Below are positions 1 to 64,000 of a stretch of 64,000 nucleotides of DNA, piece by piece. A program made the translations under genes and the position numbers. The notes under the pieces are model-generated. The model was given only the letters and a program-made list of their open reading frames with translations. It ran no database searches and was not told the origin of the DNA. How positions within the stretch are numbered: position 1 is the stretch's first letter; every line of letters begins with the position of its first letter. The stretch is taken from contig OY969814.1 of the NCBI GenBank assembly GCA_963703345.1, positions 1,152,001 to 1,216,000 on the forward strand, written 5' to 3'. The stretch is from an uncultured Chloroflexia bacterium. GTDB taxonomy: Bacteria > Chloroflexota > Dehalococcoidia > DSTF01 > JALHUB01.

Positions 1-315
1 CATGTCCAGCGTCGGCACGCCCTCCGTGATGCAGACGATGACCGCTATTCCGGCGTCATTCGCCTCCAGGATGGCGTCGGCGGCGCCGGGTGCCGGTACG
101 AAGATAAGGCTGCAGTTGGCGCCTGTCTTCGTGACCGCGTCGCGCACCGTGTTGAAGACGGGCACTCCTTCCGCCGTCTCGCCGCCGCGACCGGGCGTGA
201 CGCCGGCAACCACCTTCGTCCCGTAGTCGATGCAGCGACGCGTCTGGAAGCTGCCCTCGCGACCGGTAATGCCCTGGACAAGCACGCGCGTCTTAGAGTC
301 GACGAAGATTGGCAT
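1..315 (-). CDS. sucD: Succinyl-CoA synthetase alpha subunit, N-terminal part (runs off window)
   Basis: Manual translation from ATG at 315: [45 protein letters not shown]; GGAG SD upstream; follows sucC. Confidence 0.95.
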
Positions 316-440
316 CAACTGCTCCAGCTAGTTCTGCTCCACCGCGCCCCAAAAGGACGCTCTCTCGGAGTGTGCTCCCCCTTGCCCCAAAAGACGCGGC
401 ATTGGAAAGAGAGCTTCCGAGCGGCGTCTGGCATTGCTAT

Positions 441-476
441 CGCTAAGGCTGAGGGTTTCAACCCTCAGAACTGTCC
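441..476 (-). repeat. REP-like hairpin (family 2, first-hairpin module)
   Basis: Minus strand ACAGTTCTGAGGG-TTGAAA-CCCTCAGCCTTAGCG matches ACAATTCTGCAGG-TTGAAA-CCTGCAGCCTTCGCG at 49959 with compensatory stem changes. Confidence 0.7.
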
Positions 477-533
477 AAACCCCATCCGCCCGCGCCCAAT
501 CCTTGCAGCGGGGCGTCCGAATCGTGGAACATC

Positions 534-1700
534 TTAGGCTCCACGGGCGGCCACCACCGCTTTTTGCGCCGCTTCGCCGAGTCCCTGCGCGCGGATGAGC
601 CCGTGACCTTCTGCCGCCAGAATCCGCTCGCCGTCCTCGACGTTCGTGCCCGCCAGCCGCACGACGACCGGCACGCCGATCTTCATCTGCTTCTGCGCGT
701 CGACGACGCCCTGGGCGATGACGTCCACACGCGCCATGCCCCCGAAGATGTTAATAAGAATGGCCTTGACGTTGGCGTTCGTGGTGAGGATCTTGAACGC
801 GTTCACCACTCGCGCCACGTCGTTCACGGTGCCGATATCGAGGAAGTTCGCCGGCTCCCCGCCCGCCAGCTTGATCGCGTCCATCGTCGACATCGCCAGG
901 CCGGCGCCGTTCACGACGCAGCCGATATTGCCAGTGAGCTTGACATAATTGTTGACGCCCAGCTCCTGCGCCTGCACCTCCAGCGGGTCTTCTTCGTCGA
1001 GGTCGCGCAATTCGGCGATCTCCGGATGGCGGAACAGGGCGTTGTCATCAAAGTTCAGCTTGGCGTCGAGGGGGAGGACGCGTCGGTCAGCGGTGACGGC
1101 GAGCGGGTTGATCTCCGCCAGAGAGCAGTCGCAGGCGACAAACGCCTTGTAGAGGCCGGACATGAGCGCGATCGACGGTCGGAGGAGGTCGCCGGCCAGT
1201 CCGAGGGCGAAGGCGAGGCGACGCGCCTGGAACGGCTGCAAACCAATTGCTGGGTCGACGTGCACCCGTTGGATGAGCTGCGGCGAGCTTGCCGCGACCT
1301 CTTCGATCTCCATGCCGCCGGCCGAGCTCGCCATGACGACCGGGCTGGCGGCGGCGTTGTCGACGATGACGCTCAGGTAAAGCTCGCGCTCCGGCTTCAA
1401 CTGCTCTTCGACTAGGACGCTTCGCACCAGGCGGCCCTCGGGCCCCGTCTGCGGCGTCACCAGCGTCATGCCGATGATCCGCGCTGCGGCCTCCTCCGCC
1501 TGTTGCGGCGTGTCGGCCAGGGCGATGCCGCCGCCTTTGCCGCGCCCGCCGGCGTGCACCTGCGCCTTGATGACGACGGGCGCCGCCAGCTCCTCGGCGA
1601 TTCGTCGCGCCTCGGCGGGTGTCGTGGCTACGCTGCCGCGTGGCACCGAGACGCCGAAGTTAGCGAGGACGCGCTTTGCTTGGTACTCGTGGACCTTCAT
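534..1700 (-). CDS. sucC: Succinyl-CoA synthetase beta subunit
   Basis: MKVHEYQAK, KAQVHAGGRGKGGG, EINPL, GNIGCVVNGAGLAM, NIFGG motifs. Confidence 0.97.
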   Translation of the reverse strand: MKVHEYQAKRVLANFGVSVPRGSVATTPAEARRIAEELAAPVVIKAQVHAGGRGKGGGIALADTPQQAEEAAARIIGMTLVTPQTGPEGRLVRSVLVEEQLKPERELYLSVIVDNAAASPVVMASSAGGMEIEEVAASSPQLIQRVHVDPAIGLQPFQARRLAFALGLAGDLLRPSIALMSGLYKAFVACDCSLAEINPLAVTADRRVLPLDAKLNFDDNALFRHPEIAELRDLDEEDPLEVQAQELGVNNYVKLTGNIGCVVNGAGLAMSTMDAIKLAGGEPANFLDIGTVNDVARVVNAFKILTTNANVKAILINIFGGMARVDVIAQGVVDAQKQMKIGVPVVVRLAGTNVEDGERILAAEGHGLIRAQGLGEAAQKAVVAARGA

Positions 1701-1750
1701 CTGCTGACCCGATCCCTGGTCAGAGCGCGAATTCCGTTTCGAGGGCCGGA

Positions 1751-1839
1751 TGGCGGAGGGGGAGGGATTCGAACCCCCGTCGGGACAAGCCCGAAGCGGT
1801 TTTCAAGACCGCCGCCTTAAGCCGCTCGGCCACCCCTCC
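1751..1839 (-). tRNA. tRNA-Ser(TGA)
   Basis: GGAGGGG acceptor, anticodon arm GCGGT-CTTGAAA-ACCGC, long variable arm, TTCGAAT T-loop, encoded GCCA end. Confidence 0.96.
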
Positions 1840-1848
1840 AAGCGTCGT

Positions 1849-1877
1849 AGTATAGGCCAGGGCAGGAATCAGGTCAA
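1849..1877 (-). promoter_or_regulatory. Sigma70-type promoter of tRNA-Ser
   Basis: TTGACC-17bp-TATACT ending 9 nt before the tRNA 5' end. Confidence 0.7.
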
Positions 1878-1879
1878 CG

Positions 1880-1912
1880 AAATGCAAATGCCCTCGCTGA
1901 TGACGAGGGCAT
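1880..1912 (-). terminator. Probable intrinsic terminator after csrA-like gene
   Basis: ATGCCCTCG-7nt-CGAGGGCAT stem followed by TTGCATTT on the minus strand. Confidence 0.55.
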
Positions 1913-1932
1913 CTGTTGGAATGCGGCAGGCT

Positions 1933-2223
1933 TTAGTGGCTTGGATGCGGGACGGGCGACGGCTCCGCCTGCACCTTATTCGTGTCCTCCACGCTCCTTC
2001 GTGTCAGCTCATCCCGCAGGATGATCAGCGACTCCGGCGCTTCGATCATGAACTTGATGTGGCGGCCTTCCTTGGTCACGTCCACTACTAGCTCCTCGCC
2101 GATCTTGAACCTGACGACACAGGCCTCTCGGCCCGTTCCGTGGGCAGAGACCACCTGAATGTTAATGTCGTCGCCAACAGTCAGGCTCTCGCCGGTTCTC
2201 CTTCGTAGAATCAGCCTACCCAC
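1933..2223 (-). CDS. csrA: CsrA/RsmA-like RNA-binding protein with internal insertion
   Basis: LILRRRTGESLTVGDDINIQVV...IEAPESLIILRDEL matches the CsrA pattern; GTG at 2223 with GAGGTG SD. Confidence 0.75.
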   Translation of the reverse strand: MGRLILRRRTGESLTVGDDINIQVVSAHGTGREACVVRFKIGEELVVDVTKEGRHIKFMIEAPESLIILRDELTRRSVEDTNKVQAEPSPVPHPSH

Positions 2224-2633
2224 AGCATCACCTCTTCCTCCGGCTGAACCTGTGGAAACGGCCCGGCTAGCCGGCTCCACTGACCATTACCATTATAGTC
2301 CACAGGCCAATTACATTATAAATCCAAGCATATAATGTAGCAAGCAAAGAAAAGAGGGAAAAGGAGAAAATTGCGGCCCCTATCGCAGCGCCGCCTCGAT
2401 TGCTGCACCCAACGAGGGATGCCTCGCGGCGAAGGCGCGCAGCAGCCCGGCGACCCGCATCGTCGGGCTGGGCGCGACGAGCTTCACGCTGTTCTCAACC
2501 GCGTCCGTCGTGTCGAACAGCAGTACGAGTACTCCAGCGTGAGTCTCGCGGATGGGCCTTGTAGGGGCGTCTCCGCGACACTATGATGAAGAGAAGAGAC
2601 CGAGCGAGACCTAGCCAGGGAAGGAGAGGACCA

Positions 2634-2912
2634 ATGGCGCTCTATGTCATGCTCAGCAACCTCACGGATGAAGGCCGCAAGACCATCAAGTCACGCCCGG
2701 AACGCATCAAAGAGGTCAACAAGGAGATCGAGGCGATGGGCGGCAAGGTGCTCGCCCAGTACGCGACGCTTGGCCCCTACGACTTCGTGAACGTCATCGA
2801 AGCGCCGAACAACGACGTGATCGTCAAGATCTCTGTTGAGCTCGGCTCCCGCGGCACGCTGCAGTTGATGACGCTTCCCGCAATGACTATCGACCAGTTC
2901 GCGATGCGATAG
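2634..2912 (+). CDS. GYD domain protein
   Basis: MALYVMLSNLTDEG...YATLGPYDFVNVIEAP; AGGAGAGG SD before ATG 2634. Confidence 0.85.
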   Translation: MALYVMLSNLTDEGRKTIKSRPERIKEVNKEIEAMGGKVLAQYATLGPYDFVNVIEAPNNDVIVKISVELGSRGTLQLMTLPAMTIDQFAMR

Positions 2913-2916
2913 GCGG

Positions 2917-4197
2917 TCAACCGCCCGGCCTGATCACCTCGATGCCGCCCATGTACGGCCTTAGCGCCTCCGGCACGATGACCGATCCGTCGCGCTGCTG
3001 GTAGCTCTCCAGCACGGCCGCCAGCGTCCGCGGCAGCCCGAGCCCGGAGCCGTTCAGCGTATGCACGTACTCCGCCTTCGCGCCCCGCTCGCGGCGGAAG
3101 CGCAGCCCCGTGCGACGCGCCTGGAAGTCGCCGCAGTTGGAGCACGTGCTGACCTCCAGCCATTCGCCGCAGCCCGGCGCCCACACCTCGACGTCGTACG
3201 CCTTCGTCGCCGAGAAGCCCAGGTCGCCGGTGCACAGCATCTTCGCGCGGTGCGCCAGCCCCAGCCGGCGGCAAACGTCCTCCGCGTCGCCGAGCAGCCG
3301 CTCCAACTCTGCGTCCGACTCTCCGGGCGGACACAGCTTATACATCTCCACCTTGTCGAACTGATGGCCGCGCTTGATGCCGCGCACGTCCCGGCCGGCG
3401 CTCATCTTCTCGCGACGAAAGCACGGCGTGTAAGCGACGTAGCGTAGCGGCAGCGTGCCCGGCTCCAGGATCTCGTCGCGGTGGAGGTTCGTCAGCGGCA
3501 CCTCGGCCGTCGGCACCAGCCACAGGTCGTCCTCAACGTCGTGATAGAGGTTGTCGCGGAACTTGGGTAGCTGGCCGGCGCCCCAGAGGCACTCCTCCTT
3601 TACGACGAACGGCGGATAGATTTCCGTGTAGCCCTGCTCGGTATGAACGTCCAGCATCCAGGCGATGAGCGCTCGCTGCAGCCGCGCGCCGGCGCCCTTG
3701 AGCACGTAGAAGCGCGAGCCCGACAGCTTCACGCCGCGCTCGAAGTCGATGATGCCCAGCCGTTCCCCGATCTCCCAGTGCGGCCGCGGCTCGAAGTCGA
3801 GCTCGAACGGCCGCCGCTCCTCCGTGCGAATGACGGCATTGTCCTCTTCGCCGGCGCCGACGGGCGTGTCGGGATGCGGGATGTTCGGCAGCTCCAGCAG
3901 GAGCGCGCGCGTCCGCTCCTCCGCCTCCTTCAGCCGCGGCTCCAGGGCGTCGATCCGCTCCGATTTCGCGCGCATCTCTTCGATGAGGCGCTGGCGCTCG
4001 GAAGGATCCGCCGCCGAGCCGATCCGCTTGCCGACCTCGTTGCGCTCCGCCCGCAGCGACTCCGACTCCACGAGCAGCTCGCGGCGCTCGGCGTCGAGGC
4101 GCAGCATCTCGTCGAGCCCCGTCTCTTCGACGCCGCGGTCTCGCAGCGCTTTGCGGACGATTTCCGGGTTCTCGCGCACGAACTGAAGGCTCAGCAA
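2917..4197 (-). CDS. serS: Serine--tRNA ligase
   Basis: [42 protein letters not shown] motifs. Confidence 0.98.
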
Positions 4198-4201
4198 TGC
4201 G

Positions 4202-4687
4202 TCATCCTCCTGACTGGCCGCCTCGCTCGATCGCCCGCAAGGCCAGCAGCCGCACGTCCTCCGGGACCGCCGCGCTCACACCGTCGCCGGCGTTCAGCGG
4301 CTCGTTGCGGCGTAGCTGCGTCTCGTCCACCCACGTCAGGTGGCTTTCGTCCCGACGCAGCGCCTGCGGCTCGCCGACGATGGTGCAGAAGTAGATGAGG
4401 TCTGTGTGCTGGTGCGGCCGCCCCGGCTCAGGGCTGTCTTCGACAAGTATAGTCACCGGCGCCGCCAGCTCGCGCGGATAGGATACGTCCAGCCGCTCGT
4501 CGCCGGCGATGGGGCAGGCGTCCAGGCCCGTCTCCTCGCGGATCTCGCGCAACACCGCCTCCTGCGGGTCTTCGTTCGGCTCGATGTGGCCGCCGGGCGG
4601 CACCCACATCTTTAGCAGCGGATGCCAGAGGAGAAGCGTTCGGTTCCCGTGGACGACGAAGCCGGTGACGGTGAAGTGCTTCTCCAT
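4202..4687 (-). CDS. NUDIX hydrolase
   Basis: Nudix box [24 protein letters not shown]. Confidence 0.9.
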
Positions 4688-4762
4688 CAAGAGGCGATTC
4701 TAGCAGCCGGAGCGCTATCGAGTCGAGCACTCGCCCTTCCGCATGGGAGGGGTGGTGCGGTC

Positions 4763-4850
4763 AGGGAGTGCAGAGGGCCTCCTCTGCCGGGGGTCAAGGG
4801 GGTGTCCCCCTGATTCCCCGAAAGACCTTTGAGGGCGGGTGGGTGGGAAA
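4763..4850 (+). repeat. Family-1 repeat, ORF-less copy (two hairpins + GGGN tract)
   Basis: GCAGAGG-gcct-CCTCTGC CGGGGG TCAAGGGGG-TGT-CCCCCTGA ... GGGCGGGTGGGTGGGAA; homologous to 15782-15876 and 32119-32217. Confidence 0.85.
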
Positions 4851-4935
4851 GAGATCGCTGATGTTTCGGCGACCACGCAGAGCGCCCTTCTGCGCGAATT
4901 CGCGGCTCAATAGAACCGGCGGTCGCCACGACGGC

Positions 4936-5583
4936 CTAGTCGAGCAGCGACAGCGGGAAGTCCGACAGCCTCTCCAGCACAAGGTCCGCCTCCGTCAGCG
5001 GCGGCAGCGCCGTCGAGGCCGCCCGCACCTGCACCGCGAACATGCCCGCCGCCTTCGCTGCCGCAATGCCCGTTCGACTGTCCTCCAGCGCGACACATCG
5101 CTCCGGCGCGACGCCGAGCTTCGCCGCCGTGTAGAGGAAGATGTCCGGCGCCGGCTTGCCGTTCTCCACCGACGTGCTCGACACCGTGACGTCGAAGCAG
5201 CCGTCTAGGCCGGTCGATTTGAGAAGCGCTTCGACCCAGTTGGGCCAGGACGACGACGCCAGCGCGCGGGGAATGCCGCGCTCGCTCAGCTCCGACAGCA
5301 GCTCGCGCACGCCCGCCAGCGGCGCCTGCGGCCGGCTGAGGAGGCGGACCATCGCCTTGTCGTAGCGCTCCACGCACTCATCGTAGCTGGCCGGTGGCGA
5401 ATACCATTCGAATATCGCGTCCCACGTTGCCGGCACCGTCATGCCCAGCAGGGCGTTATGCTGCTCTTCCGTGATCGACAGGCCGAAGTCGCGCAGCACC
5501 TCATTCAGGCCCTGGTGGTAGAGCGGCTCGCTGTCCGCGAGCACGCCGTCCATGTCGAAGATAACCGCCTGGAATCTGTCCAC
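4936..5583 (-). CDS. HAD family phosphatase (beta-PGM/CbbY-like)
   Basis: FDMDGVLADSE, GKPAPDIF, LEDSRTG motifs. Confidence 0.92.
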   Translation of the reverse strand: MDRFQAVIFDMDGVLADSEPLYHQGLNEVLRDFGLSITEEQHNALLGMTVPATWDAIFEWYSPPASYDECVERYDKAMVRLLSRPQAPLAGVRELLSELSERGIPRALASSSWPNWVEALLKSTGLDGCFDVTVSSTSVENGKPAPDIFLYTAAKLGVAPERCVALEDSRTGIAAAKAAGMFAVQVRAASTALPPLTEADLVLERLSDFPLSLLD

Positions 5584-5585
5584 CG

Positions 5586-7073
5586 CTACTCTTTGCTCCG
5601 AAGCTGCGGGAAGAGGATGACCTCGCGGATGGAGCGACGGCCGCTGAGCAGCATGACCAGCCGGTCGATGCCGATGCCTAAACCGCCGGCCGGTGGCATG
5701 CCGTGCTCCAGCGCCAGCAGGAAGTCTTCGTCCAGCATCTCCACCTCGCTCTCGCCGGCCGCCTTGCGACGCGCCTGCTCAAGGAGGCGCTGCCGCTGGT
5801 CGAGGGGGTCGTTCAGCTCCGTATAGGCGTTGCCCATCTCCAGCCCGGCCGCGAACGGCTCGAAGCGCTCCACTAGCTCCGGGTTGTCCGGCTTGCGCTT
5901 GGCGAGAGGCGACAGCGGCGCGGGATAGTCCATCAGGAAAGTCGGCTGGATTAACTGCGGCTCCACGCGTGCGGACAGCAGCTCGTCGACGAGCTTCGCC
6001 CAGCTTGCGTCCGGCGCCGTCTCGATGCCCATTCGCCGGATCAGGTCGCGAAGGCTGGCCTCGTCGCGCCTATAGTGCTCCAGGTCCACCTCCGCGTACT
6101 GCTTGAGGGCGTCGTGCACCGTCAGCCGGCGCCAGGGCGGCTTCAGCTCTATCGTCTCCTCTTCGAACGGGACTTGCGTCGTGCCCACCGTCTCCAGCGC
6201 GACCCGGGAGACCAGCTCCTCGACCATCGCCGCCACGTCGTTGTAGTCGGCGTAGGCCTCGTACGACTCCATCATTGTGAACTCCGGGTTATGCTTCGTC
6301 GATATCCCCTCGTTGCGGAAGACGCGCCCGATCTCGAAGACGCGGTCGTAGCCGCCGACGATGAGTCGCTTGAGGTGCAGCTCCATCGCGATGCGCAGGT
6401 AGAGGTCGCGGTCCAGCGCCTCGTGGTGCGTGACGAACGGATTCGCCGCCGCCCCGCCGGCCTCCGGCATCAGCACCGGCGTCTCCACCTCCATGAAGCC
6501 GCGCCCGACCATGAAGCGGCGGATAGCGTCGATGATAGCGCTGCGCAGCGCGAACAGCCGTCGCACGTCCTCGTTGGCGATGAGATCAAGGTAGCGCTGG
6601 CGATAGCGCGTTTCGGTGTCGACGAGGCCGTGCCACTTCTCCGGCAGGGGTTGCAGCGACTTCGCGAGGAGCGTGTACTCCGCCGCCTCGACGCTTATCT
6701 CGCCGGCGCGGGTGCGGAAGAGGCGCCCGCTCACGCCGACGAAATCGCCGAGATCGAGGTCGCGCAGCATAGCGTACGCTTTCTCCCCGACAACGTTGCT
6801 CTTCAGGTAGACCTGCATCTTGCCGGAGCCGTCGCGCAGGTCGATGAAGGTCGCCTTCCCCATGTCGCGGAGAGCCATCATGCGGCCGGCGATGGTGACG
6901 GAGGGCGCGTCGCCCTTTGAGGTAGCCTTCTCCCATTCCAGGAACGCCTGCGACGCGGCCTCCGAGGTGTGCGTGCGGTGAAAGCGAGGCGGATAAGGCT
7001 CGACGCCGCGGACGCGCAGCCGGTCCAACTTCTGGCGTCGCAGCTCAAAGCTTTGCTCATCCCGAAGAGACAT
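5586..7073 (-). CDS. lysS: Lysine--tRNA ligase (class II)
   Basis: RYRQRYLDL, FRNEGISTKHNPEFT, GLGIGIDRLVM; AGGAG SD before ATG 7073. Confidence 0.98.
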   Translation of the reverse strand: MSLRDEQSFELRRQKLDRLRVRGVEPYPPRFHRTHTSEAASQAFLEWEKATSKGDAPSVTIAGRMMALRDMGKATFIDLRDGSGKMQVYLKSNVVGEKAYAMLRDLDLGDFVGVSGRLFRTRAGEISVEAAEYTLLAKSLQPLPEKWHGLVDTETRYRQRYLDLIANEDVRRLFALRSAIIDAIRRFMVGRGFMEVETPVLMPEAGGAAANPFVTHHEALDRDLYLRIAMELHLKRLIVGGYDRVFEIGRVFRNEGISTKHNPEFTMMESYEAYADYNDVAAMVEELVSRVALETVGTTQVPFEEETIELKPPWRRLTVHDALKQYAEVDLEHYRRDEASLRDLIRRMGIETAPDASWAKLVDELLSARVEPQLIQPTFLMDYPAPLSPLAKRKPDNPELVERFEPFAAGLEMGNAYTELNDPLDQRQRLLEQARRKAAGESEVEMLDEDFLLALEHGMPPAGGLGIGIDRLVMLLSGRRSIREVILFPQLRSKE

Positions 7074-7157
7074 CGTCTTCTCCTGGAGCGGGCATATCAA
7101 GAGGCGGGCGGCCCTTGCTTTCGGCTCCGCCCGCCGCGCTCGGCATTCGACTTGTGT

Positions 7158-7631
7158 TCAGGATATGCCGGTGATGGTGAGCCGAATTGCGCCGGCCGGC
7201 GCCTCGACGTGGACGGCGTCGCCGACGCCCTTGCCGATGAGCGCTCGTCCCACCGGCGACTCGTTGCTGATACGGCCTTCCTTCGGCTCCGCCTCGGCGC
7301 TCCCGACGATGACGTACGTTTCCTTCGTCCCCTTGGCGGTGAGGACGGTCACATGAGAGCCCAACTGCGCCTTCTTGGAGCGATGGGCCTCCTCCTCGTT
7401 GATGATCTCCGCGTTCTGGATGATCTTCTCAAGCGTCAGGATGCGTCCCTCGACGAACGCCTGCTCGTTCTTGGCGTCTTCGTACTCGGCGTTGTTCTGA
7501 GTGCTGGCCAGCTCTTTGGCGGCGTGGATGCGCTCCGCGACCTCCTGGCGGCGGACCGTCTGCAGGTGCTCGAGCTCTTTCTCCAGCTTGGCCAGGCCTT
7601 CCTTCGTCAAAGGAACTGGCTTATCGGGCAT
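7158..7631 (-). CDS. greA: GreA-family transcription factor with non-canonical coiled-coil tip
   Basis: LTKEGLAKLEKELEHL, NAEYEDAKNEQ, ISNESPVGRALIG; conserved greA-lysS order; tip reads ASTQNNAEY. Confidence 0.9.
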   Translation of the reverse strand: MPDKPVPLTKEGLAKLEKELEHLQTVRRQEVAERIHAAKELASTQNNAEYEDAKNEQAFVEGRILTLEKIIQNAEIINEEEAHRSKKAQLGSHVTVLTAKGTKETYVIVGSAEAEPKEGRISNESPVGRALIGKGVGDAVHVEAPAGAIRLTITGIS

Positions 7632-7655
7632 CTCTTACGCTCCTGAAACAGATTC

Positions 7656-7687
7656 AAAAAAGAGACTGAGAGGCATCGCCCTCAGTC
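7656..7687 (-). terminator. Intrinsic terminator within the greA 5' leader
   Basis: GACTGAG-10nt-CTCAGTC stem then TCTTTTTT, between the promoter and the SD. Confidence 0.65.
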
Positions 7688-7712
7688 GTTGTCGGCCCGG
7701 ATGTTGGAAATA

Positions 7713-7742
7713 ATTATAGGAGACGCGGTCGGCGTTTGTAAA
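7713..7742 (-). promoter_or_regulatory. Sigma70-type promoter of greA
   Basis: TTTACA-18bp-TATAAT on the minus strand. Confidence 0.65.
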
Positions 7743-7833
7743 GCTTTCCCGCCGGCGCCGGTGTTGAGGGGGCCCAGAGGTCGTGTTAGAATGACGGAGA
7801 TCAGGCCCAGGACCCAGTCGCGAAGCAGGCTTC

Positions 7834-8964
7834 ATGGAGCAACAAAGCCACCCTCCCCGACAGATACTGCTGGTTGTTGTCCTCGTGCTGATGGCCGGCA
7901 TCGCAGGCGGCCTCGCCGGGGCACTCCTGACGCACGAGCTCTCGAACGGGACCACCCCGGCGCCGCAAGCAGTCACTACGGTGGAGCAGCAGTACGTCAC
8001 GCTCAACGAGGATTCCGCCGTGACCAGCGCCGCCGACAAGGCGCTGCCCTCGGTGGTAACGATAGTCAACAAGCTCGGCGTCGATTCCGGTAGTTCGAGA
8101 TTGCTGACGGGGGAGAGCGCTTCCGGCTCGGGAGTCATCATCGACGACCACGGCTACATCGTGACGAACGAGCACGTCGTGCAGGGCGCTGGCGAAATAA
8201 CGGTCATCCTCCACGACGGCCGCGAGCTGCCGGCGACGCTCGTGAGCGCCGACGACCCGTTCACCGACATCGCCGTCATCAAGATCGAAGCCGACGGGCT
8301 CCAGGCGCTCCCCTGGGGCGACTCCGACGCCCTGAAGCTGGGGCAGAAAGTAGTAGCCATCGGCAGCGCCCTCAGCGAGTTTCGCGATTCAGTGACGACG
8401 GGCGTCGTCAGCGGCCTGCATCGGCGTTGGATGAGCCAGGGAGTCTACATGGAGGACCTGATCCAGACGGACGCGGCGGTTAACCACGGCAACAGCGGCG
8501 GCGCCCTCTTGACTGCTGAAGGCGAGCTGGTGGGACTGAACACGAGCGTCATTCGCAGCACCGACAGTGGCGAGACCGTCGAAGGTATCGCTTTCGCCAT
8601 CTCCAGCAGCGTCGCCGCGCCCATCGCCAGGACCATCGTCGAGCGGGGCAGCTACCCGCGCGCCTACCTGGGCATCTCTCACGAGGACATCACGCCGGAC
8701 ATCGGCGCGCTGGCGGGCCTTCTTGACGACCACGGCGCCGTAGTGGGACGTGTCACTTCTGGAGCGCCGGCGGCAGAGGCCGGAATACAGCAGGGCGATA
8801 TAATACTGCGAATGGGTGACATTGACGTGAACCAGGACATGCCGTTCATTAACGCTCTTGGCAGGCTGACACCCGGGCAACCTATCCCGGTGCTGCTCGA
8901 CCGGAACGGCAGGCAGATCACGGTGCAGGTCACGCCGCAAGAGCGAGAGAGGGCAACCCAATGA
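7834..8964 (+). CDS. htrA: HtrA/DegP-like serine protease with PDZ domain
   Basis: N-terminal TM, TNEHV, DIAVIK, QTDAAVNHGNSGGAL, C-terminal PDZ. Confidence 0.93.
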   Translation: MEQQSHPPRQILLVVVLVLMAGIAGGLAGALLTHELSNGTTPAPQAVTTVEQQYVTLNEDSAVTSAADKALPSVVTIVNKLGVDSGSSRLLTGESASGSGVIIDDHGYIVTNEHVVQGAGEITVILHDGRELPATLVSADDPFTDIAVIKIEADGLQALPWGDSDALKLGQKVVAIGSALSEFRDSVTTGVVSGLHRRWMSQGVYMEDLIQTDAAVNHGNSGGALLTAEGELVGLNTSVIRSTDSGETVEGIAFAISSSVAAPIARTIVERGSYPRAYLGISHEDITPDIGALAGLLDDHGAVVGRVTSGAPAAEAGIQQGDIILRMGDIDVNQDMPFINALGRLTPGQPIPVLLDRNGRQITVQVTPQERERATQ

Positions 8965-10640
8965 GTCCGGAAGACGGCCCCTTCGGCGCGCCGCCGGATG
9001 ACCGCGGTCCCTTCGACGACCTGCTGCGCCCACAGCCGTCCGGCAGGCCGGCGGCCCCCGGCAGAGGCGGCATAGTCGCCCTGGCGATTCTCGTGTTGGG
9101 CGCGCTTCTCTTGGTGCTGGTCCTGCCTCCCATCTCGCTGCTGAGTCGCGGCGGTGGCGGCGGCAGCGGCAGCACGCCCAACATTAAGACGACGGCTCGA
9201 AAGGATATGCCGCAACTGCCGAAGGGACTGGAGGCGGTAAGCGCCTTCTATGACGTCTCGGTCTCCGGCCACATTCAGGGGCCGGAGACGATCACGTTGC
9301 AGCTAGCCGATACGATAAGCGACGGGCGGAATCTGTCCGCCTACACGCAGCAGAAGGGGGAATGGCGCCGACTCGGCGACGCGAGCCTGGGTGCCAGCGG
9401 TAGCGTCGTCGAAGCGAAAGTTGACGATATTCCGTCGAACATCGTAATCCTGAAGCGCGGCGCCTCCGCGCGACAGCTCATCGGCTATCTGCCCGCCGGT
9501 GCCAACATCAGCGTTACGGCGGCGCAGGCCCTCTCCGTCGTCGATCCGGTTGACTTCTCGCCGCAGTCCGATGGGTCGCTCGCTGGCAGCCCCACGTCGG
9601 CGTCGCTGCCGACCGGCCTGCCTGTGCGGCCGTGCATCCGCGCCAGCGGCTCCGACGGCGCGTCCGCGGTCAACGCCATCATGGCTTCGCCGGACCTGCG
9701 GGCCGAGCACGTGGACGCCATTCTAACGATGGTCGAGGCGGGCCACTACGACGGCGTCGAGATCGACTACGGTTCCATCGATCCCTTGCGCAAGGACGGT
9801 TTCAGCGAGTTCATCAGCAATCTAGCCGAGCAGCTCCACCGGCGGCGTCTCGTTCTGACGGTGACGGCGCCTCTGCCGGAGCAACAGGGCTCGGCCTGGA
9901 ACACCGGCGCCTACGACTGGGCGCGTCTCTCGCAGGTTGCCGACTTGATCGAGTTGGCGCCCGAGGCGGACCCTTCCGTCTACTATAAGAAGACGGAGGC
10001 GGCGCTCCAGTACCTCATCGATGACAGCAAGGTTGCACCCGCGAAGCTGGTCCTGCGGATCAACCCCCTCAGCGTGGAAAAGGGCGGCGAAGGGATCCGC
10101 TCCCTGACCGGGCTGGAGGCGCTGGCCATCGGCAGCGTGCTGTCGGCGGACAAGACGGACGGCGTTCGCCCCGGCGAGGCAGTCGAAGTTAAGGCCACGA
10201 ACATCGACACGGCAGACGGCGCCACAGGCATCGGTTGGGACGCCGAAGCTGAAGCGGTCTCCTTCGTCTACCCGGGCCTCGGCGGCGCCCGCACGGTTTG
10301 GCTGGAGAACGCCTTCAGCATCGCTTTCAAGCTGGAGATAACGCAGAGCTTCAATCTCGGCGGCATTGCCATCGAAGACGTTTCCGACTCTGTTGGCGGC
10401 GCTGACATCTGGCCGGTCATCGGGGGCTTCCTGGACAGCGGCAAGGCCTCGCTGGCCCGGCCGAACGGGTCGCTCCTCGTCCCGCAGTGGGAAGCCGATG
10501 GCGGCAGCCTGGAGAGCAAAGACACGGGCGCGGTCACCTGGGTGGCACCCGACGAGCCCGGCGAATATCATCTCACCCTCATCATCAGCGACGGCGTGGC
10601 CCGTATCGGCCAGCGCCTCGTCCTGACGGTCGGGTCCTGA
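8961..10640 (+). CDS. Membrane-anchored GH18-like protein, probably non-catalytic
   Basis: TM helix; GH18 barrel motifs HYDGVEIDYG, GAYDWARL, VWLENAFS, LGGIAI. Confidence 0.7.
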   Translation: MSPEDGPFGAPPDDRGPFDDLLRPQPSGRPAAPGRGGIVALAILVLGALLLVLVLPPISLLSRGGGGGSGSTPNIKTTARKDMPQLPKGLEAVSAFYDVSVSGHIQGPETITLQLADTISDGRNLSAYTQQKGEWRRLGDASLGASGSVVEAKVDDIPSNIVILKRGASARQLIGYLPAGANISVTAAQALSVVDPVDFSPQSDGSLAGSPTSASLPTGLPVRPCIRASGSDGASAVNAIMASPDLRAEHVDAILTMVEAGHYDGVEIDYGSIDPLRKDGFSEFISNLAEQLHRRRLVLTVTAPLPEQQGSAWNTGAYDWARLSQVADLIELAPEADPSVYYKKTEAALQYLIDDSKVAPAKLVLRINPLSVEKGGEGIRSLTGLEALAIGSVLSADKTDGVRPGEAVEVKATNIDTADGATGIGWDAEAEAVSFVYPGLGGARTVWLENAFSIAFKLEITQSFNLGGIAIEDVSDSVGGADIWPVIGGFLDSGKASLARPNGSLLVPQWEADGGSLESKDTGAVTWVAPDEPGEYHLTLIISDGVARIGQRLVLTVGS

Positions 10641-10697
10641 GTGCGACCGCGACCTCTCGATTCGGCTTAAAGCAGCACAAGGAGAGAAAGCGGAGCC

Positions 10698-11249
10698 GTG
10701 CGCGTGATTGCCGGGGCAGCCAGGGGCAGGCGCCTGAAGGGCGGCGGTGAGCGCGGCCTGCGCGCAACCTCCGACCTGGTTCGTGGCGCCGTGTTCGACA
10801 TCTTGCAGTCGATGGGCGGCGACTTGTCGCGCGTGCTCGACCTCTACGCCGGGACCGGTGCGCTTGGCATCGAGGCGCTGAGCCGCGGTGCCGGCTGGTG
10901 CGACTTCGTCGAGAAGGAGGCGCGCTTCTGCCGGGTCATCCACGAGAACCTGGAAGCGTCCGGCTTCGCCGAGAAGGCAGCAGTTTTCTGTCTTCCGGCG
11001 GAAAGGGTCTTGACGAAACTGAGCGGCGAGTATAGCCTCATTTTGGCTGATCCGCCCTATCAGGACGAGAAGGCAGACGCGGTGCTGGAAAGCGTCGCCG
11101 CCTCGTCGCTCGTAGGGCCGGAAACCGTCGTCGTGTTGGAGCACTCTAAGCGTAAGACGCCGCCGGACGCTCTCGGCAGTCTCAGCCTGGCGACGAGCCG
11201 GCGGCACGGAGACACGGTGATCTCCATCTATCGTTCAGGAGGCGGCTAG
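10698..11249 (+). CDS. rsmD: 16S rRNA m2G966 methyltransferase
   Basis: MRVIAGAARGRRL, LDLYAGTGALGIEALSRG, DPPY; rsmD-coaD synteny. Confidence 0.95.
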   Translation: MRVIAGAARGRRLKGGGERGLRATSDLVRGAVFDILQSMGGDLSRVLDLYAGTGALGIEALSRGAGWCDFVEKEARFCRVIHENLEASGFAEKAAVFCLPAERVLTKLSGEYSLILADPPYQDEKADAVLESVAASSLVGPETVVVLEHSKRKTPPDALGSLSLATSRRHGDTVISIYRSGGG

Positions 11250-11755
11250 TGGTTATCGCCATGTACCCGGGCCGGTTCGACCCCGTTACGAACGGCCATC
11301 TCGACATCGTGCGCCGCGCGGCGTCCATGTTCGACCGTGTCGTCGTGGCAGTCTTCGATATGAAGAACCACGACGTGCTCTTCTCGACCGCTGAGCGAGT
11401 AGAGTTGTTCCGGGCGGCCGTGCGTGATCTGCCGTCGGTGAGCGTCGAGCCGTTCAGCGGGCTGACGGTGGCATTTGCTCGCGAGCAGGGCGCGACGGTG
11501 CTGGTGCGCGGAATTCGCGCCGTCACCGGCTTCGAGACCGAGTTCGACATGGCTCTGATGAACAAGAAGATCGCGCCCGAGATCGAGTCGGTCTATCTCA
11601 TGGCTAGTCTCGACCACCTTTTCATTAGCGGGACGCGAATCCGCGAAGTGGCCCGCCTTGGCTACAATGTCGCGGACCTGGTGCCGGCGCACGTTTCCCA
11701 GGCGCTGACCGAGAAGATCTTCGGCATGGCTAGGCCTGCTTCGCGCGGAGGTTGA
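11249..11755 (+). CDS. coaD: Pantetheine-phosphate adenylyltransferase
   Basis: YPGRFDPVTNGHLD, LVRGIR, ISGTRIRE. Confidence 0.96.
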   Translation: MVIAMYPGRFDPVTNGHLDIVRRAASMFDRVVVAVFDMKNHDVLFSTAERVELFRAAVRDLPSVSVEPFSGLTVAFAREQGATVLVRGIRAVTGFETEFDMALMNKKIAPEIESVYLMASLDHLFISGTRIREVARLGYNVADLVPAHVSQALTEKIFGMARPASRGG

Positions 11756-11758
11756 GCT

Positions 11759-12286
11759 ATCGACATTCTGTATCTCATCGACCGTCTGGAGGAACTGGTC
11801 GCGGAAGGCACCAAGCTGCCCATCGGCGGCCGCGTCGCTATCGACCGGCGCCGGCTCCTCGATCTGATCGACCAGATGCGGGTGGCTGCTCCGATGGAGC
11901 TGCGGGAGGCGCAGGAGCTCCTGGCGCAGAAGGACGACCTGCTGCTTAAGGCGCGCGAGGAGTCGCAGCATCTGGTGGCGCAGGCGCAGGAAGATGTTGA
12001 GTCGCGTCTGACGGACAACGGGCTCGTCAAGGCGGCGGAAGTGAAGGCGGCGGAGATCATTCAGGAAGCGGAGCGGCAAGCGGAAGCAATGCTGCGGGAA
12101 ACGGAGGAGCGGATCCGGACGCGCTTCGGTGCGGCGGAGACGGTGGCGGCGCAGCAGATGGAGGAGGCGGACCGCTATACGCTGGAGATGCTGCGGAAGC
12201 TGGAATCGCAGCTATCGGCGTTCCTGGGCAGTGTGCGCGCCGGCGTCGACAGCATGGAGAACAAGGCGCAGGAGCGCGTCCGCTAG
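11759..12286 (+). CDS. Conserved coiled-coil protein downstream of coaD (DivIVA/ATPase-b-like annotation); probable ATC start
   Basis: Frame reads IDILYLIDRLEELVAEG...LLDLIDQMR from ATC 11759, 6 nt after GGAGGT; the first in-frame ATG is at 11876. Confidence 0.75.
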   Translation: MDILYLIDRLEELVAEGTKLPIGGRVAIDRRRLLDLIDQMRVAAPMELREAQELLAQKDDLLLKAREESQHLVAQAQEDVESRLTDNGLVKAAEVKAAEIIQEAERQAEAMLRETEERIRTRFGAAETVAAQQMEEADRYTLEMLRKLESQLSAFLGSVRAGVDSMENKAQERVR

Positions 12287-12343
12287 GCGCTCACGACGCC
12301 GCGTCGAGATCCATGGGACGTTCGATTCCCCGAAGCTCCGTGC

Positions 12344-12386
12344 GCTGATCGCGTTCTCGTTGCGCTCCTCGCTTCGCTCGTCGCGC
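12344..12386 (+). repeat. Family-2 repeat, 3' module
   Basis: GCTGATCGCGTTCTCGTTGCGCTCCTCGCTTCGCTCGTCGCGC, near-identical to 60003-60046; lies between convergent genes. Confidence 0.85.
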
Positions 12387-12406
12387 CGAAACGGCGACGC
12401 GTCGTC

Positions 12407-14878
12407 TTAGTGGACAACCACGTTCACCAGCCGCCCCGGCACGTAGACGACCTTCGCGATCGACTTCCCCCCTACGTACGGCTGCACCTTCGCGCTCGAT
12501 AGCGCCAGCTCCTTCGCCTGCTCCTCGCTGACGTTGACAGGCGCCAGGATGCGGTCGCGCACCTTGCCGTTCACCTGCACCACCAGCGTGATCTCCTCCT
12601 CGGCGGCAAGCTTCGCGTCCCACTCCGGCCAGCGCTGGTTGTGGATGCTGTAGGCGTTGCCCGTGCGCTGCCACAGCTCCTCTGCCAGATGCGGCGCCGA
12701 CGGCGCGAGCAGCAGCATCAGCGACGACATCGCTTCTCGCCAACCCGCCTCGTCGACAGGGCCGCTCTCCCTGAGCCGCGCCAGGTAGTTCGTGTACTCC
12801 ATCAGCGCTGCGACCATCGTGTTGAAGCGGAAGCGCTCCACGTCCTCCGTCACCCTGCGGATCGTCTTGTGTGTCATCCGGCGCAGCTCGCGCACCTGCG
12901 ACGCCTCCGCCTGCCTGCCGGTAGGCATGGCCTGCCGCGTCGTGTCCGCCGGCGACAGCACCAGGTTCCAGACGCGATTCAGCCAGCGCGAGATGCCCGC
13001 GAGGCCGGAGTCGTCCCATTCGCCGCCCTGGTCCCACGGCCCGATGAACATGAGGTAGACGCGCACCGCGTCGGCGCCCTGCCGCGACACGTAGTCGTCC
13101 GGCGCCACGACGTTGCCGCGCGATTTGCTCATCTTCGCCTTGCCCGCGATTATCGTCCCCTGGTTGAACAGGCGCGTGAACGGCTCTCGGAAGTCCACCA
13201 CGCCCAGATCGCGCGCCGCCCGGGCAAAGAATCGCGAGTAAAGCAGGTGCATCACCGCATGCTCCGCGCCGCCCGTGTACTGGTCGACGGGCAGCCACTT
13301 ATGCGCCAGTTCCCGCGATACCACCTGCTCGCGATCATGCGGATCGACGTAGCGGTACATATACCAGCTCGAGCAGACGAAGGTGTCCATCGTGTCCGTC
13401 TCGCGACGGGACGGCTCGCCGCAGATCGGGCAGGCGGCGTTCACGAAGCCCTGATGACGCGCCAGCGGCGATTCCCCCGTGGGCTTGAACTCGGCGTCCT
13501 GCGGCAAGAGCACCGGCAGGTCTTTCTCCGGCACCGGCACCTCGCCGTGCTTCTCGCAGTGGATGATCGGAATCGGCGCGCCCCAGTAGCGCTGCCGCGA
13601 CAGCAACCAGTCGCGGATGCGATAGTTGACGGTCGGCCCGCCCCAGCCGCGCTCCTCCAGGTGCTTCGTCACCGCCGCCTTGCCCTCCTCGTTGGGCAGG
13701 ACGTCGAACGGTCCGGAGTTCACCATCGCGCCGGGCTCGACGTACGCCTCCGTCAGCGGCTCGCCCTTCCAGTCGGGGGGGGCGATGACGACGCGGATGG
13801 GAATGCCGTACTTTTGCGCGAACTCGAAGTCGCGCTGGTCATGCGCCGGCACGCCCATGACGATGCCCGTGCCGTAGGTCAGCAGCACGTAGTCGGCGAT
13901 GAGGATGGGCACGTTCTCGCCGTTCAGCAGGTTCGTGCAGTAGGCGCCCGTGAAGACGCCCGTCTTCTCCCGCTCCGTCGATAGCCGCTCGATCTCCGTC
14001 GCGCGACGGCTCCGCTCGACGTACTCGTTCACCTCCGCCCGGTGCTCCGGCGTCGTTATGTGCGGCACCAGCGGATGCTCCGGCGCCATCACCATGAAGG
14101 TGACGCCGTAGATCGTGTCCGGCCGAGTCGTGAAGACGCGGATCTGATTGTTGTCGACCTCCGGCGATTGGAGGCCGAAGGCGATCATCGTTCCCTCGCT
14201 GCGGCCGATCCAGTTACGCTGCATCGTGACGATCCGCTCTGGCCATTCGATCTCGCTGAAGTCCAGCAGATCGTCGGCGTAGCGCGTGATGCGGAAGAAC
14301 CACTGCGCCAGGTTCCGGCGCGTCACCGGCGTGTGGCAGCGCTCGCAGGTGCCGTCCGGCAAGACCTGCTCGTTGGCCAGCACCGTCTGACAGGAAGGAC
14401 ACCAGTTGGCGGGCGCCAGCGCGCGATAGGCGAGGTCGTTCTTATAGAGCTGGAGGAACCACCACTGCGTCCACTTATAGTATTCGGGGTCCGAAGTGAC
14501 CACCTCGCGCGACCAGTCGAATATCGCCCCCATCGACTTGAGCTGACGCCGCATGTTCTCGATGTTGCGGGCCGTCCAGACGTAAGGGTGGGTCTGCAGC
14601 TTGATAGCGGCGTTCTCCGCCGGCAGACCGAACGAGTCGAAGCCCATGGGGAAGAGGACGTTGTAGCCGCGCATTCGCTTGTAGCGCGCCTGAACGTCGG
14701 AAGGCGCCATGGCGTACCAGTGGCCGACGTGAAGGTCGCCGGAGGTGTAGGGGAACATGGTGAGCGCGTACCACTTCGGGCGCGGGTCGTCGTCCGGCGT
14801 GCGATACAGCTCGTCGGCTTCCCAGCGCGCCTGCCACTTCCGCTCGATCTCCGGCGGATTGTACCTATCTTCCGTCAT
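12407..14878 (-). CDS. leuS: Leucine--tRNA ligase
   Basis: MFPYTSGDLHVGH, KMSKS, VVQVNGKVR. Confidence 0.98.
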   Translation of the reverse strand: MTEDRYNPPEIERKWQARWEADELYRTPDDDPRPKWYALTMFPYTSGDLHVGHWYAMAPSDVQARYKRMRGYNVLFPMGFDSFGLPAENAAIKLQTHPYVWTARNIENMRRQLKSMGAIFDWSREVVTSDPEYYKWTQWWFLQLYKNDLAYRALAPANWCPSCQTVLANEQVLPDGTCERCHTPVTRRNLAQWFFRITRYADDLLDFSEIEWPERIVTMQRNWIGRSEGTMIAFGLQSPEVDNNQIRVFTTRPDTIYGVTFMVMAPEHPLVPHITTPEHRAEVNEYVERSRRATEIERLSTEREKTGVFTGAYCTNLLNGENVPILIADYVLLTYGTGIVMGVPAHDQRDFEFAQKYGIPIRVVIAPPDWKGEPLTEAYVEPGAMVNSGPFDVLPNEEGKAAVTKHLEERGWGGPTVNYRIRDWLLSRQRYWGAPIPIIHCEKHGEVPVPEKDLPVLLPQDAEFKPTGESPLARHQGFVNAACPICGEPSRRETDTMDTFVCSSWYMYRYVDPHDREQVVSRELAHKWLPVDQYTGGAEHAVMHLLYSRFFARAARDLGVVDFREPFTRLFNQGTIIAGKAKMSKSRGNVVAPDDYVSRQGADAVRVYLMFIGPWDQGGEWDDSGLAGISRWLNRVWNLVLSPADTTRQAMPTGRQAEASQVRELRRMTHKTIRRVTEDVERFRFNTMVAALMEYTNYLARLRESGPVDEAGWREAMSSLMLLLAPSAPHLAEELWQRTGNAYSIHNQRWPEWDAKLAAEEEITLVVQVNGKVRDRILAPVNVSEEQAKELALSSAKVQPYVGGKSIAKVVYVPGRLVNVVVH

Positions 14879-15344
14879 TGTGGTCCCTCTTCGTCTCTTC
14901 GGGCTCGCGTTCTATCAGCAGCGGCACGTGCCTCTCCAGGAAGTCGTCGATTGCCTGTACGACCGGTCGCGCCTCCAGCAGCAGGAAGATGAGCAGCGAT
15001 CCGAGGAGCGCCGCCCAGTAGAGATGCCTCCCCACCGCCATGCCGATCGCCGCCGCCGACCAGACCGTCGCCGCCGTCGTGATGCCCTTTATCGTGTAGC
15101 CTTCGCGGAAGATGACGCCCGCGCCCAGGAAACCCACGCCGGTCACGATGCCCGCGGCGGTGCGGTCTTCGCCGCGGGTCAATACCGATATCTCCGTGAA
15201 CAGCGACGCGCCGAGGGCGACCAGCGCCATCGTTCGGACGCCGGCCGGGTAGCCGCGCAGCTCCCGCTCGATGCCGATGAACCCGCCGAGCATCGCCGCC
15301 AGCAGCATCCTCAGGAAGATCGCCAGTTGGTCAACCGCGTCCAT
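14865..15344 (-). CDS. MgtC/SapB family membrane protein
   Basis: IGIERE, AGVRT, IVTGVGFLGAGVI, GITTAATVW. Confidence 0.92.
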   Translation of the reverse strand: MDAVDQLAIFLRMLLAAMLGGFIGIERELRGYPAGVRTMALVALGASLFTEISVLTRGEDRTAAGIVTGVGFLGAGVIFREGYTIKGITTAATVWSAAAIGMAVGRHLYWAALLGSLLIFLLLEARPVVQAIDDFLERHVPLLIEREPEETKRDHNDGR

Positions 15345-15450
15345 ATATTCGCCGATAGCTGAAAGCCCCCCGCCCACAGGAACGGAGGGCTGCTCTGCGG
15401 TGCGACCGCTTCCCGATCCTTCGTGGGAAGGATACGCGCTCAGGGGGAAT

Positions 15451-15526
15451 TGGTGGAGCTGGGGGGATTCGAACCCCCTACCTACTGCCTGCCAGGCAGT
15501 CGCTCTCCCGATTGAGCTACAGCCCC
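15451..15526 (-). tRNA. tRNA-Ala(GGC)
   Basis: GGGGCTG/CAGCTCC acceptor with G3:U70, anticodon arm ACTGC-CTGGCAG-GCAGT, encoded CCA. Confidence 0.96.
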
Positions 15527-15628
15527 ATTCCCGAACCTCAGTTTAGCGAAGAAACGCTGCCATCGCAAGCACGAAACGGCAAAGCAAGGGCTGCTACACT
15601 TGATGCCTCGTCGAGTTGCGCAACCACC

Positions 15629-15718
15629 GGGAGTCCAGAGGGGCGGAGCCCCTTTGGCGGGGGCGACAGGGGGTGTCCCCCTTGATTCGTTGTGCAACGT
15701 GGCTGGATAGGTGGAAAA
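15629..15718 (+). repeat. Family-1 repeat, degenerate ORF-less copy
   Basis: CCAGAGGGGC-gga-GCCCCTTTGG CGGGGG..CAGGGGG-TGT-CCCCCTTGATTC; the G tract is decayed. Confidence 0.7.
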
Positions 15719-15781
15719 CAAGAACGATCTTTCCCATCACCCTCTCACGCCATGTGGATGTCTCTGCGATTCGCCGGTGTC

Positions 15782-16310
15782 GAGGAATTGCAAAGGGATT
15801 CCTCCCTTTGCCGGGGTTTCAAAGGGGTGTCCCCTTTGAGATTCATGTAAACCTTCCTGGGCGGGTGGGCGGGAAGCACACCATTCATCAGTCCGAAGCG
15901 GCAGCCCCGCGGGGGGCCGGGCTGACGTCGGAAGCCCGCTGCCAGGCGAAAGGACTTCAATGCCACGCGGAGGACGACGCCCCGGCGCAGCCGAAGGCTC
16001 GCCTAGGAGAGGAGCCCCGAAGGGCAACCTCAACGCCCTGAAGACCGGCGCCTACTCTCGACAGCTCAAGGCCGCCATCAGCGCCCTGCTCGACCACCAC
16101 GAAACCCGGCCTGTCCTCCTCGCCATCCTTGAGCAGAAGCGACGCGACCGGCTCCGCTTTCAAGCGCTCATGATCGTCAGCGCCAGGCTCCTCCAGAATG
16201 GTCGGCTTTCAGCCACAATTCGACGCAAATTAGAGCAATATCTTGAATCTGAATGTGCACACATCGAATCTGGAAAAAACGCGAAAAAACAGTTGAATTC
16301 AATGGTCAAT
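15782..16310 (+). mobile_element. Family-1 composite element, copy A (structured leader + small ORF + palindromic end)
   Basis: Colinear homology with 31665-32217 (minus) through leader, ORF and TTGAATTCAATGGTCAAT end; flanks unrelated. Mobility is inferred, not shown. Confidence 0.6.
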
Positions 16311-16328
16311 CAAAGCTGGCCCGCTTGA
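15960..16328 (+). CDS. Small basic protein with GAPKGNLNALKTGxYS motif (HGGxSTG/terminase-small-subunit-like motif)
   Basis: AAAGGA SD; paralog at 31684-32037 with synonymous-type differences. Confidence 0.75.
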   Translation: MPRGGRRPGAAEGSPRRGAPKGNLNALKTGAYSRQLKAAISALLDHHETRPVLLAILEQKRRDRLRFQALMIVSARLLQNGRLSATIRRKLEQYLESECAHIESGKNAKKQLNSMVNQSWPA

Positions 16329-16392
16329 CACCGGTCGCCGCGCTGCCCCATCATCGCCTCGCAGCCCGATTCCATCGCCGGAGGCCCGCAGC

Positions 16393-17583
16393 ATGATGCC
16401 GCTCGAAGGAATACGCGTCCTCGATCTCTCCCGCCTGGCGCCCGGCCCCTTCTGCACGATGCTCCTCGCCGACCTCGGCGCCGACGTCATCGTCGTCGAA
16501 GCGCCGCCCGACAGCCTGCGCAGCGGCCTGCGCATCGAGCAGGTCATCGACGCCAACGTCCTCGTACGCGGCGCCGCCTACAACGCCCTCGGACGCAACA
16601 AGCGCAGCATCGTCCTCGACTTGAGGCAGGATGCCGCCCGACAGGTCTTCTACCGGCTCGCCGCCACCGCCGACGTTGTCCTCGAAGGCTTCCGACCCGG
16701 CGTCGTCAAGCGCCTGGGCGTCGCCTACGACACGCTGGCCGCCCTGAATTCACGCCTCGTCTACTGCTCCCTCTCCGGCTACGGCCAGGACGGCCCCTAC
16801 GCCGCGCTTCCTGGCCACGACATCAACTACATCGCCCTTACCGGCATGCTCGACATGGTGGGCTGGCCGGGCGAGCCGCCGGCAATCCCCCTCAACGTCG
16901 TCGCCGACTACGCCGCCGGCGGGCTGCACGCCGCTTACGCCATCCTTGCGGCGCTCCTGGCGCGCGACAAGACGGGTCGCGGCCAGTACCTCGACATCGC
17001 CATGTCCGACGGCGTCATGTACTTGCTGGCCGCCGCGCTGTCGCAGTACCTGGCGAGCGGCGCGGTGACGCGTCGCGGCGAAGGCATGTTAAACGGCGGC
17101 GTGCCCTACTACAACGTCTACCAGACGAAGGACGGCGGCTGGCTGGCGGTCGGCTGCCTCGAGGCGCACTTCTTCGCCAACTTGTGTCACGCCCTCGGCT
17201 GCGACGACCTGGCGCCCTTCCAGTACGACGCCTCGCACCACGACGAGGTCTTCCGTCGCCTGCGCGAGCGCTTCCTGATGAAGACGCGCGACGAGTGGTT
17301 CGAGCTGCTGAAGGACGCCGACGCCTGCGTCACGCCTGTCTACTCGCTGGCAGAGGCCGTCGCCGACCGGCACAGCGAGGAGCGCGGAATGGTGGTCGAA
17401 GTGGAGCACCCCACGCTGGGGAAGGTGCGCCAGGTGGGAATAGCGACGAAGCTTTCGGAGACACCGGGTCGCGTGCGCGCAACAACACCCCGTCCCGGCC
17501 AGCACACAGACGAAGTACTATCGCAGGCAGGACTGAGCGCGACCGAGATCGCCTCGCTCAGGCAGGCAGGCGCCGTAGCCTAG
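16393..17583 (+). CDS. Class III CoA-transferase (CaiB/BaiF, AMACR-like)
   Basis: LSRLAPGPF, GRNKRSIVLDL, EGFRPGV, GHDINY, ADYAAG. Confidence 0.93.
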   Translation: MMPLEGIRVLDLSRLAPGPFCTMLLADLGADVIVVEAPPDSLRSGLRIEQVIDANVLVRGAAYNALGRNKRSIVLDLRQDAARQVFYRLAATADVVLEGFRPGVVKRLGVAYDTLAALNSRLVYCSLSGYGQDGPYAALPGHDINYIALTGMLDMVGWPGEPPAIPLNVVADYAAGGLHAAYAILAALLARDKTGRGQYLDIAMSDGVMYLLAAALSQYLASGAVTRRGEGMLNGGVPYYNVYQTKDGGWLAVGCLEAHFFANLCHALGCDDLAPFQYDASHHDEVFRRLRERFLMKTRDEWFELLKDADACVTPVYSLAEAVADRHSEERGMVVEVEHPTLGKVRQVGIATKLSETPGRVRATTPRPGQHTDEVLSQAGLSATEIASLRQAGAVA

Positions 17584-17631
17584 CGAGCGCTGGCGCTGTC
17601 GCCTTTCGATGTCCTCTCGGCTAGTCCGCCT

Positions 17632-18282
17632 CTAAGGGCTCAGGTTGAAGTTGAAGCTGCTCAGCGACTTGAGCGCGTCGTTCGCCGCATCCATAAGGAA
17701 GAAGCCCGGCGCGAAGAAGTTGCTGCTTGTCACGAGCAGCCCAAGCACAATCGCCCAGACGGCGAACCCGGCTAAGTTGCATACCAGCACCGTGCCGGGC
17801 GAAGCGTTGGTAGCCGACTGGACCGCTATCGTCGTTAGTCCGAAGAACAAAGCGATCGACGCTAGCCCGATGCCGAAGTCAAGGCCGGGAATGAACATTA
17901 GAACCGACAACGCCAGCGGCGCTGCGGCCAGACCCATCACTCGCACGAGCTGCTGCACATCTGCCTGAGCGCGGAAGACCTGCGTGAGCAGCACATAGAC
18001 GATCAGTAGCCAGGCTACCCAGAGCCCGATTGAGAAAATGCTGCCCAGGACGAGTGATTGCAGGAAGACCTTGCTCTTGTCGCCGAAGTCCTGCGTCATC
18101 GACCACCACAGCCAGCCTCCCAGGCCGGCAAGGAAGGTCGCGGCGACCGCAACGATGACGGCAGGCACGGTTGCACCCGGGTCCAGACGCACCTCGTCGA
18201 AAACGGTGGTATCGAGGCGGATGAGCCGCAGCAGGCGGTTCATCATCCCCTGCATGTCTGCTTGGGTTACGTTGACGTTCAT
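17632..18282 (-). CDS. Yip1-like multi-pass membrane protein
   Basis: Several hydrophobic helices; LDTTVFDEVRLDPGATVPA start; GAGGAG SD. Confidence 0.7.
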   Translation of the reverse strand: MNVNVTQADMQGMMNRLLRLIRLDTTVFDEVRLDPGATVPAVIVAVAATFLAGLGGWLWWSMTQDFGDKSKVFLQSLVLGSIFSIGLWVAWLLIVYVLLTQVFRAQADVQQLVRVMGLAAAPLALSVLMFIPGLDFGIGLASIALFFGLTTIAVQSATNASPGTVLVCNLAGFAVWAIVLGLLVTSSNFFAPGFFLMDAANDALKSLSSFNFNLSP

Positions 18283-18440
18283 TTTGTTCTCCTCGCCTTT
18301 CGCGTTTGCCGCGTCCTTGCGACGCGTGTCGCCGGTCCGGCTACCTTCAGATAAGCAGCAGCCCTCCTTTCGCTGGCGACCTCCTCCAGCAAGGCTTCCA
18401 AGGCGCGTTCCCAGCGACGGGAACTAAAACCCTAACCTGT

Positions 18441-18468
18441 ATTATCACAGTAACAATTACTTTGTCAA
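18441..18468 (-). promoter_or_regulatory. Promoter with palindromic operator-like site
   Basis: TTGACA-16bp-GATAAT with a TG extension; AGTAA-CAA-TTACT inverted repeat (18449-18461) in the spacer. Confidence 0.5.
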
Positions 18469-19193
18469 AGGGGTCTCTTTGCGGGAATTCCCGCGCGACG
18501 GGGATAGCGCGAAGGCGTTGAGACAAGCTTCTCGACCAGGACGAGCCGCTGCGTCGAAATCCCTCCGGGCGCGTTTAGTGGCTCGCTCGACACGACGGCG
18601 CCACCAAGCACGTCCAGCGCCCGCCGCGACGCCCCGATCTCGGGCAAAGTACCGCTTCCCTTTGGCGCGGCCAGGTGCCCGCCGACGCGCAGGAACGGCA
18701 ACGTCAGCTCCAGCAGCACCGGCAGCGGCGCCAGCGCCCGCGCCAGCGCCAGGTCGAACCGCTCCCGATAGGCCGGGTCACGGCCGGCGTCCTCCGCCCG
18801 CGCTGTGATGATCTCGACGTCGTCGATCGCCAGCGCGTAGAGCAGCTCGCCGAGGAAGACGGCGGTGCGCTGTCGTGCGTCGAGGACAGTGAGTCGTAGC
18901 TGCGGCAGCAGAACCTTCAGCGGCAGGCCGGGGACGCCGGCTCCCGTGCCCACGTCGATCACCCGCAACGAGATACTGTCGTCCACGATGCCTCTGGTGA
19001 AGAGAGCGCGGGCCAGCGCCAGCGACTCCAGGAAGTGGCGCTGCTCGATTCCCTCCCTGATGCCTATCGCGGTGACGCCGGCGCGCCTTCCCGATGACAG
19101 CATCAGGTCGGCATAGCGCTCGAACGCCGCAAACTGCTCTCCGCTTAGCTCGAAGCCCAGCGCGCAGGCGCCTTCGGTCAGGACCTTCGACAT
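18465..19193 (-). CDS. rsmG: 16S rRNA m7G527 methyltransferase
   Basis: RHFLESL, IDVGTGAGVPGLPL, RAEDAG, YPRRAGIPAKRPL. Confidence 0.95.
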   Translation of the reverse strand: MSKVLTEGACALGFELSGEQFAAFERYADLMLSSGRRAGVTAIGIREGIEQRHFLESLALARALFTRGIVDDSISLRVIDVGTGAGVPGLPLKVLLPQLRLTVLDARQRTAVFLGELLYALAIDDVEIITARAEDAGRDPAYRERFDLALARALAPLPVLLELTLPFLRVGGHLAAPKGSGTLPEIGASRRALDVLGGAVVSSEPLNAPGGISTQRLVLVEKLVSTPSRYPRRAGIPAKRPL

Positions 19194-19256
19194 GGCGCAC
19201 CTTCGCCAAGGAATCCCACCGATTATAGCACCCGTCCCTCCGGAGTAGCGTCCAAT

Positions 19257-19285
19257 TTGACACCCCCTCTGAAGCTGCCTAAAAT
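19257..19285 (+). promoter_or_regulatory. Sigma70-type promoter of the extended GreA gene
   Basis: TTGACA-17bp-TAAAAT. Confidence 0.75.
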
Positions 19286-19309
19286 CGAAAACCAAAGGGG
19301 GACAGCGAG

Positions 19310-20110
19310 ATTCCGGAAGAATCGCCGACTCTACGGGAGGCAGCGGAGATGTTCCTCGCCGGATTGCCGGCAGAGGAGCGAAAGGAAGTCCAGCCGGAAG
19401 TTCACCGCTTCGTGCGCTGGTACGGCACCGAACGCCGTCTCTCCGAGCTCAACAGCCACGAAGTCTCCAAGTACCCCGACAGCCTGGGGATGACCCTTGC
19501 CGATGCCGCCCGCAAGCTGGAGCCGGTGCGCTCATTCCTCACCTTCGCCAAGAAGAAGGGCTTCACGCCGGCGAACCTGGCCGTGCAGATAAGGCCGCCC
19601 AAGCAGGCAAAGGCTCAGGTCCGACCGCGTCGCCGTGTGGAAAGAACGCCAGAAACGCTCACGCCCGAAGGCATCGCCGCGTTGGGATTGGAGCTGGAAG
19701 AGCTGCGCTCACGGCGGCCGCTTCTGGCCTCTGAGTTGCAGCGCGCCATGTCCGACAAGGACTTCCGCGAGAATGCCCCGCTAGACGCCCTGCGCGACCA
19801 GCAGGGCCACCTGGAGTCGCGCATTCGTGACGTCGAAGCGGCGCTGCACAACCACGTGCTCGTCGAGAAGCTGGGCCGGCCGAGGTCGGAGGTGGAGATT
19901 GGCGCTACTGTGCACCTGCGCAATCTCAAGTCGGGCGCGACTCTTCGCTACACCGTCGTCAGTCCCCGCGAGGTGAACGCCGGCGAAGGCAAGATATCAA
20001 TCGATTCGCCGATGGGACGGGCGCTTGTTAGCCGCCGGGAGGGCGAGGAGGTGGAGGTGACCGCGCCGGCCGGATCGCTCCATTTCCGCATCGAAAAGAT
20101 CGAAGAGTAA
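19310..20110 (+). CDS. GreA-family protein with N-terminal helical extension; probable ATT start (first ATG 19349)
   Basis: C-terminal Gre domain LTPEG..KDFRENAPL..ISIDSPMGRAL; N-terminal ~100 aa ending FLTFAKKKGFTPANLA. Confidence 0.85.
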   Translation: MPEESPTLREAAEMFLAGLPAEERKEVQPEVHRFVRWYGTERRLSELNSHEVSKYPDSLGMTLADAARKLEPVRSFLTFAKKKGFTPANLAVQIRPPKQAKAQVRPRRRVERTPETLTPEGIAALGLELEELRSRRPLLASELQRAMSDKDFRENAPLDALRDQQGHLESRIRDVEAALHNHVLVEKLGRPRSEVEIGATVHLRNLKSGATLRYTVVSPREVNAGEGKISIDSPMGRALVSRREGEEVEVTAPAGSLHFRIEKIEE

Positions 20111-20266
20111 GCGGTAAGCGACAGCAAAATCAGTCTGCTGTCGCATTTTCAACCAATATGTGATACTATTCACATTCGAAGGGACAAAAGGCGCTCCGAG
20201 TATCGGTAAGAGCGTGCGGGCATCTGGAGGGTGATGGGTCTGTCATCCGCTGCTGGGAGAATGACG

Positions 20267-21412
20267 ATGACCACCAGGATTGACCAGTACGAATACATCC
20301 CCGGGTTGGCCGGCGTTCCGGTCACGAAGTCACGCATCAGCGACATCGACGGCCATCGGGGCATCCTCAAGCTGCGCGGCTACACGATCCAGGACCTCGC
20401 CGAGCACAGCACATACGAAGAGACGGCCTACCTCATCCTCAAGGGCGAGTTGCCCAGCACCGGCCAGCTCGACGCCTTCAAGAAAGAGCTCGCCGAGTAC
20501 CGCGCCGTCGAGCCGACGATCCTTGACATAATCAAGCTCTTTCCCAAGACGGCGCACCCCATGTCCGCGCTCCAGACCGGCGTGGCCGCCATGGGCCTCT
20601 TCTACCCGCGCAACACCGACGACGCGGAGATTAACCATCAGGCGACGGTCCGGCTCATCGCCCAGGTTCCGACGATTCTAGCTGCCTTCCAGAACGTGCG
20701 CCAGGGGAGAGACCCGATTCCGCCCCTGGACGATCTGAGCCACTCCGCCAACTTTCTGTACATGATTAACGGTGAGCTTCCTGACCCGCTTGTCGAGAAG
20801 ATCTTCGACGTCTGCCTGATCCTGCACATCGAGCACACCGTCAACGCCTCCACCTTCACGTCAATGGTCGCCTGCTCGACGCTGGCGGATCCGTACAGCA
20901 CCGTTGCGGCAGCCATCGCCTCACTGAGCGGGCCGCTGCACGGCGGTGCCAACGAGCGCGTCCTGCGCATGCTCCAGGAGATCGGCTCCGTCGACAACGC
21001 GCGAAGGGCGATTCAGGACAAGATAGCCGACAAGGAAGTGATCTTCGGCATGGGACACCGCGAGTACAAGACGATGGACCCGCGTGCGACCATCCTTAAG
21101 GGCCTCTGCGTGCCCCTGTTCGACAAGTTCGGCTGCACGCCTCTGTACGACATCGCCGTCGAAGTGGAGACAGTGGCAGCGGAACGCCTGGGCGAGCGCG
21201 GCATCTGGCCGAACGTCGATTTCTACTCCGGCATCGTCTACGATATGATGGGGATACCCGTCGACCTGTTCACGCCGGTATTCGCCGTGTCGCGCGTCGC
21301 CGGCTGGGTAGCGCACTGGGCGGAGCAGCTCAGCGACAACCGCATCTTCCGCCCAACGCAGATCTACGAGGGGCACGACTCCCGCCCTTACATCCCCATC
21401 ACCGCCCGCTAG
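20267..21412 (+). CDS. gltA: Citrate synthase (Si-type)
   Basis: PGLAGV, HPM, EHTVNASTF, GPLHGGANE, GMGHREY, PNVDFYSG. Confidence 0.93.
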   Translation: MTTRIDQYEYIPGLAGVPVTKSRISDIDGHRGILKLRGYTIQDLAEHSTYEETAYLILKGELPSTGQLDAFKKELAEYRAVEPTILDIIKLFPKTAHPMSALQTGVAAMGLFYPRNTDDAEINHQATVRLIAQVPTILAAFQNVRQGRDPIPPLDDLSHSANFLYMINGELPDPLVEKIFDVCLILHIEHTVNASTFTSMVACSTLADPYSTVAAAIASLSGPLHGGANERVLRMLQEIGSVDNARRAIQDKIADKEVIFGMGHREYKTMDPRATILKGLCVPLFDKFGCTPLYDIAVEVETVAAERLGERGIWPNVDFYSGIVYDMMGIPVDLFTPVFAVSRVAGWVAHWAEQLSDNRIFRPTQIYEGHDSRPYIPITAR

Positions 21413-22029
21413 CTGGCCGGAGGGCTTTCCAGGGGCAGCCCGGCCTCCAGGTGCGCGAAGGCGGGGTCTATCAGCCCCAGAACGTCGGCCGACGGGTCTT
21501 CGGCGGCGCGGAGCATGGCCGGCAGGCACACGCCGAGCACAGCGCCCGCGAAATTCTGCACGGCGAAATCATCCGCCGGACATCCCAGGCGCTCTGCCAG
21601 CAGTTCGGCGAGGAGTTGAAGCCCTCCCGCAAGCTGTCCCATCCAGGACGCCCGCAGCTCGGGAACCGAGAGGAACAGCTTCGCGCGCTCTCGCTGCTGC
21701 GCAAGCTCTTCCGTGGGCAGGCTCTTGAGGACGGCCCGAAACGCGGCCCGAAGCGCCTGTATCGGGCTGAGCTCCAGTGGCTGAGCCCGGAATGCCGCGA
21801 TGAGCATTGGGTCGAGGACGTCGTAAAGCACGACGTGTTCTTTCGACGAGAAGTAGCGGAAGAAAGTGCTCGGCGAAACCTCCGCCGCGGCCGCAATCTG
21901 CTCCACCGTCGTCGCCGCGTAACCGTGTTCGCGGAAAAGGCGTAACGCCTCCTGCTGAATCGCCGCGCGGGTTTTAAGCTTTTTGCGTTCGCGGAGGCCC
22001 GTCGCCTGACACTCACTATTCAAACGCAT
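21409..22029 (-). CDS. TetR family regulator
   Basis: GLRERKKLKTR..GYAATTVEQIAAAAEVSPSTFFRYFSSKE HTH; coupled to the MFS gene. Confidence 0.92.
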   Translation of the reverse strand: MRLNSECQATGLRERKKLKTRAAIQQEALRLFREHGYAATTVEQIAAAAEVSPSTFFRYFSSKEHVVLYDVLDPMLIAAFRAQPLELSPIQALRAAFRAVLKSLPTEELAQQRERAKLFLSVPELRASWMGQLAGGLQLLAELLAERLGCPADDFAVQNFAGAVLGVCLPAMLRAAEDPSADVLGLIDPAFAHLEAGLPLESPPAS

Positions 22030-23593
22030 TGTCGGCCCCCAATCTCGGCTGCTCGGCCTGGTTTTCCTTCGGCTGGATGACCCGATTGGGAAGCCACACG
22101 AGCGCAACAAGAGCGCTGGCCGCAATGAATGCCGCGCCAACCTCCAGTCCCTGGCTCATGCCGTGGATGAAGGCGCCCTTCGCCACCGTGGCGATCGCGT
22201 CACCCTGAGACCCGCCGACGGCGTTCCCAACGGCTATGGCGCCTCCGACGGAGCTCTTCGCTGTGGCGAGGGCGCTCGGCGGAAGCGCGCCTAAGGATGA
22301 CGCAATCGATGATCGATACGTGGATGTGAGGATGCTTCCCAAAATCGCGACGCCGAGCGCGCCGCCGATCTGCCGCGTCGTGGCGTTTGTGGCTGAACCG
22401 ACCCCGGCCTTGGCCAGCGGCAGCGAGCCCATTATCGAGCTCGTCGCCGGCACCATTGCCAGGAACAGACCGATGGCCATGAAGATAAGGGCTATCAGCG
22501 AGTGCCCATAACCCGAATCCAGGGTCGTTTTCGAAAAGTAGTAGGTTGCTCCCGCCGCGATAAGCATGCCGCCGGCGATTGAAGCCTTGTTGCCAAAGCG
22601 CTCGGCAACGCGAGGAGAGATTGGCGACATCACCAGCATCGTCACGACCATCGGCAGGAGGCGGATGCCCGTCTCCAAAGGCGAGTAGCCCAGGACGAAC
22701 TGGAAGTACTGAGTCAGGAAGAACAACGCCGAGGAGAGGGCGAAAAACGTCAGGGTGACGGTTGCGTTCGCCGCGGAGAAGCTGCGGTTTCGGAAGAACC
22801 GCAAGTTCAGCATCGGATGGTCGCAGCGGATTTCCCACGCGGCGAACGACGCCAGGACGGCCGCCGCCAGCGCGAAGGCGCTCATGATCTCTCCTGAGCT
22901 CCAGCCCCTCGTCGGCACCTCGATGATCCCGTAAACCAGCGCGATCAGGCCGACGATCGACAGCACTGACCCGACGGGGTCGGCCCGGGGCGCTTCCGGG
23001 TCGCGGCTGTTCGGCAGGATGAGTTGTCCCGACACAAACGCGACGATCACCACCGGTACGTTAATCAGGAACACGGAGCCCCAGAAGAAGTTCTCCAGCA
23101 GCCAGCCGCCAAGAATGGGACCCAGGGCCAACCCGATGGCCGACATACCGGCCCAGACGCCGATGGCGCGAGCACGCTCCTCATGCGGGAAGGCGTTGGT
23201 GAGAATCGAAAGCGTCGAAGGCAGCATCGCCGCCGCCCCGACGCCCATGACGGCGCGCGCCAGAATAAGCATATTCGACGACTGAGCAAACGCCGACGCG
23301 CAGGAGCCCGCCCCGAAGATGACGAGCCCGAGCTGGAGAGTTGAGCGGCGCCCGAACCGGTCTCCCAGGCTTCCCATCGTCAGGAGAAGCGCCGCGAATA
23401 GCAGGATGTAGGAGTCGACCATCCACTGGAGTTGCGTCTCTGATGCGTGGAGATCGCGAACCAACGTGGGCAGAGCGACGTTCAGGATGAAGTTGTCCAT
23501 TCCGATGATAACGACGCTCAGGCAGAGGACGCCGAGGATCCACCACCTCCGCTCATAGCTCGCCGACTGCCGGATCTTGTCTGAGGCCGTCAT
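22016..23593 (-). CDS. DHA2 (EmrB/QacA) MFS efflux transporter
   Basis: DNFILNVALP, GSLGDRFGRR, WGSVFLINVP, long hydrophobic profile. Confidence 0.93.
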   Translation of the reverse strand: MTASDKIRQSASYERRWWILGVLCLSVVIIGMDNFILNVALPTLVRDLHASETQLQWMVDSYILLFAALLLTMGSLGDRFGRRSTLQLGLVIFGAGSCASAFAQSSNMLILARAVMGVGAAAMLPSTLSILTNAFPHEERARAIGVWAGMSAIGLALGPILGGWLLENFFWGSVFLINVPVVIVAFVSGQLILPNSRDPEAPRADPVGSVLSIVGLIALVYGIIEVPTRGWSSGEIMSAFALAAAVLASFAAWEIRCDHPMLNLRFFRNRSFSAANATVTLTFFALSSALFFLTQYFQFVLGYSPLETGIRLLPMVVTMLVMSPISPRVAERFGNKASIAGGMLIAAGATYYFSKTTLDSGYGHSLIALIFMAIGLFLAMVPATSSIMGSLPLAKAGVGSATNATTRQIGGALGVAILGSILTSTYRSSIASSLGALPPSALATAKSSVGGAIAVGNAVGGSQGDAIATVAKGAFIHGMSQGLEVGAAFIAASALVALVWLPNRVIQPKENQAEQPRLGADNAFE

Positions 23594-23618
23594 TGCTTCG
23601 CCTTTCGCGGTATGTTAG

Positions 23619-23652
23619 TGAAAGTCTATGCCAAATGATAGTAACCGTCAAA
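23619..23652 (-). promoter_or_regulatory. MFS-tetR promoter overlapped by tandem operator-like boxes
   Basis: TTGACG-17bp-TAGACT (23651-23623); tandem 17-mers TGAAAGTCTATGCCAAA / TGATAGTAACCGTCAAA. Confidence 0.6.
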
Positions 23653-23729
23653 TTAACAGGAGCCCTCCGCCTTGACCCGCTCGATCGGAACAGGCTAATC
23701 TCAGGACAGAGACTCGAGGTGAGAGGGAT

Positions 23730-25457
23730 ATGCCGAGTCTGCGCGTCGGCCTCGCCCAGATCAACGTCACCGTCGGCGACTTCAAAGGGAACGTAGCGAA
23801 GATACTCGGCTGCGTAGAGCATGCGCGCTCTCTCGCTGTCGACCTGCTGACTTTCCCTGAGCTGGCGATCCCCGGCTATCCGCCGGAGGACCTCCTCCTG
23901 CGGCCGCAGTTCGTCCGCGACAACCTGGACGCCCTAAACGACGTTGTGAAGGGGAGCGCCGGAATCACATTGGTCGTTGGCTTCGTCGATTCCGAGCAGG
24001 ACATCTACGACGCCGCGGCGATCGTTCATGACGGAAAGCTCGTCGATGTGTACCGCAAGCAGTACCTGCCGAACTACGGCGTCTTCGACGAAGACCGCTA
24101 CTTCGAGCCGGGCAAGCGCGTCGCCGTCCACGAGATCGCCGGCGTGGTAGTCGGCGTCAACATCTGCGAAGACATCTGGTACCCGGAAGGCCCGGCGCAG
24201 GCCCAGGCGTATGCGGGCGCGCAGGTCATCACGAACGTCAGCGCGTCACCATTCCAGGCCGGCAAGCGCCCCTTCCGCGAGCGCATGCTTTCGACCCGCG
24301 CGAGCGACGCCGCGGCGATGCTCTGCTACAACAACATCGTCGGCGGCCAGGATGAGCTGGTGTTCGATGGCAACAGCATGGTCTTCGGGCCGGAAGGTGA
24401 CATTATCGGCCGCGCCTGCTCCTTCGAGGAAGACCTGCTGGTTTGCGATCTGGACATGGACCAGGTCATGAAGGCGCGGCTGCACGCTCCCCGCCGGCGC
24501 AAGGGCGTCGCCACGAGCGGCGCTGCGCCGGAGAAAATCCACATCTCGTCAGCACCCTTTGTCACCGACAAACCGCCGCTTCCAGAGCGACACGTCGAGC
24601 CGCTGGAGGGCGTCGCGGAGGTCTACGCGGCGCTGGTCGTCGGCACGCGCGACTACGTGCGCAAGAACGGCTTCAGCAAGGTAGTAATCGGCCTTTCCGG
24701 TGGCGTTGACTCCAGCCTGGTCGCGGCCATCGCCGTCGACGCCCTGGGGTCGGAGAACGTCATAGGCGTTTCGATGCCGTCGCGGTTCTCCTCGCCGGGA
24801 AGTCGCAGCGACGCTCAGACCCTCGCCGAGAGGCTGGGCATTCGCCTCATAACGATTCCCATCGAAGAGGCGTTCAGCGCCTACCAAGACATGCTTTCGG
24901 AGCCATTCGCCGGCACCGAGTTCGGGATCGCGGAGGAAAACCTGCAGACGCGAATTCGGGGCAACATCCTGATGGGGCTCTCCAACAAGTTCGGCTGGCT
25001 GGTGCTCACGACGGGCAACAAGAGCGAGATGGCGACGGGCTACTCGACGCTCTACGGCGACATGGCGGGCGGGTTCGCCGTTATCAAGGACGTGCCGAAG
25101 ACGCTGGTTTACAGGCTGGCGGAGTACCGCAACGCTCGCGACGGCAAGCCCGTCATCCCGCCCGAAGTCATCGCGAAAGTACCCTCAGCAGAACTGAGGC
25201 CGAACCAGGCCGACACCGACACGCTGCCGCCCTATGAACTGCTGGATCCCATCCTCACGGCGTACGTCGAGGAGGACAAGAGCATGGCCGACCTGCTGGC
25301 CGCCGGCTTCGACGAAGAGACCGTGAAACGCGTCATCACGATGGTCAACCGAAACGAGTACAAGCGCCGGCAAGCGCCGCCCGGCGTCAAGATCACGCCG
25401 CGTGCGTTCGGCCGCGACCGGCGTCTGCCCATCGCCAACCGCTATCGGGGCTGGTAG
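23730..25457 (+). CDS. nadE: Glutamine-dependent NAD+ synthetase
   Basis: Nitrilase domain (FPEL, ICEDIW) plus GLSGGVDS, TGNKSE, EYKRRQAPPG. Confidence 0.97.
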   Translation: MPSLRVGLAQINVTVGDFKGNVAKILGCVEHARSLAVDLLTFPELAIPGYPPEDLLLRPQFVRDNLDALNDVVKGSAGITLVVGFVDSEQDIYDAAAIVHDGKLVDVYRKQYLPNYGVFDEDRYFEPGKRVAVHEIAGVVVGVNICEDIWYPEGPAQAQAYAGAQVITNVSASPFQAGKRPFRERMLSTRASDAAAMLCYNNIVGGQDELVFDGNSMVFGPEGDIIGRACSFEEDLLVCDLDMDQVMKARLHAPRRRKGVATSGAAPEKIHISSAPFVTDKPPLPERHVEPLEGVAEVYAALVVGTRDYVRKNGFSKVVIGLSGGVDSSLVAAIAVDALGSENVIGVSMPSRFSSPGSRSDAQTLAERLGIRLITIPIEEAFSAYQDMLSEPFAGTEFGIAEENLQTRIRGNILMGLSNKFGWLVLTTGNKSEMATGYSTLYGDMAGGFAVIKDVPKTLVYRLAEYRNARDGKPVIPPEVIAKVPSAELRPNQADTDTLPPYELLDPILTAYVEEDKSMADLLAAGFDEETVKRVITMVNRNEYKRRQAPPGVKITPRAFGRDRRLPIANRYRGW

Positions 25458-25471
25458 GGGCGTCGAGAGCG

Positions 25472-26677
25472 ATGCCGAAGGGCCGCGCCGCCCCCCAGGC
25501 CTTCACACACGTCCGCGTCATCACGCCAGAGACCGAGATTCCCGATGGCACCGTCCTTGTCGCAGAGGGGCGCATTCTCCACGCCGGCGTGGGCGCGCCC
25601 CCCGACAGCGTATCTGCCTGGGACCTGCGCGGCCTCACCGTCGCGCCCGGCTTCATCGACTTGCACGTTCACGGCGGCGGCGGCTTCTCGCTCGCTGAGG
25701 GCGACCCCGAGCAGATACGCGAATATGCGCGCTGGGCGGCGGCAGGAGGCGTCACCGGATTCCTCGTCACGCTGCTGCCGGATGAGCGACGACGGCTCGT
25801 CGAGTACGTGGAATCGGCGGCCAACGCGTGCGACGGCGAGATCGGCGGAGCGAGACCGCTGGGCATCAACCTGGAAGGGCCGTTCCTGAACGCGTTGCGA
25901 TGCGGCGCTCTTGATCCCGACGTCCTGCGCCCGGCTGACGTGGCCGAGCTGCGTGAATACCTTCTGGCCGCGAGAGGTCTTCTCCGCATCATGACGATTG
26001 CGCCGGAGCTGCCGGGTGCCGCCGCCATCGCCGAAGCCGTCGGGGCCGGCGTTGCCGTCGCCCTCGGCCACAGCGACGCGACCTACGACGAAGCCATGCG
26101 CGCCTTCTCGCTCGGCGTCGGGCACGTCACCCATTGCTTCAACGCCATGCGTCCCTTCCACCAGCGAGAGCCAGGCTGTCTAGGCGCCGCCTTAAACGCG
26201 CACGACGTGACCGCCGAGCTGATAGCCGACGGCGTGCACGTGCACCCGGCCGCGATGGAGATGCTGTTGCGACTCAAGGGCGTCGAGAAGACCGTGCTCA
26301 TCACCGATGCCATCGCCGTCGCCGGAATCGGGGACGGGGAGTTCGAATTGCAGGGCGCGCGCGTCGAAGTGAAGGACGGCGTCGCGCGCCGAGCCGACGG
26401 CCGGCTCGGCGGCAGCACAGCGACGATGGATGCGATGGTGCGGAACGCGGCTCGCTGGTTGGCCGTGAGCGAAGCGGAAGCGATCCGGATGGCCACGCTC
26501 AACCCGGCGTCGGTCATCGGCGTGGCGGACCGCAAGGGCAGGATTGCGCCGGGCTACGACGCCGACCTCGTCGTGCTGTCGCCCGAGCTGAACGTGGAGA
26601 TGACTTTCATCGCCGGCGAGATGGTCTACGAGCGTCAACCCCCGGCGTTGAGGCGATCAACGTATTCGACCACTTGA
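25472..26677 (+). CDS. nagA: N-acetylglucosamine-6-phosphate deacetylase
   Basis: PGFIDLHVHG, LEGPF, THCFNAM, IADGVHV, ITDA. Confidence 0.93.
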   Translation: MPKGRAAPQAFTHVRVITPETEIPDGTVLVAEGRILHAGVGAPPDSVSAWDLRGLTVAPGFIDLHVHGGGGFSLAEGDPEQIREYARWAAAGGVTGFLVTLLPDERRRLVEYVESAANACDGEIGGARPLGINLEGPFLNALRCGALDPDVLRPADVAELREYLLAARGLLRIMTIAPELPGAAAIAEAVGAGVAVALGHSDATYDEAMRAFSLGVGHVTHCFNAMRPFHQREPGCLGAALNAHDVTAELIADGVHVHPAAMEMLLRLKGVEKTVLITDAIAVAGIGDGEFELQGARVEVKDGVARRADGRLGGSTATMDAMVRNAARWLAVSEAEAIRMATLNPASVIGVADRKGRIAPGYDADLVVLSPELNVEMTFIAGEMVYERQPPALRRSTYSTT

Positions 26678-27366
26678 GACAGCTTATCGACGATGAGGTC
26701 CGGCTTCGCGTCGCCCGGGTCCTCCTGCCGGTACTGCCACGTCAGCACCGCCTTCATCCCCAGCGCCTGCGCGCCTCTGATGTCCGCCAGGACCGTATCG
26801 CCGACGAAGACCGCTTCTTCCGGCCGGACGTTCAGGCGGCGCAGCGCCTCTTCGAAGATGGCCGGATGCGGCTTCCCCCAGCCGACTTCCGACGACACGA
26901 CGAGCGCGTCGATGTTGCGGAGGAGCCCGAAACGCCGCAGGCTCTTCGCCAGCGAGCGGCTCGACTGGTAGGTGTTGGAGACGACGCCCACGCGCAGTCC
27001 TCGTTCCTCGAGGGCGCGCAGGGCTTCCGCTGTGTCCGGATCGACGTAGTAGCGGATGCCGTAGGAGAGGGTCTCCTCCGCCATCTCCCGCAGCGATTGC
27101 TCCAGCACGTCCAACCCCAGCGATTCGAACGCTTCCTTGAACACCTGCTCGGTGGGCTTCTGCTCCAGGTTGCCGCCGTCGTACGCCTGGCCCTCGCGCA
27201 GGAAGACCGCTGCGACCGCGTCGCGCAGGATGGCCGCCGGCGGAATTGGCTCGCCCAGCTCTTTGAAGAGACGGCGCCGCAGCCGGTCGTACGCTTCCGG
27301 CTCGCCGCCGTAGTCGACGTCCCACATCGTGTAGCCGAGGTCGAAGATGACGGCTCGAATCTTCAT
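26635..27366 (-). CDS. HAD family hydrolase
   Basis: FDLGYT, VSN, KPHPAIF, VGDTVLADIRGA. Confidence 0.9.
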   Translation of the reverse strand: MKIRAVIFDLGYTMWDVDYGGEPEAYDRLRRRLFKELGEPIPPAAILRDAVAAVFLREGQAYDGGNLEQKPTEQVFKEAFESLGLDVLEQSLREMAEETLSYGIRYYVDPDTAEALRALEERGLRVGVVSNTYQSSRSLAKSLRRFGLLRNIDALVVSSEVGWGKPHPAIFEEALRRLNVRPEEAVFVGDTVLADIRGAQALGMKAVLTWQYRQEDPGDAKPDLIVDKLSQVVEYVDRLNAGG

Positions 27367-27525
27367 GTCCCCTCATCCCTGACGGACGGAATGCCACGCT
27401 ACCTGCTTCCAGTATCGCAGAATAGCGCCGAATCGGTCAGCGAGTCCGTGTGAAAAGCGGCGCACTGCATGGAGAACTGCCGGTCAAGGTGGTAATATGA
27501 GGGCGCGCAGGAGGCGCAAGGGACG

Positions 27526-28656
27526 TTGAACGTCTACCCGCTGACACTGCTGCTCGCGGCCGGCATCGCCCTGCTGGTCGCGCTCGCGCTCCAGACGTAT
27601 TCCCACCGCATGCCGGTTCCCGGCGTCTTCCGCGTGAATCGCGGCGCCGGCGAAAGGCCCTGCTGGGGCGGCGTCGCCGTGTTCATCGCCTTCGCCTCGA
27701 CGCCGTTCGTAGCATCGGCGCTTTCGTCCAGGGCGTCGGAGTATTTCTCGCCCAAATCCGGCGATTTCCTGAAGTTCCTCGCGGCCGCTGCTCTCATCTT
27801 CGTCGTCGGCCTCATCGACGACTGGCGACCGCTGGGATACAAGCCGAAGTTCGTTGTCCAGGTCATCGCCGCTTCCGCCGTTTACGCCGCCGGCTACAGC
27901 ATCGACAAGATTGCCTTTCCCTGGGGGCCGGAGCTGACTCTTGGCTTCATGGCGCCGGTGCTGACCGTTCTCTGGATCGTCTTCTTCACCAACGCCATCA
28001 ACCTCATCGACGGGCGGGATGGCTTAGCCACCGGCGTTGTCGTGCTGGCGGCGGCGCCCCTGGCCTACATCGCTTCCAGCTCCAACCACCCGGCCGTGGC
28101 GCTCCTGCTCGTCGCTATCGCCGGCGCCGGCCTGGGTTTCATCCCCTTCAACCTGCCGCCGGCGAACAGCTATCTCGGCGACTCCGGCGCGCTGCTGCTG
28201 GGCTTCTTGCTCGGCTCGCTGTCGATTCGCGGGGCGACCGGTGTGACCGAGGCCTTCTTCTTTAGCGTGCCGGTTATCGCTCTCGGCTTCCCGATCCTCG
28301 ACACCGTGCTCGCCGCCGTCCGACGCGCCCTCGACCGCAAGCACCCCTTCGGCCGCGATGCCGATCATATCCATAATCGGCTGGAGAGCGCCGGTTTTGG
28401 GCCGCGGGGGCTCCTAATTGTCATCTACGCCATGAGCATGCTGTTCGCGGGGGCGGCAATTGCAATGCACGGCATCGACGTCTTCGCCGTCGAAGCGGCG
28501 ATTCTCCTCGGTTTCGCCGCCGTGCTGACGCTGGTGCTGGCGAAGCTGGGCTATCTGGTGACGCTCTGGAACAGCCACTCCGTTATCTGGCTGCGGCAGC
28601 GGCTCAGCCTAGCGAACCCGAAGCCGTTTGACACGGGCGACAGCGGCGATAGCTAG
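27526..28656 (+). CDS. MraY/WecA/TagO family polyprenyl-phosphate sugar-1-phosphate transferase
   Basis: GLIDD, NAINLIDGRDGLA, YLGDSG, DADHIH. Confidence 0.9.
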   Translation: MNVYPLTLLLAAGIALLVALALQTYSHRMPVPGVFRVNRGAGERPCWGGVAVFIAFASTPFVASALSSRASEYFSPKSGDFLKFLAAAALIFVVGLIDDWRPLGYKPKFVVQVIAASAVYAAGYSIDKIAFPWGPELTLGFMAPVLTVLWIVFFTNAINLIDGRDGLATGVVVLAAAPLAYIASSSNHPAVALLLVAIAGAGLGFIPFNLPPANSYLGDSGALLLGFLLGSLSIRGATGVTEAFFFSVPVIALGFPILDTVLAAVRRALDRKHPFGRDADHIHNRLESAGFGPRGLLIVIYAMSMLFAGAAIAMHGIDVFAVEAAILLGFAAVLTLVLAKLGYLVTLWNSHSVIWLRQRLSLANPKPFDTGDSGDS

Positions 28657-29537
28657 TCCGCCTCGCTCTGGGCGCGACTCATTGCTCGTTTTAGCTGGTT
28701 CGCCGCGAGCAGATAGGCGCAGCGCGTCGCAATCCCCCCCGCAACGGTGACGTCGACGACCACGTTCCGCCGCAGGTACTTCCTGTAGTAATGCCACATG
28801 CTCCAGTGGCGCGCCATGATGCTGCGGCTGGGAAGCGTCCGGCTGCTCTTCCCGATATGGTGCACGACCGACACCGCCGGATAGTAGACGACCTTCGCTC
28901 CGGCGCGGTGCACCCGCTGGCAGAGGTCCACATCCTCGATGTACATGAAGTAACCCTCATCGAGGAGGCCGATGCGCTCCAGGAGCGATCGTCGAACCAT
29001 CAGGCAGGCGCCGGACACCCAGTCGACCTCGCTGACGCTGTCGTGCTGCCAGTCGCTCAGCAGATATTGCCGCGAATAGCGATTGCGCGGGAAGAGGCGC
29101 GTGAGCAGCGAGTAGCGATTGAACAGGGCGACGGAGAAGGTCGGGAAGCGACGGCACGAGAGCTGGAGGGAGCCGTCGGGGTTGAGCAGCCGCGGCGCGA
29201 CGATGCCGACGTCGTCGTGCTCGCGCAGGTAGGCCAGCATCGGCGCGAAAGGATCGGTTTCGATCTCGGAGTCCGGGTTGAGCAGGACGATCGCCTCGCC
29301 CGTCGCTTCCCTGATGCCGCGATTCGCCCCGGCCGCAAAGCCCAGGTTGCGGCGCATTCGCAGCAGGCGGACGTCGGGGAAGTCCGAGGCGACCATGTCA
29401 GCGCTGCCGTCGGCGGAGTCGTTGTCGACGACGATGACCTCCCGCTCGGCGGCCGGCGGATGAGTCAGCAGCGAGGCGAAGCAGCGCCGCAAGTGCTCGC
29501 GCCCGTTGTAGCTGACGATGACGATGGAGATGTCCAA
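28653..29537 (-). CDS. GT2 glycosyltransferase (WbbL-like rhamnosyltransferase)
   Basis: SIVIVSYN, VVDNDSADGS, LNPD, DWVSGAC, FMYIEDVDLC. Confidence 0.9.
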   Translation of the reverse strand: MDISIVIVSYNGREHLRRCFASLLTHPPAAEREVIVVDNDSADGSADMVASDFPDVRLLRMRRNLGFAAGANRGIREATGEAIVLLNPDSEIETDPFAPMLAYLREHDDVGIVAPRLLNPDGSLQLSCRRFPTFSVALFNRYSLLTRLFPRNRYSRQYLLSDWQHDSVSEVDWVSGACLMVRRSLLERIGLLDEGYFMYIEDVDLCQRVHRAGAKVVYYPAVSVVHHIGKSSRTLPSRSIMARHWSMWHYYRKYLRRNVVVDVTVAGGIATRCAYLLAANQLKRAMSRAQSEAD

Positions 29538-29539
29538 GC

Positions 29540-30667
29540 TCAGCCTCTCGCCAGCGCTTCGGTGTACACGCCGATGGTCTCTCGCGCCGCCTTCTCCCAG
29601 CTAAACGTCGCCGCCCGCTCCAGGCCGCGACGCTGCAGATCGGCCCGCAGCGAGCTGTCCTTCAGGATGCGTTCGAGCGCATCGCAGAGCGCGGTAGCGT
29701 CGCGGGGGTCGGTCAGGAGCGCCGCGTCGCCGGCGACTTCCGGCAGCGACGACACGTTCGATGCGACGACCGGCACGCCGCAGGCCATCGCCTCCAGCAC
29801 CGGCAACCCGAAGCCCTCGTACAGCGATGGGAAGGCGAACGCGTCGGCGGCGTTGTAGAGCGCCGGCATCTCCTCCGGCGGCACGTAACCGGTGAAGACG
29901 ACCTGGCCCTTGAGCCCGAGCTCCTCGGCTAGATGGAAGTCGTCGCCGTACTTCCAGGCCCGCTGCCCGGCCACGACCAGGCTGTGCTCCACGCCGCGCC
30001 GCCGCAGCTCCGCGAAGGCGTTCAGCAGCGTAGAGCGGTTCTTGCCCGGCTCCAGGCTGCCGACGCTGAGGATGAACCGCTCGGGCAGCAGGTACTTGCG
30101 GCGCACCTGCTCCACGGGCGCGGGGTCTTCGATGATGCGGAAGGCGGGCGCCGCCGCCTCGGCAATCGGTCGCACCTTGTCGGGCGGCGCGTGCAGGATG
30201 CGGACGATGTCGTCGCGGACGGCCAGCGACGGGCAGATGAGCAGTTTTGCCGCCTTCGCCGAGGCCCAGCTCACGGCGCGGAAGTAGTAGAGCCGCCGGC
30301 GCGGATAACGCTTCGGCAGGATGAAGAACGTCAGGTCGTGGAAGGTGACGACGCGGCGACCGCCCACGTTAAGCAGCGGCGAGGTGTGATGCGGCGAATG
30401 GACGACGTCAATGGCCTGCGCCCGTAGCTGCGCCGGCAGAACGAGCTGCTCCCAGACGAGTCGCATCGCCCGGGAGCGCGCGCCGACGTGCACGACTCGG
30501 AGGGACGGCCGCTCGCGCTGCAGAGTGTCGAAGGCGTCGGTGCGGGCAAAGACGACGTACTCGTTTTCGGCGTCGACGCGGGCGAGGGCGCGAAGCAGGT
30601 TGTCGGTGTAGACGCCGGCGCCGGCCATGAGGCGCGGTATCGACGTGGTGTCGTAGGCGATGCGCAT
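29540..30667 (-). CDS. GT4 glycosyltransferase
   Basis: PSLYEGFGLPVLEAMACG; VGSLEPGKN. Confidence 0.92.
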   Translation of the reverse strand: MRIAYDTTSIPRLMAGAGVYTDNLLRALARVDAENEYVVFARTDAFDTLQRERPSLRVVHVGARSRAMRLVWEQLVLPAQLRAQAIDVVHSPHHTSPLLNVGGRRVVTFHDLTFFILPKRYPRRRLYYFRAVSWASAKAAKLLICPSLAVRDDIVRILHAPPDKVRPIAEAAAPAFRIIEDPAPVEQVRRKYLLPERFILSVGSLEPGKNRSTLLNAFAELRRRGVEHSLVVAGQRAWKYGDDFHLAEELGLKGQVVFTGYVPPEEMPALYNAADAFAFPSLYEGFGLPVLEAMACGVPVVASNVSSLPEVAGDAALLTDPRDATALCDALERILKDSSLRADLQRRGLERAATFSWEKAARETIGVYTEALARG

Positions 30668-30676
30668 CAACCTCTC

Positions 30677-31606
30677 CTAGAGATCGCCGGCTTCCACGGT
30701 GCGGCCCATCCGTCCGCGGTAGTAGTCTAGCACGCCGAGCGCCAGCGCCTTCGCCATGCGCCCGTCGCGCTTCATGGCGTACCTGCCGAGGTAGGCGAGC
30801 CGCGTCGACAGGAAGTAGAGCGTGAACAGGGCGAACCAGAGCCTTGAGGTCGAGTTCTTGCGCACCAGGTAGAGCCGGTTGCGGGTGGCGTAGTAGTGCT
30901 TGAAGGGCGTCATCCAGCCGCCGCCGCTCGACGCGCTCTCCATGTGGTAGATGACCGCCTCGGGGTCGTAGCGGAGGCGGTAGCCGGCGGCCAGGGCGTG
31001 TCGCAGCCAGTCGGTCTCCTCGTAGTACATGAAGAAGCGCTCGTCCAGCAGGCCGACCTCGCGGAAGGCGGCGGCGGGCACCAGGGCGCAGCAGAAGCTG
31101 GCCGTCTGGAGGTCGCGGGGACGGTTCGTCGCCGGGCCGTCGGGCTTGCCGTGGAAGGTGCGGCGGAACAGGCCGAAGCGCCAGTCGAAGTCGCCGGCGT
31201 GGGTGCTGATGAGACGGGGGTCATCGCGGTAGAGGATCTTGGGCACGGCGATGGTGCGTTCGTCGGCGAAGGCGACGAGCTTCGAGAGGAAGTCGGGCGT
31301 CAGGACGGTGTCGTTGTTGAGGATGAGGACGCGGTCGAAGCCTTCGTCGAGGCAGTAGCGGACGCCGATGTTGTTGCCGCCGGCGGTGCCCAGGTTCTCG
31401 GCGGCGCGCAGGAGGACGGCGTCCGGGAGCAGGCGCTCGAGCTCATCGCCGGAGCCGTCCGTCGAGGCGTTGTCGACGATGACGACGCGATGGGGGTAGT
31501 CGACGGCGGCCAGCGAGTCGGCGAAGGGACGGATGAAGGCGGCGCCGTTGTAGTTGACGACGACGATGCCCACGGAAGGGCGCTGCGGGTCGGTTGGTTC
31601 GGGCAT
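30677..31606 (-). CDS. GT2 glycosyltransferase
   Basis: VVVNYN, VDNASTDGS, LNNDT, FMYYEETDW, YYATRN. Confidence 0.9.
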   Translation of the reverse strand: MPEPTDPQRPSVGIVVVNYNGAAFIRPFADSLAAVDYPHRVVIVDNASTDGSGDELERLLPDAVLLRAAENLGTAGGNNIGVRYCLDEGFDRVLILNNDTVLTPDFLSKLVAFADERTIAVPKILYRDDPRLISTHAGDFDWRFGLFRRTFHGKPDGPATNRPRDLQTASFCCALVPAAAFREVGLLDERFFMYYEETDWLRHALAAGYRLRYDPEAVIYHMESASSGGGWMTPFKHYYATRNRLYLVRKNSTSRLWFALFTLYFLSTRLAYLGRYAMKRDGRMAKALALGVLDYYRGRMGRTVEAGDL

Positions 31607-31664
31607 GTGGAATGCATCTTAGCATCCGCGACGCGCTGGCTGAATCGCGGGGGCGGCGCGTCGA

Positions 31665-32217
31665 ATTGACCCATTGAATTCAATTACTTTTTCGCGCCTC
31701 TTCCAGATTCGGGATGCGCGCACTCAGATTCAAGATACTGCTCCAATTTGCGTCGAATTACGGCGGACAGCCGGGCATTCTGGATGAGTTTGGCGCTGAC
31801 GATCATGAGGGCCTGGAAGCGGACGCGCTCGCGGTGCTTGTGTCGCATGATGGCGCGGAGGACGGGCCGAATGTCGTCGTTAGCGGCCATGGCGTCGATG
31901 GCGGCCTGGAATTGTCGGGAGTAGCGGCCGGTCTTGATGGCGTTAAGGTTGCCCTTCGGGGCTCCCCTCCGAGGCGAGCCTCCGGCCCTCCGAGGGGAGG
32001 CTTCGGCGGCGGCGGGCTGGCGTCCTGCGCGTGGCATGGGAGCGTCTCCTGTCGCTTGGCGATGGGCTTCCGCCACCCTGGCCCCTTGGGCTGCCGCGTG
32101 GTGGACATCGATGCTGTTCTTCCCGCCCACCCACCCAGTGAAGTTAATCACGAATTTCAAAGGGGACACCCCTTTGAAACCCCGGCAGAAGGAGAAACTC
32201 TCCTTCTGCACTTCCTC
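31665..32217 (-). mobile_element. Family-1 composite element, copy B
   Basis: Colinear homolog of 15782-16310, located inside the glycan operon next to the DUF3800-like gene. Mobility is inferred. Confidence 0.6.
31684..32037 (-). CDS. Small basic protein with GAPKGNLNAIKTGRYS motif, paralog of 15960-16328
   Basis: AGGAG SD; shares RFQALMIVSA and IRRKLEQYLESECAH with copy A. Confidence 0.75.
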   Translation of the reverse strand: MPRAGRQPAAAEASPRRAGGSPRRGAPKGNLNAIKTGRYSRQFQAAIDAMAANDDIRPVLRAIMRHKHRERVRFQALMIVSAKLIQNARLSAVIRRKLEQYLESECAHPESGRGAKK

Positions 32218-32441
32218 TGTTTGCAGGTGACAGGGCCAGGATATATGTTCGAGGGAAGGTTGCCAAGGGATTGGTGGCACGTGAATGCGACGCCAGCGTG
32301 GGGCAGGAAGGTCAAAGCATAGGGAAAGCCAACCCGACTGGGAAACCGAAGCCGGAGACGCCGAAGGTTTGAGCGTATTGTGCGGAAAATGTGAACGTAC
32401 AAAAGAATCGCGTAACCCAGGACTAGAAGCCAAGGTCGCGC

Positions 32442-33317
32442 TTATAGCGGGCCCTCTGAATATGCTCTCTGAATGGCGTTCGCTTGGTCGCGCTTGACCT
32501 TCGAGAGCAGATCATCGAAATAACGCTTGTCCGCTGTCCTGATATCCGCCTTTTTCCGCGTTAAGACCCTGAATGCCCGGGTTAGCTCGGCGTTCAGGTT
32601 ATCGCATAGCTTGCGATTCCATACATAGGCATAAAGATCGGCTGCCTGGAGACCTGGCTCCTTCTCAGAGTCAGCAAACGTGAGATCGTTAAGCGCATCA
32701 GTGTCGGTGTCCGCGTGATCCTTGAATGTATTAAAGGTCGCCAGTGCTCTAGCCTCGGATTCCCGTTTTCTGTCGAGGTATATGTGGATTTGGGAGTCGT
32801 GGGCGGCCCTACATGCCAACAATGCCTCCACTAAGAATCCAGGGAACACGACGAAGTATGGTCGAGTTGGGGCGGACTCATGAGCCAACAGCTTCTGAGT
32901 GACTTCAAACTGGTCTTCGTGCCATCGCGTCCTGGTCAAGAGAACAGCTCCGGTCAGAAACCGTCGCTCAATCTCCGAATAAGCGAAAAAATCTCGATTC
33001 TTGCAAGCTCCGCCCACAGGCTGTAGCTGATAGCGATGGATTGTGTCCAGTAGCCTAGTCAGGAGCGCTGCCGCCTTCTGCGGCTTCCATCCGTGATATG
33101 GACTCTCTGAACTTTGCCAAGTGGCCTTCTGGAAGAACTCCTTAGCATGGAATTCCCGCTGCTTGCCGTCCTTCGGCGGTGGCAGTATCTCTAGCGCGGA
33201 ATTCCAGTCGCGGCGAAACAACTTCCATTGATGCGGCGATGCGACGTAGCCGAGAATCAGAGTGAAGGGGGCGCCATCCTGTGATCCGCTGTCATCGCCG
33301 TAGGCATGGAGAGCCAT
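32442..33317 (-). CDS. DUF3800-like protein (RNase H-like fold)
   Basis: N-terminal AYGDDSG, EFHAKEF, C-terminal LQAADLYAY; lower GC than flanks; GGAGG upstream of ATG 33317. Confidence 0.75.
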   Translation of the reverse strand: MALHAYGDDSGSQDGAPFTLILGYVASPHQWKLFRRDWNSALEILPPPKDGKQREFHAKEFFQKATWQSSESPYHGWKPQKAAALLTRLLDTIHRYQLQPVGGACKNRDFFAYSEIERRFLTGAVLLTRTRWHEDQFEVTQKLLAHESAPTRPYFVVFPGFLVEALLACRAAHDSQIHIYLDRKRESEARALATFNTFKDHADTDTDALNDLTFADSEKEPGLQAADLYAYVWNRKLCDNLNAELTRAFRVLTRKKADIRTADKRYFDDLLSKVKRDQANAIQRAYSEGPL

Positions 33318-33450
33318 AGCGATCAGGTGCCTCCCCTTGTGATATGGATACTCGCCCCTGCCAGTTACTAAGAGCATTTTGCACCGCGCAGGTTACTGAG
33401 GCAAGAATATTGTTGCCCTGGAAAGTCTCGGCTACGTGGTTGTTGGGGGG

Positions 33451-34293
33451 TTAGGCGAAGTGGGCGGCGAGGGCGCTATCCCAGGGGCGGAGGGTGATGC
33501 CGAGGCGCGCGCCGGCGTCGTTACGGAGAATGGTGTAGGGGGGTTTCGGCGGGTACGGGTTGTACTGCGCAAGCGTCGTCGGTTTGAGGGTGACGTCGCT
33601 GCGGCCGGCCAGTCGCAGGACCTCGCGCGCCCAGTCGAAGCGGGAGCACTCGCCGGCGTTGGTGAGGTGGTAGACGCCGTAGACGCCGGTGGCGACGAGA
33701 CGCGCAATCGCTTCTGCCAGGTCGCGGGCGTATGTGGGCGTTGCGACCTCGTCCGTCACTATCGTTAGCTCCGGCTGCTGCGACGCGGCGGCCAGCACCT
33801 TCGACGGGAAGTCTCGCTCGCCCCCACCCCACAGCCAGGCTGTTCGCACGACGTAGAGGCGGTCGACGAGCGAGTGCGCTTGCTCCTCGCCGGCCAGCTT
33901 GGAGCGGCCGTAGGAGTTGATTGGATTCGGCGCGTCCGACTCGACATAAGGCTCCCGCTTCGTTCCGTCGAAGACCTCGTTGGTGCTGACGTAGACGAGC
34001 GCCGCGCCCGTGTCGCGGCAGGCAAGGGCGACGTTGCGGGTGCCGAGGCCGTTCAGGCGAAGAGCGAGGTCGGGGTCGTCTTCGCAGAGGCGGGTGTCGG
34101 TCAGAGCGGCGGCGTGCACGACGACGTCCGGTCGCCCAGACGGGCAGGCTGCGGCTTCGATTGTGCGATGCGTCAGATCTTCGTCGGTGATGTCCAGCTC
34201 CGGCAGGTCGGCGCCGTCGACGACGTCGTTGGGAAAGGCGCGCATCATCTCCTGTCCGAGCTGGCCGCGATTGCCGGTGACGAAGATGCGCAT
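33451..34293 (-). CDS. rfbD: dTDP-4-dehydrorhamnose reductase
   Basis: TGNRGQLG, YVSTNEVFDG, YGRSKLAGE, VRTAW. Confidence 0.93.
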   Translation of the reverse strand: MRIFVTGNRGQLGQEMMRAFPNDVVDGADLPELDITDEDLTHRTIEAAACPSGRPDVVVHAAALTDTRLCEDDPDLALRLNGLGTRNVALACRDTGAALVYVSTNEVFDGTKREPYVESDAPNPINSYGRSKLAGEEQAHSLVDRLYVVRTAWLWGGGERDFPSKVLAAASQQPELTIVTDEVATPTYARDLAEAIARLVATGVYGVYHLTNAGECSRFDWAREVLRLAGRSDVTLKPTTLAQYNPYPPKPPYTILRNDAGARLGITLRPWDSALAAHFA

Positions 34294-34294
34294 G

Positions 34295-35344
34295 TCAGGC
34301 GGGCGGAGCGCTGCTGGAAGAGGCGAGGCGGGCGGCGTACTGGCGGTCGTAGTAGGCGCGGAAGGCGCCCGACTTGATCTTCTCCCACCAGCGCCGGTTG
34401 GCGACGTACCAGTCGACGGTCTCGTCGATGCAGGCGGCGAAGTCGTGGCGCGGCGACCAGCCGAGGGCGCGGACCTTGTCGAAGTCGAGGGCGTAGCGGC
34501 GGTCGTGGCCCGGGCGGTCGTCGACGAAGCGTATGAGGCTGCGCGGCTTGCCCAGGCGGTCGAGGATCGCTTCGACGACGTCCATGTTCGGGCGCTCGTT
34601 GCCGGCGCCGACGTTGTAGATTTCGCCGGGCGCGCCTTCGTGCAGCAGCAGGTCCAGCGCCTCGCAGTTGTCCTTCACGAACAGCCAGTCGCGCACCTGG
34701 CGGCCGTCGCCGTAGACGGGCAGCGGCTGGTCGTCCAGCGCGTTGGAGATGAAAAGCGGCGCCATCTTCTCCGGGTACTGGTTGGGGCCGATGTTGTTGC
34801 AGGGCCGGGCGATGACGACCGGCAGGCGGTGGGTCTCGATGAAGGCGATGCACTGCATGTCGCCGCCGGCCTTGCTCGCGGAGTAGGGGCTGCGCGGATG
34901 GAGCGCGTCGGTCTCTATGGAGCGGTGGGGCGCGGGGACTTCGCCGTAGACCTCGTCGGTCGAGATGTGGAGGACGCGCTCGATGCGGTCGCCGGCAGCG
35001 GCGACGGCGGAGAGCAGGCAGTAGGCGCCGTAGACGTCGGTCTGGATGAAGGGCGCCGGTTCGAGAAGGGAGCGGTCAACGTGGCTCTCCGCGGCGAAGT
35101 TGACGACGGCGTCGGCCTCGGCGACAAGCCGTCCGACAAGCTCGGCGTTGCAGATGTCGCCCTTCACGAAGCGGTAGCGCTTGCCGAGCGGCCCGCCCTC
35201 GACGTCCATCAGGTTGTCGGGATTGCCGGCGTAGGTCAGTTTGTCCAGGTTGACGATCTCATAGCCGTCGTATTTCGTCAGGACGTGGCGGATGAAATGG
35301 CTTCCGATGAAGCCGGCGCCGCCCGTGACGAGAATCCTGCGCAT
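34295..35344 (-). CDS. rfbB: dTDP-glucose 4,6-dehydratase
   Basis: TGGAGFIGS, DKLTYAGN, AAESHVDRS, STDEVYG, DRPGHDRRY. Confidence 0.96.
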   Translation of the reverse strand: MRRILVTGGAGFIGSHFIRHVLTKYDGYEIVNLDKLTYAGNPDNLMDVEGGPLGKRYRFVKGDICNAELVGRLVAEADAVVNFAAESHVDRSLLEPAPFIQTDVYGAYCLLSAVAAAGDRIERVLHISTDEVYGEVPAPHRSIETDALHPRSPYSASKAGGDMQCIAFIETHRLPVVIARPCNNIGPNQYPEKMAPLFISNALDDQPLPVYGDGRQVRDWLFVKDNCEALDLLLHEGAPGEIYNVGAGNERPNMDVVEAILDRLGKPRSLIRFVDDRPGHDRRYALDFDKVRALGWSPRHDFAACIDETVDWYVANRRWWEKIKSGAFRAYYDRQYAARLASSSSAPPA

Positions 35345-35352
35345 GTCCGCTC

Positions 35353-36429
35353 CTAAGGGATCCGCACGCGGCTGAAGTCGCCGAGGACGAGCGTGCAGCT
35401 CCGGGGCTTGCCGTCGGCGCCGCGGAGGTCAACGTTGCGGCCGATAAGGCTGTCCTGGATGCGCGCGCCGATGCCCGAGATGACCGTGTTCTCCATCACC
35501 ACGCTCTGCTCGATCTCGGCGTCTTCGATGAGACAATCGTGGTAGACCGACGTGAAGGGGCCGACGTAGGAGTTGACGACGCGCGTCCGCTCGCCGATTA
35601 TCGTCGGGCCGCGGACGGTGCTGTTGACGATTTCGCAGCCTCTTTCGAGAACCACGCGTCCCTCCACGCGCGAGGCCTCGTCGACGCTGCCGGCGCTCGA
35701 GGGCTCGAGGCCTTCGAGTATCAGGCGGTTCGCCTCGAGGAGGTCGCTCATCTTGCCGGTGTCGATCCAGCAGCCGCCGGCGACCTCGCAGCGCACGTCG
35801 TGCCCGTGGTCGATGAGGTACTGGATGGTGTCCGTTATCTCCAGCTCGCCGCGGGCGGACGGCTTGATGGCGTTCACGGCCGTGAAGACGGTGCGGTCGA
35901 AGAGGTAGATGCCGATCACGGCCAGGTTCGAGGGCGGGTCCTTCGGCTTCTCGACGACGCGCAGCAGGCGGCCGTCGCGCAGCTCCGCGACGCCGAAGTC
36001 CTGCGGGTTCTTGACGGGATAGAGCAGTATCTGGCCCGCCGGAGGCGGGTCGCAGCGGCAGAAGCGGTCCACGAAGGGGACGATGCCTTCGCGGAGGAAG
36101 TTGTCGCCGAGGAAGAGGACGAAGGGGTCGTCGCCGAGGAAGTCGCGGGCGATCTTGACGGCGTGGGCGATGCCGAGCGGCGCTTCCTGCTCGATGTAGG
36201 TGACGCGGACGCCGAATCGACTGCCGTCGCCGACGGCCGCTCGCACCTGGTCCTTCGTGTCGCCGACGACGATGCCGATCTCCTTGACGCCGCACTCGAC
36301 GAGGTTCTCGATTGCGTAGAAGAGGATGGGCTTGTTGGCGATGGGCACGAGCTGTTTGGCGCCGGTGTAGGTGAAGGGGCGCAGGCGGCTGCCCTGGCCG
36401 CCGCTGAGGATGAGGCCTTTCAGCGCCAT
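35353..36429 (-). CDS. rfbA: Glucose-1-phosphate thymidylyltransferase (long form)
   Basis: LSGGQGSRLRPFTYTGAKQLVP, KPSARGELEITD, C-terminal beta-helix. Confidence 0.93.
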   Translation of the reverse strand: MALKGLILSGGQGSRLRPFTYTGAKQLVPIANKPILFYAIENLVECGVKEIGIVVGDTKDQVRAAVGDGSRFGVRVTYIEQEAPLGIAHAVKIARDFLGDDPFVLFLGDNFLREGIVPFVDRFCRCDPPPAGQILLYPVKNPQDFGVAELRDGRLLRVVEKPKDPPSNLAVIGIYLFDRTVFTAVNAIKPSARGELEITDTIQYLIDHGHDVRCEVAGGCWIDTGKMSDLLEANRLILEGLEPSSAGSVDEASRVEGRVVLERGCEIVNSTVRGPTIIGERTRVVNSYVGPFTSVYHDCLIEDAEIEQSVVMENTVISGIGARIQDSLIGRNVDLRGADGKPRSCTLVLGDFSRVRIP

Positions 36430-36632
36430 GGGAAGATCGAGCATTGCCGGGCGACTCCCGTCCGCAAGTCCGGGCATCAGGTACAGGCTATTGTAAACCG
36501 CCTCTGTGGGGTCGGCAACTCGGGGAATTGCCTTCGGTTGTGGCCGGCTTGCCGCGAAGGGGGTGGGACAAGGGCTCGCGGGACCGAAGACCAGTGCCTG
36601 CGATCTCGTGGATGGGGACAGCGATTCGACTA

Positions 36633-36839
36633 TCACATGAAGGTTACACTAGCCTCGGGGATCTCGTGATATCCGACTACCTCGCTTAGTCTGTAACGCC
36701 CCAATACCTTTTCGCCTTCATACAGTGTCAGCCACCTTCCGGCTACGGTATCCTCGTTGTAATCTTCTGTCTTGTACGAGTCGCAATTGATATCGATGGG
36801 TTCCTTTCGGCTTCTAAGTTCGATCCGCAGCGTGATCAT
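36633..36839 (-). CDS. Small hypothetical protein (68 aa)
   Basis: AAGGGAG SD; low-GC ORF filling the gap downstream of the MTase gene. Confidence 0.55.
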   Translation of the reverse strand: MITLRIELRSRKEPIDINCDSYKTEDYNEDTVAGRWLTLYEGEKVLGRYRLSEVVGYHEIPEASVTFM

Positions 36840-36935
36840 TCAACCTGCGCTCCCTTCTTGCCATATGTGGTGAAGTGTAGCACATGAGTTCGAGATGTCA
36901 AGCATCTTTTGCCGGTCGGATGCTTGATGTGCCCA

Positions 36936-38324
36936 TCAAGTGATTCTCTCGTGCTCCAGAAGCTCCTTGACCGTGATGGGCACGATGTCCAGACCGTCGT
37001 GTTGATTGGCGCGTTTAATCTCCTTCATGGAGTCAGAGCTGAATCCGAAGGCTATGAAGTAGCCGCGCAGGCGCTTATCGCGGCGCATGGCTGTCTCGAA
37101 GTTGTCAATATCCGGACGGCCAGCGCGATCCTGTTGCTTGACCTGAATCGGATACCACCTGTCAAGCGTTTCGAAGAAATCCCCTTTTCTTCCCTTTTCT
37201 ATGTCAGCCAGGTAGAGGCGACCGTCGATGCCGTAGTCGCCCACCTTGACCTCGTTGGGTATGCCGCCAAGAGCGATGACCGCCCAGTTTTCAAACTCTC
37301 TATGAGGTATACGCCGGAGATCATCCTCGGTCTTAGGCATATCGATTAGCCTGAAGTCGATGCCCTCTTTAAGACCTAGCCGCTTATCGAGTCTTTGGGC
37401 CATGACTCTGCAAGCTGTAGGCGACATATCAATGCCGATCCACCGGCGCTTGGACTTTGCAGCAGCCTCCAGCGTAGTGCCACATCCGCAGAAGGCATCG
37501 AGCACGATATCCCCCTCGTTCGAACTCGCCTTGACGATCCGCTCCAAGAGCGCCAACGGCTTTTGTGTCGGGTAACCCAATCCCTCGCTTGACCAAGAAA
37601 CAATTGGAAGGATGTCAGTCCAGATTGACTGAAGGGGTGTGCCGGGCAGCTCATCTAGGTAGCGTTTGTACCGCGGAATGCCCCTCTTGGTGTAGAAGAT
37701 GCGTCCCTCCGCTTCCAGCTTTTCCATGTTTACGAGGGTGAATCGCCAATTGCGCGTGATCCCTTTCCACTCATACCGAGGGCCACGTCCTCCCGGAGCC
37801 GTCAGATCGTCAGAACGAAAGCGACCGCGCTGGTCATGATATCGGAAGTACCGCTCGACATAGATCGGATCGTACTCGGTATATTCAGGATTCCATGTAA
37901 ACTGGTTGGACTTGGTGTAAAACAGGATCGTGTCGTGCAGGTGACCGTATCGCCCAGCGTCGCTGTGAGCTGTCTGCCGCTTCCAGACAATCTCGTTCTG
38001 GAAGTTGTTGAAACTGAAGACCCGGTCTAGTTCCACCTTGATGTAGTGGGAGGCATGCCAATCACAGTGATAGTAGAAGCTCCCCGTTGTCTTTAGAACG
38101 CGGTGAAGCTCCCGTATGCGAGGTCGCATCCAGTCCAGATATGTCATAGCGTCGCCAAAGCGATCCTCGAAGGCCCGCCGTTCCTGCGCCTCACCCCAGA
38201 AGACCTCGTAGTTTCGGCTGCTGTTGAACGGCGGGTCAAGGTAGACGAGGTCAACCGATTCGTCTGGGATATAGTTCGGCATCACCTCAAGGTTGTCGCC
38301 GCAGTAGATAACGTTCGTCTCCAT
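36936..38324 (-). CDS. Beta-class N6/N4 DNA methyltransferase fused to Mrr-like endonuclease domain
   Basis: DPPF precedes YPTQKP and DAFCGCGT; C-terminal EFE..GDYGIDG..IQVKQ; lower GC. Confidence 0.88.
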   Translation of the reverse strand: METNVIYCGDNLEVMPNYIPDESVDLVYLDPPFNSSRNYEVFWGEAQERRAFEDRFGDAMTYLDWMRPRIRELHRVLKTTGSFYYHCDWHASHYIKVELDRVFSFNNFQNEIVWKRQTAHSDAGRYGHLHDTILFYTKSNQFTWNPEYTEYDPIYVERYFRYHDQRGRFRSDDLTAPGGRGPRYEWKGITRNWRFTLVNMEKLEAEGRIFYTKRGIPRYKRYLDELPGTPLQSIWTDILPIVSWSSEGLGYPTQKPLALLERIVKASSNEGDIVLDAFCGCGTTLEAAAKSKRRWIGIDMSPTACRVMAQRLDKRLGLKEGIDFRLIDMPKTEDDLRRIPHREFENWAVIALGGIPNEVKVGDYGIDGRLYLADIEKGRKGDFFETLDRWYPIQVKQQDRAGRPDIDNFETAMRRDKRLRGYFIAFGFSSDSMKEIKRANQHDGLDIVPITVKELLEHERIT

Positions 38325-38496
38325 GTTGGGCCAGATTATACACTGCTCCACCGTCAGGTGGCAGTCGCAGAGGTGCCACACACTCACGAGCTCCCATCAG
38401 CAGGATCGTGGGAAACGGGCTGCCCGTCATAGCGGGCCGCGTCGGGGTGTCACTTCTGCCTTGGAAACGGCGCGCAACGGCGCTACAATCGCCGAC

Positions 38497-39498
38497 ATGC
38501 TGTCCGGCAAGTGGGTGTGGGTGTGGAACTGGCGACGCTGCCTCAACGGCGACGCCGTCGCTGTCGCCCGCCGACTGAAGGACGCCGGCTGCCGCGGCGC
38601 CATCGTCAAGAGCGACGACGGCGGGCACGCGTTCGAGCAGGGGCGTCCCGTCTCGGAGATCGTCCAGTCGCTGCAGAGCGAAGGCCTCATGGCCGGCCTG
38701 TGGGGGTACGTCTACGGCTGCGATAGCCCAACGGTCATCTACGGCGACCTCAAGCGCACGGCGTCGGATGAGGCGGCCGTCGCGGCGCGCTTCATCACGG
38801 AGCGGCCGAACGCGACATGTCGAGGGCCCGACCTCTACGTGATCGACGTCGAAGCGGAGTACGAGTATCAGCCCGCGGATCCCGCGGCGACGGCCGAGCG
38901 CTACCTTTCGCAACTCCGCGGCGCCGTCGGGCCCGACTTCCCGCTGCTCTACGCGCCGCTGCCGCAGCCCAACTACCATCGTGGCCTGCCATATCGCGCG
39001 TTCCAGCGGTACTGCCAGGGCGTCGTGCCGCAGGCGTACCACAACGCGATGCAGGTGTCGCCGGAACGGGCCATCGCGCTCTGCTACGACGCTTTCGCCG
39101 CCGAAGGGCTCGTCCAGGTGCCGCTTGCGCCGGTCGGTGGCGCCTACGGCTCCGTGACGCCGGACGAGCTGACGCGCTGGGCAGGGGCCGCCATCGAACG
39201 CGGCGCGACGATGCTCTCCTGGTGGAGCTTCGAGCACATCGAAAGCGACTGCCCCGCGCTCTGGGACGCCATCGCCGCTGTCGACCTCCCTGGAAAGGAT
39301 GAAACTAACGTGGACGACGAAACGAAGAAGACTGCCGACGCCAACGCCTTCCGACAGCGCATCGCCGGGCTCATCCTGAGCGGCGACCCGGAGCTGGCAG
39401 ACCGCGCCTACCGCGAGCTGCAGTACGTCCGCGCCCTGGCCGGCCAGGCCGCTACTGCGACCGACAACAAGGCCCCCTCTGCCCCATCGCCAAGCTAG
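38497..39498 (+). CDS. Putative TIM-barrel glycoside hydrolase (GH25/lysin-like)
   Basis: GKWVWVW, IVKSDDG, LWGYVYG, VIDVEAEYE (DxE), PQAY, SWWSFE; TACAAT 7 nt before the ATG. Confidence 0.55.
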   Translation: MLSGKWVWVWNWRRCLNGDAVAVARRLKDAGCRGAIVKSDDGGHAFEQGRPVSEIVQSLQSEGLMAGLWGYVYGCDSPTVIYGDLKRTASDEAAVAARFITERPNATCRGPDLYVIDVEAEYEYQPADPAATAERYLSQLRGAVGPDFPLLYAPLPQPNYHRGLPYRAFQRYCQGVVPQAYHNAMQVSPERAIALCYDAFAAEGLVQVPLAPVGGAYGSVTPDELTRWAGAAIERGATMLSWWSFEHIESDCPALWDAIAAVDLPGKDETNVDDETKKTADANAFRQRIAGLILSGDPELADRAYRELQYVRALAGQAATATDNKAPSAPSPS

Positions 39499-39594
39499 AC
39501 TAGGCGCCTCCACCTCCTGTAAGATACCGGAGTGTGGCTTCCCCGCGCCTGATTCGCCCGATCACCCCCCGGCGCGAAGCCCAGGAGCAACCGG

Positions 39595-40851
39595 ATGAAG
39601 ATCGCTTTCATCATGTACCAGGGGAACATGTTCTCCGGTGGGCAGGGGATCTACACCTACTACCTCACGCGCGAGCTCGCTCGGATGGGCCACGAAGTGC
39701 ACGTCATCGCCGGTCCGCCCTACCCGGAGACCGACGACGCGGTCACGCTTCACAACGTCAAGACCGAGAGCTACTGGAGCCTCTACCACAACCGCCGCAA
39801 CTTCATGCACGAGCGACATCCGCTCACTCACTTCCATCCCGTCAACTTCTACGAGTTCGCCTCGACGCGCATCGCTCTCTCGTCACTTCTCCTCACGTTC
39901 AGCGTGCGCGCCTACGTCAAGATCAAGGAGCTGATGCCGGAGACGCAGTTCGACATCGTCCACGACAACCAGACTCTGAGCTACGGCATACTGCTCATGA
40001 GAACGTTGGGGCTGCCCACCGTCGCAACAATCCATCACCCGCTCTCTGTCGACCTGCACAACAGCATCCTGCAGTCGCGCTCCATCTACGAGATGGCGCG
40101 TCGCTATCTGTGGTTCCCCTGGATCATGCAGGAAGTGACCGCGCGACGAATGGACCGCATCATCACCGTCTCGCAGAACACGACCCGCGCCATCGAGCGC
40201 ATGTTCCACGTCCCGCGCGAGCTCATGACCTGCGTCTACAACGGCATCGATACCGAGCGCTTTCGTCCCCTGCCTGAAGTGCCGGAGTCGCCGAACACCA
40301 TCCTCTTCAACACGAACTCCGAGGACCGCAACAAGGGCGCCGTCTACCTCTTCGACGCGCTGCGCATCCTGCGCGACCAGGGGGTGCCCTTCCACCTGAT
40401 CATCGTTGACAACGACCGCCGGAGCTTGAAGCTGGCGCCGGAGCTGGTGCGAAGCTATGGCCTCAGCACCCACGTCACCTTCATCGGCCGCGTCTCCAAC
40501 GAGGAGCTGCTGAACCTGTACAATCGCGCCACCATCCTCGCTTCGCCGTCGCTGTACGAGGGGTTCGGCCTTCCCGCTGCCGAGGCGATGGCCTGCGAGA
40601 AGGCGGTCCTGGCTACGACCGCTCCGGCTTTCCCCGAGGTGATGGAGCACGGAAGGACGGGCTGGCTGGTTACTCCCGCCGACGGGCCGGCGCTCGCGGA
40701 GGGCATACAACTACTCCTGGAAAACGCCGATCTACGGCGTCGACTGGGGAAGGCGGCGCGCCAGAGTATCATCGAGCGCTTCAACTGGCGCAAGAACGCC
40801 GAACAGGTCCTCGAGGTCTACGAGGAGGCAATCGCCAAGCGGAGGGGATGA
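39595..40851 (+). CDS. GT4 glycosyltransferase, paralog 1
   Basis: SGGQGIY, VHDNQTL, PSLYEGFGLPAAEAMAC. Confidence 0.92.
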   Translation: MKIAFIMYQGNMFSGGQGIYTYYLTRELARMGHEVHVIAGPPYPETDDAVTLHNVKTESYWSLYHNRRNFMHERHPLTHFHPVNFYEFASTRIALSSLLLTFSVRAYVKIKELMPETQFDIVHDNQTLSYGILLMRTLGLPTVATIHHPLSVDLHNSILQSRSIYEMARRYLWFPWIMQEVTARRMDRIITVSQNTTRAIERMFHVPRELMTCVYNGIDTERFRPLPEVPESPNTILFNTNSEDRNKGAVYLFDALRILRDQGVPFHLIIVDNDRRSLKLAPELVRSYGLSTHVTFIGRVSNEELLNLYNRATILASPSLYEGFGLPAAEAMACEKAVLATTAPAFPEVMEHGRTGWLVTPADGPALAEGIQLLLENADLRRRLGKAARQSIIERFNWRKNAEQVLEVYEEAIAKRRG

Positions 40852-40854
40852 GCC

Positions 40855-41580
40855 ACGTCGGACAACATCGTCAGCGTCGACTTTCGCCGTCACCTCCCGA
40901 TCCGCGCCGGCGACCTGGTGCTTGACGTCGGCTGCGGCGAAGGGCGCCACACCAGCGAGGCGTGTCACTGGCCGTGCCGCGCCGTCGGCGTCGACCTCAG
41001 CATGGACGACCTACGGAAGGCGCAGAGCTTGCTTCGCTACCAGATCGCAGCGCAGGAGATCGTCGGCCGGCCCGACCTCGTCGCCGTCGACGCCCAGAAC
41101 CTGCCCTTTTGCGATGACGTGTTCGACAAGATCGTCTGCACGGAGGTGCTGGAGCACATCCCCGACGACAAGGCCGGCATCCGCGAGCTGGTGCGCGTTC
41201 TCAAGCCGGGCGGACTCATCGCGATCAGCGTCCCCAACTACTGGCCGGAGATCGTCTTCTGGAGCATCTCCTGGGGCTACTGGCACTCCCTGGGCGGCCA
41301 CATTCGGTTCTACCGCCCCGGCGAGATGGCGGCGGCGCTGACGGACAACGGTCTCGATATCTACGCCCAGCGGCTGCGCCATACCGTCCAGACGGTCTAC
41401 TGGTTCTTTCGCTGCGCCTTCGGCATTCGCAACGAGAACTTCGTGTTCACCAAGAGCCTGCAGAAGCTGATGCAGTGGCAGTACCGGCGTCGCCTGCGCC
41501 TGCTGGAGTCGCTGGAAGCGCTCGCTAACCCGGTCTTGGGCAAGGACCTCGTCTTCTATGCAAGAAAGCCGCTCGACTAA
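40855..41580 (+). CDS. Class I SAM-dependent methyltransferase 1; start uncertain (ACG 40855 or GTG 40918)
   Basis: SVDF...VLDVGCGEGRH, CTEVLEHIPDD, RVLKPGG, GGHIR. Confidence 0.85.
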   Translation, partial: TSDNIVSVDFRRHLPIRAGDLVLDVGCGEGRHTSEACHWPCRAVGVDLSMDDLRKAQSLLRYQIAAQEIVGRPDLVAVDAQNLPFCDDVFDKIVCTEVLEHIPDDKAGIRELVRVLKPGGLIAISVPNYWPEIVFWSISWGYWHSLGGHIRFYRPGEMAAALTDNGLDIYAQRLRHTVQTVYWFFRCAFGIRNENFVFTKSLQKLMQWQYRRRLRLLESLEALANPVLGKDLVFYARKPLD

Positions 41581-42412
41581 GCTCAAGGCGCTCTCGGACC
41601 GGACGCCGCGCCTGCCGCGCCCGCCCGCCTATCGCTATCGTGCGAATGGGGCCGGGCACAACGGTAACGGCGCAATGTCGCGACTCGACAGCGTCGACCT
41701 CGACCTGCTGGGGCTGCGCGCAGGCGACCGCCTTCTGGACGTCGGCTGCGGCACCGGCCGACACGTCGTGCGCGCCTGCCGCAGGGACTGTCTCGTCGTC
41801 GGCGTCGACCGCGACATCGACGAGTTGATGGCGTTCAAGTTCTTCGCTTACTGCCTGGCCTGCGAGGGAAAGCTGCTCGCCCGCGCCAACGCCGTAATCG
41901 GGGACGGGCAGCGGCTGCCGCTGGCGGACGAGTCGGTCGATCGCGTCATCTGCACGGAGGTGCTGGAGCACGTTCCGGACGACTGCGCGCTTCTCGCGGA
42001 GCTCAGCCGCGTCCTGCGGCCCGGCGGCACAATCGCCGTCAGCGTTCCCGACGGCCGTTCGGAGTGGCTAGTCTGGTCTGCCGCCTCGCTCCAGAGAGTG
42101 CCCGCCGGCGAGCACCTGCGTCGCTACCGTCGCGGCGAGATAGCGCGACTCCTGCGAGAAAACGGCTTGGAAGTGTACGCTCAGCGCTTCCGGCACTCCC
42201 TCGAGACGCCGTACTGGCTGCTCCGGCTGGGCGCGGGTGAGGGAGGCGTGAGGCATCGCGCCTCGGCCGCCTGGAAAGGCTTTCTCGACGCCAGGTCGGC
42301 GGAGGGCTCGCGAGCACTGGCAGGCCTGGAGGGCGCCGGCAATCTTTTCCTGCCGAAAAGCGCCGTCATTTACGCGCGAAAACCGCTCAGGGGGGCGACA
42401 CGATGCGGATAG
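41558..42412 (+). CDS. Class I SAM-dependent methyltransferase 2 (alternative start 41675)
   Basis: SVDL...LLDVGCGTGRH, CTEVLEHVPDD, RVLRPGG. Confidence 0.88.
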   Translation: MQESRSTKLKALSDRTPRLPRPPAYRYRANGAGHNGNGAMSRLDSVDLDLLGLRAGDRLLDVGCGTGRHVVRACRRDCLVVGVDRDIDELMAFKFFAYCLACEGKLLARANAVIGDGQRLPLADESVDRVICTEVLEHVPDDCALLAELSRVLRPGGTIAVSVPDGRSEWLVWSAASLQRVPAGEHLRRYRRGEIARLLRENGLEVYAQRFRHSLETPYWLLRLGAGEGGVRHRASAAWKGFLDARSAEGSRALAGLEGAGNLFLPKSAVIYARKPLRGATRCG

Positions 42413-43671
42413 CGTTCATCGTCTACCAGGGCAACCCATCCTCCGGCGGCCAGGGCGTGTTCACGTACTACCTGGGCCGCGAGCTCACGCGCCTCGGCCA
42501 CGAGGTGCACGTCATAGCCGGACGGCCGTATCCGGAGGCGGACCCCGCCGTCCACATGCACCGCCTGAAGACGTTCCGCGTCTGGGACCTGATGGACGAC
42601 GTCAATGAGTATCGCTTTCGCACCAATCCGGCCCTTTTCTTCAATCCCTTCAACTTCTACGAGATGGCCGCGACGCGCGTCTCTCTCGGCTCGCTGCTGT
42701 TCACCTTTAGCCTGCGCGCCTACAAGAAGCTGAACGAGCTGTCGCGGGAGCAGCCGTTCGACCTCGTCCACGATAACCAGACGCTGAGCTACGGCATCCT
42801 CCTGATGAAGGCGAGAGGACTGCCGGTCGTCGCCAGCATCCATCACCCGCTGACGATCGACCGCCGCAACCGGCTGCTGCAGGTGAAGAACGTCTACGAA
42901 AAGGCGCTGGCATTCCTCTGGTACCCGTGGGTGATGCAGGACTTCACCGCCCGCCGCCTGGACAGGATCATCACCTGCTCGGAAAACTCGGCGGTGACAA
43001 TCCAGAACGAAGTCCACCTGGCGCCGGGGAAGCTGCAAGTCATCCACTACGGCGCCGACACCGACGCCTTCCGGCCACTGGAGGACGTGCAGAAGGAGCC
43101 GAACAGCATCCTCTTCGTCGGCGACTCCGAGGACCGCAACAAAGGCGCGCGTTACCTGCTCGACGCTCTGCACATGCTGCGACATCGCCAGGAGTTCAAG
43201 GTCACCTTCGTCGACCACCGGCCGGCGTCGCACCTGAAGACCGTCCAGCGGGCGATGAAGCAGTACCGGCTCTACGGCCACATCCAGATCCTGCCGCGGG
43301 TATCGACGGAGGAGCTGGTGCGTCTGTACAATCGCAACCAGATACTGGTCTCACCGTCGCTACACGAAGGCTTCGGCCTTCCCGCGGTGGAGGCGATGGC
43401 CTGCGGCGTGCCGGTAGTCGCTACGCGCGCAGGCGCATTGTCGGAGATCATCGAAGACGGCGTTACGGGCGTTCTCGTGCCGCCGGCTGACCCCGACGCT
43501 CTCGCCCAAGCCTTGCGTATGCTTCTCTCCGACCCGGAGCTGTGCCAACGGATGGGGCAGGCCGGCCGCGAGCGCGTCGTCAGGAACTTCACCTGGCGGA
43601 GGACGGCGGAGCGCATGGCACAGGTCTACGAAGAGGTCCGTCGCGAGGTTGCGCAGAGGCAGCGGGCATGA
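42403..43671 (+). CDS. GT4 glycosyltransferase, paralog 2
   Basis: SGGQGVF, VHDNQTL, PSLHEGFGLPAVEAMAC. Confidence 0.92.
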   Translation: MRIAFIVYQGNPSSGGQGVFTYYLGRELTRLGHEVHVIAGRPYPEADPAVHMHRLKTFRVWDLMDDVNEYRFRTNPALFFNPFNFYEMAATRVSLGSLLFTFSLRAYKKLNELSREQPFDLVHDNQTLSYGILLMKARGLPVVASIHHPLTIDRRNRLLQVKNVYEKALAFLWYPWVMQDFTARRLDRIITCSENSAVTIQNEVHLAPGKLQVIHYGADTDAFRPLEDVQKEPNSILFVGDSEDRNKGARYLLDALHMLRHRQEFKVTFVDHRPASHLKTVQRAMKQYRLYGHIQILPRVSTEELVRLYNRNQILVSPSLHEGFGLPAVEAMACGVPVVATRAGALSEIIEDGVTGVLVPPADPDALAQALRMLLSDPELCQRMGQAGRERVVRNFTWRRTAERMAQVYEEVRREVAQRQRA

Positions 43672-44960
43672 AGGTCTGCTTCCTCCTCCACCAGGGCAAG
43701 ATGCACTCCGGCGGGCAGGGCGTCTACCTCTACAACGTGACGAAGGAGCTGGCGGCGCTGGGCCACGAGGTGCACGTGATGGTCGGGCCGCCTTACCCGG
43801 ACATCGCGCCCGGCATCACGATGGAGGGCATCGAGACGTTCAGCCTGTTCGACGTGTACGGCACGTTCGGCGACCACTTCCGGCGCCGCAGCCATCCGCG
43901 GGACTTCCTGCGTCCGCTCAACTTCTACGAGATGGTCACCTCTCGCGCGGGCATGTTCTCCGGCATGTCGGCGTTCAGCATTCGCGCCTTCGACCGGCTG
44001 CGCCAGATTCAGGCGGAGCGCCGCTTCGACATCATTCACGACGTGCAGGTGCTGGGCTACGGCACGCTGCTGACGCGCATGTGCGGCCTGCCCGTCGTCG
44101 CCAACGTGCACCACCCGCTGGACCTCGACCGCCGGAACGCCGTCATCCAGGCGAGGAGCCCGCGCGAGAAGATCCGCTGGATCATTTTCTACCCCTTCTG
44201 GATGCAGCACGTCGTGGCGCGGCGGCTGGACCGCATCATCACCGGCTCGCACAAGTCGGCGGCGTCGGTGCGGGAGGCGTTCGGGCTGCCGGCGGAACAT
44301 ATCGAGGTGATCCACGACGGCGTCAACACCGAGGTCTTCCGGCCGCTGGACGACGTGGAGAAAACGGCGAACGAGATCCTCTTCGTCGGCAACTCCGACG
44401 ACCGCAATAAGGGCGCCCGCTACCTCATCGAGGCGATGCGCCTGCTGCGCGACGACGACCTCCACCTGACGTTCGTCGACAAGGCGAAGGGCGCGCTGGA
44501 GCTTGTGCCGCGGCTCGTCCGGCGCTACGGGCTGGGAGCGAAGGTGACGTTCACGGGCCGCGTGAGCTCGGAGCAGTTGGTACGACTGTACAATCGGGCG
44601 CAGATACTCGTGTCGCCGTCAGTCTACGAGGGATTCGGGCTGCCGGCGGCGGAAGCTCAGGCCTGCGGAACGGCCGTCGTCTCCACGACGGCGGGGGCGC
44701 TGCCGGAGGTGGTCGAGCACGGCGAGACGGGCTGGCTGGTGCCGCCCGCGGACGCGCACGCGCTGGCCGAGGCGATTCGGCGGCTGATGGCGGACGCGGA
44801 GATGAGGGCGCGAATGGGCGCGGCGGGAAGACAACGAATGGTGCAGCGCTTCACGTGGCGCGAGACCGCCCGCAAGACGGTGGCGCTGTACGAGGAGGTG
44901 CTGGCAGGCCGTCTGGCAAGCCGTCCTACTCCGGCGCAGGCGGCTCCAGCGGCGTCGTGA
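43668..44960 (+). CDS. GT4 glycosyltransferase, paralog 3
   Basis: SGGQGVY, IHDVQVL, PSVYEGFGLPAAEAQAC; ATGA overlap with paralog 2. Confidence 0.92.
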   Translation: MKVCFLLHQGKMHSGGQGVYLYNVTKELAALGHEVHVMVGPPYPDIAPGITMEGIETFSLFDVYGTFGDHFRRRSHPRDFLRPLNFYEMVTSRAGMFSGMSAFSIRAFDRLRQIQAERRFDIIHDVQVLGYGTLLTRMCGLPVVANVHHPLDLDRRNAVIQARSPREKIRWIIFYPFWMQHVVARRLDRIITGSHKSAASVREAFGLPAEHIEVIHDGVNTEVFRPLDDVEKTANEILFVGNSDDRNKGARYLIEAMRLLRDDDLHLTFVDKAKGALELVPRLVRRYGLGAKVTFTGRVSSEQLVRLYNRAQILVSPSVYEGFGLPAAEAQACGTAVVSTTAGALPEVVEHGETGWLVPPADAHALAEAIRRLMADAEMRARMGAAGRQRMVQRFTWRETARKTVALYEEVLAGRLASRPTPAQAAPAAS

Positions 44961-45147
44961 TGAGGGCGCGGCCGATCCAGAAGGCCACGTAGAGCGCTCC
45001 CAGGAAGCCGACGATTACGGGCATCGCCAGAGCCCAGTAGCTCTTGCGCAGCACGCCGACGAGGAAGACGAGCCCGGCGAGGATGCTGCCGCCGCAGATC
45101 GCCGCTCCATACATCTGAGACCGCTCCCGGTAGCTATTCCATTGCAC
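44926..45147 (-). CDS. Small two-TM membrane protein
   Basis: Two hydrophobic helices around SYWALAMPV; GGAGG SD before the GTG. Confidence 0.65.
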   Translation of the reverse strand: MQWNSYRERSQMYGAAICGGSILAGLVFLVGVLRKSYWALAMPVIVGFLGALYVAFWIGRALITTPLEPPAPE

Positions 45148-45281
45148 GGTAAAGCCTCCGCTGTCGAACTGAGGGGAAGAGAGTCTTCTTTCGATGCAGA
45201 CGTATTTATAGCAGGAATCGGCCTGCCTGTCAAACCGGTGGATAGAATCGCGTCGACCTCACGCGGTGCGGGAAGCGGGAG

Positions 45282-47363
45282 CTACTGCAGCCAGCGCCTT
45301 CTCGCATACCAGCCGCCAGCACCCAGCAGCAGGGTGCCTGCGGCGATGAGTCCGGCGAGGCCGAGGGCGCTTGTTGTCCAATTGCGATGGTTCGATGCAG
45401 GATCGCGCTCAAGCTGCGGGTACTCTGCTATGCCACCCACACCCGCGGAGCCAACTGGCGTATATTCCCCAACAGCCCCAACATAGGAATCCGGGGATAC
45501 CCCATCGTGTCCCCCGATGACATATATCCTTCCGGCGACGGCATTGGCGGTGTGCCCCTGCCGCTGTCTCGGCATGGGGTTTCTGACGCTCCAAGAGTCG
45601 GCCGCCGGATCGTACTCTTCCGCTGTCGTGAAGTGGACTCCCTGGTTGCCTAGGCCGCCGATGGCGTAGATTCTGCCGTTGACAGTTGCCGCTGCGAGCG
45701 CCCAACGGGCCGTCGGCATCGAGGCGCTTGTAAGCCAAGTGTCGGTAGCTGGATCGTATCGCTCGACCGTTGCGAGAGCCCCAGTTCCGTCGTAGTAACA
45801 GCTCACCGAACATCCTCCAACAACGTAGATCACGTTTCCTACGACGGCTGCCGCAGCATTCCTTCGCGCCGTTGGCATTGGGGACTTGGTTGTCCAGGTA
45901 TTCGTTGCGGGATCGAATTCCTCAACCGTAGCAAGGTCGGACCCACCGCTCTCACCTCCGAACACATAGACCTTGCCGTTTACCGCAGCTGCTGCATGGT
46001 TCATCCGCGGCGTATGCATGTCAGCTTTGGATGTCCAGCTATCAGTGGAGGGATCGTACTCTTGGACGGTTCCGACTTGGGTGCCGTTGTTTCCGCCGAT
46101 TGCGTAGATTCTGTTGTCCACCGCGGCGGCCGCGAGGTTACTGCGGGCGGCAGGCATGGCTGACTTTGGAATCCAGGTATCCGAGGCAGGGTCGTATTCC
46201 TCAACCGACGCAAGTCGAATGTACCCGCCCCCACTCCAACCCCAACCGCCGATAGCGTAGATTCTGTTGTTCACAACAGCGCTCGCATGATCGTTCCGAG
46301 CCATCGACATGGAAGCTCGTTCAACCCAGGTGCCGCCAAGGGGTGGGTACTCCTGGATCACGGATACCGTGTCATCCCTGTTGTTCGCCACGTAGATGCG
46401 GTTCGTGAAGGGGTTGACGGCTACGCCATAGGGAAAATTCCCGACCGCTACGGTGGCGACCACGGTGTTGCTGGCGTTGTCGATGACGGAGACGACGTTG
46501 CTGCTTTCGTGGTGCGTCACGTAGATGCGGCTGGTAGTGGGGTTGACGGCCACGCCGTAGGGATACCACCCGTCCGCTACGGTGGCGACCACCGTGTTGC
46601 TGGCGCCGTCGATGACGGAGACGTTGAAGCTGTGGGAGTTCGCCACGTAGATGAGGTTCGTGCTGGGGTTCACGGCCACGCCCTCGGGGTCAATCCCGAC
46701 CAGGACGTCATCGACGTCACTGTTGCTGGTGCCGTCGATGACGAAGACGTAGTCGCTCCAGGCGCTCGTCACGTAGATGCGGTTGGTAGTCGGATTGACT
46801 GCGACGCCAGAGGGCAGACTCCCGACCATTACGGTGGCGACGACCAAGTTGCTGGCACCGTCGATGACGGAGACGGTGTGGCTGGGATAGTTAGAGTTCG
46901 CCACGTAGATGAGGTTGGTGTTCGGGTTGACGGCTATGCCAGGAAAGGGGGCCCATCCGGCCACTGCGGTGGCGACGACCGTGTTGCTGGCCCCATCGAT
47001 GACGGAGACGTTCCAGCTGTCGTTGTTCGCCACGTATATGCGATTCGTGTTGGGGTTGACGGCCACCTCACAGGGGCCACTCCCGACCGGTACGGTGGCA
47101 ATGACCGTGTTGTCGGCGCCGTCGATGACGGAGACGTTGCCGCTGTCGTTGTTCGCCACGTATATGCGGTTCGTGTTGGGGTTGACGGCCACGCCACAGG
47201 GGCCGCTCGCCACCGCAACGGTAGCAACGACGGCAGGGTCAGCGTCGGCAGCGCGTGAGACGGATGGTGGCCCTCGCAGGGCAAGAACACTCGCCAGTGA
47301 CAGGAAGACCAACGTTCCCGCCAGTAGCACGAGGACCAGCCGCAAGGCGTTCGGAGCGCGCAT
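45282..47363 (-). CDS. Secreted double beta-propeller protein (7 YVTN/YncE + 6 Kelch repeats) with C-terminal TM anchor
   Basis: Signal peptide; 7x VAVNPxTNRIYV..VSVID; 6x RIYxxGG..EEYDP..W; tail VGGIAEYP..TM..WYARRR. Confidence 0.88.
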   Translation of the reverse strand: MRAPNALRLVLVLLAGTLVFLSLASVLALRGPPSVSRAADADPAVVATVAVASGPCGVAVNPNTNRIYVANNDSGNVSVIDGADNTVIATVPVGSGPCEVAVNPNTNRIYVANNDSWNVSVIDGASNTVVATAVAGWAPFPGIAVNPNTNLIYVANSNYPSHTVSVIDGASNLVVATVMVGSLPSGVAVNPTTNRIYVTSAWSDYVFVIDGTSNSDVDDVLVGIDPEGVAVNPSTNLIYVANSHSFNVSVIDGASNTVVATVADGWYPYGVAVNPTTSRIYVTHHESSNVVSVIDNASNTVVATVAVGNFPYGVAVNPFTNRIYVANNRDDTVSVIQEYPPLGGTWVERASMSMARNDHASAVVNNRIYAIGGWGWSGGGYIRLASVEEYDPASDTWIPKSAMPAARSNLAAAAVDNRIYAIGGNNGTQVGTVQEYDPSTDSWTSKADMHTPRMNHAAAAVNGKVYVFGGESGGSDLATVEEFDPATNTWTTKSPMPTARRNAAAAVVGNVIYVVGGCSVSCYYDGTGALATVERYDPATDTWLTSASMPTARWALAAATVNGRIYAIGGLGNQGVHFTTAEEYDPAADSWSVRNPMPRQRQGHTANAVAGRIYVIGGHDGVSPDSYVGAVGEYTPVGSAGVGGIAEYPQLERDPASNHRNWTTSALGLAGLIAAGTLLLGAGGWYARRRWLQ

Positions 47364-47525
47364 CGCACGACCTCTTTCGTGAGCGGGGGTCAATCAGCGG
47401 GGATAATCAGCAGCGAGCTGTCAACGATGTGATTGTAGCACTGGGCGGGCGCTTGTCAACTGCGTTGACTAATCGAACGGTTTCGGCGCATTCTGCCAGC
47501 ACACACGCCCGGAAGGGAGGGCGCC

Positions 47526-48359
47526 ATGACGGGCACGATCGACGTTTGGATGCAGCACCCGACGGCGCGGTTCATCCAGCATGACATGTTCGACTCGCTC
47601 CGCCGCTGGACCCGGGCCCAGCCGACGCAGGCGATGGAGCCTTCCGGCGAAGAGATCCCTCTCAGCTTAAGCATCGCCGCTATGGACGCCGCCGGCGTGG
47701 AGCGCGGTCTGATCGCGGCCTGGTACGGGCCGGAGGGCGCGCTGATCTCGAACGACGAGGTCGCGGCCTTCGTCGCCCAGTATCCGGAGCGGCTGGTCGG
47801 CGTCGCCTCCGTCGATCTGCGACGCCCCATGGCCGCCGTGCGTGAGCTGCGGCGCGCCGTGCGGGAGCTCGGCATGCGGGCGCTGCGCATCGTCCCGTGG
47901 CTGTGGGGTCTTCCGCCCAACGACCGGCGCTATTATCCGCTCTACGCCGAGTGCGTCGAGCTTGGCATACCCTTCTGCACGCAGGTCGGCCACACCGGTC
48001 CGCTCCGCACGTCGGAGACAGGAAGGCCGATCCCCTACCTCGACGACGTCGCTCTCGAATTCCCCGGCCTGGTCATCGTCGGCGGGCACATCGGCTATCC
48101 CTGGACCGACGAGATGATCGCGCTGGCCACGAAGTACCCGAACGTCTACATCGACACTTCGGCCTATACCGCGCGACGCTACCCGCCTGAGTTCGTGGCG
48201 TACATGCGGGCGAACGGCCGGAGCAAGGTGATGTTCGCCACGAACTACCCGATGATCACGGCGTCGCGGGCGCTCGAAGGGCTGGACGAGTTGGGACTGG
48301 ACGAGGAAGCGAAGGAGCTGTTCCTGTCGGGGAATGCGACGCGAGTGTTCCGCCTCTAG
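47526..48359 (+). CDS. Amidohydrolase family protein
   Basis: IDVW, YYPLYAEC, GGHIGYPW, NVYIDTSA, MFATNYP. Confidence 0.88.
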   Translation: MTGTIDVWMQHPTARFIQHDMFDSLRRWTRAQPTQAMEPSGEEIPLSLSIAAMDAAGVERGLIAAWYGPEGALISNDEVAAFVAQYPERLVGVASVDLRRPMAAVRELRRAVRELGMRALRIVPWLWGLPPNDRRYYPLYAECVELGIPFCTQVGHTGPLRTSETGRPIPYLDDVALEFPGLVIVGGHIGYPWTDEMIALATKYPNVYIDTSAYTARRYPPEFVAYMRANGRSKVMFATNYPMITASRALEGLDELGLDEEAKELFLSGNATRVFRL

Positions 48360-48371
48360 CGGCAGTATCCG

Positions 48372-48650
48372 CTATTCGCGGCCTCCGGTGTCGTGCTTTT
48401 GTTTCGCTTCGAGCACCGCATAGTCAATGTGTCGTTGTACGCGTTTCATAAACCAACGCGCTAGCTTCATCCCCACCACGCTCTCAAGCGTCACTATGAC
48501 GAAGACAAACACCACCAGCAGTAGCGGGAACTCCTTAACCACCCAAACGAACATGAACACCATTATGCCCAACACCGGCAACATGAGGGCCAGGTGGGTA
48601 GCAAATCCCATAAGGGCCAGGCGGTTTAACTCCTTCTGCGTATCGGCCAC
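48372..48650 (-). CDS. Small hypothetical membrane protein
   Basis: Two hydrophobic helices; AAGGGAG SD; lower GC. Confidence 0.55.
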   Translation of the reverse strand: MADTQKELNRLALMGFATHLALMLPVLGIMVFMFVWVVKEFPLLLVVFVFVIVTLESVVGMKLARWFMKRVQRHIDYAVLEAKQKHDTGGRE

Positions 48651-48855
48651 TATTCGCTACCGCTCCCTTCGGCATCCGTAAGTATAGCGCCACGTAGATG
48701 CATGTCAACGACTGCGATCCTTGGATGGTTTCAGGCGATCCTGTGGGAGTGGAACCAGCGAAGCCTCGACACCCTGAACGGCCGCCGCTAGAATAAGGCA
48801 GGCCTCCCGCCGAACCGTAGCGCGGAGAGGCACGCCGCCGCAAGGAGGTTGCTCC

Positions 48856-49848
48856 GTGCCAACAGCGCTCATCACCGGCATCACCGGCCAGGACGGCTAC
48901 TATCTCGCCGAGCACCTGCTCTCCCAGGGCTATCAGGTCTACGGCCTCATCCGCGGCCAGAACAACCCGAAGCGCCTCGTCGTCGAAGCCACGCTGCCCG
49001 ACGTTGAGATCGAGCTGGGCGACCTGCTGGACGAGACGTCGCTGATCAGCGCCGTCCAGAAGGTGCAGCCGGACGAGATCTACAACCTGGCGGCAATCAG
49101 CTTCGTGCCGCTCTCCTGGAACCAGCCTGAGCTTACCGGCGAGATAACTGGCCTCGGCGTCTTGCGCATGCTGGAAGCGATCCGCATCGTCACCGGCGCC
49201 AGCCCTTCGCGTACGGGGAGCGCCGGTGGCATCAGGTTCTACCAGGCGTCGAGCAGCGAGATGTTCGGGCGCGTTGCCCAGACGCCCCAGAACGAGGAGA
49301 CTGCCTTCCGGCCGCGCAGCCCCTACGGCGTCGCGAAGGTCTACGGCCACTACATAACCGTCAACTATCGCGAGAGCTACGGCATCTTCGCTTGCAGCGG
49401 CATCCTCTTCAACCACGAATCGCCACGACGCGGGCCGGAGTTCGTGACGCGGAAGATCACGCAGGCGGCGGTCCGCATCAAGCTGGGCAAGCAGCAGGAG
49501 CTGCTTCTCGGCAACCTCGACGCCGAGCGCGACTGGGGCTACGCCGGCGACTACGTCCGCGCGATGCACATGATGCTGCAGGCGCCGGAAGCCGACGACT
49601 ACGTCATCGGCAGCGGCGGGTGCCACCGGATCAGCGAGTTCGCCGAGCTGGCGTTCAAGCGCCTCGGCCTCGAGTGGCGCGACTATGTCCGCAGCGATCC
49701 GAAGTTCATCCGCCCGGCGGAAGTCAACCACCTCTGCGCCGACTCGACGAAGGCGCGGACGAAGCTGGGCTGGGAGCCCGCGGTGTCGTTCGAGGGGCTG
49801 GTGGAGATGATGGTGGAGTCGGACCTGAAGGCGGAATCTGCGTCGTAG
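48856..49848 (+). CDS. gmd: GDP-mannose 4,6-dehydratase
   Basis: ITGITGQDG, FYQASSSEMFG, PRSPYGVAK, LFNHESPRRG, RDWG. Confidence 0.95.
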   Translation: MPTALITGITGQDGYYLAEHLLSQGYQVYGLIRGQNNPKRLVVEATLPDVEIELGDLLDETSLISAVQKVQPDEIYNLAAISFVPLSWNQPELTGEITGLGVLRMLEAIRIVTGASPSRTGSAGGIRFYQASSSEMFGRVAQTPQNEETAFRPRSPYGVAKVYGHYITVNYRESYGIFACSGILFNHESPRRGPEFVTRKITQAAVRIKLGKQQELLLGNLDAERDWGYAGDYVRAMHMMLQAPEADDYVIGSGGCHRISEFAELAFKRLGLEWRDYVRSDPKFIRPAEVNHLCADSTKARTKLGWEPAVSFEGLVEMMVESDLKAESAS

Positions 49849-49885
49849 TGGCTTGCCGCCGGACTTGCCCCTGGAGCCTGCGATC

Positions 49886-50175
49886 TGCGTGAAGGGAGAA
49901 GTTCACAATTCTGCAGGTTGAGACCTGCGGAGGCTCAGAGTGCGTGAGGCAGAAATCTACAATTCTGCAGGTTGAAACCTGCAGCCTTCGCGGATGATAG
50001 GTTGGATGGGGGTCGGGCCGTTCGGCAACCCGAACGGCCCACGACACCACGTGGCTACTAGTAACGACGCGTCGTGTTACGCGGATCTTCCATGTCGCCT
50101 TCGTAACGGCAGTGTGAGGTGCGCTTGTCGCGTTCACGTTGCGCGATGCGCTCTGCGCATCGCGCCGCGGCACCA
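49886..50175 (+). repeat. Family-2 modular repeat, full unit preceded by a duplicated first module
   Basis: Two tandem ACAATTCTGCAGGTTGA(G/A)ACCTGC copies 54 bp apart, then a hairpin and ACACCACGTGGCTAC, ACGGCAGTG..GTTGCGC matching 59862-60275. Confidence 0.75.
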
Positions 50176-50332
50176 CGTCGCTCCGCTAGTATGCGCCTCG
50201 CTTGAGGCCGAGGAACGCCGCACCGGCGGCAGTGGCGCCCTCTCGCATCGGCGTTCCGCACTTTCGGCTCGGCCATCTGGGTGCCGCACTGTGGACAGAA
50301 CATCGAGATTCCCTCCCCTCGCTGGGCGTACG

Positions 50333-50908
50333 CTACGGCTGACAACCGGGCGGGTCGCCCTCGAAGACGACGACGAAATAGGTCTTCCCTTCTTGGCTGA
50401 GTGCGGCTCCCGCTCCCATCCTCGTATAGCAGCGACCGGTGATGACCGTCACGTGAGGCGGGCTGTTGCGCCACATGGAAAGCGCCATGTCAACCGTCGC
50501 ATCTGTCAACGCATTGTTCCAGGCCATCACCTCGCCGGTCCAGCCGGGCGTGATGCCGGCCCGCTCCATCAGGCAGCGCGCGGGGCAGCCGTCCGGCGGC
50601 GAATGCGAGAAGTAGTTGAGGTTCGCCATGTCCTCCGCTCGATCGCGGGCGATGGCGGCGAGCTGGGGGTCGGCGGTCAGCGGCGGTAGGCCCGCCTGGG
50701 CGCGAATCTGATTGATGCCTCGATCAATGCCGTTTTCGACCTGCGCCTGAATCGTACAGCCGCCGCAGAGAAGCATGAAGGTGAGCGCAGCCACGGCGAG
50801 CGGCAGAGAAGCGAATCGCAATGAACGGCGGCACAGGCCGACGCGGAGGGCCTGCCGTTCGATACGGGAATGTGCATCTACGAGGGTCCGCATCCGCTGC
50901 GTCTCCAC
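50333..50908 (-). CDS. CAP/SCP domain secreted protein
   Basis: INQIRAQAGLPPL, AEDMANLNYFSH, GEVMA, WRNSPPH. Confidence 0.85.
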   Translation of the reverse strand: METQRMRTLVDAHSRIERQALRVGLCRRSLRFASLPLAVAALTFMLLCGGCTIQAQVENGIDRGINQIRAQAGLPPLTADPQLAAIARDRAEDMANLNYFSHSPPDGCPARCLMERAGITPGWTGEVMAWNNALTDATVDMALSMWRNSPPHVTVITGRCYTRMGAGAALSQEGKTYFVVVFEGDPPGCQP

Positions 50909-51046
50909 TCCACGTCTTCAGGCATTCTACCCGCGACCCGCGCATCCGGTAACCACCTGCGGCGGAGCCCTCGTCGCGCCTCGTAGGGGCCAAATGCACT
51001 ATACTGAGGCGCGACCGATAACGCGACGAATCAGAAGGAGACAACA

Positions 51047-51844
51047 ATGGAATTCGAGCAGCTCGCTGTCCGCAGGGAGAACAAGGTCGCCGTCTGCGCT
51101 ATTCGCAATCCGCCGCGCAACCTAATGAACAGCCGCACGGTGCGAGAGCTCGAAGCCCTTATACAGGAACTAGAGGCCGACGACTCGGTGCGCGCCGTCG
51201 TCTTCACCGGCGGCCTCGATGGCATCTTCATCACCCACTACGACGTCTCTGAGCTGTCAGCGATTCCCGGCAGGGAGATGCCCGCGGAGCCGCTCAGGGT
51301 CCCGGAAATGCCGTTTCATCGCCTGCTGCTACGCCTGCAGAGGCTGCCGAAGCCGGTCATAGCCGCCATCAACGGGCAGTGCGGAGGCGGCGGCTGCGAG
51401 TTCGCTCTCGCCTGCGACCTGCGCATCATGGCCATCGGCGACTTCGGCATCGGGCAGCCGGAGGTCAACGTGGGCATAATACCCGGAGGCGGTGGCACGC
51501 AGCGGCTGCCCCGCGCAGTCGGCCAGGCGAAGGCGCTGGAGATGATGCTGCTGGGCAAAGTCGTCGGCGCCGAGGAGGCGGAGCGAATCGGTCTCGTCCA
51601 CAAGGCGGTGCCCGCCGCCGACTTCATGCCGGCCGTTATGGCGCTGGCTCAGAGGCTAGCTCAAGGCGCGCCCATCGCGCAGGGGTTGATCAAGCGCTGC
51701 GTCTACGAAGGGCGCGACGTGCCGCTGGAAGACGGCCTCCATATCGAATGGGAAGCTTTCATGCAAGTGCTCCGCAGCGAAGACGCTCGCGGGGCGATGA
51801 AGGCCTATCTCAAGGGAGAGCCGTACGAGTTCAAGGGGTGCTGA
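51047..51844 (+). CDS. Enoyl-CoA hydratase/isomerase family protein
   Basis: IAAINGQCGGGGCEFALACD, GQPEVNVGIIPGGGGTQRL. Confidence 0.93.
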   Translation: MEFEQLAVRRENKVAVCAIRNPPRNLMNSRTVRELEALIQELEADDSVRAVVFTGGLDGIFITHYDVSELSAIPGREMPAEPLRVPEMPFHRLLLRLQRLPKPVIAAINGQCGGGGCEFALACDLRIMAIGDFGIGQPEVNVGIIPGGGGTQRLPRAVGQAKALEMMLLGKVVGAEEAERIGLVHKAVPAADFMPAVMALAQRLAQGAPIAQGLIKRCVYEGRDVPLEDGLHIEWEAFMQVLRSEDARGAMKAYLKGEPYEFKGC

Positions 51845-51938
51845 AGTCTCTTCGCTTCTCGGTCTGTCCTATCACCTTCCGTACTCGTCGCTGCCCCGTG
51901 TATATTGGCTGTGACTACGAAGCTGGAGGAGCCATCGG

Positions 51939-53168
51939 ATGAAGCTGAAAGTGCCAAAACTAATCTGGGACGGCGGCGGCGAGCGCGAGCTGGAGTTTCC
52001 TGAAGAATGGGACGTCCATTTCTGCCCGTCGCGCGGCTGGGATCGGCCGGCCTTGAACGACAAGGCGATGCGCAAAGCCTTCGCCAACCCCATCGGCGCA
52101 CCCCGAATTCGCGACCTCGCCCGCGGGAAGAAGGAGGTCGTGATCATCTTCGACGACATCACGCGACCGACGCCGGTCCACCAGATTGCGCCCTACGTCC
52201 TCGAAGAGTTGCGCAAAGCGGGAATCGCCGACGATCAGGTGCGCTTTGTCATAGCCTCCGGCACGCACGGCGCCCATGACAACAGCGCGCTGCGCGCCAA
52301 GCTGGGCCAGGAGATACTGGAGCGCTATCTCGTCTTCCAGCACAACCCTTACGAGAACTGCGTCTCGGTGGGCGCCACGCGGCTGGGCCGCGTCATCGCC
52401 GTCAACCGGGAGGTCATGTCTTGCGATCTCAAGATCGGCATCGGCTGCATCCTGCCCCATCCCCAGGCGGGCTTCGGCGGCGGCGGCAAGCTCATTCTGC
52501 CCGGCGTTGCCCATATCGACAGTGTCGACCGCTTCCACCGCGCGGCGACGGACAGCGCACCGGGCACTGTCGGCATGGGCATCTGGGACGAGAACCCGAT
52601 GCGGCGTGAGACGGAGGAGGCAGCGCGACTCGCCGGGCTCGACATGACGGTCGACGCGATCTTCAACGGCCGCTGCGAGGTGACGGACCTGCTGGTCGGC
52701 GACCCCGTGCTGGCGCACCACGAGGGCGTGCGTCTGGCGAAGGAGGTATACGCGACGGAGCTTGTCCGCGACGCCGATGTTGTTGTCAGCAACGCCCACG
52801 CCAAGCCGAACGAGGCGATGATCGCGCTGGCGATTGCACTTGGTTCCATCAACCGGTCCGCCGGCGACATCGTCCTCATCGTGGACTGTCCGCGGGGGCA
52901 GATCGTGCACTATCTGTTGCGTCGCTTTGGCAAGGAGTACGGCGGCCGGCAGTACGCGACACGCGGCGGCCTTCCGCCTCAGTTCCGCGTAATCGTCCTC
53001 AACCCGCAGCCCGACCTGACCTGCACGGACCTGTTCCTCGACCCGGGCAGCGTCATTTGGGCGAAGGAATGGCGGCAGGCTCTGGCGCACCTGCGCGAAC
53101 GGTATCCCGGGAACGCGCGTGTTGCAGTCTACCCGGACGGCACCGCCCAGTACCCTGCTCCCCCTTAG
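51939..53168 (+). CDS. LarA-family nickel-pincer racemase/epimerase
   Basis: DDITRPTP, GTH, PHPQAGFGGGGKLILPG, FH motifs. Confidence 0.85.
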   Translation: MKLKVPKLIWDGGGERELEFPEEWDVHFCPSRGWDRPALNDKAMRKAFANPIGAPRIRDLARGKKEVVIIFDDITRPTPVHQIAPYVLEELRKAGIADDQVRFVIASGTHGAHDNSALRAKLGQEILERYLVFQHNPYENCVSVGATRLGRVIAVNREVMSCDLKIGIGCILPHPQAGFGGGGKLILPGVAHIDSVDRFHRAATDSAPGTVGMGIWDENPMRRETEEAARLAGLDMTVDAIFNGRCEVTDLLVGDPVLAHHEGVRLAKEVYATELVRDADVVVSNAHAKPNEAMIALAIALGSINRSAGDIVLIVDCPRGQIVHYLLRRFGKEYGGRQYATRGGLPPQFRVIVLNPQPDLTCTDLFLDPGSVIWAKEWRQALAHLRERYPGNARVAVYPDGTAQYPAPP

Positions 53169-53207
53169 CGCGGTCGAACGCCCAGGGGTAGGTGGTCTAC
53201 GGGTGGT

Positions 53208-55850
53208 TCAGTTGCAATGCTGGCCTATCTGCCTCGACATAATAAGCATGTCGGTACTATTGATTCTCCCATCCTTGTTGAGGTCGAGGTCGGCATTGTA
53301 AAGGCCGTCATTGTAGCGCTGTGTTTGCGCGGTGGCGATGATGAGCAGGTCAGTAGGACTGACTCTTTTGTCGCCGTTGACGTCGGCGATCTCAACGTTG
53401 TCGGGGCAGCCGTTGGAATTTGTGTCCGTCATCGTCGGCGATGTGGCCCAGCCCATGACCTCGTAGCGGTCGGGGATACCATCACCATCCGTGTCAGACT
53501 TATTCTGGTCCGCCCCGAACAGCGCCTTGATGTTGTCAAATGCCGCGGTTGACGGCTTGCTCAAGGGGTTGAGAGGGTCCGAACCGAGAAGGCATTCGAC
53601 GCCGTCGACCACGCCATCGCCGTCCGTGTCCGCTTTCTTAGGATCTGTCGGCCCGGAACCACAGCCGACATCCTCGCCCGGTATGCCCAACGGGCTCGTG
53701 CCGGTATTCAGCATGAAGTCGTTGTCTATGTCCGGGTCGCAGGCGTCGCCAAGCCCATCTGAATTAGGGACAGTCGCGTCGTCGCCGGGCACATATGGCC
53801 CGTTATCGATAGGTTTGGCGTCAGTGTTGGTCTGGTCGGGGTTGTAGTTGTTCGGGCAGTTGTCGTACAAATCGGGGATCGAGTCGTGATCGGCATCAAC
53901 GGGCTGGCAGATGCCGCCGGCGGCGATCGCAGCAGCATAAGCATCCAAGCGCCCTGTCCCGAACGTGTTATCCATACCCGGTTCTCCGAGGTCGACCGCG
54001 TTGTCCAGGATGAGATCGTGAATCGCAGCTCGGTCCGCCGCGGGATCATCGCCCGGGTCGCCTGCCTTCAGGTCAGGTCTGCACTGAAGCAATAGCGCGG
54101 CGACACCAGCGACGTGGGGCGCGGCAGCAGAGGTCCCGAGGAACGTTGTTCCGAAACCGCCGGCGCCCGTAACACTCACGCCATCGATGCCCGCAACATC
54201 CGGCTTCGTACGACCGTCTTCAGTCGGCCCGCGGCTACTGAATGTTTCGATCGTGTCATTCCCCGGATCATAGGCTCCGATTGCGCCGACGGAAATGACG
54301 CCGCCCCCGGCGTCGTTCTCGCAGACTATGCTGCTCCGAGTCGTGTTGAAGTTGTGATACGCGCTTGTACCCGGAAGCTGACGCCGGACAGTCGGCAGGA
54401 TGGACATGTCGAGGATGCGTGGTACCCCCGACCTTTTCACGATTGCGATGTCGAAGTAGCCAGCAGCCACACCGTAATTGCCGTAGCCCAGAATCTCCTC
54501 GGGATCGTCGTTGCCATCCTGAACCTGTGTGCTTGATGCCACCGGTGTGCCTGCCGGACGGCCGTCTGGACCCTCACGGTACAGGTAGAGGTTGTAGTCG
54601 TTGGAAGACGCGCCCCACGGGTCGTTCCATTCAAGCGCGATGGTAACGGTGTCGTTGGTTTCAAGCCATATTGAGTCGAATGAGGACGGTTGCGAGCCGC
54701 GCGCCTCGGTGGTGTCGCCGGTCGTTTGAAACTCGTGCCAACCAGGGTAAGATCCGCCGCTGTCCGTGAACTTGCCCTGATAGTGCTCCACAGCTAAGTT
54801 CCCCACGGCCGTGGAGTACTGCCTGATAGGGTTCAGAGGGCTGTTCAAGGCAGCCGACGTGTTGGTTGAGACGTAGCTGCTACCGTCATAGGGACCAGCG
54901 GTTAGGAAACCTATGTCATCAACAACCACGTCAGTGTGAGCAGCGAGGCAGTTTACGGTCCAGTTGAAGTCCAACCCCGTGCACCCCCCCCCTGGGCCAC
55001 AGTAGTAGCCGAACCACAGCTCGGCGTCAGGGGCGATGTCGTGGACGATTTCCAGCATGGCGGTGCCCTCTGCTCCGCCCTGTTGCGGGTTGCCGAATAT
55101 CCACCAATCGCCGCCCTTTGTAAGGGCGTTGCAGGTTCGGACGTTCACGGACGACGGCAAATCGCCGCTGCCTTGCGCGCTGGTCAGGCCGGTCACACCG
55201 TTTGAGATTACGCCGACCCGCACTCCAGCACCCGTGACGCCGAGAGTCTCCCTCACCCAGTTACCCCTAATGACCGCGTCCCCTTGCGTCATCGCCGAAC
55301 CGCTCTCAACAAATCCGTAGTCAGGCAGTCTCACGTTCTTGACCGCATCAAGACCGGCTACGACATCCAGTTTGTCTACCGGGGCCATTCCCTGCACGAT
55401 TCCGGACTTGTCATCGACGGTCTGGATAGTGACGCCTGAATCCTCCAGGGTTTCCAACAAGGCAGGGTCCACTCGGTCTGCTTCCACGTATACCTGGACC
55501 AGCTTGCCTTCTGGATCGAGATGCATGAGACCGCCGCGGACAAGGCCGTCGAGATCGGGCGGCAAGTCTACGGGCCTCAGGGGGCTCCCTGAGCTGATAG
55601 CAGCGTCAGAGAGCCGTGCCAACGGGGGCGCGAGTTTGGGGTGACGGGAAAGGCCGGGCGGAGCGACGGTCTGATTGGCTGTGGGCGGACTTGGTGTGCC
55701 GTCAGTGGCTACGGGTGATGGCTGAGGCGCTGGGTCAGCCATCGCGCCTGAAGTTACCCTTGTGTGGAAAAGCCCAAAAGCAACAACACATGATACGAGC
55801 GTGAGGACGACAAAGATAGCGAAGGGATTACAACCGTGGTGTTCTTCCAT
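53208..55850 (-). CDS. Secreted S8/S53-like serine peptidase with TSP3-like Ca-binding repeats and dockerin-like tail
   Basis: EGTAM, SSRGPT..KPDV, GTSAAAPH; DxDxDG repeats, DNCP; paired DVNGD/DLNKD loops; lower GC. Confidence 0.85.
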   Translation of the reverse strand: MEEHHGCNPFAIFVVLTLVSCVVAFGLFHTRVTSGAMADPAPQPSPVATDGTPSPPTANQTVAPPGLSRHPKLAPPLARLSDAAISSGSPLRPVDLPPDLDGLVRGGLMHLDPEGKLVQVYVEADRVDPALLETLEDSGVTIQTVDDKSGIVQGMAPVDKLDVVAGLDAVKNVRLPDYGFVESGSAMTQGDAVIRGNWVRETLGVTGAGVRVGVISNGVTGLTSAQGSGDLPSSVNVRTCNALTKGGDWWIFGNPQQGGAEGTAMLEIVHDIAPDAELWFGYYCGPGGGCTGLDFNWTVNCLAAHTDVVVDDIGFLTAGPYDGSSYVSTNTSAALNSPLNPIRQYSTAVGNLAVEHYQGKFTDSGGSYPGWHEFQTTGDTTEARGSQPSSFDSIWLETNDTVTIALEWNDPWGASSNDYNLYLYREGPDGRPAGTPVASSTQVQDGNDDPEEILGYGNYGVAAGYFDIAIVKRSGVPRILDMSILPTVRRQLPGTSAYHNFNTTRSSIVCENDAGGGVISVGAIGAYDPGNDTIETFSSRGPTEDGRTKPDVAGIDGVSVTGAGGFGTTFLGTSAAAPHVAGVAALLLQCRPDLKAGDPGDDPAADRAAIHDLILDNAVDLGEPGMDNTFGTGRLDAYAAAIAAGGICQPVDADHDSIPDLYDNCPNNYNPDQTNTDAKPIDNGPYVPGDDATVPNSDGLGDACDPDIDNDFMLNTGTSPLGIPGEDVGCGSGPTDPKKADTDGDGVVDGVECLLGSDPLNPLSKPSTAAFDNIKALFGADQNKSDTDGDGIPDRYEVMGWATSPTMTDTNSNGCPDNVEIADVNGDKRVSPTDLLIIATAQTQRYNDGLYNADLDLNKDGRINSTDMLIMSRQIGQHCN

Positions 55851-56177
55851 CAACGGCCTCGGTTCGCTGATCTTTGGCAGGGGGATTCAGAGAGTGGCGG
55901 GCGCTCTGTCTTGCCCGATAGTCTACTTCATTCACCGTGTTTGTCAATCATTGACATTCGGGTGCGGAAGGCCGCGTTACCCCCAGGCGCGCGGGCACTT
56001 CCCCTGCGGTCTCCCGGCGAGGCCATTGCCTTTGCGGTGAACGGGCATCGGCGTATCATTCGATACGGGAGCGCCGGCCGGAACCGACGTGGCCGGCGCC
56101 GGCCAAGCCATGTTACAATTTAGAAAGCATCTAGCTGTTATTTGCCTTCTTCGTCACACCGTCGAAGGGAGCGGAGA

Positions 56178-57311
56178 GTGACCCCACAGGTGAAGGGCGG
56201 TCTCAGCCTTCGTGCAGACGTCATCGACCGTGGCCTCTGCACCCTCTGCGGCGCCTGCGTCGGCATGTGCCCGTACATCGTCAATTATCGCGGCCGCGTC
56301 GTTGCCCTCGACGACTGCGCTGTGGAACAGGGGCGCTGCTACGCCTTCTGCCCGCGCACCGCAACCGACCTCGACGAGGCGAGCAAAGCGGTTTTCGGGG
56401 CAGCCTACGACGACGGCCCAATCGGACGGGTCGCGGAAGTGCTCATGGCGCGCGCCGCTCGCGAGAACGTACGCGAGAGGGCGCAGTACGGTGGCACAGT
56501 CAGCGCCCTCGTCGCCTTTGCCATCGAGCGCGGCTTCATCGACAGCGCTGTCCTAACGAAGAGCGACTCGTCGCTGCTGCCCTCCGGCGTGATCGCGCGC
56601 GACGCGTCGGAAGTTCTGTCTCACGCCGGCTCCAGCTACGTTGCCGCGCCGACCCTCGCCGCCTTCAATCGGGAGGCGCAGCGCGAGGATGTGCGACGCG
56701 TCGGCGTCGTCGGCACGCCGTGCCAGGCGCTGGCGCTTGCGAAGATGCGCCTATCGCCGTTGGAGAATCGCAACAACGTCGACAAGCTATCGCTCGTCGT
56801 GGGCCTGTTCTGCACGTGGGCGCTCGATTACAGCGTGTTCGCCGCCTTCCTCGCCGAAAAGACGCCGCTGGAGCGCGTCTCGAAGCTCGATATCCCGCCG
56901 CCGCCGGCCAACTTGCTGCTTGTCTTCGCCGGCGCCGAGAAGCTTTCGATTCCGCTCGACGAAGTGCGCCGTTTCATCCGTCCCGCCTGCAACGTCTGCC
57001 TGGACATGACCGCGGAGTTCGCCGACGTGGCGGTCGGCGCCGCGGAGGGCATCGACGGCTGGAACACGCTCATCGTCCGCAGCGAACGCGGCCGCGAGCT
57101 GGTGGAGGCGGCGCACGCGGCCGGCGTCATCGGGGCCGACGCCCTGCCGGAGGAGAACCTGAGTCATCTGAAGGGCGCGTCGCTGGGCAAGCGAAGGCGC
57201 GCTCTGACGAATATCCGCGCTATGACGGGCAGCGACGACGACCTGCTCTACCTGGAGCTACGCCCGGAGACGCGTCAGAAGCTCCTCGCGGACGGGCCGG
57301 CGGAGAGTTAG
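56178..57311 (+). CDS. FrhB/FdhB-like F420 oxidoreductase beta subunit with N-terminal 4Fe-4S
   Basis: CTLCGACVGMCP, AQYGGTVS, VGTPCQ, GLFCTW, CNVCLD. Confidence 0.88.
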   Translation: MTPQVKGGLSLRADVIDRGLCTLCGACVGMCPYIVNYRGRVVALDDCAVEQGRCYAFCPRTATDLDEASKAVFGAAYDDGPIGRVAEVLMARAARENVRERAQYGGTVSALVAFAIERGFIDSAVLTKSDSSLLPSGVIARDASEVLSHAGSSYVAAPTLAAFNREAQREDVRRVGVVGTPCQALALAKMRLSPLENRNNVDKLSLVVGLFCTWALDYSVFAAFLAEKTPLERVSKLDIPPPPANLLLVFAGAEKLSIPLDEVRRFIRPACNVCLDMTAEFADVAVGAAEGIDGWNTLIVRSERGRELVEAAHAAGVIGADALPEENLSHLKGASLGKRRRALTNIRAMTGSDDDLLYLELRPETRQKLLADGPAES

Positions 57312-57315
57312 CGAC

Positions 57316-59229
57316 ATGGCAAACCTTGCGACTTTCGACGAAGGGACGCGGCAGCTTCTGATGGGCAACGAGGCGATTGCCCGCGGCGCGCTGGAGGCGG
57401 GCATCGGCTTTGCCGCCGCCTACCCGGGCAACCCGTCGTCGGAGATCATCGGCTCGCTGGCTGAGGTGGCGAAGGACGCGGGCATTTACGTCGAGTGGTC
57501 GGTCAACGAGAAAGTCGCCCTCGAAGCCGCTGCGGCCGCCGCCTTCTCCGGCGTGCGCTCGCTGGTCGCCATGAAGCACAATGGCCTCAACGTCGTCCTC
57601 GACTACCTGATGGGGCTGGCGCTGACCGGCACGAAGGCGGGCATCGTCCTGGTCACCTGCGACGACCCGGGCGCGCTCTCCAGCACCGAGGAGGAGGACT
57701 CGCGCATCGTCGCCAAGTGGGCGAACCTGCCGCTGCTGGAGCCCGGCACCTTCCAGGAAGAGAAGGACATGACCCGCTGGGCCTACGAGCTGTCGGAAGA
57801 GCTGAAGAGCGTCGTGCTGATCCGCGGCGTGACGCGAACCTCGCACGCCCGCGGCGACGTCGAAATCGGCGAGCGCCTGCCGCCGACGCGCGACGCCCGC
57901 TTCGCGCCGTCGAATTCGATCGAGTTCACGTCCGTGCCGGCGCCGTTCAAGCACATGCTGGCGAACCAGAAGATGGAGCGCGCGCGTCAGATCTTCGAGA
58001 ACTCGCCATTCAACCGCTACGAAGGGCCGGAGAAGCCGGACTTGCTGATAGCCACCAGCGGTAGCGGCTGGTTCTACGCGCTGGAGGCGGTGAGAGCGCT
58101 GGAGCTGGAGAAGAGCGTCGGCATCCTCAAGCTGGCGACGACGTGGCCGCTCCCCGAGAAACTCGTTCGCGAGCACCTGTCGCGGGCGGCCGAGGTGCTG
58201 GTCGTCGAAGAGATCGACCCGTTCCTGGAGGGCAACCTGAAGGAGCTCGTCGGCGAGGACCCGGCGGGCGTCGGGCCCGTCAGATTCTATGGCAAGCGGA
58301 GCGGGCATATTCCCGCCTACGGCGAGATCAACCCCGACATCGTCACGGCGGCCCTGGCGCGAATCCTGGACATCGAGTATCGCGCCGTCGAGCCCGACTA
58401 CTCGCAAAAGGCGCTGGCGCTGACCTCGCCGTTCGTCCACGGGAGGATCGTCGGCTTCTGCGCCGGCTGTCCGCATCGCGCGACGTTCTGGTCGATCAAG
58501 AACGCGCTCAAGCTGGACGGGCGCGACGGCTTCGTCAGCGGCGACATCGGCTGCTACTCGATGGCGGTCGGTCCGGCCGGCTACTTCCAGGTCAAGACGA
58601 TGCAGGCGATGGGCTCCGGCACGGGGATGGCCTGCGGCTTCGGGAAGCTGGCGGAGTTCGGCTTCACGCAGCCGGTGCTGACGGTCTGCGGCGATTCCAC
58701 GTTCTATCACGCGACCATACCGGCGATTATCAGCGGCATCTACAATCGCGCCGACTTCACGCTTCTGGTCCTCGACAACAGCGCGACGGCGATGACTGGC
58801 TTCCAGCCGCATGCGGGCACCGGCCGCAGCGCGATGGGCGAGACGACGCCGACGGTTGACATCGCGACGTTGTGTCGCGCTCTAGGCGTCCGCGTCGAGG
58901 AGACCGACCCGTTCGACCTGCAGGGCACGACAGAGAAGCTGCTCGATCTCATGCGGGACGAAGGGGTCCGCGTCCTCATCGTCAAGCGGGAGTGCGCGCT
59001 GGTCCGCGCCCGCAAGGAGAAGCCGGCGTTCAAGATGCGCGTCGACGCCGAGCGTTGCCTCGGCGAAAGCTGCGGCTGCTCGCGGCTGTGCACGCGCGTC
59101 TTCCAGTGCCCGGCGCTCATGTGGGACGTATCTCAAGGCGTCGCCGGCATCGACGAGGTCCTATGCGCCGGCTGCGGCGTCTGCGCGGATATCTGCCCGG
59201 CGGGAGCGATTATCAGGGAACCGGCGTGA
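57316..59229 (+). CDS. iorA: Indolepyruvate:ferredoxin oxidoreductase alpha subunit
   Basis: LMGNEAIARG, NEKVALE, FCAGCPHR, GDIGCY, GDSTFYH..DN, C-terminal ferredoxin. Confidence 0.92.
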   Translation: MANLATFDEGTRQLLMGNEAIARGALEAGIGFAAAYPGNPSSEIIGSLAEVAKDAGIYVEWSVNEKVALEAAAAAAFSGVRSLVAMKHNGLNVVLDYLMGLALTGTKAGIVLVTCDDPGALSSTEEEDSRIVAKWANLPLLEPGTFQEEKDMTRWAYELSEELKSVVLIRGVTRTSHARGDVEIGERLPPTRDARFAPSNSIEFTSVPAPFKHMLANQKMERARQIFENSPFNRYEGPEKPDLLIATSGSGWFYALEAVRALELEKSVGILKLATTWPLPEKLVREHLSRAAEVLVVEEIDPFLEGNLKELVGEDPAGVGPVRFYGKRSGHIPAYGEINPDIVTAALARILDIEYRAVEPDYSQKALALTSPFVHGRIVGFCAGCPHRATFWSIKNALKLDGRDGFVSGDIGCYSMAVGPAGYFQVKTMQAMGSGTGMACGFGKLAEFGFTQPVLTVCGDSTFYHATIPAIISGIYNRADFTLLVLDNSATAMTGFQPHAGTGRSAMGETTPTVDIATLCRALGVRVEETDPFDLQGTTEKLLDLMRDEGVRVLIVKRECALVRARKEKPAFKMRVDAERCLGESCGCSRLCTRVFQCPALMWDVSQGVAGIDEVLCAGCGVCADICPAGAIIREPA

Positions 59230-59837
59230 TGGTGGAGAAAGAACCGCTTAACATAATTATCACCGGCGTCGGTGGGCAGGGGAATGTCCTGCTGTCGCAG
59301 CTAGTCGGCAAGGTGCTGGTGCGCGGCGGCTTTCACGCAACGATAGGCGAGACTTACGGCGCGTCGCAGCGCGGCGGCGCGGTGATGAGCCACCTGCGGG
59401 TGTCACGCCGGATGCAGTACGGGCCACTCATCGGCGAAGGGCAGGCGGACGTGATCGTCGGACTGGAGCCGCTGGAGACGCTGCGAGTGCTGGCGCAGTA
59501 CGGGAATGCGGATGTCACGGTGATCACGAACTCGCGGCCGGTGTTCCCGGCGGCGGTGAGCGGCGGCGACGCGAAGTACCCGACGGTGGGCGAGATTGCG
59601 TCTGCGCTGGCGGAGCTGTCGAGTCGTTCCTGGGTGGTCGACGCGACGGACATCGCGCTCGAGCTGGGCCCGCCGATCCTCGCCAACATTGTTATGATGG
59701 GCACGCTGGTAGGCAGCGGGCTTCTGCCACTCGAAGCCGAGCCCTTCGAGACGGAGCTGCGCGAGAGTCTGGCGGCAGACCGCCTGGAGATGAACCTCGA
59801 GGCGTTCCGACGCGGCATGGCCGAGGTAGCTCCCTAG
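59229..59837 (+). CDS. iorB: Indolepyruvate:ferredoxin oxidoreductase beta subunit
   Basis: GVGGQG, GASQRGGAVMSHLR, NIVMMG, NLEAFRRG. Confidence 0.92.
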   Translation: MVEKEPLNIIITGVGGQGNVLLSQLVGKVLVRGGFHATIGETYGASQRGGAVMSHLRVSRRMQYGPLIGEGQADVIVGLEPLETLRVLAQYGNADVTVITNSRPVFPAAVSGGDAKYPTVGEIASALAELSSRSWVVDATDIALELGPPILANIVMMGTLVGSGLLPLEAEPFETELRESLAADRLEMNLEAFRRGMAEVAP

Positions 59838-59861
59838 GTCGCCTCGCTTTCGAAGGAAGAG

Positions 59862-60275
59862 AGAATTCTGAGGGATGAATCCCTCAGCCTCGTTGGATTG
59901 CGCGAGGCGGAGCCTCGCGCGGGAACCCACGCCGCTGCTGGCAACCGACCCTCATGTTGCGTCGCAGTCCCAACGACCCTGCGAGACGGCAGTGCGAGGT
60001 GTGCTGATCGCGTTCCGGGTTGCGCTCCTCGCTTCGCTCGTCGCGCGGACACGCCGAATCGTTTCGGTGAGGAAAAAACGACTCTGAGGGGAATCCCTCA
60101 GCTTCGTGACTGGGGTTGCGCGAGGCTTCGCCTCGCGCAGACACCACGTTGCTACAAGCTAATTGCCCTCATGTTACGCCGTTATCCCATCGACCGGGCG
60201 AGACGGCAGTGCTGCGTGGGCTGATCGCGTCGCGGGTTGCGCTCCTCGTCCGCGCGTGGCGGACTCGTCGCGCCG
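59862..60275 (+). repeat. Family-2 modular repeat, two tandem ~215-bp units
   Basis: Each unit: CTGAGGG..CCCTCAG hairpin, GCGCGAGGC..GCCTCGCGC hairpin, CCCTCATGTT, GAGACGGCAGTG, GCTGATCGCGT..GTTGCGCTCCTCG. Confidence 0.88.
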
Positions 60276-60351
60276 CAAGTCGCCACCTCGTTAGCGCTCT
60301 CCTTCCGCCTCGATGTATGATCGCCTCGATTTCCATTTAGAGGAGCGGGCA

Positions 60352-61575
60352 TTGGCGCGAGGCGCATTCCAGGGCGTTAAGGTCGTCGAGCTTGGCGGCA
60401 TGGTCTCAGGACCTTACTGCGGCAAGCTCCTGGCCGACATGGGCGCCGACGTCATCAAAGTCGAAGAGCCCCCCGACGGCGATGCCGCGCGACGCCGCGG
60501 CCCCTTCCCGGATGACTCGCCGCACCCCGAGCGAAGCGGTCTCTTCCTCAACCTCAACACCAGCAAACGCGGCATCGCCCTCGACCTCAATTCCACCGCC
60601 GGACGCGACATCCTGACCCGACTCGCCGGCTGGGCGGACGTTCTGATCGACAATCACCCGCCGGGACGGCTCGAATCGCTCGGGCTGGGCTGGGAAACGC
60701 TGCACGAACGGCACTCGAAGCTTATCGTCACCTCTATCACGCCTTACGGACGGACCGGCCGGCGCTCCGGCTGGAAAGGGACCGACCTCACCGGCTACCA
60801 CGGCGGCGGCGTCGGCACGCTGCTCCCGCCGCGCTCGCCCGACGTCAGCCGTCCGCCGGTCAAGGCCGGCGGCTACCCCACCGGCTACCACGCGGGCCTC
60901 ACGGCGGCGCTCGCAACTGCAGCGGCGCTGCTTGGCCGCGACGACGGCGAAGGCAGCCTGATCGATGTCTCCGAGCAGGAGAGCATTCTTGCCATGATCC
61001 GCGGCGTGCTTGCCAACAATGTCCACCAGCGCGTCACCTGGAGTCGCGTCACCGACCGCCCACCCTACATGGGACGCATGGAGTGCGAAGACGGGTACGT
61101 CGTCTTGTTCGTCGTCGAGGACGCCCACTGGCGCGGCCTGGTCGAACTGATGGGCAATCCCGACTGGGCGTCCGGCGATGAGTGGAACAGCTTCCCTTAC
61201 CGGATGGGCCACATGTTCGAGATCGGCGACAAGATGGACGAATGGGCGAGACACCTGAAGAAAGAGGACTTCCACCATCAGGGCTCCGCCAGGGGCTTCT
61301 CCGTCGGCACGATGTACAACGCCGAAGAGGTGCTGAACAATCGCCAGTACCGGGCCCGCGACTACTTCGTGGACGTTGACCACCCGCAGGCCGGAAAGTT
61401 CCGATACGCCGGCTGGCCCTACAAAATGACCGCCTCGCCGCCGCAGGTCAGCCGTCCGGCCCCACTGCTCGGCCAGCACAACGATGAGGTGCTCCGCGAA
61501 CTCCTCGGCTGCTCGGAGGCCGAATGCGAGGCGCTACGCCGCTCGGGCGCTGTCTGGAAGGACGCCGCTCCATGA
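60352..61575 (+). CDS. Class III CoA-transferase, BbsE-like subunit
   Basis: YCGKLLADMGADVIKVE, LNTSKRG, PAPLLGQHN; TTG start after AGGAG. Confidence 0.9.
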   Translation: MARGAFQGVKVVELGGMVSGPYCGKLLADMGADVIKVEEPPDGDAARRRGPFPDDSPHPERSGLFLNLNTSKRGIALDLNSTAGRDILTRLAGWADVLIDNHPPGRLESLGLGWETLHERHSKLIVTSITPYGRTGRRSGWKGTDLTGYHGGGVGTLLPPRSPDVSRPPVKAGGYPTGYHAGLTAALATAAALLGRDDGEGSLIDVSEQESILAMIRGVLANNVHQRVTWSRVTDRPPYMGRMECEDGYVVLFVVEDAHWRGLVELMGNPDWASGDEWNSFPYRMGHMFEIGDKMDEWARHLKKEDFHHQGSARGFSVGTMYNAEEVLNNRQYRARDYFVDVDHPQAGKFRYAGWPYKMTASPPQVSRPAPLLGQHNDEVLRELLGCSEAECEALRRSGAVWKDAAP

Positions 61576-62807
61576 GCAGCCAACAACGCTTGCCGCTGGA
61601 AGGCGTCCGAGTGGTCGACATGACGTGGGTCTGGGCCGGCCCCTACAGCGGCATGCTGCTCGCTGCTCTCGGCGCCGAAGTCATCAAGATCGAAAGCCGC
61701 GACCGCCTCGACTTCTTCCGCCGCTACGTTATATGGCCTCTCGCCGACGCCGCGCCGACCGAGCTGGGCACCGAGGAATCGATGATGTTCCTCATCGCCA
61801 ACATGAACAAGCTCAGCGTTGCCCTAAACCTGGCGCGGCCCGAAGGTATGGATCTCCTGAAACGCCTGATAGCCGTCAGCGACGTGATCATCGAGAATAT
61901 GCGGCCCGGCGTCATGGATCGCATCGGCCTCGGCTACGAGGCGCTTTCCCGCATCAATCCGGGAATCATCATGCTCTCCTCCAGCGCCCGCGGCGGCGAA
62001 GGCCCGGAGAGTCATTATGCCGGCTATGCCGCGGTCAACCACGCCGTCGGCGGTGGCGCCTACATCACGGGCTACGAGGACGGCCCGCCCGCCCACGCCG
62101 TCGGCGACGTCGACATGATGAACGCGACGGCGGCCGCTCTTGCCGTTCTCGCCGCGCTTCACCATCGCCGGCAGACGGGCGAAGGCCAGTTCATCGACTA
62201 CTCGCAGTGCGAAGGCGTAACCTCCCTCATCGGCGAAGTGCTCCTGGAGTACCAGATGACCGGCCGCATCCCCGGGCGCAGAGGCAACAGCGACGAGCTC
62301 ATGGCGCCGCACAACGTTTACCCCTGCTGGGGCGTCGACCGCTGGCTGGCCATCGCCGTCGAGACCGATGGAGAGTTCGCCGCTCTTTGCCGCATCATGG
62401 AGATGCCGCAGCTTGCCACTGACTCCCGCTTCGTTGATGCCGCCGCTCGCAAGCGCAACGAAGCGGCCCTGGACGAAATCGTCGCCTCCTGGACGCGACG
62501 CCAGGACCGTGACTACGCTGCGAACCGCCTCGGCGCCGCCGGCGTCGCTGCCGCGCCCGCCCGCGACGGCCAGGACCTCTTCCGCGATCCGCATCTGCGG
62601 GAGCGAGGCGCCTTCGTCGAGGTGGAGCGCCCCGATGGCGGCTCGAAATACGACCTGGTGGGGCTGCCCTGGAAGATGTCGAACTGCGAACCGCAGTTAA
62701 AGCGCGCACCAACGCTCGGCGAGCACAACGCGTACGTGCTGGAGAAGGTGCTGGGGCTGGCGCCCTCGGAGATCGAGCGATTACGGCGCGAGCGCGTCAT
62801 CGACTAA
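61572..62807 (+). CDS. Class III CoA-transferase, BbsF-like subunit
   Basis: WVWAGP, LGAEVIKIES, ENMRPGV, APTLGEHN; ATGA overlap. Confidence 0.9.
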   Translation: MSSQQRLPLEGVRVVDMTWVWAGPYSGMLLAALGAEVIKIESRDRLDFFRRYVIWPLADAAPTELGTEESMMFLIANMNKLSVALNLARPEGMDLLKRLIAVSDVIIENMRPGVMDRIGLGYEALSRINPGIIMLSSSARGGEGPESHYAGYAAVNHAVGGGAYITGYEDGPPAHAVGDVDMMNATAAALAVLAALHHRRQTGEGQFIDYSQCEGVTSLIGEVLLEYQMTGRIPGRRGNSDELMAPHNVYPCWGVDRWLAIAVETDGEFAALCRIMEMPQLATDSRFVDAAARKRNEAALDEIVASWTRRQDRDYAANRLGAAGVAAAPARDGQDLFRDPHLRERGAFVEVERPDGGSKYDLVGLPWKMSNCEPQLKRAPTLGEHNAYVLEKVLGLAPSEIERLRRERVID

Positions 62808-62831
62808 CGCGGACAAGAAAGGGCGCAACGT

Positions 62832-63266
62832 TTGAGCGACGAGGAGCACTTCCGGCGGCTGGAGCGAATGTTCGCCTCGGCTCCCATCAACGACTTCTTT
62901 CGACCCGTTATGCGCGTCTCGGAAGGCCGCGCCGTGATCACGATAGAGGTGCGGCGCGATTTCTTCCACGCGGCAAACGCTGTCCACGCAGCTTTCTACT
63001 TCAAGGCGCTGGACGACGCCGCGTTCTTCGCCGTCAGTTCGCTGGTGCCTGACGTATTCATGCTGACCGCGTCGTTGAACGCCCACTTGCTGCGTCCGGT
63101 TTCAGAGGGAGAGATCACGGCCGTCGGTGAGGTTGTCCACCGTTCGCGGCGACTGTTCGTCGCTGAGTCGAAACTTTCCGACTCTGGGGGCAGGGAGCTT
63201 GCCCGGGGGAGCGCTACTTTCATGCGCAGCGATATTCCGCTGTCGCCGGCCATCGGCTACGCATAG
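62832..63266 (+). CDS. PaaI family thioesterase
   Basis: HAANAVHAAFYFKALDD hotdog motif. Confidence 0.88.
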   Translation: MSDEEHFRRLERMFASAPINDFFRPVMRVSEGRAVITIEVRRDFFHAANAVHAAFYFKALDDAAFFAVSSLVPDVFMLTASLNAHLLRPVSEGEITAVGEVVHRSRRLFVAESKLSDSGGRELARGSATFMRSDIPLSPAIGYA

Positions 63267-63326
63267 CGGGTGCCCGCGCGACATCCTCGAAGCCGCGCGC
63301 ATGAGAAGCGCGATGGTGGTGATTCG

Positions 63327-63644
63327 CTACAACTGCGGTTGCGGTTGCTGATTGTCGGAGCCGTGCGTCATGTAGCAATCGCGACAATAGACCGGCCTTC
63401 CCTCTTTCGGCTGGAAGGGCACTGTCGTCTCCTTGCCGCAGGAGGCGCAGACCGCGGGGAACATCTCCCGCGTTCGCACGGAGCTGCCGCCCGCCGCCCG
63501 CTCACTCCGCCGCGCCGCTCGACAGGACGGGCAACGTTTCGGCTCGGTGTACGACCTGCTGGCGAAGAACTCCTGCTCCTCCGCTGAAAAGACGAACTCC
63601 GAACCACAACCTTGACAAGTGAGAATCTTCTCTTCGAATGGCAC
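63327..63644 (-). CDS. Zinc-ribbon / CxxC-x17-CxxC domain protein
   Basis: CQGCG.EFVFSAEEQEFF..PKRCPSC; REMFPAVCASCG..VPFQP..RPVYCRDC. Confidence 0.92.
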   Translation of the reverse strand: MPFEEKILTCQGCGSEFVFSAEEQEFFASRSYTEPKRCPSCRAARRSERAAGGSSVRTREMFPAVCASCGKETTVPFQPKEGRPVYCRDCYMTHGSDNQQPQPQL

Positions 63645-63740
63645 GATGACCTCCTTGAAAAAGCCGGCGCGGCTCGGTCATCGGCCTGCCTCGACGAGGC
63701 GCCGAGGCCAAACAGCAGTACCGGATGTTTAGACCCCGAC

Positions 63741-63769
63741 AGACTAGAACATGCAGAAAGATATTGCAA
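63741..63769 (-). promoter_or_regulatory. Sigma70-type promoter of the zinc-ribbon gene
   Basis: TTGCAA-17bp-TAGTCT. Confidence 0.6.
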
Positions 63770-63821
63770 GTACTTTCCCCAAAGGAATTGAGCGCCGAAT
63801 CCGCGTCTGCCCGAGTTTCGG

Positions 63822-63998
63822 TTACTGCAACTTCTTGTGCAATGTCGCTGAGAGGACTTCACTATAGAGAGGGTCGCGGGGGAAGTAGACCACGGCGTCC
63901 AGTGCCGGCAGGCCCTGCGGCAGCGAGCGGTCGGCCAGGTAGCGGCCCCACTTCTCCCAGGCGCTCGCGTCGAACATCTCGCGCACAACCTGGGACGA
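63822..63998 (-). CDS. C-terminal fragment of an unidentified protein entering from the right edge
   Basis: Open frame SSQVVREMFDASAWEKWGRYLADRSLPQGLPALDAVVYFPRDPLYSEVLSATLHKKLQ* with GC3-rich codons. Confidence 0.6.
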   Translation of the reverse strand, partial: SSQVVREMFDASAWEKWGRYLADRSLPQGLPALDAVVYFPRDPLYSEVLSATLHKKLQ

Positions 63999-64000
63999 GG

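Follow-up and report, generated by a model that had tools for sequence, protein, structure and literature searches.

The closest described counterparts of the elements reported here are mobile units that exploit a terminase not their own. In E. coli, the PICI protein Rpp is a small protein that redirects the helper TerS (PMC6739421), and in SaPIs terS lies under LexA (PMC5052747 and PMC6092414, passages on terS). TerS binds TerL through its C-terminus (PMC6854486, passages on TerS). GTAs have TerS proteins without a DNA-binding domain (PMC6854486 and PMC11841831, passages on TerS), and the cited passages of PMC6854486 state that no packaging start sites are known for GTAs.

Transposable elements supply a second comparison. 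IS91/ISCR elements and Helitrons share a signature of one fixed end, a variable other end, no target duplication and carry-over of flanking DNA.

We analysed a stretch of 64,000 nucleotides (the window) from the genome of an uncultured Dehalococcoidia bacterium (G000; the relatives compared are G001 and so on), which is a single contig of 2.28 Mb with 64% GC. The window holds members of an element family whose predicted action is nearest to that of PICI TerS/Rpp and whose appearance is nearest to an ISCR end, although it belongs to neither group. What it has in common with PICIs and SaPIs is a mobile unit whose small protein is related to TerS or redirects it, putative LexA control (as in SaPI operon I), a predicted target site of its own and a presumed dependence on a terminase and capsid made by others. 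PICIs and SaPIs measure about 10-15 kb, however, whereas these elements span 0.1-0.6 kb with at most one small gene, are dispersed in about 20 copies and lack an integrase, a replication module and att sites. The presumed helper here is a resident, domesticated operon. This operon resembles RcGTA and other GTAs: it is single-copy, near-universal in its order and SOS-boxed, and its TerS-position protein lacks the N-terminal motif of viral homologues, much as the TerS of GTAs lacks a DNA-binding domain. It differs from them in the dispersed candidate start sites and the separate candidate specificity subunit, and the element family itself is not the GTA. As in IS91/ISCR, the elements have a fixed end 3' of the gene, a variable upstream extent, upstream carry-over and no target duplication, but no Y2 transposase lies in or near them and their only gene encodes a protein of 90-200 aa with a TerS motif. 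The family is apparently undescribed: in the open full texts searched, we found no description of such elements, no paper with a GAPKGN, GGQPGN or HGGxSTG motif, none on GTAs or TerS in Dehalococcoidia or Chloroflexota or on such repeats, and nothing usable on the LexA box of Chloroflexota.

Results

Two copies of the element lie in the window

The original prediction, drawn from the letters of the window, had described two copies of one element in unrelated contexts. Both copies are real: an alignment of copy A (15782-16310, plus strand) with copy B (31665-32217, minus strand) covers 561 nt, of which 75% are identical (E 2e-106). Their neighbours are indeed unrelated, with tRNA-Ala and CoA-transferase genes at copy A and DUF3800 and glycosyltransferase genes at copy B. 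The features of the window are as follows.

15628-15728, plus strand: degenerate second REP-like two-hairpin repeat 5' of copy A, outside the element proper (profile match; genome 1167628-1167728)
15779-15888, plus strand: REP-like repeat, the 'leader' of copy A, in the 5' region of the gene (profile match; folds)
15960-16328, plus strand: copy A mini-gene, 122 aa, MPRGGRRPG..GAPKGNLNALKTG TerS-type N-terminal motif, then predicted helices (dN/dS 0.13-0.33 in the subfamily)
16220-16314, plus strand: copy A right end, 63% AT, two GAATC repeats 21 bp apart, A-tract, TTGAATTCAA palindrome, CAATCAAA (1 of 13 genome-wide matches)
31664-31760, minus strand: copy B right end, running past the stop codon
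31684-32037, minus strand: copy B mini-gene, 117 aa
32105-32222, minus strand: REP-like repeat, the 'leader' of copy B, between promoter and gene (profile match)
32236-32266, minus strand: copy B sigma70-type promoter, -35 TTGGCA, 17-nt spacer (from the sequence)
32265-32280, minus strand: copy B left motif, GTGCCA-N6-CCCTT
32442-33377, minus strand: DUF3800 gene in the variable slot left of copy B
36936-38387, minus strand: DNA methylase gene in the variable slot left of the third motif
38447-38490, plus strand: third left motif and promoter of the window, without a recognised right end (same site in G008)

The predicted G-tract, SD and basic ORFs are all there (122 aa, pI 11.3, in copy A; 117 aa, pI 11.6, in copy B), as is the terminal TTGAATTCAATG(G)GTCAAT, which lies past the stop codon in copy B. 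In copy A, the right end overlaps the 3' end of the mini-gene. Two leader hairpins with compensatory changes had also been proposed; both fold, and A and B have different bases on the two arms of the first stem. The reading of the 3' end as a DNA-level signal stands, since it continues beyond the copy B stop codon, and it withstood the comparison of paralogs. The limits of the unit, in contrast, had been cut wrongly: the leader is separate, and homology of copy B to its relatives starts ~60 nt further 5', at the left motif and promoter (32239-32280). At copy A the left motif was not found in G000; it is present at the orthologous site in G002, G003, G007 and G008. Leader, gene and right end each also occur apart elsewhere in G000.

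Anatomy of the element family

G000 carries a family of about 20 small polar elements, composed of a left motif with a promoter, an optional mini-gene and an AT-rich right end, and most of them are gene-less. We regard this anatomy as secure, with high confidence. The left motif, GTGYCA-N6-CCCTT, is fused to a sigma70-type promoter. At scores above 20 it occurs at 18 sites in G000, 13 of which formed the training set, against none in the reversed strand, and at 22 sites in G008, outside the training set, against 1 in the control. The type I right end is ~90 bp long, with two GATTC/GAATC words 21 bp apart, an A-tract, TTGAATTCAA and CAATYAA. There are 13 in G000; the pattern occurs in all eight other genomes of the genus and in one other genus (10 of the 41 genomes searched), and never in the backward control. 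A type II right end (GGTCAAT, ~60 bp, AAACAAATACAATCA) was found at six more G000 places. The left and right ends are unrelated sequences, without terminal inverted repeats. Four G000 elements contain the gene, and the others hold 120-250 bp of non-conserved filler.

The same arrangement recurs across the class, in 75 mini-gene loci (80 minus five dropped for a short flank or no motif): the left motif lies 5' of 42 of the 75 (control 4) and CAATCA-type heptamers lie 3' of 63 (controls 9 and 10). Among 41 metagenome loci with the strict right end, 2 have the gene and 21 the left motif, searched as a simple pattern; viral contigs gave no match to the strict right-end pattern.

One G000 element is a hybrid with both end types, and a tRNA-like remnant lies directly to its left (G000:C1:83850-83912, L033). 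A reading of the left motif as a competence promoter found no support at the one DNA-uptake gene examined, which we take to be dprA-like: the motif before this gene is absent from the empty site in G006.

The leader is a REP-like repeat

What had been called a structured leader is a REP-like repeat of two GC hairpins and a G-tract. A profile built from 12 copies matches 24 places in G000, and in only two of these does the gene follow. Two further mini-gene paralogs in G000 have no leader, and class-wide it accompanies 10 of the 75 mini-gene loci, 65 being without it. The repeat stands alone at site A in G017 and at site B in G010 and G013, and one G008 copy retains just a leader stump. In the A/B subfamily of five genomes it lies between promoter and gene, and its stems covary. 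The repeat rides along 5' in a single mini-gene subfamily, and the counts (22 of 24 leaders without the gene, 65 of 75 gene loci without the leader) argue against leader and protein forming one module. The original prediction was to fall if paralogs lacked its parts and a common REP explained them; this proved so for the leader and not for the end.

In keeping with REP/RAYT systems, the repeat consists of multi-copy extragenic GC hairpins; as for a cognate Y1 (RAYT) gene, G000 has no Y1_Tnp match. An Rfam scan of the window returned two tRNAs and no match to the leader. The elements themselves are like what we take MITEs, REP/REPIN sequences and Rickettsia palindromic elements to be: short and dispersed, with gene-less copies and one in-frame insertion into a protein gene. 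Unlike these, they have no terminal inverted repeats or target duplication, and they possess polar ends, a promoter of their own, coding members and a one-sided slot.

A further copy of the two-hairpin and G-tract repeat lies at 4763-4864 of the window (plus strand), with no family gene 3' of it. Short insertions inside REP-like repeats, for example GAAGGTCCGCCTCTGGAGG and GCCTGCCTGCCGGTAGGCAGG (L002, L029, L074, L092), point to more micro-repeat families.

Polar boundaries and a variable left slot

The right boundary of the elements is sharp and the left boundary ragged. Between G000 and G008, the left kilobase was unshared at 17 of 19 G000 elements and the right kilobase at 2 of 19; the same comparison on G008 elements gave 15 of 22 on the left and 2 of 22 on the right. 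For comparison, flanks were unshared at 27% of random points, at 22 of 116 promoter-like sites whose downstream DNA is shared and at 4 of 24 copies of the REP-like repeat. Between non-orthologous elements, the right end is where 86 alignments break off; five extend into the left flank (by 0.1-1.7 kb) and none into the right.

Four further slots behave alike: in most of G001, G005 and G006 a gap of 15-270 bp separates their flanks, and G000, G003 and G008 hold 1.2-3 kb of differing genes against the left motif. The slot filled by the DUF3800 gene in the window has other genes in G002, G003 and G008, and both gene and element are absent in G001, G004 and G006. The 14 slot genes scanned include a methylase, OLD-type and NucC-like nucleases, an AAA ATPase, and NB-ARC/TPR, beta-propeller, RCC1 and S74 types. 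Five of them matched defence-type models (methylase, OLD/GajA, NucC-like, AAA ATPase and TPR); nine matched none, many genes being those of secreted repeat proteins. Of the 159 stretches specific to G000, only 18 are in contact with an element. Variable genes also fill some slots without a complete element, and cargo-free elements occur at site A and in three G008 insertions.

The methylase gene in the window has a possible nuclease domain; at this site G008 likewise has the left motif, bordering different content. In G006, the slot before an EF-G-like gene (G006:C3:336700-342700, L125) holds 5.2 kb and then a right end without the left motif; a small ORF in it presumably encodes a serine-recombinase-like protein.

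Insertion at lineage-specific sites

The elements inserted at lineage-specific sites. A 99-bp right end lies in frame inside an IMS-family (DinB-like) gene in G000, G002, G003, G007 and G008 and is absent in 10 others (30 loci, of which 19 were processed and 15 parsed). Site A is empty at least in G001, G005 and G011, and site B at least in G001, G004 and G006. A different mini-gene subfamily occupies both sites in G002 and site B in G003, and three G008 elements are missing from the same place in G000. These sites, empty in sister genomes, favour one of the earlier proposals, a minimal mobile element, as a small element of mobile type.

Also as first noted, there is no transposase, terminal inverted repeat or target duplication; no clear duplication marks the in-frame insertion or the three G008 insertions, all of them old. 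Age is likewise indicated by the 13 of 22 G008 elements that sit at G000 sites and by the 75% identity of A and B. As regards a fixed tetranucleotide target of the kind used by IS91/ISCR, several type II ends overlap TCA, the stop codon of a convergent gene, and these junctions are old.

The insertion in the IMS/DinB-like gene (G000:C1:314444-315751, L031) adds 33 codons and leaves the frame open in all five genomes; the region 5' of the gene contains a REP-like repeat and a LexA-type box. Type II ends that finish on the stop TCA of a convergent core gene are found at G000:C1:1665240 and 1737005 and at G008:C1:1206970 and 1420070. At the empty site A of G001 and G005 (L075, L076), the 3' part of tRNA-Ala is partially duplicated next to the intact tRNA, and what we take to be a T-box-like leader precedes mgtC/leuS genes there.

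A TerS-type motif in the mini-gene protein

The mini-protein family is large (933 clusters at E 0.001). Its gene occurs in 26 of 41 genomes of the order, named relatives are nearly all from Dehalococcoidia, and purifying selection acts on it (dN/dS 0.33 and 0.13, 21 pairs). The N-terminal motif matches TerS families, the PHROG match covering residues 13-34 only. Against four viral TerS-type proteins the profile probability is 97.8% over 25 columns, the motif only, and in viral contigs the motif is found in a 117-aa gene that lies 5' of those for terminase and portal. The TerS-type motif that had been recognised by eye is thereby borne out by family and viral profile matches, over ~25 residues.

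Beyond this motif the likeness ends. Like the phage TerS families phrog_1889 and TerS_not_xtmA (NF040601), the mini-protein has the GAPKGNxNA-K-G motif, and its gene has a candidate binding site in its own 3' part. Pac sites lie inside the 3' part of terS. Unlike phage TerS, it has the motif only, shows no oligomerisation region by profile and is not adjoined by terL, with no TerL-like match within 3 kb of the mini-gene at any of 80 loci. It scored 26 bits against the whole-protein cut-off of 120 for NF040601, and compared with the resident TerS-position protein described below the profile probability was 0.3%, the helical part being without similarity. The C-terminus is not conserved. A structural model (pLDDT 69, pTM 0.34) is helical after residue 25, and Foldseek searches of viral and PDB structures gave no match at E 0.001. 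Pfam returned no family at cut-off and tblastn against 50,697 GenBank phages no match; the ESM Atlas returned unnamed clusters only, the nearest named family being PF10668, a lead at 0.80 on 14% of members.

A resident phage-head operon

Homology to a viral terminase led to a chromosomal operon with TerL-like, portal, capsid and adaptor genes in G000 and G008; the PF03237 model had missed the resident TerL-like gene. Its assignment as TerL draws on a Terminase_6C match below threshold and on its resemblance to the viral terminase (38-39% identity). The gene is present in 39 of 41 genomes of the order, nearly always once, and in 101 of 151 genomes of the class, mostly once. In G000 it is spread over three frames, and the portal gene is interrupted by a 14-kb island that includes a gene we take to be serine-recombinase-like. 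No integrase or replication gene was recognised in the G008 operon when its ORF list was inspected by eye and 13 of the ORFs were scanned.

Of 30 loci, 27 yielded a TerS-position protein, in every case without the motif; at one head-operon locus a motif-like word occurs elsewhere in its 1.5-kb upstream. The alignment of the resident protein with viral TerS begins at the residue that follows the motif (70%, E 4e-5). Vertically kept head genes, judged without a tree, and a TerS without the DNA-binding region are what GTAs show, and on gene content the operon may be a candidate maker of GTA-like particles. The TerL-like gene occurs in 21 of 24 class genomes with the mini-gene and in 80 of 127 without it, a comparison confounded by kinship; two of the three mini-gene genomes that lack it are 95% complete.

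Boxes of the type GAAC-N4-GTTC, presumably the LexA consensus, overlap the promoters of a dinB-like gene, three head-operon genes, copy B and both G008 copies, and a further boxed promoter precedes a gene that we read as lexA. The copy B box is GAAC-N4-ATCC, a box type shared with the dinB-like and head-operon promoters. A promoter-constrained scan gave 12 matches against 5 in the reversed control. The box has a fixed promoter position in the A/B subfamily; class-wide it precedes 22 of 66 mini-genes, against 16 and 13 in controls, and is not enriched.

The head operon spans G000:C1:612000-646900 and G008:C1:957300-972200 (L190-L191), with TerS-position, TerL-like, portal, scaffold-like, capsid and adaptor genes. 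An element lies inside it, after the portal gene, in both genomes, and in four metagenome contigs (L270, L277, L279, L280) the scaffold-like gene of this operon is separated from the major capsid gene by a right-end motif.

Discussion

The fixed right end, the ragged left end and the left-only turnover call for a directional process initiated at the right end. We tentatively favour, as the first of five ranked explanations, that the elements move by hijacking the packaging of the resident GTA-like head machinery. The mini-protein would bind the CAATYA/A-tract right end of its own element and, after SOS induction, couple to TerS or TerL of the resident operon. A cut made at the right end would then set off packaging leftwards, through the element into neighbouring genes. 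In a recipient, the fragment would recombine via the element or flanking core genes and replace the slot content; on occasion it would insert elsewhere, as a copy of 99 to 600 bp truncated on its left. Gene-less copies would be served in trans.

What points to a packaging hijack is that the element's only protein has a TerS-type motif and the TerS of the host packaging kit is without it. The lack of a Y1 or reverse-transcriptase gene in G000, the failure to find a Y2 gene and the precedents of Rpp and of SaPI terS under LexA point the same way. Several findings weigh against it: the TerS similarity is confined to ~25 residues, the mini-protein C-terminus is not conserved, the G000 TerL-like gene lies in three frames beside a split portal gene, 3 of 24 mini-gene genomes have no TerL-like gene, LexA-type boxes are not enriched class-wide, and there are slots without a complete element, elements without cargo and copies that are old. 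Known pac packaging, moreover, runs downstream of terS, and a hijack here would need to run upstream.

A more specific form of the packaging hijack, which we consider doubtful, is a split TerS, in which the GTA-like operon keeps the oligomerisation half and selfish mini-elements carry the recognition motif and a pac-like end. A transfer particle that is otherwise non-specific would then gain about 20 polar start sites, each driving its own spread, and the DNA left of each element would become a hot slot for defence and surface genes. The elements would be both a GTA satellite and a means of capturing genes without a transposase.

A somewhat unlikely alternative is a non-autonomous one-ended transposon, rolling-circle or of another single-strand type, whose oriIS-like right end would be nicked in trans and copied leftwards to a variable stop, the mini-protein being an accessory binder. 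The fixed right end, variable left extent, missing target duplication and left-flank carry-over all fit such an element, and insertion into an ORF is easier by transposition than by transduction. Against this, the 41 genomes gave no Y2_Tnp match (control genomes gave none either), Y1_Tnp had no match in G000, G002 and G006, and RVT_1 had none in G000, G002, G003 and G008. Nor did any large gene recur against the end in 41 metagenome loci, as read from ORF starts, and the TerS motif is left unexplained. Two related candidates were rejected: retro-insertion, with a fixed 3' end and truncated 5' end, for want of RVT_1 in the four genus genomes searched, of poly(A) and of a duplication; and IS200/IS605, whose guide and cut words we take TCAA/GAAT to be, for want of a Y1 gene in G000.

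Passive recombination anchors are unlikely. An old duplicated promoter, DNA-binding gene and operator would be kept as regulatory cassettes and would recombine ectopically with incoming DNA, from transformation or unbiased GTA transfer, without dedicated machinery. The copies are indeed old and position-stable within the subclade, and the different subfamilies at sites A and B in G002 and G003 are what gene conversion would give. Slots can outlive the element, and the elements lie in intergenic gaps tolerant of insertions. Plain homology, however, would act on both sides, and here slot turnover and shared flanks are confined to the left; REP-like repeats, which are just as abundant, do not behave in this way (4 of 24), and the in-frame 99-bp and cargo-free insertions need a mobilising step.

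We consider it improbable that the protein is a packaging decoy, a TerS-motif mimic that would occupy pac-like DNA or poison the phage or resident terminase, with the element collecting in defence hot spots. The motif common to TerS of Chloroflexota viral contigs and the five slot genes of 14 with defence-type models would fit, as would the additional block of helper packaging by Rpp (PMC6739421). Most copies are gene-less, however, nine slot genes have no defence model, and the polarity and mobility of the end are left unexplained. Very improbable is the remaining idea, from the original prediction, of a structured leader RNA and protein acting as an RNA-protein regulator or toxin-antitoxin pair: leader hairpins covary and lie between promoter and gene in the A/B subfamily, yet the leaders without gene, the gene loci without leader, the G008 stump and the missing Rfam match contradict obligate co-occurrence, and nothing speaks for a toxin-antitoxin cassette.

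Whatever the mechanism, a transposase-free polar family marks the sites at which a large uncultured class exchanges accessory and defence genes, and this family lacks the defining features of MITEs, REPs, PICIs and ordinary TerS. Should the packaging hijack be true, the elements would be the first sequence-specific start sites and the first parasite of a GTA-like particle, with a bearing on why GTAs are kept and whether GTA packaging is neutral. The 25-residue motif and the 90-bp site would together be a candidate portable packaging signal, and movement by hijack would be a new way for genes to spread.

Occurrence in other lineages

G104, a complete genome from another order, has at least 27 dispersed mini-gene copies, one of which adjoins a reverse-transcriptase gene (778.7 kb, 780.6 kb), and the family of G104 often has 2-4 TerL-like copies. 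Relatives of the mini-gene were also seen in one gammaproteobacterial record (a Colwellia MAG, L375) and in one Planctomycetota record (L334).
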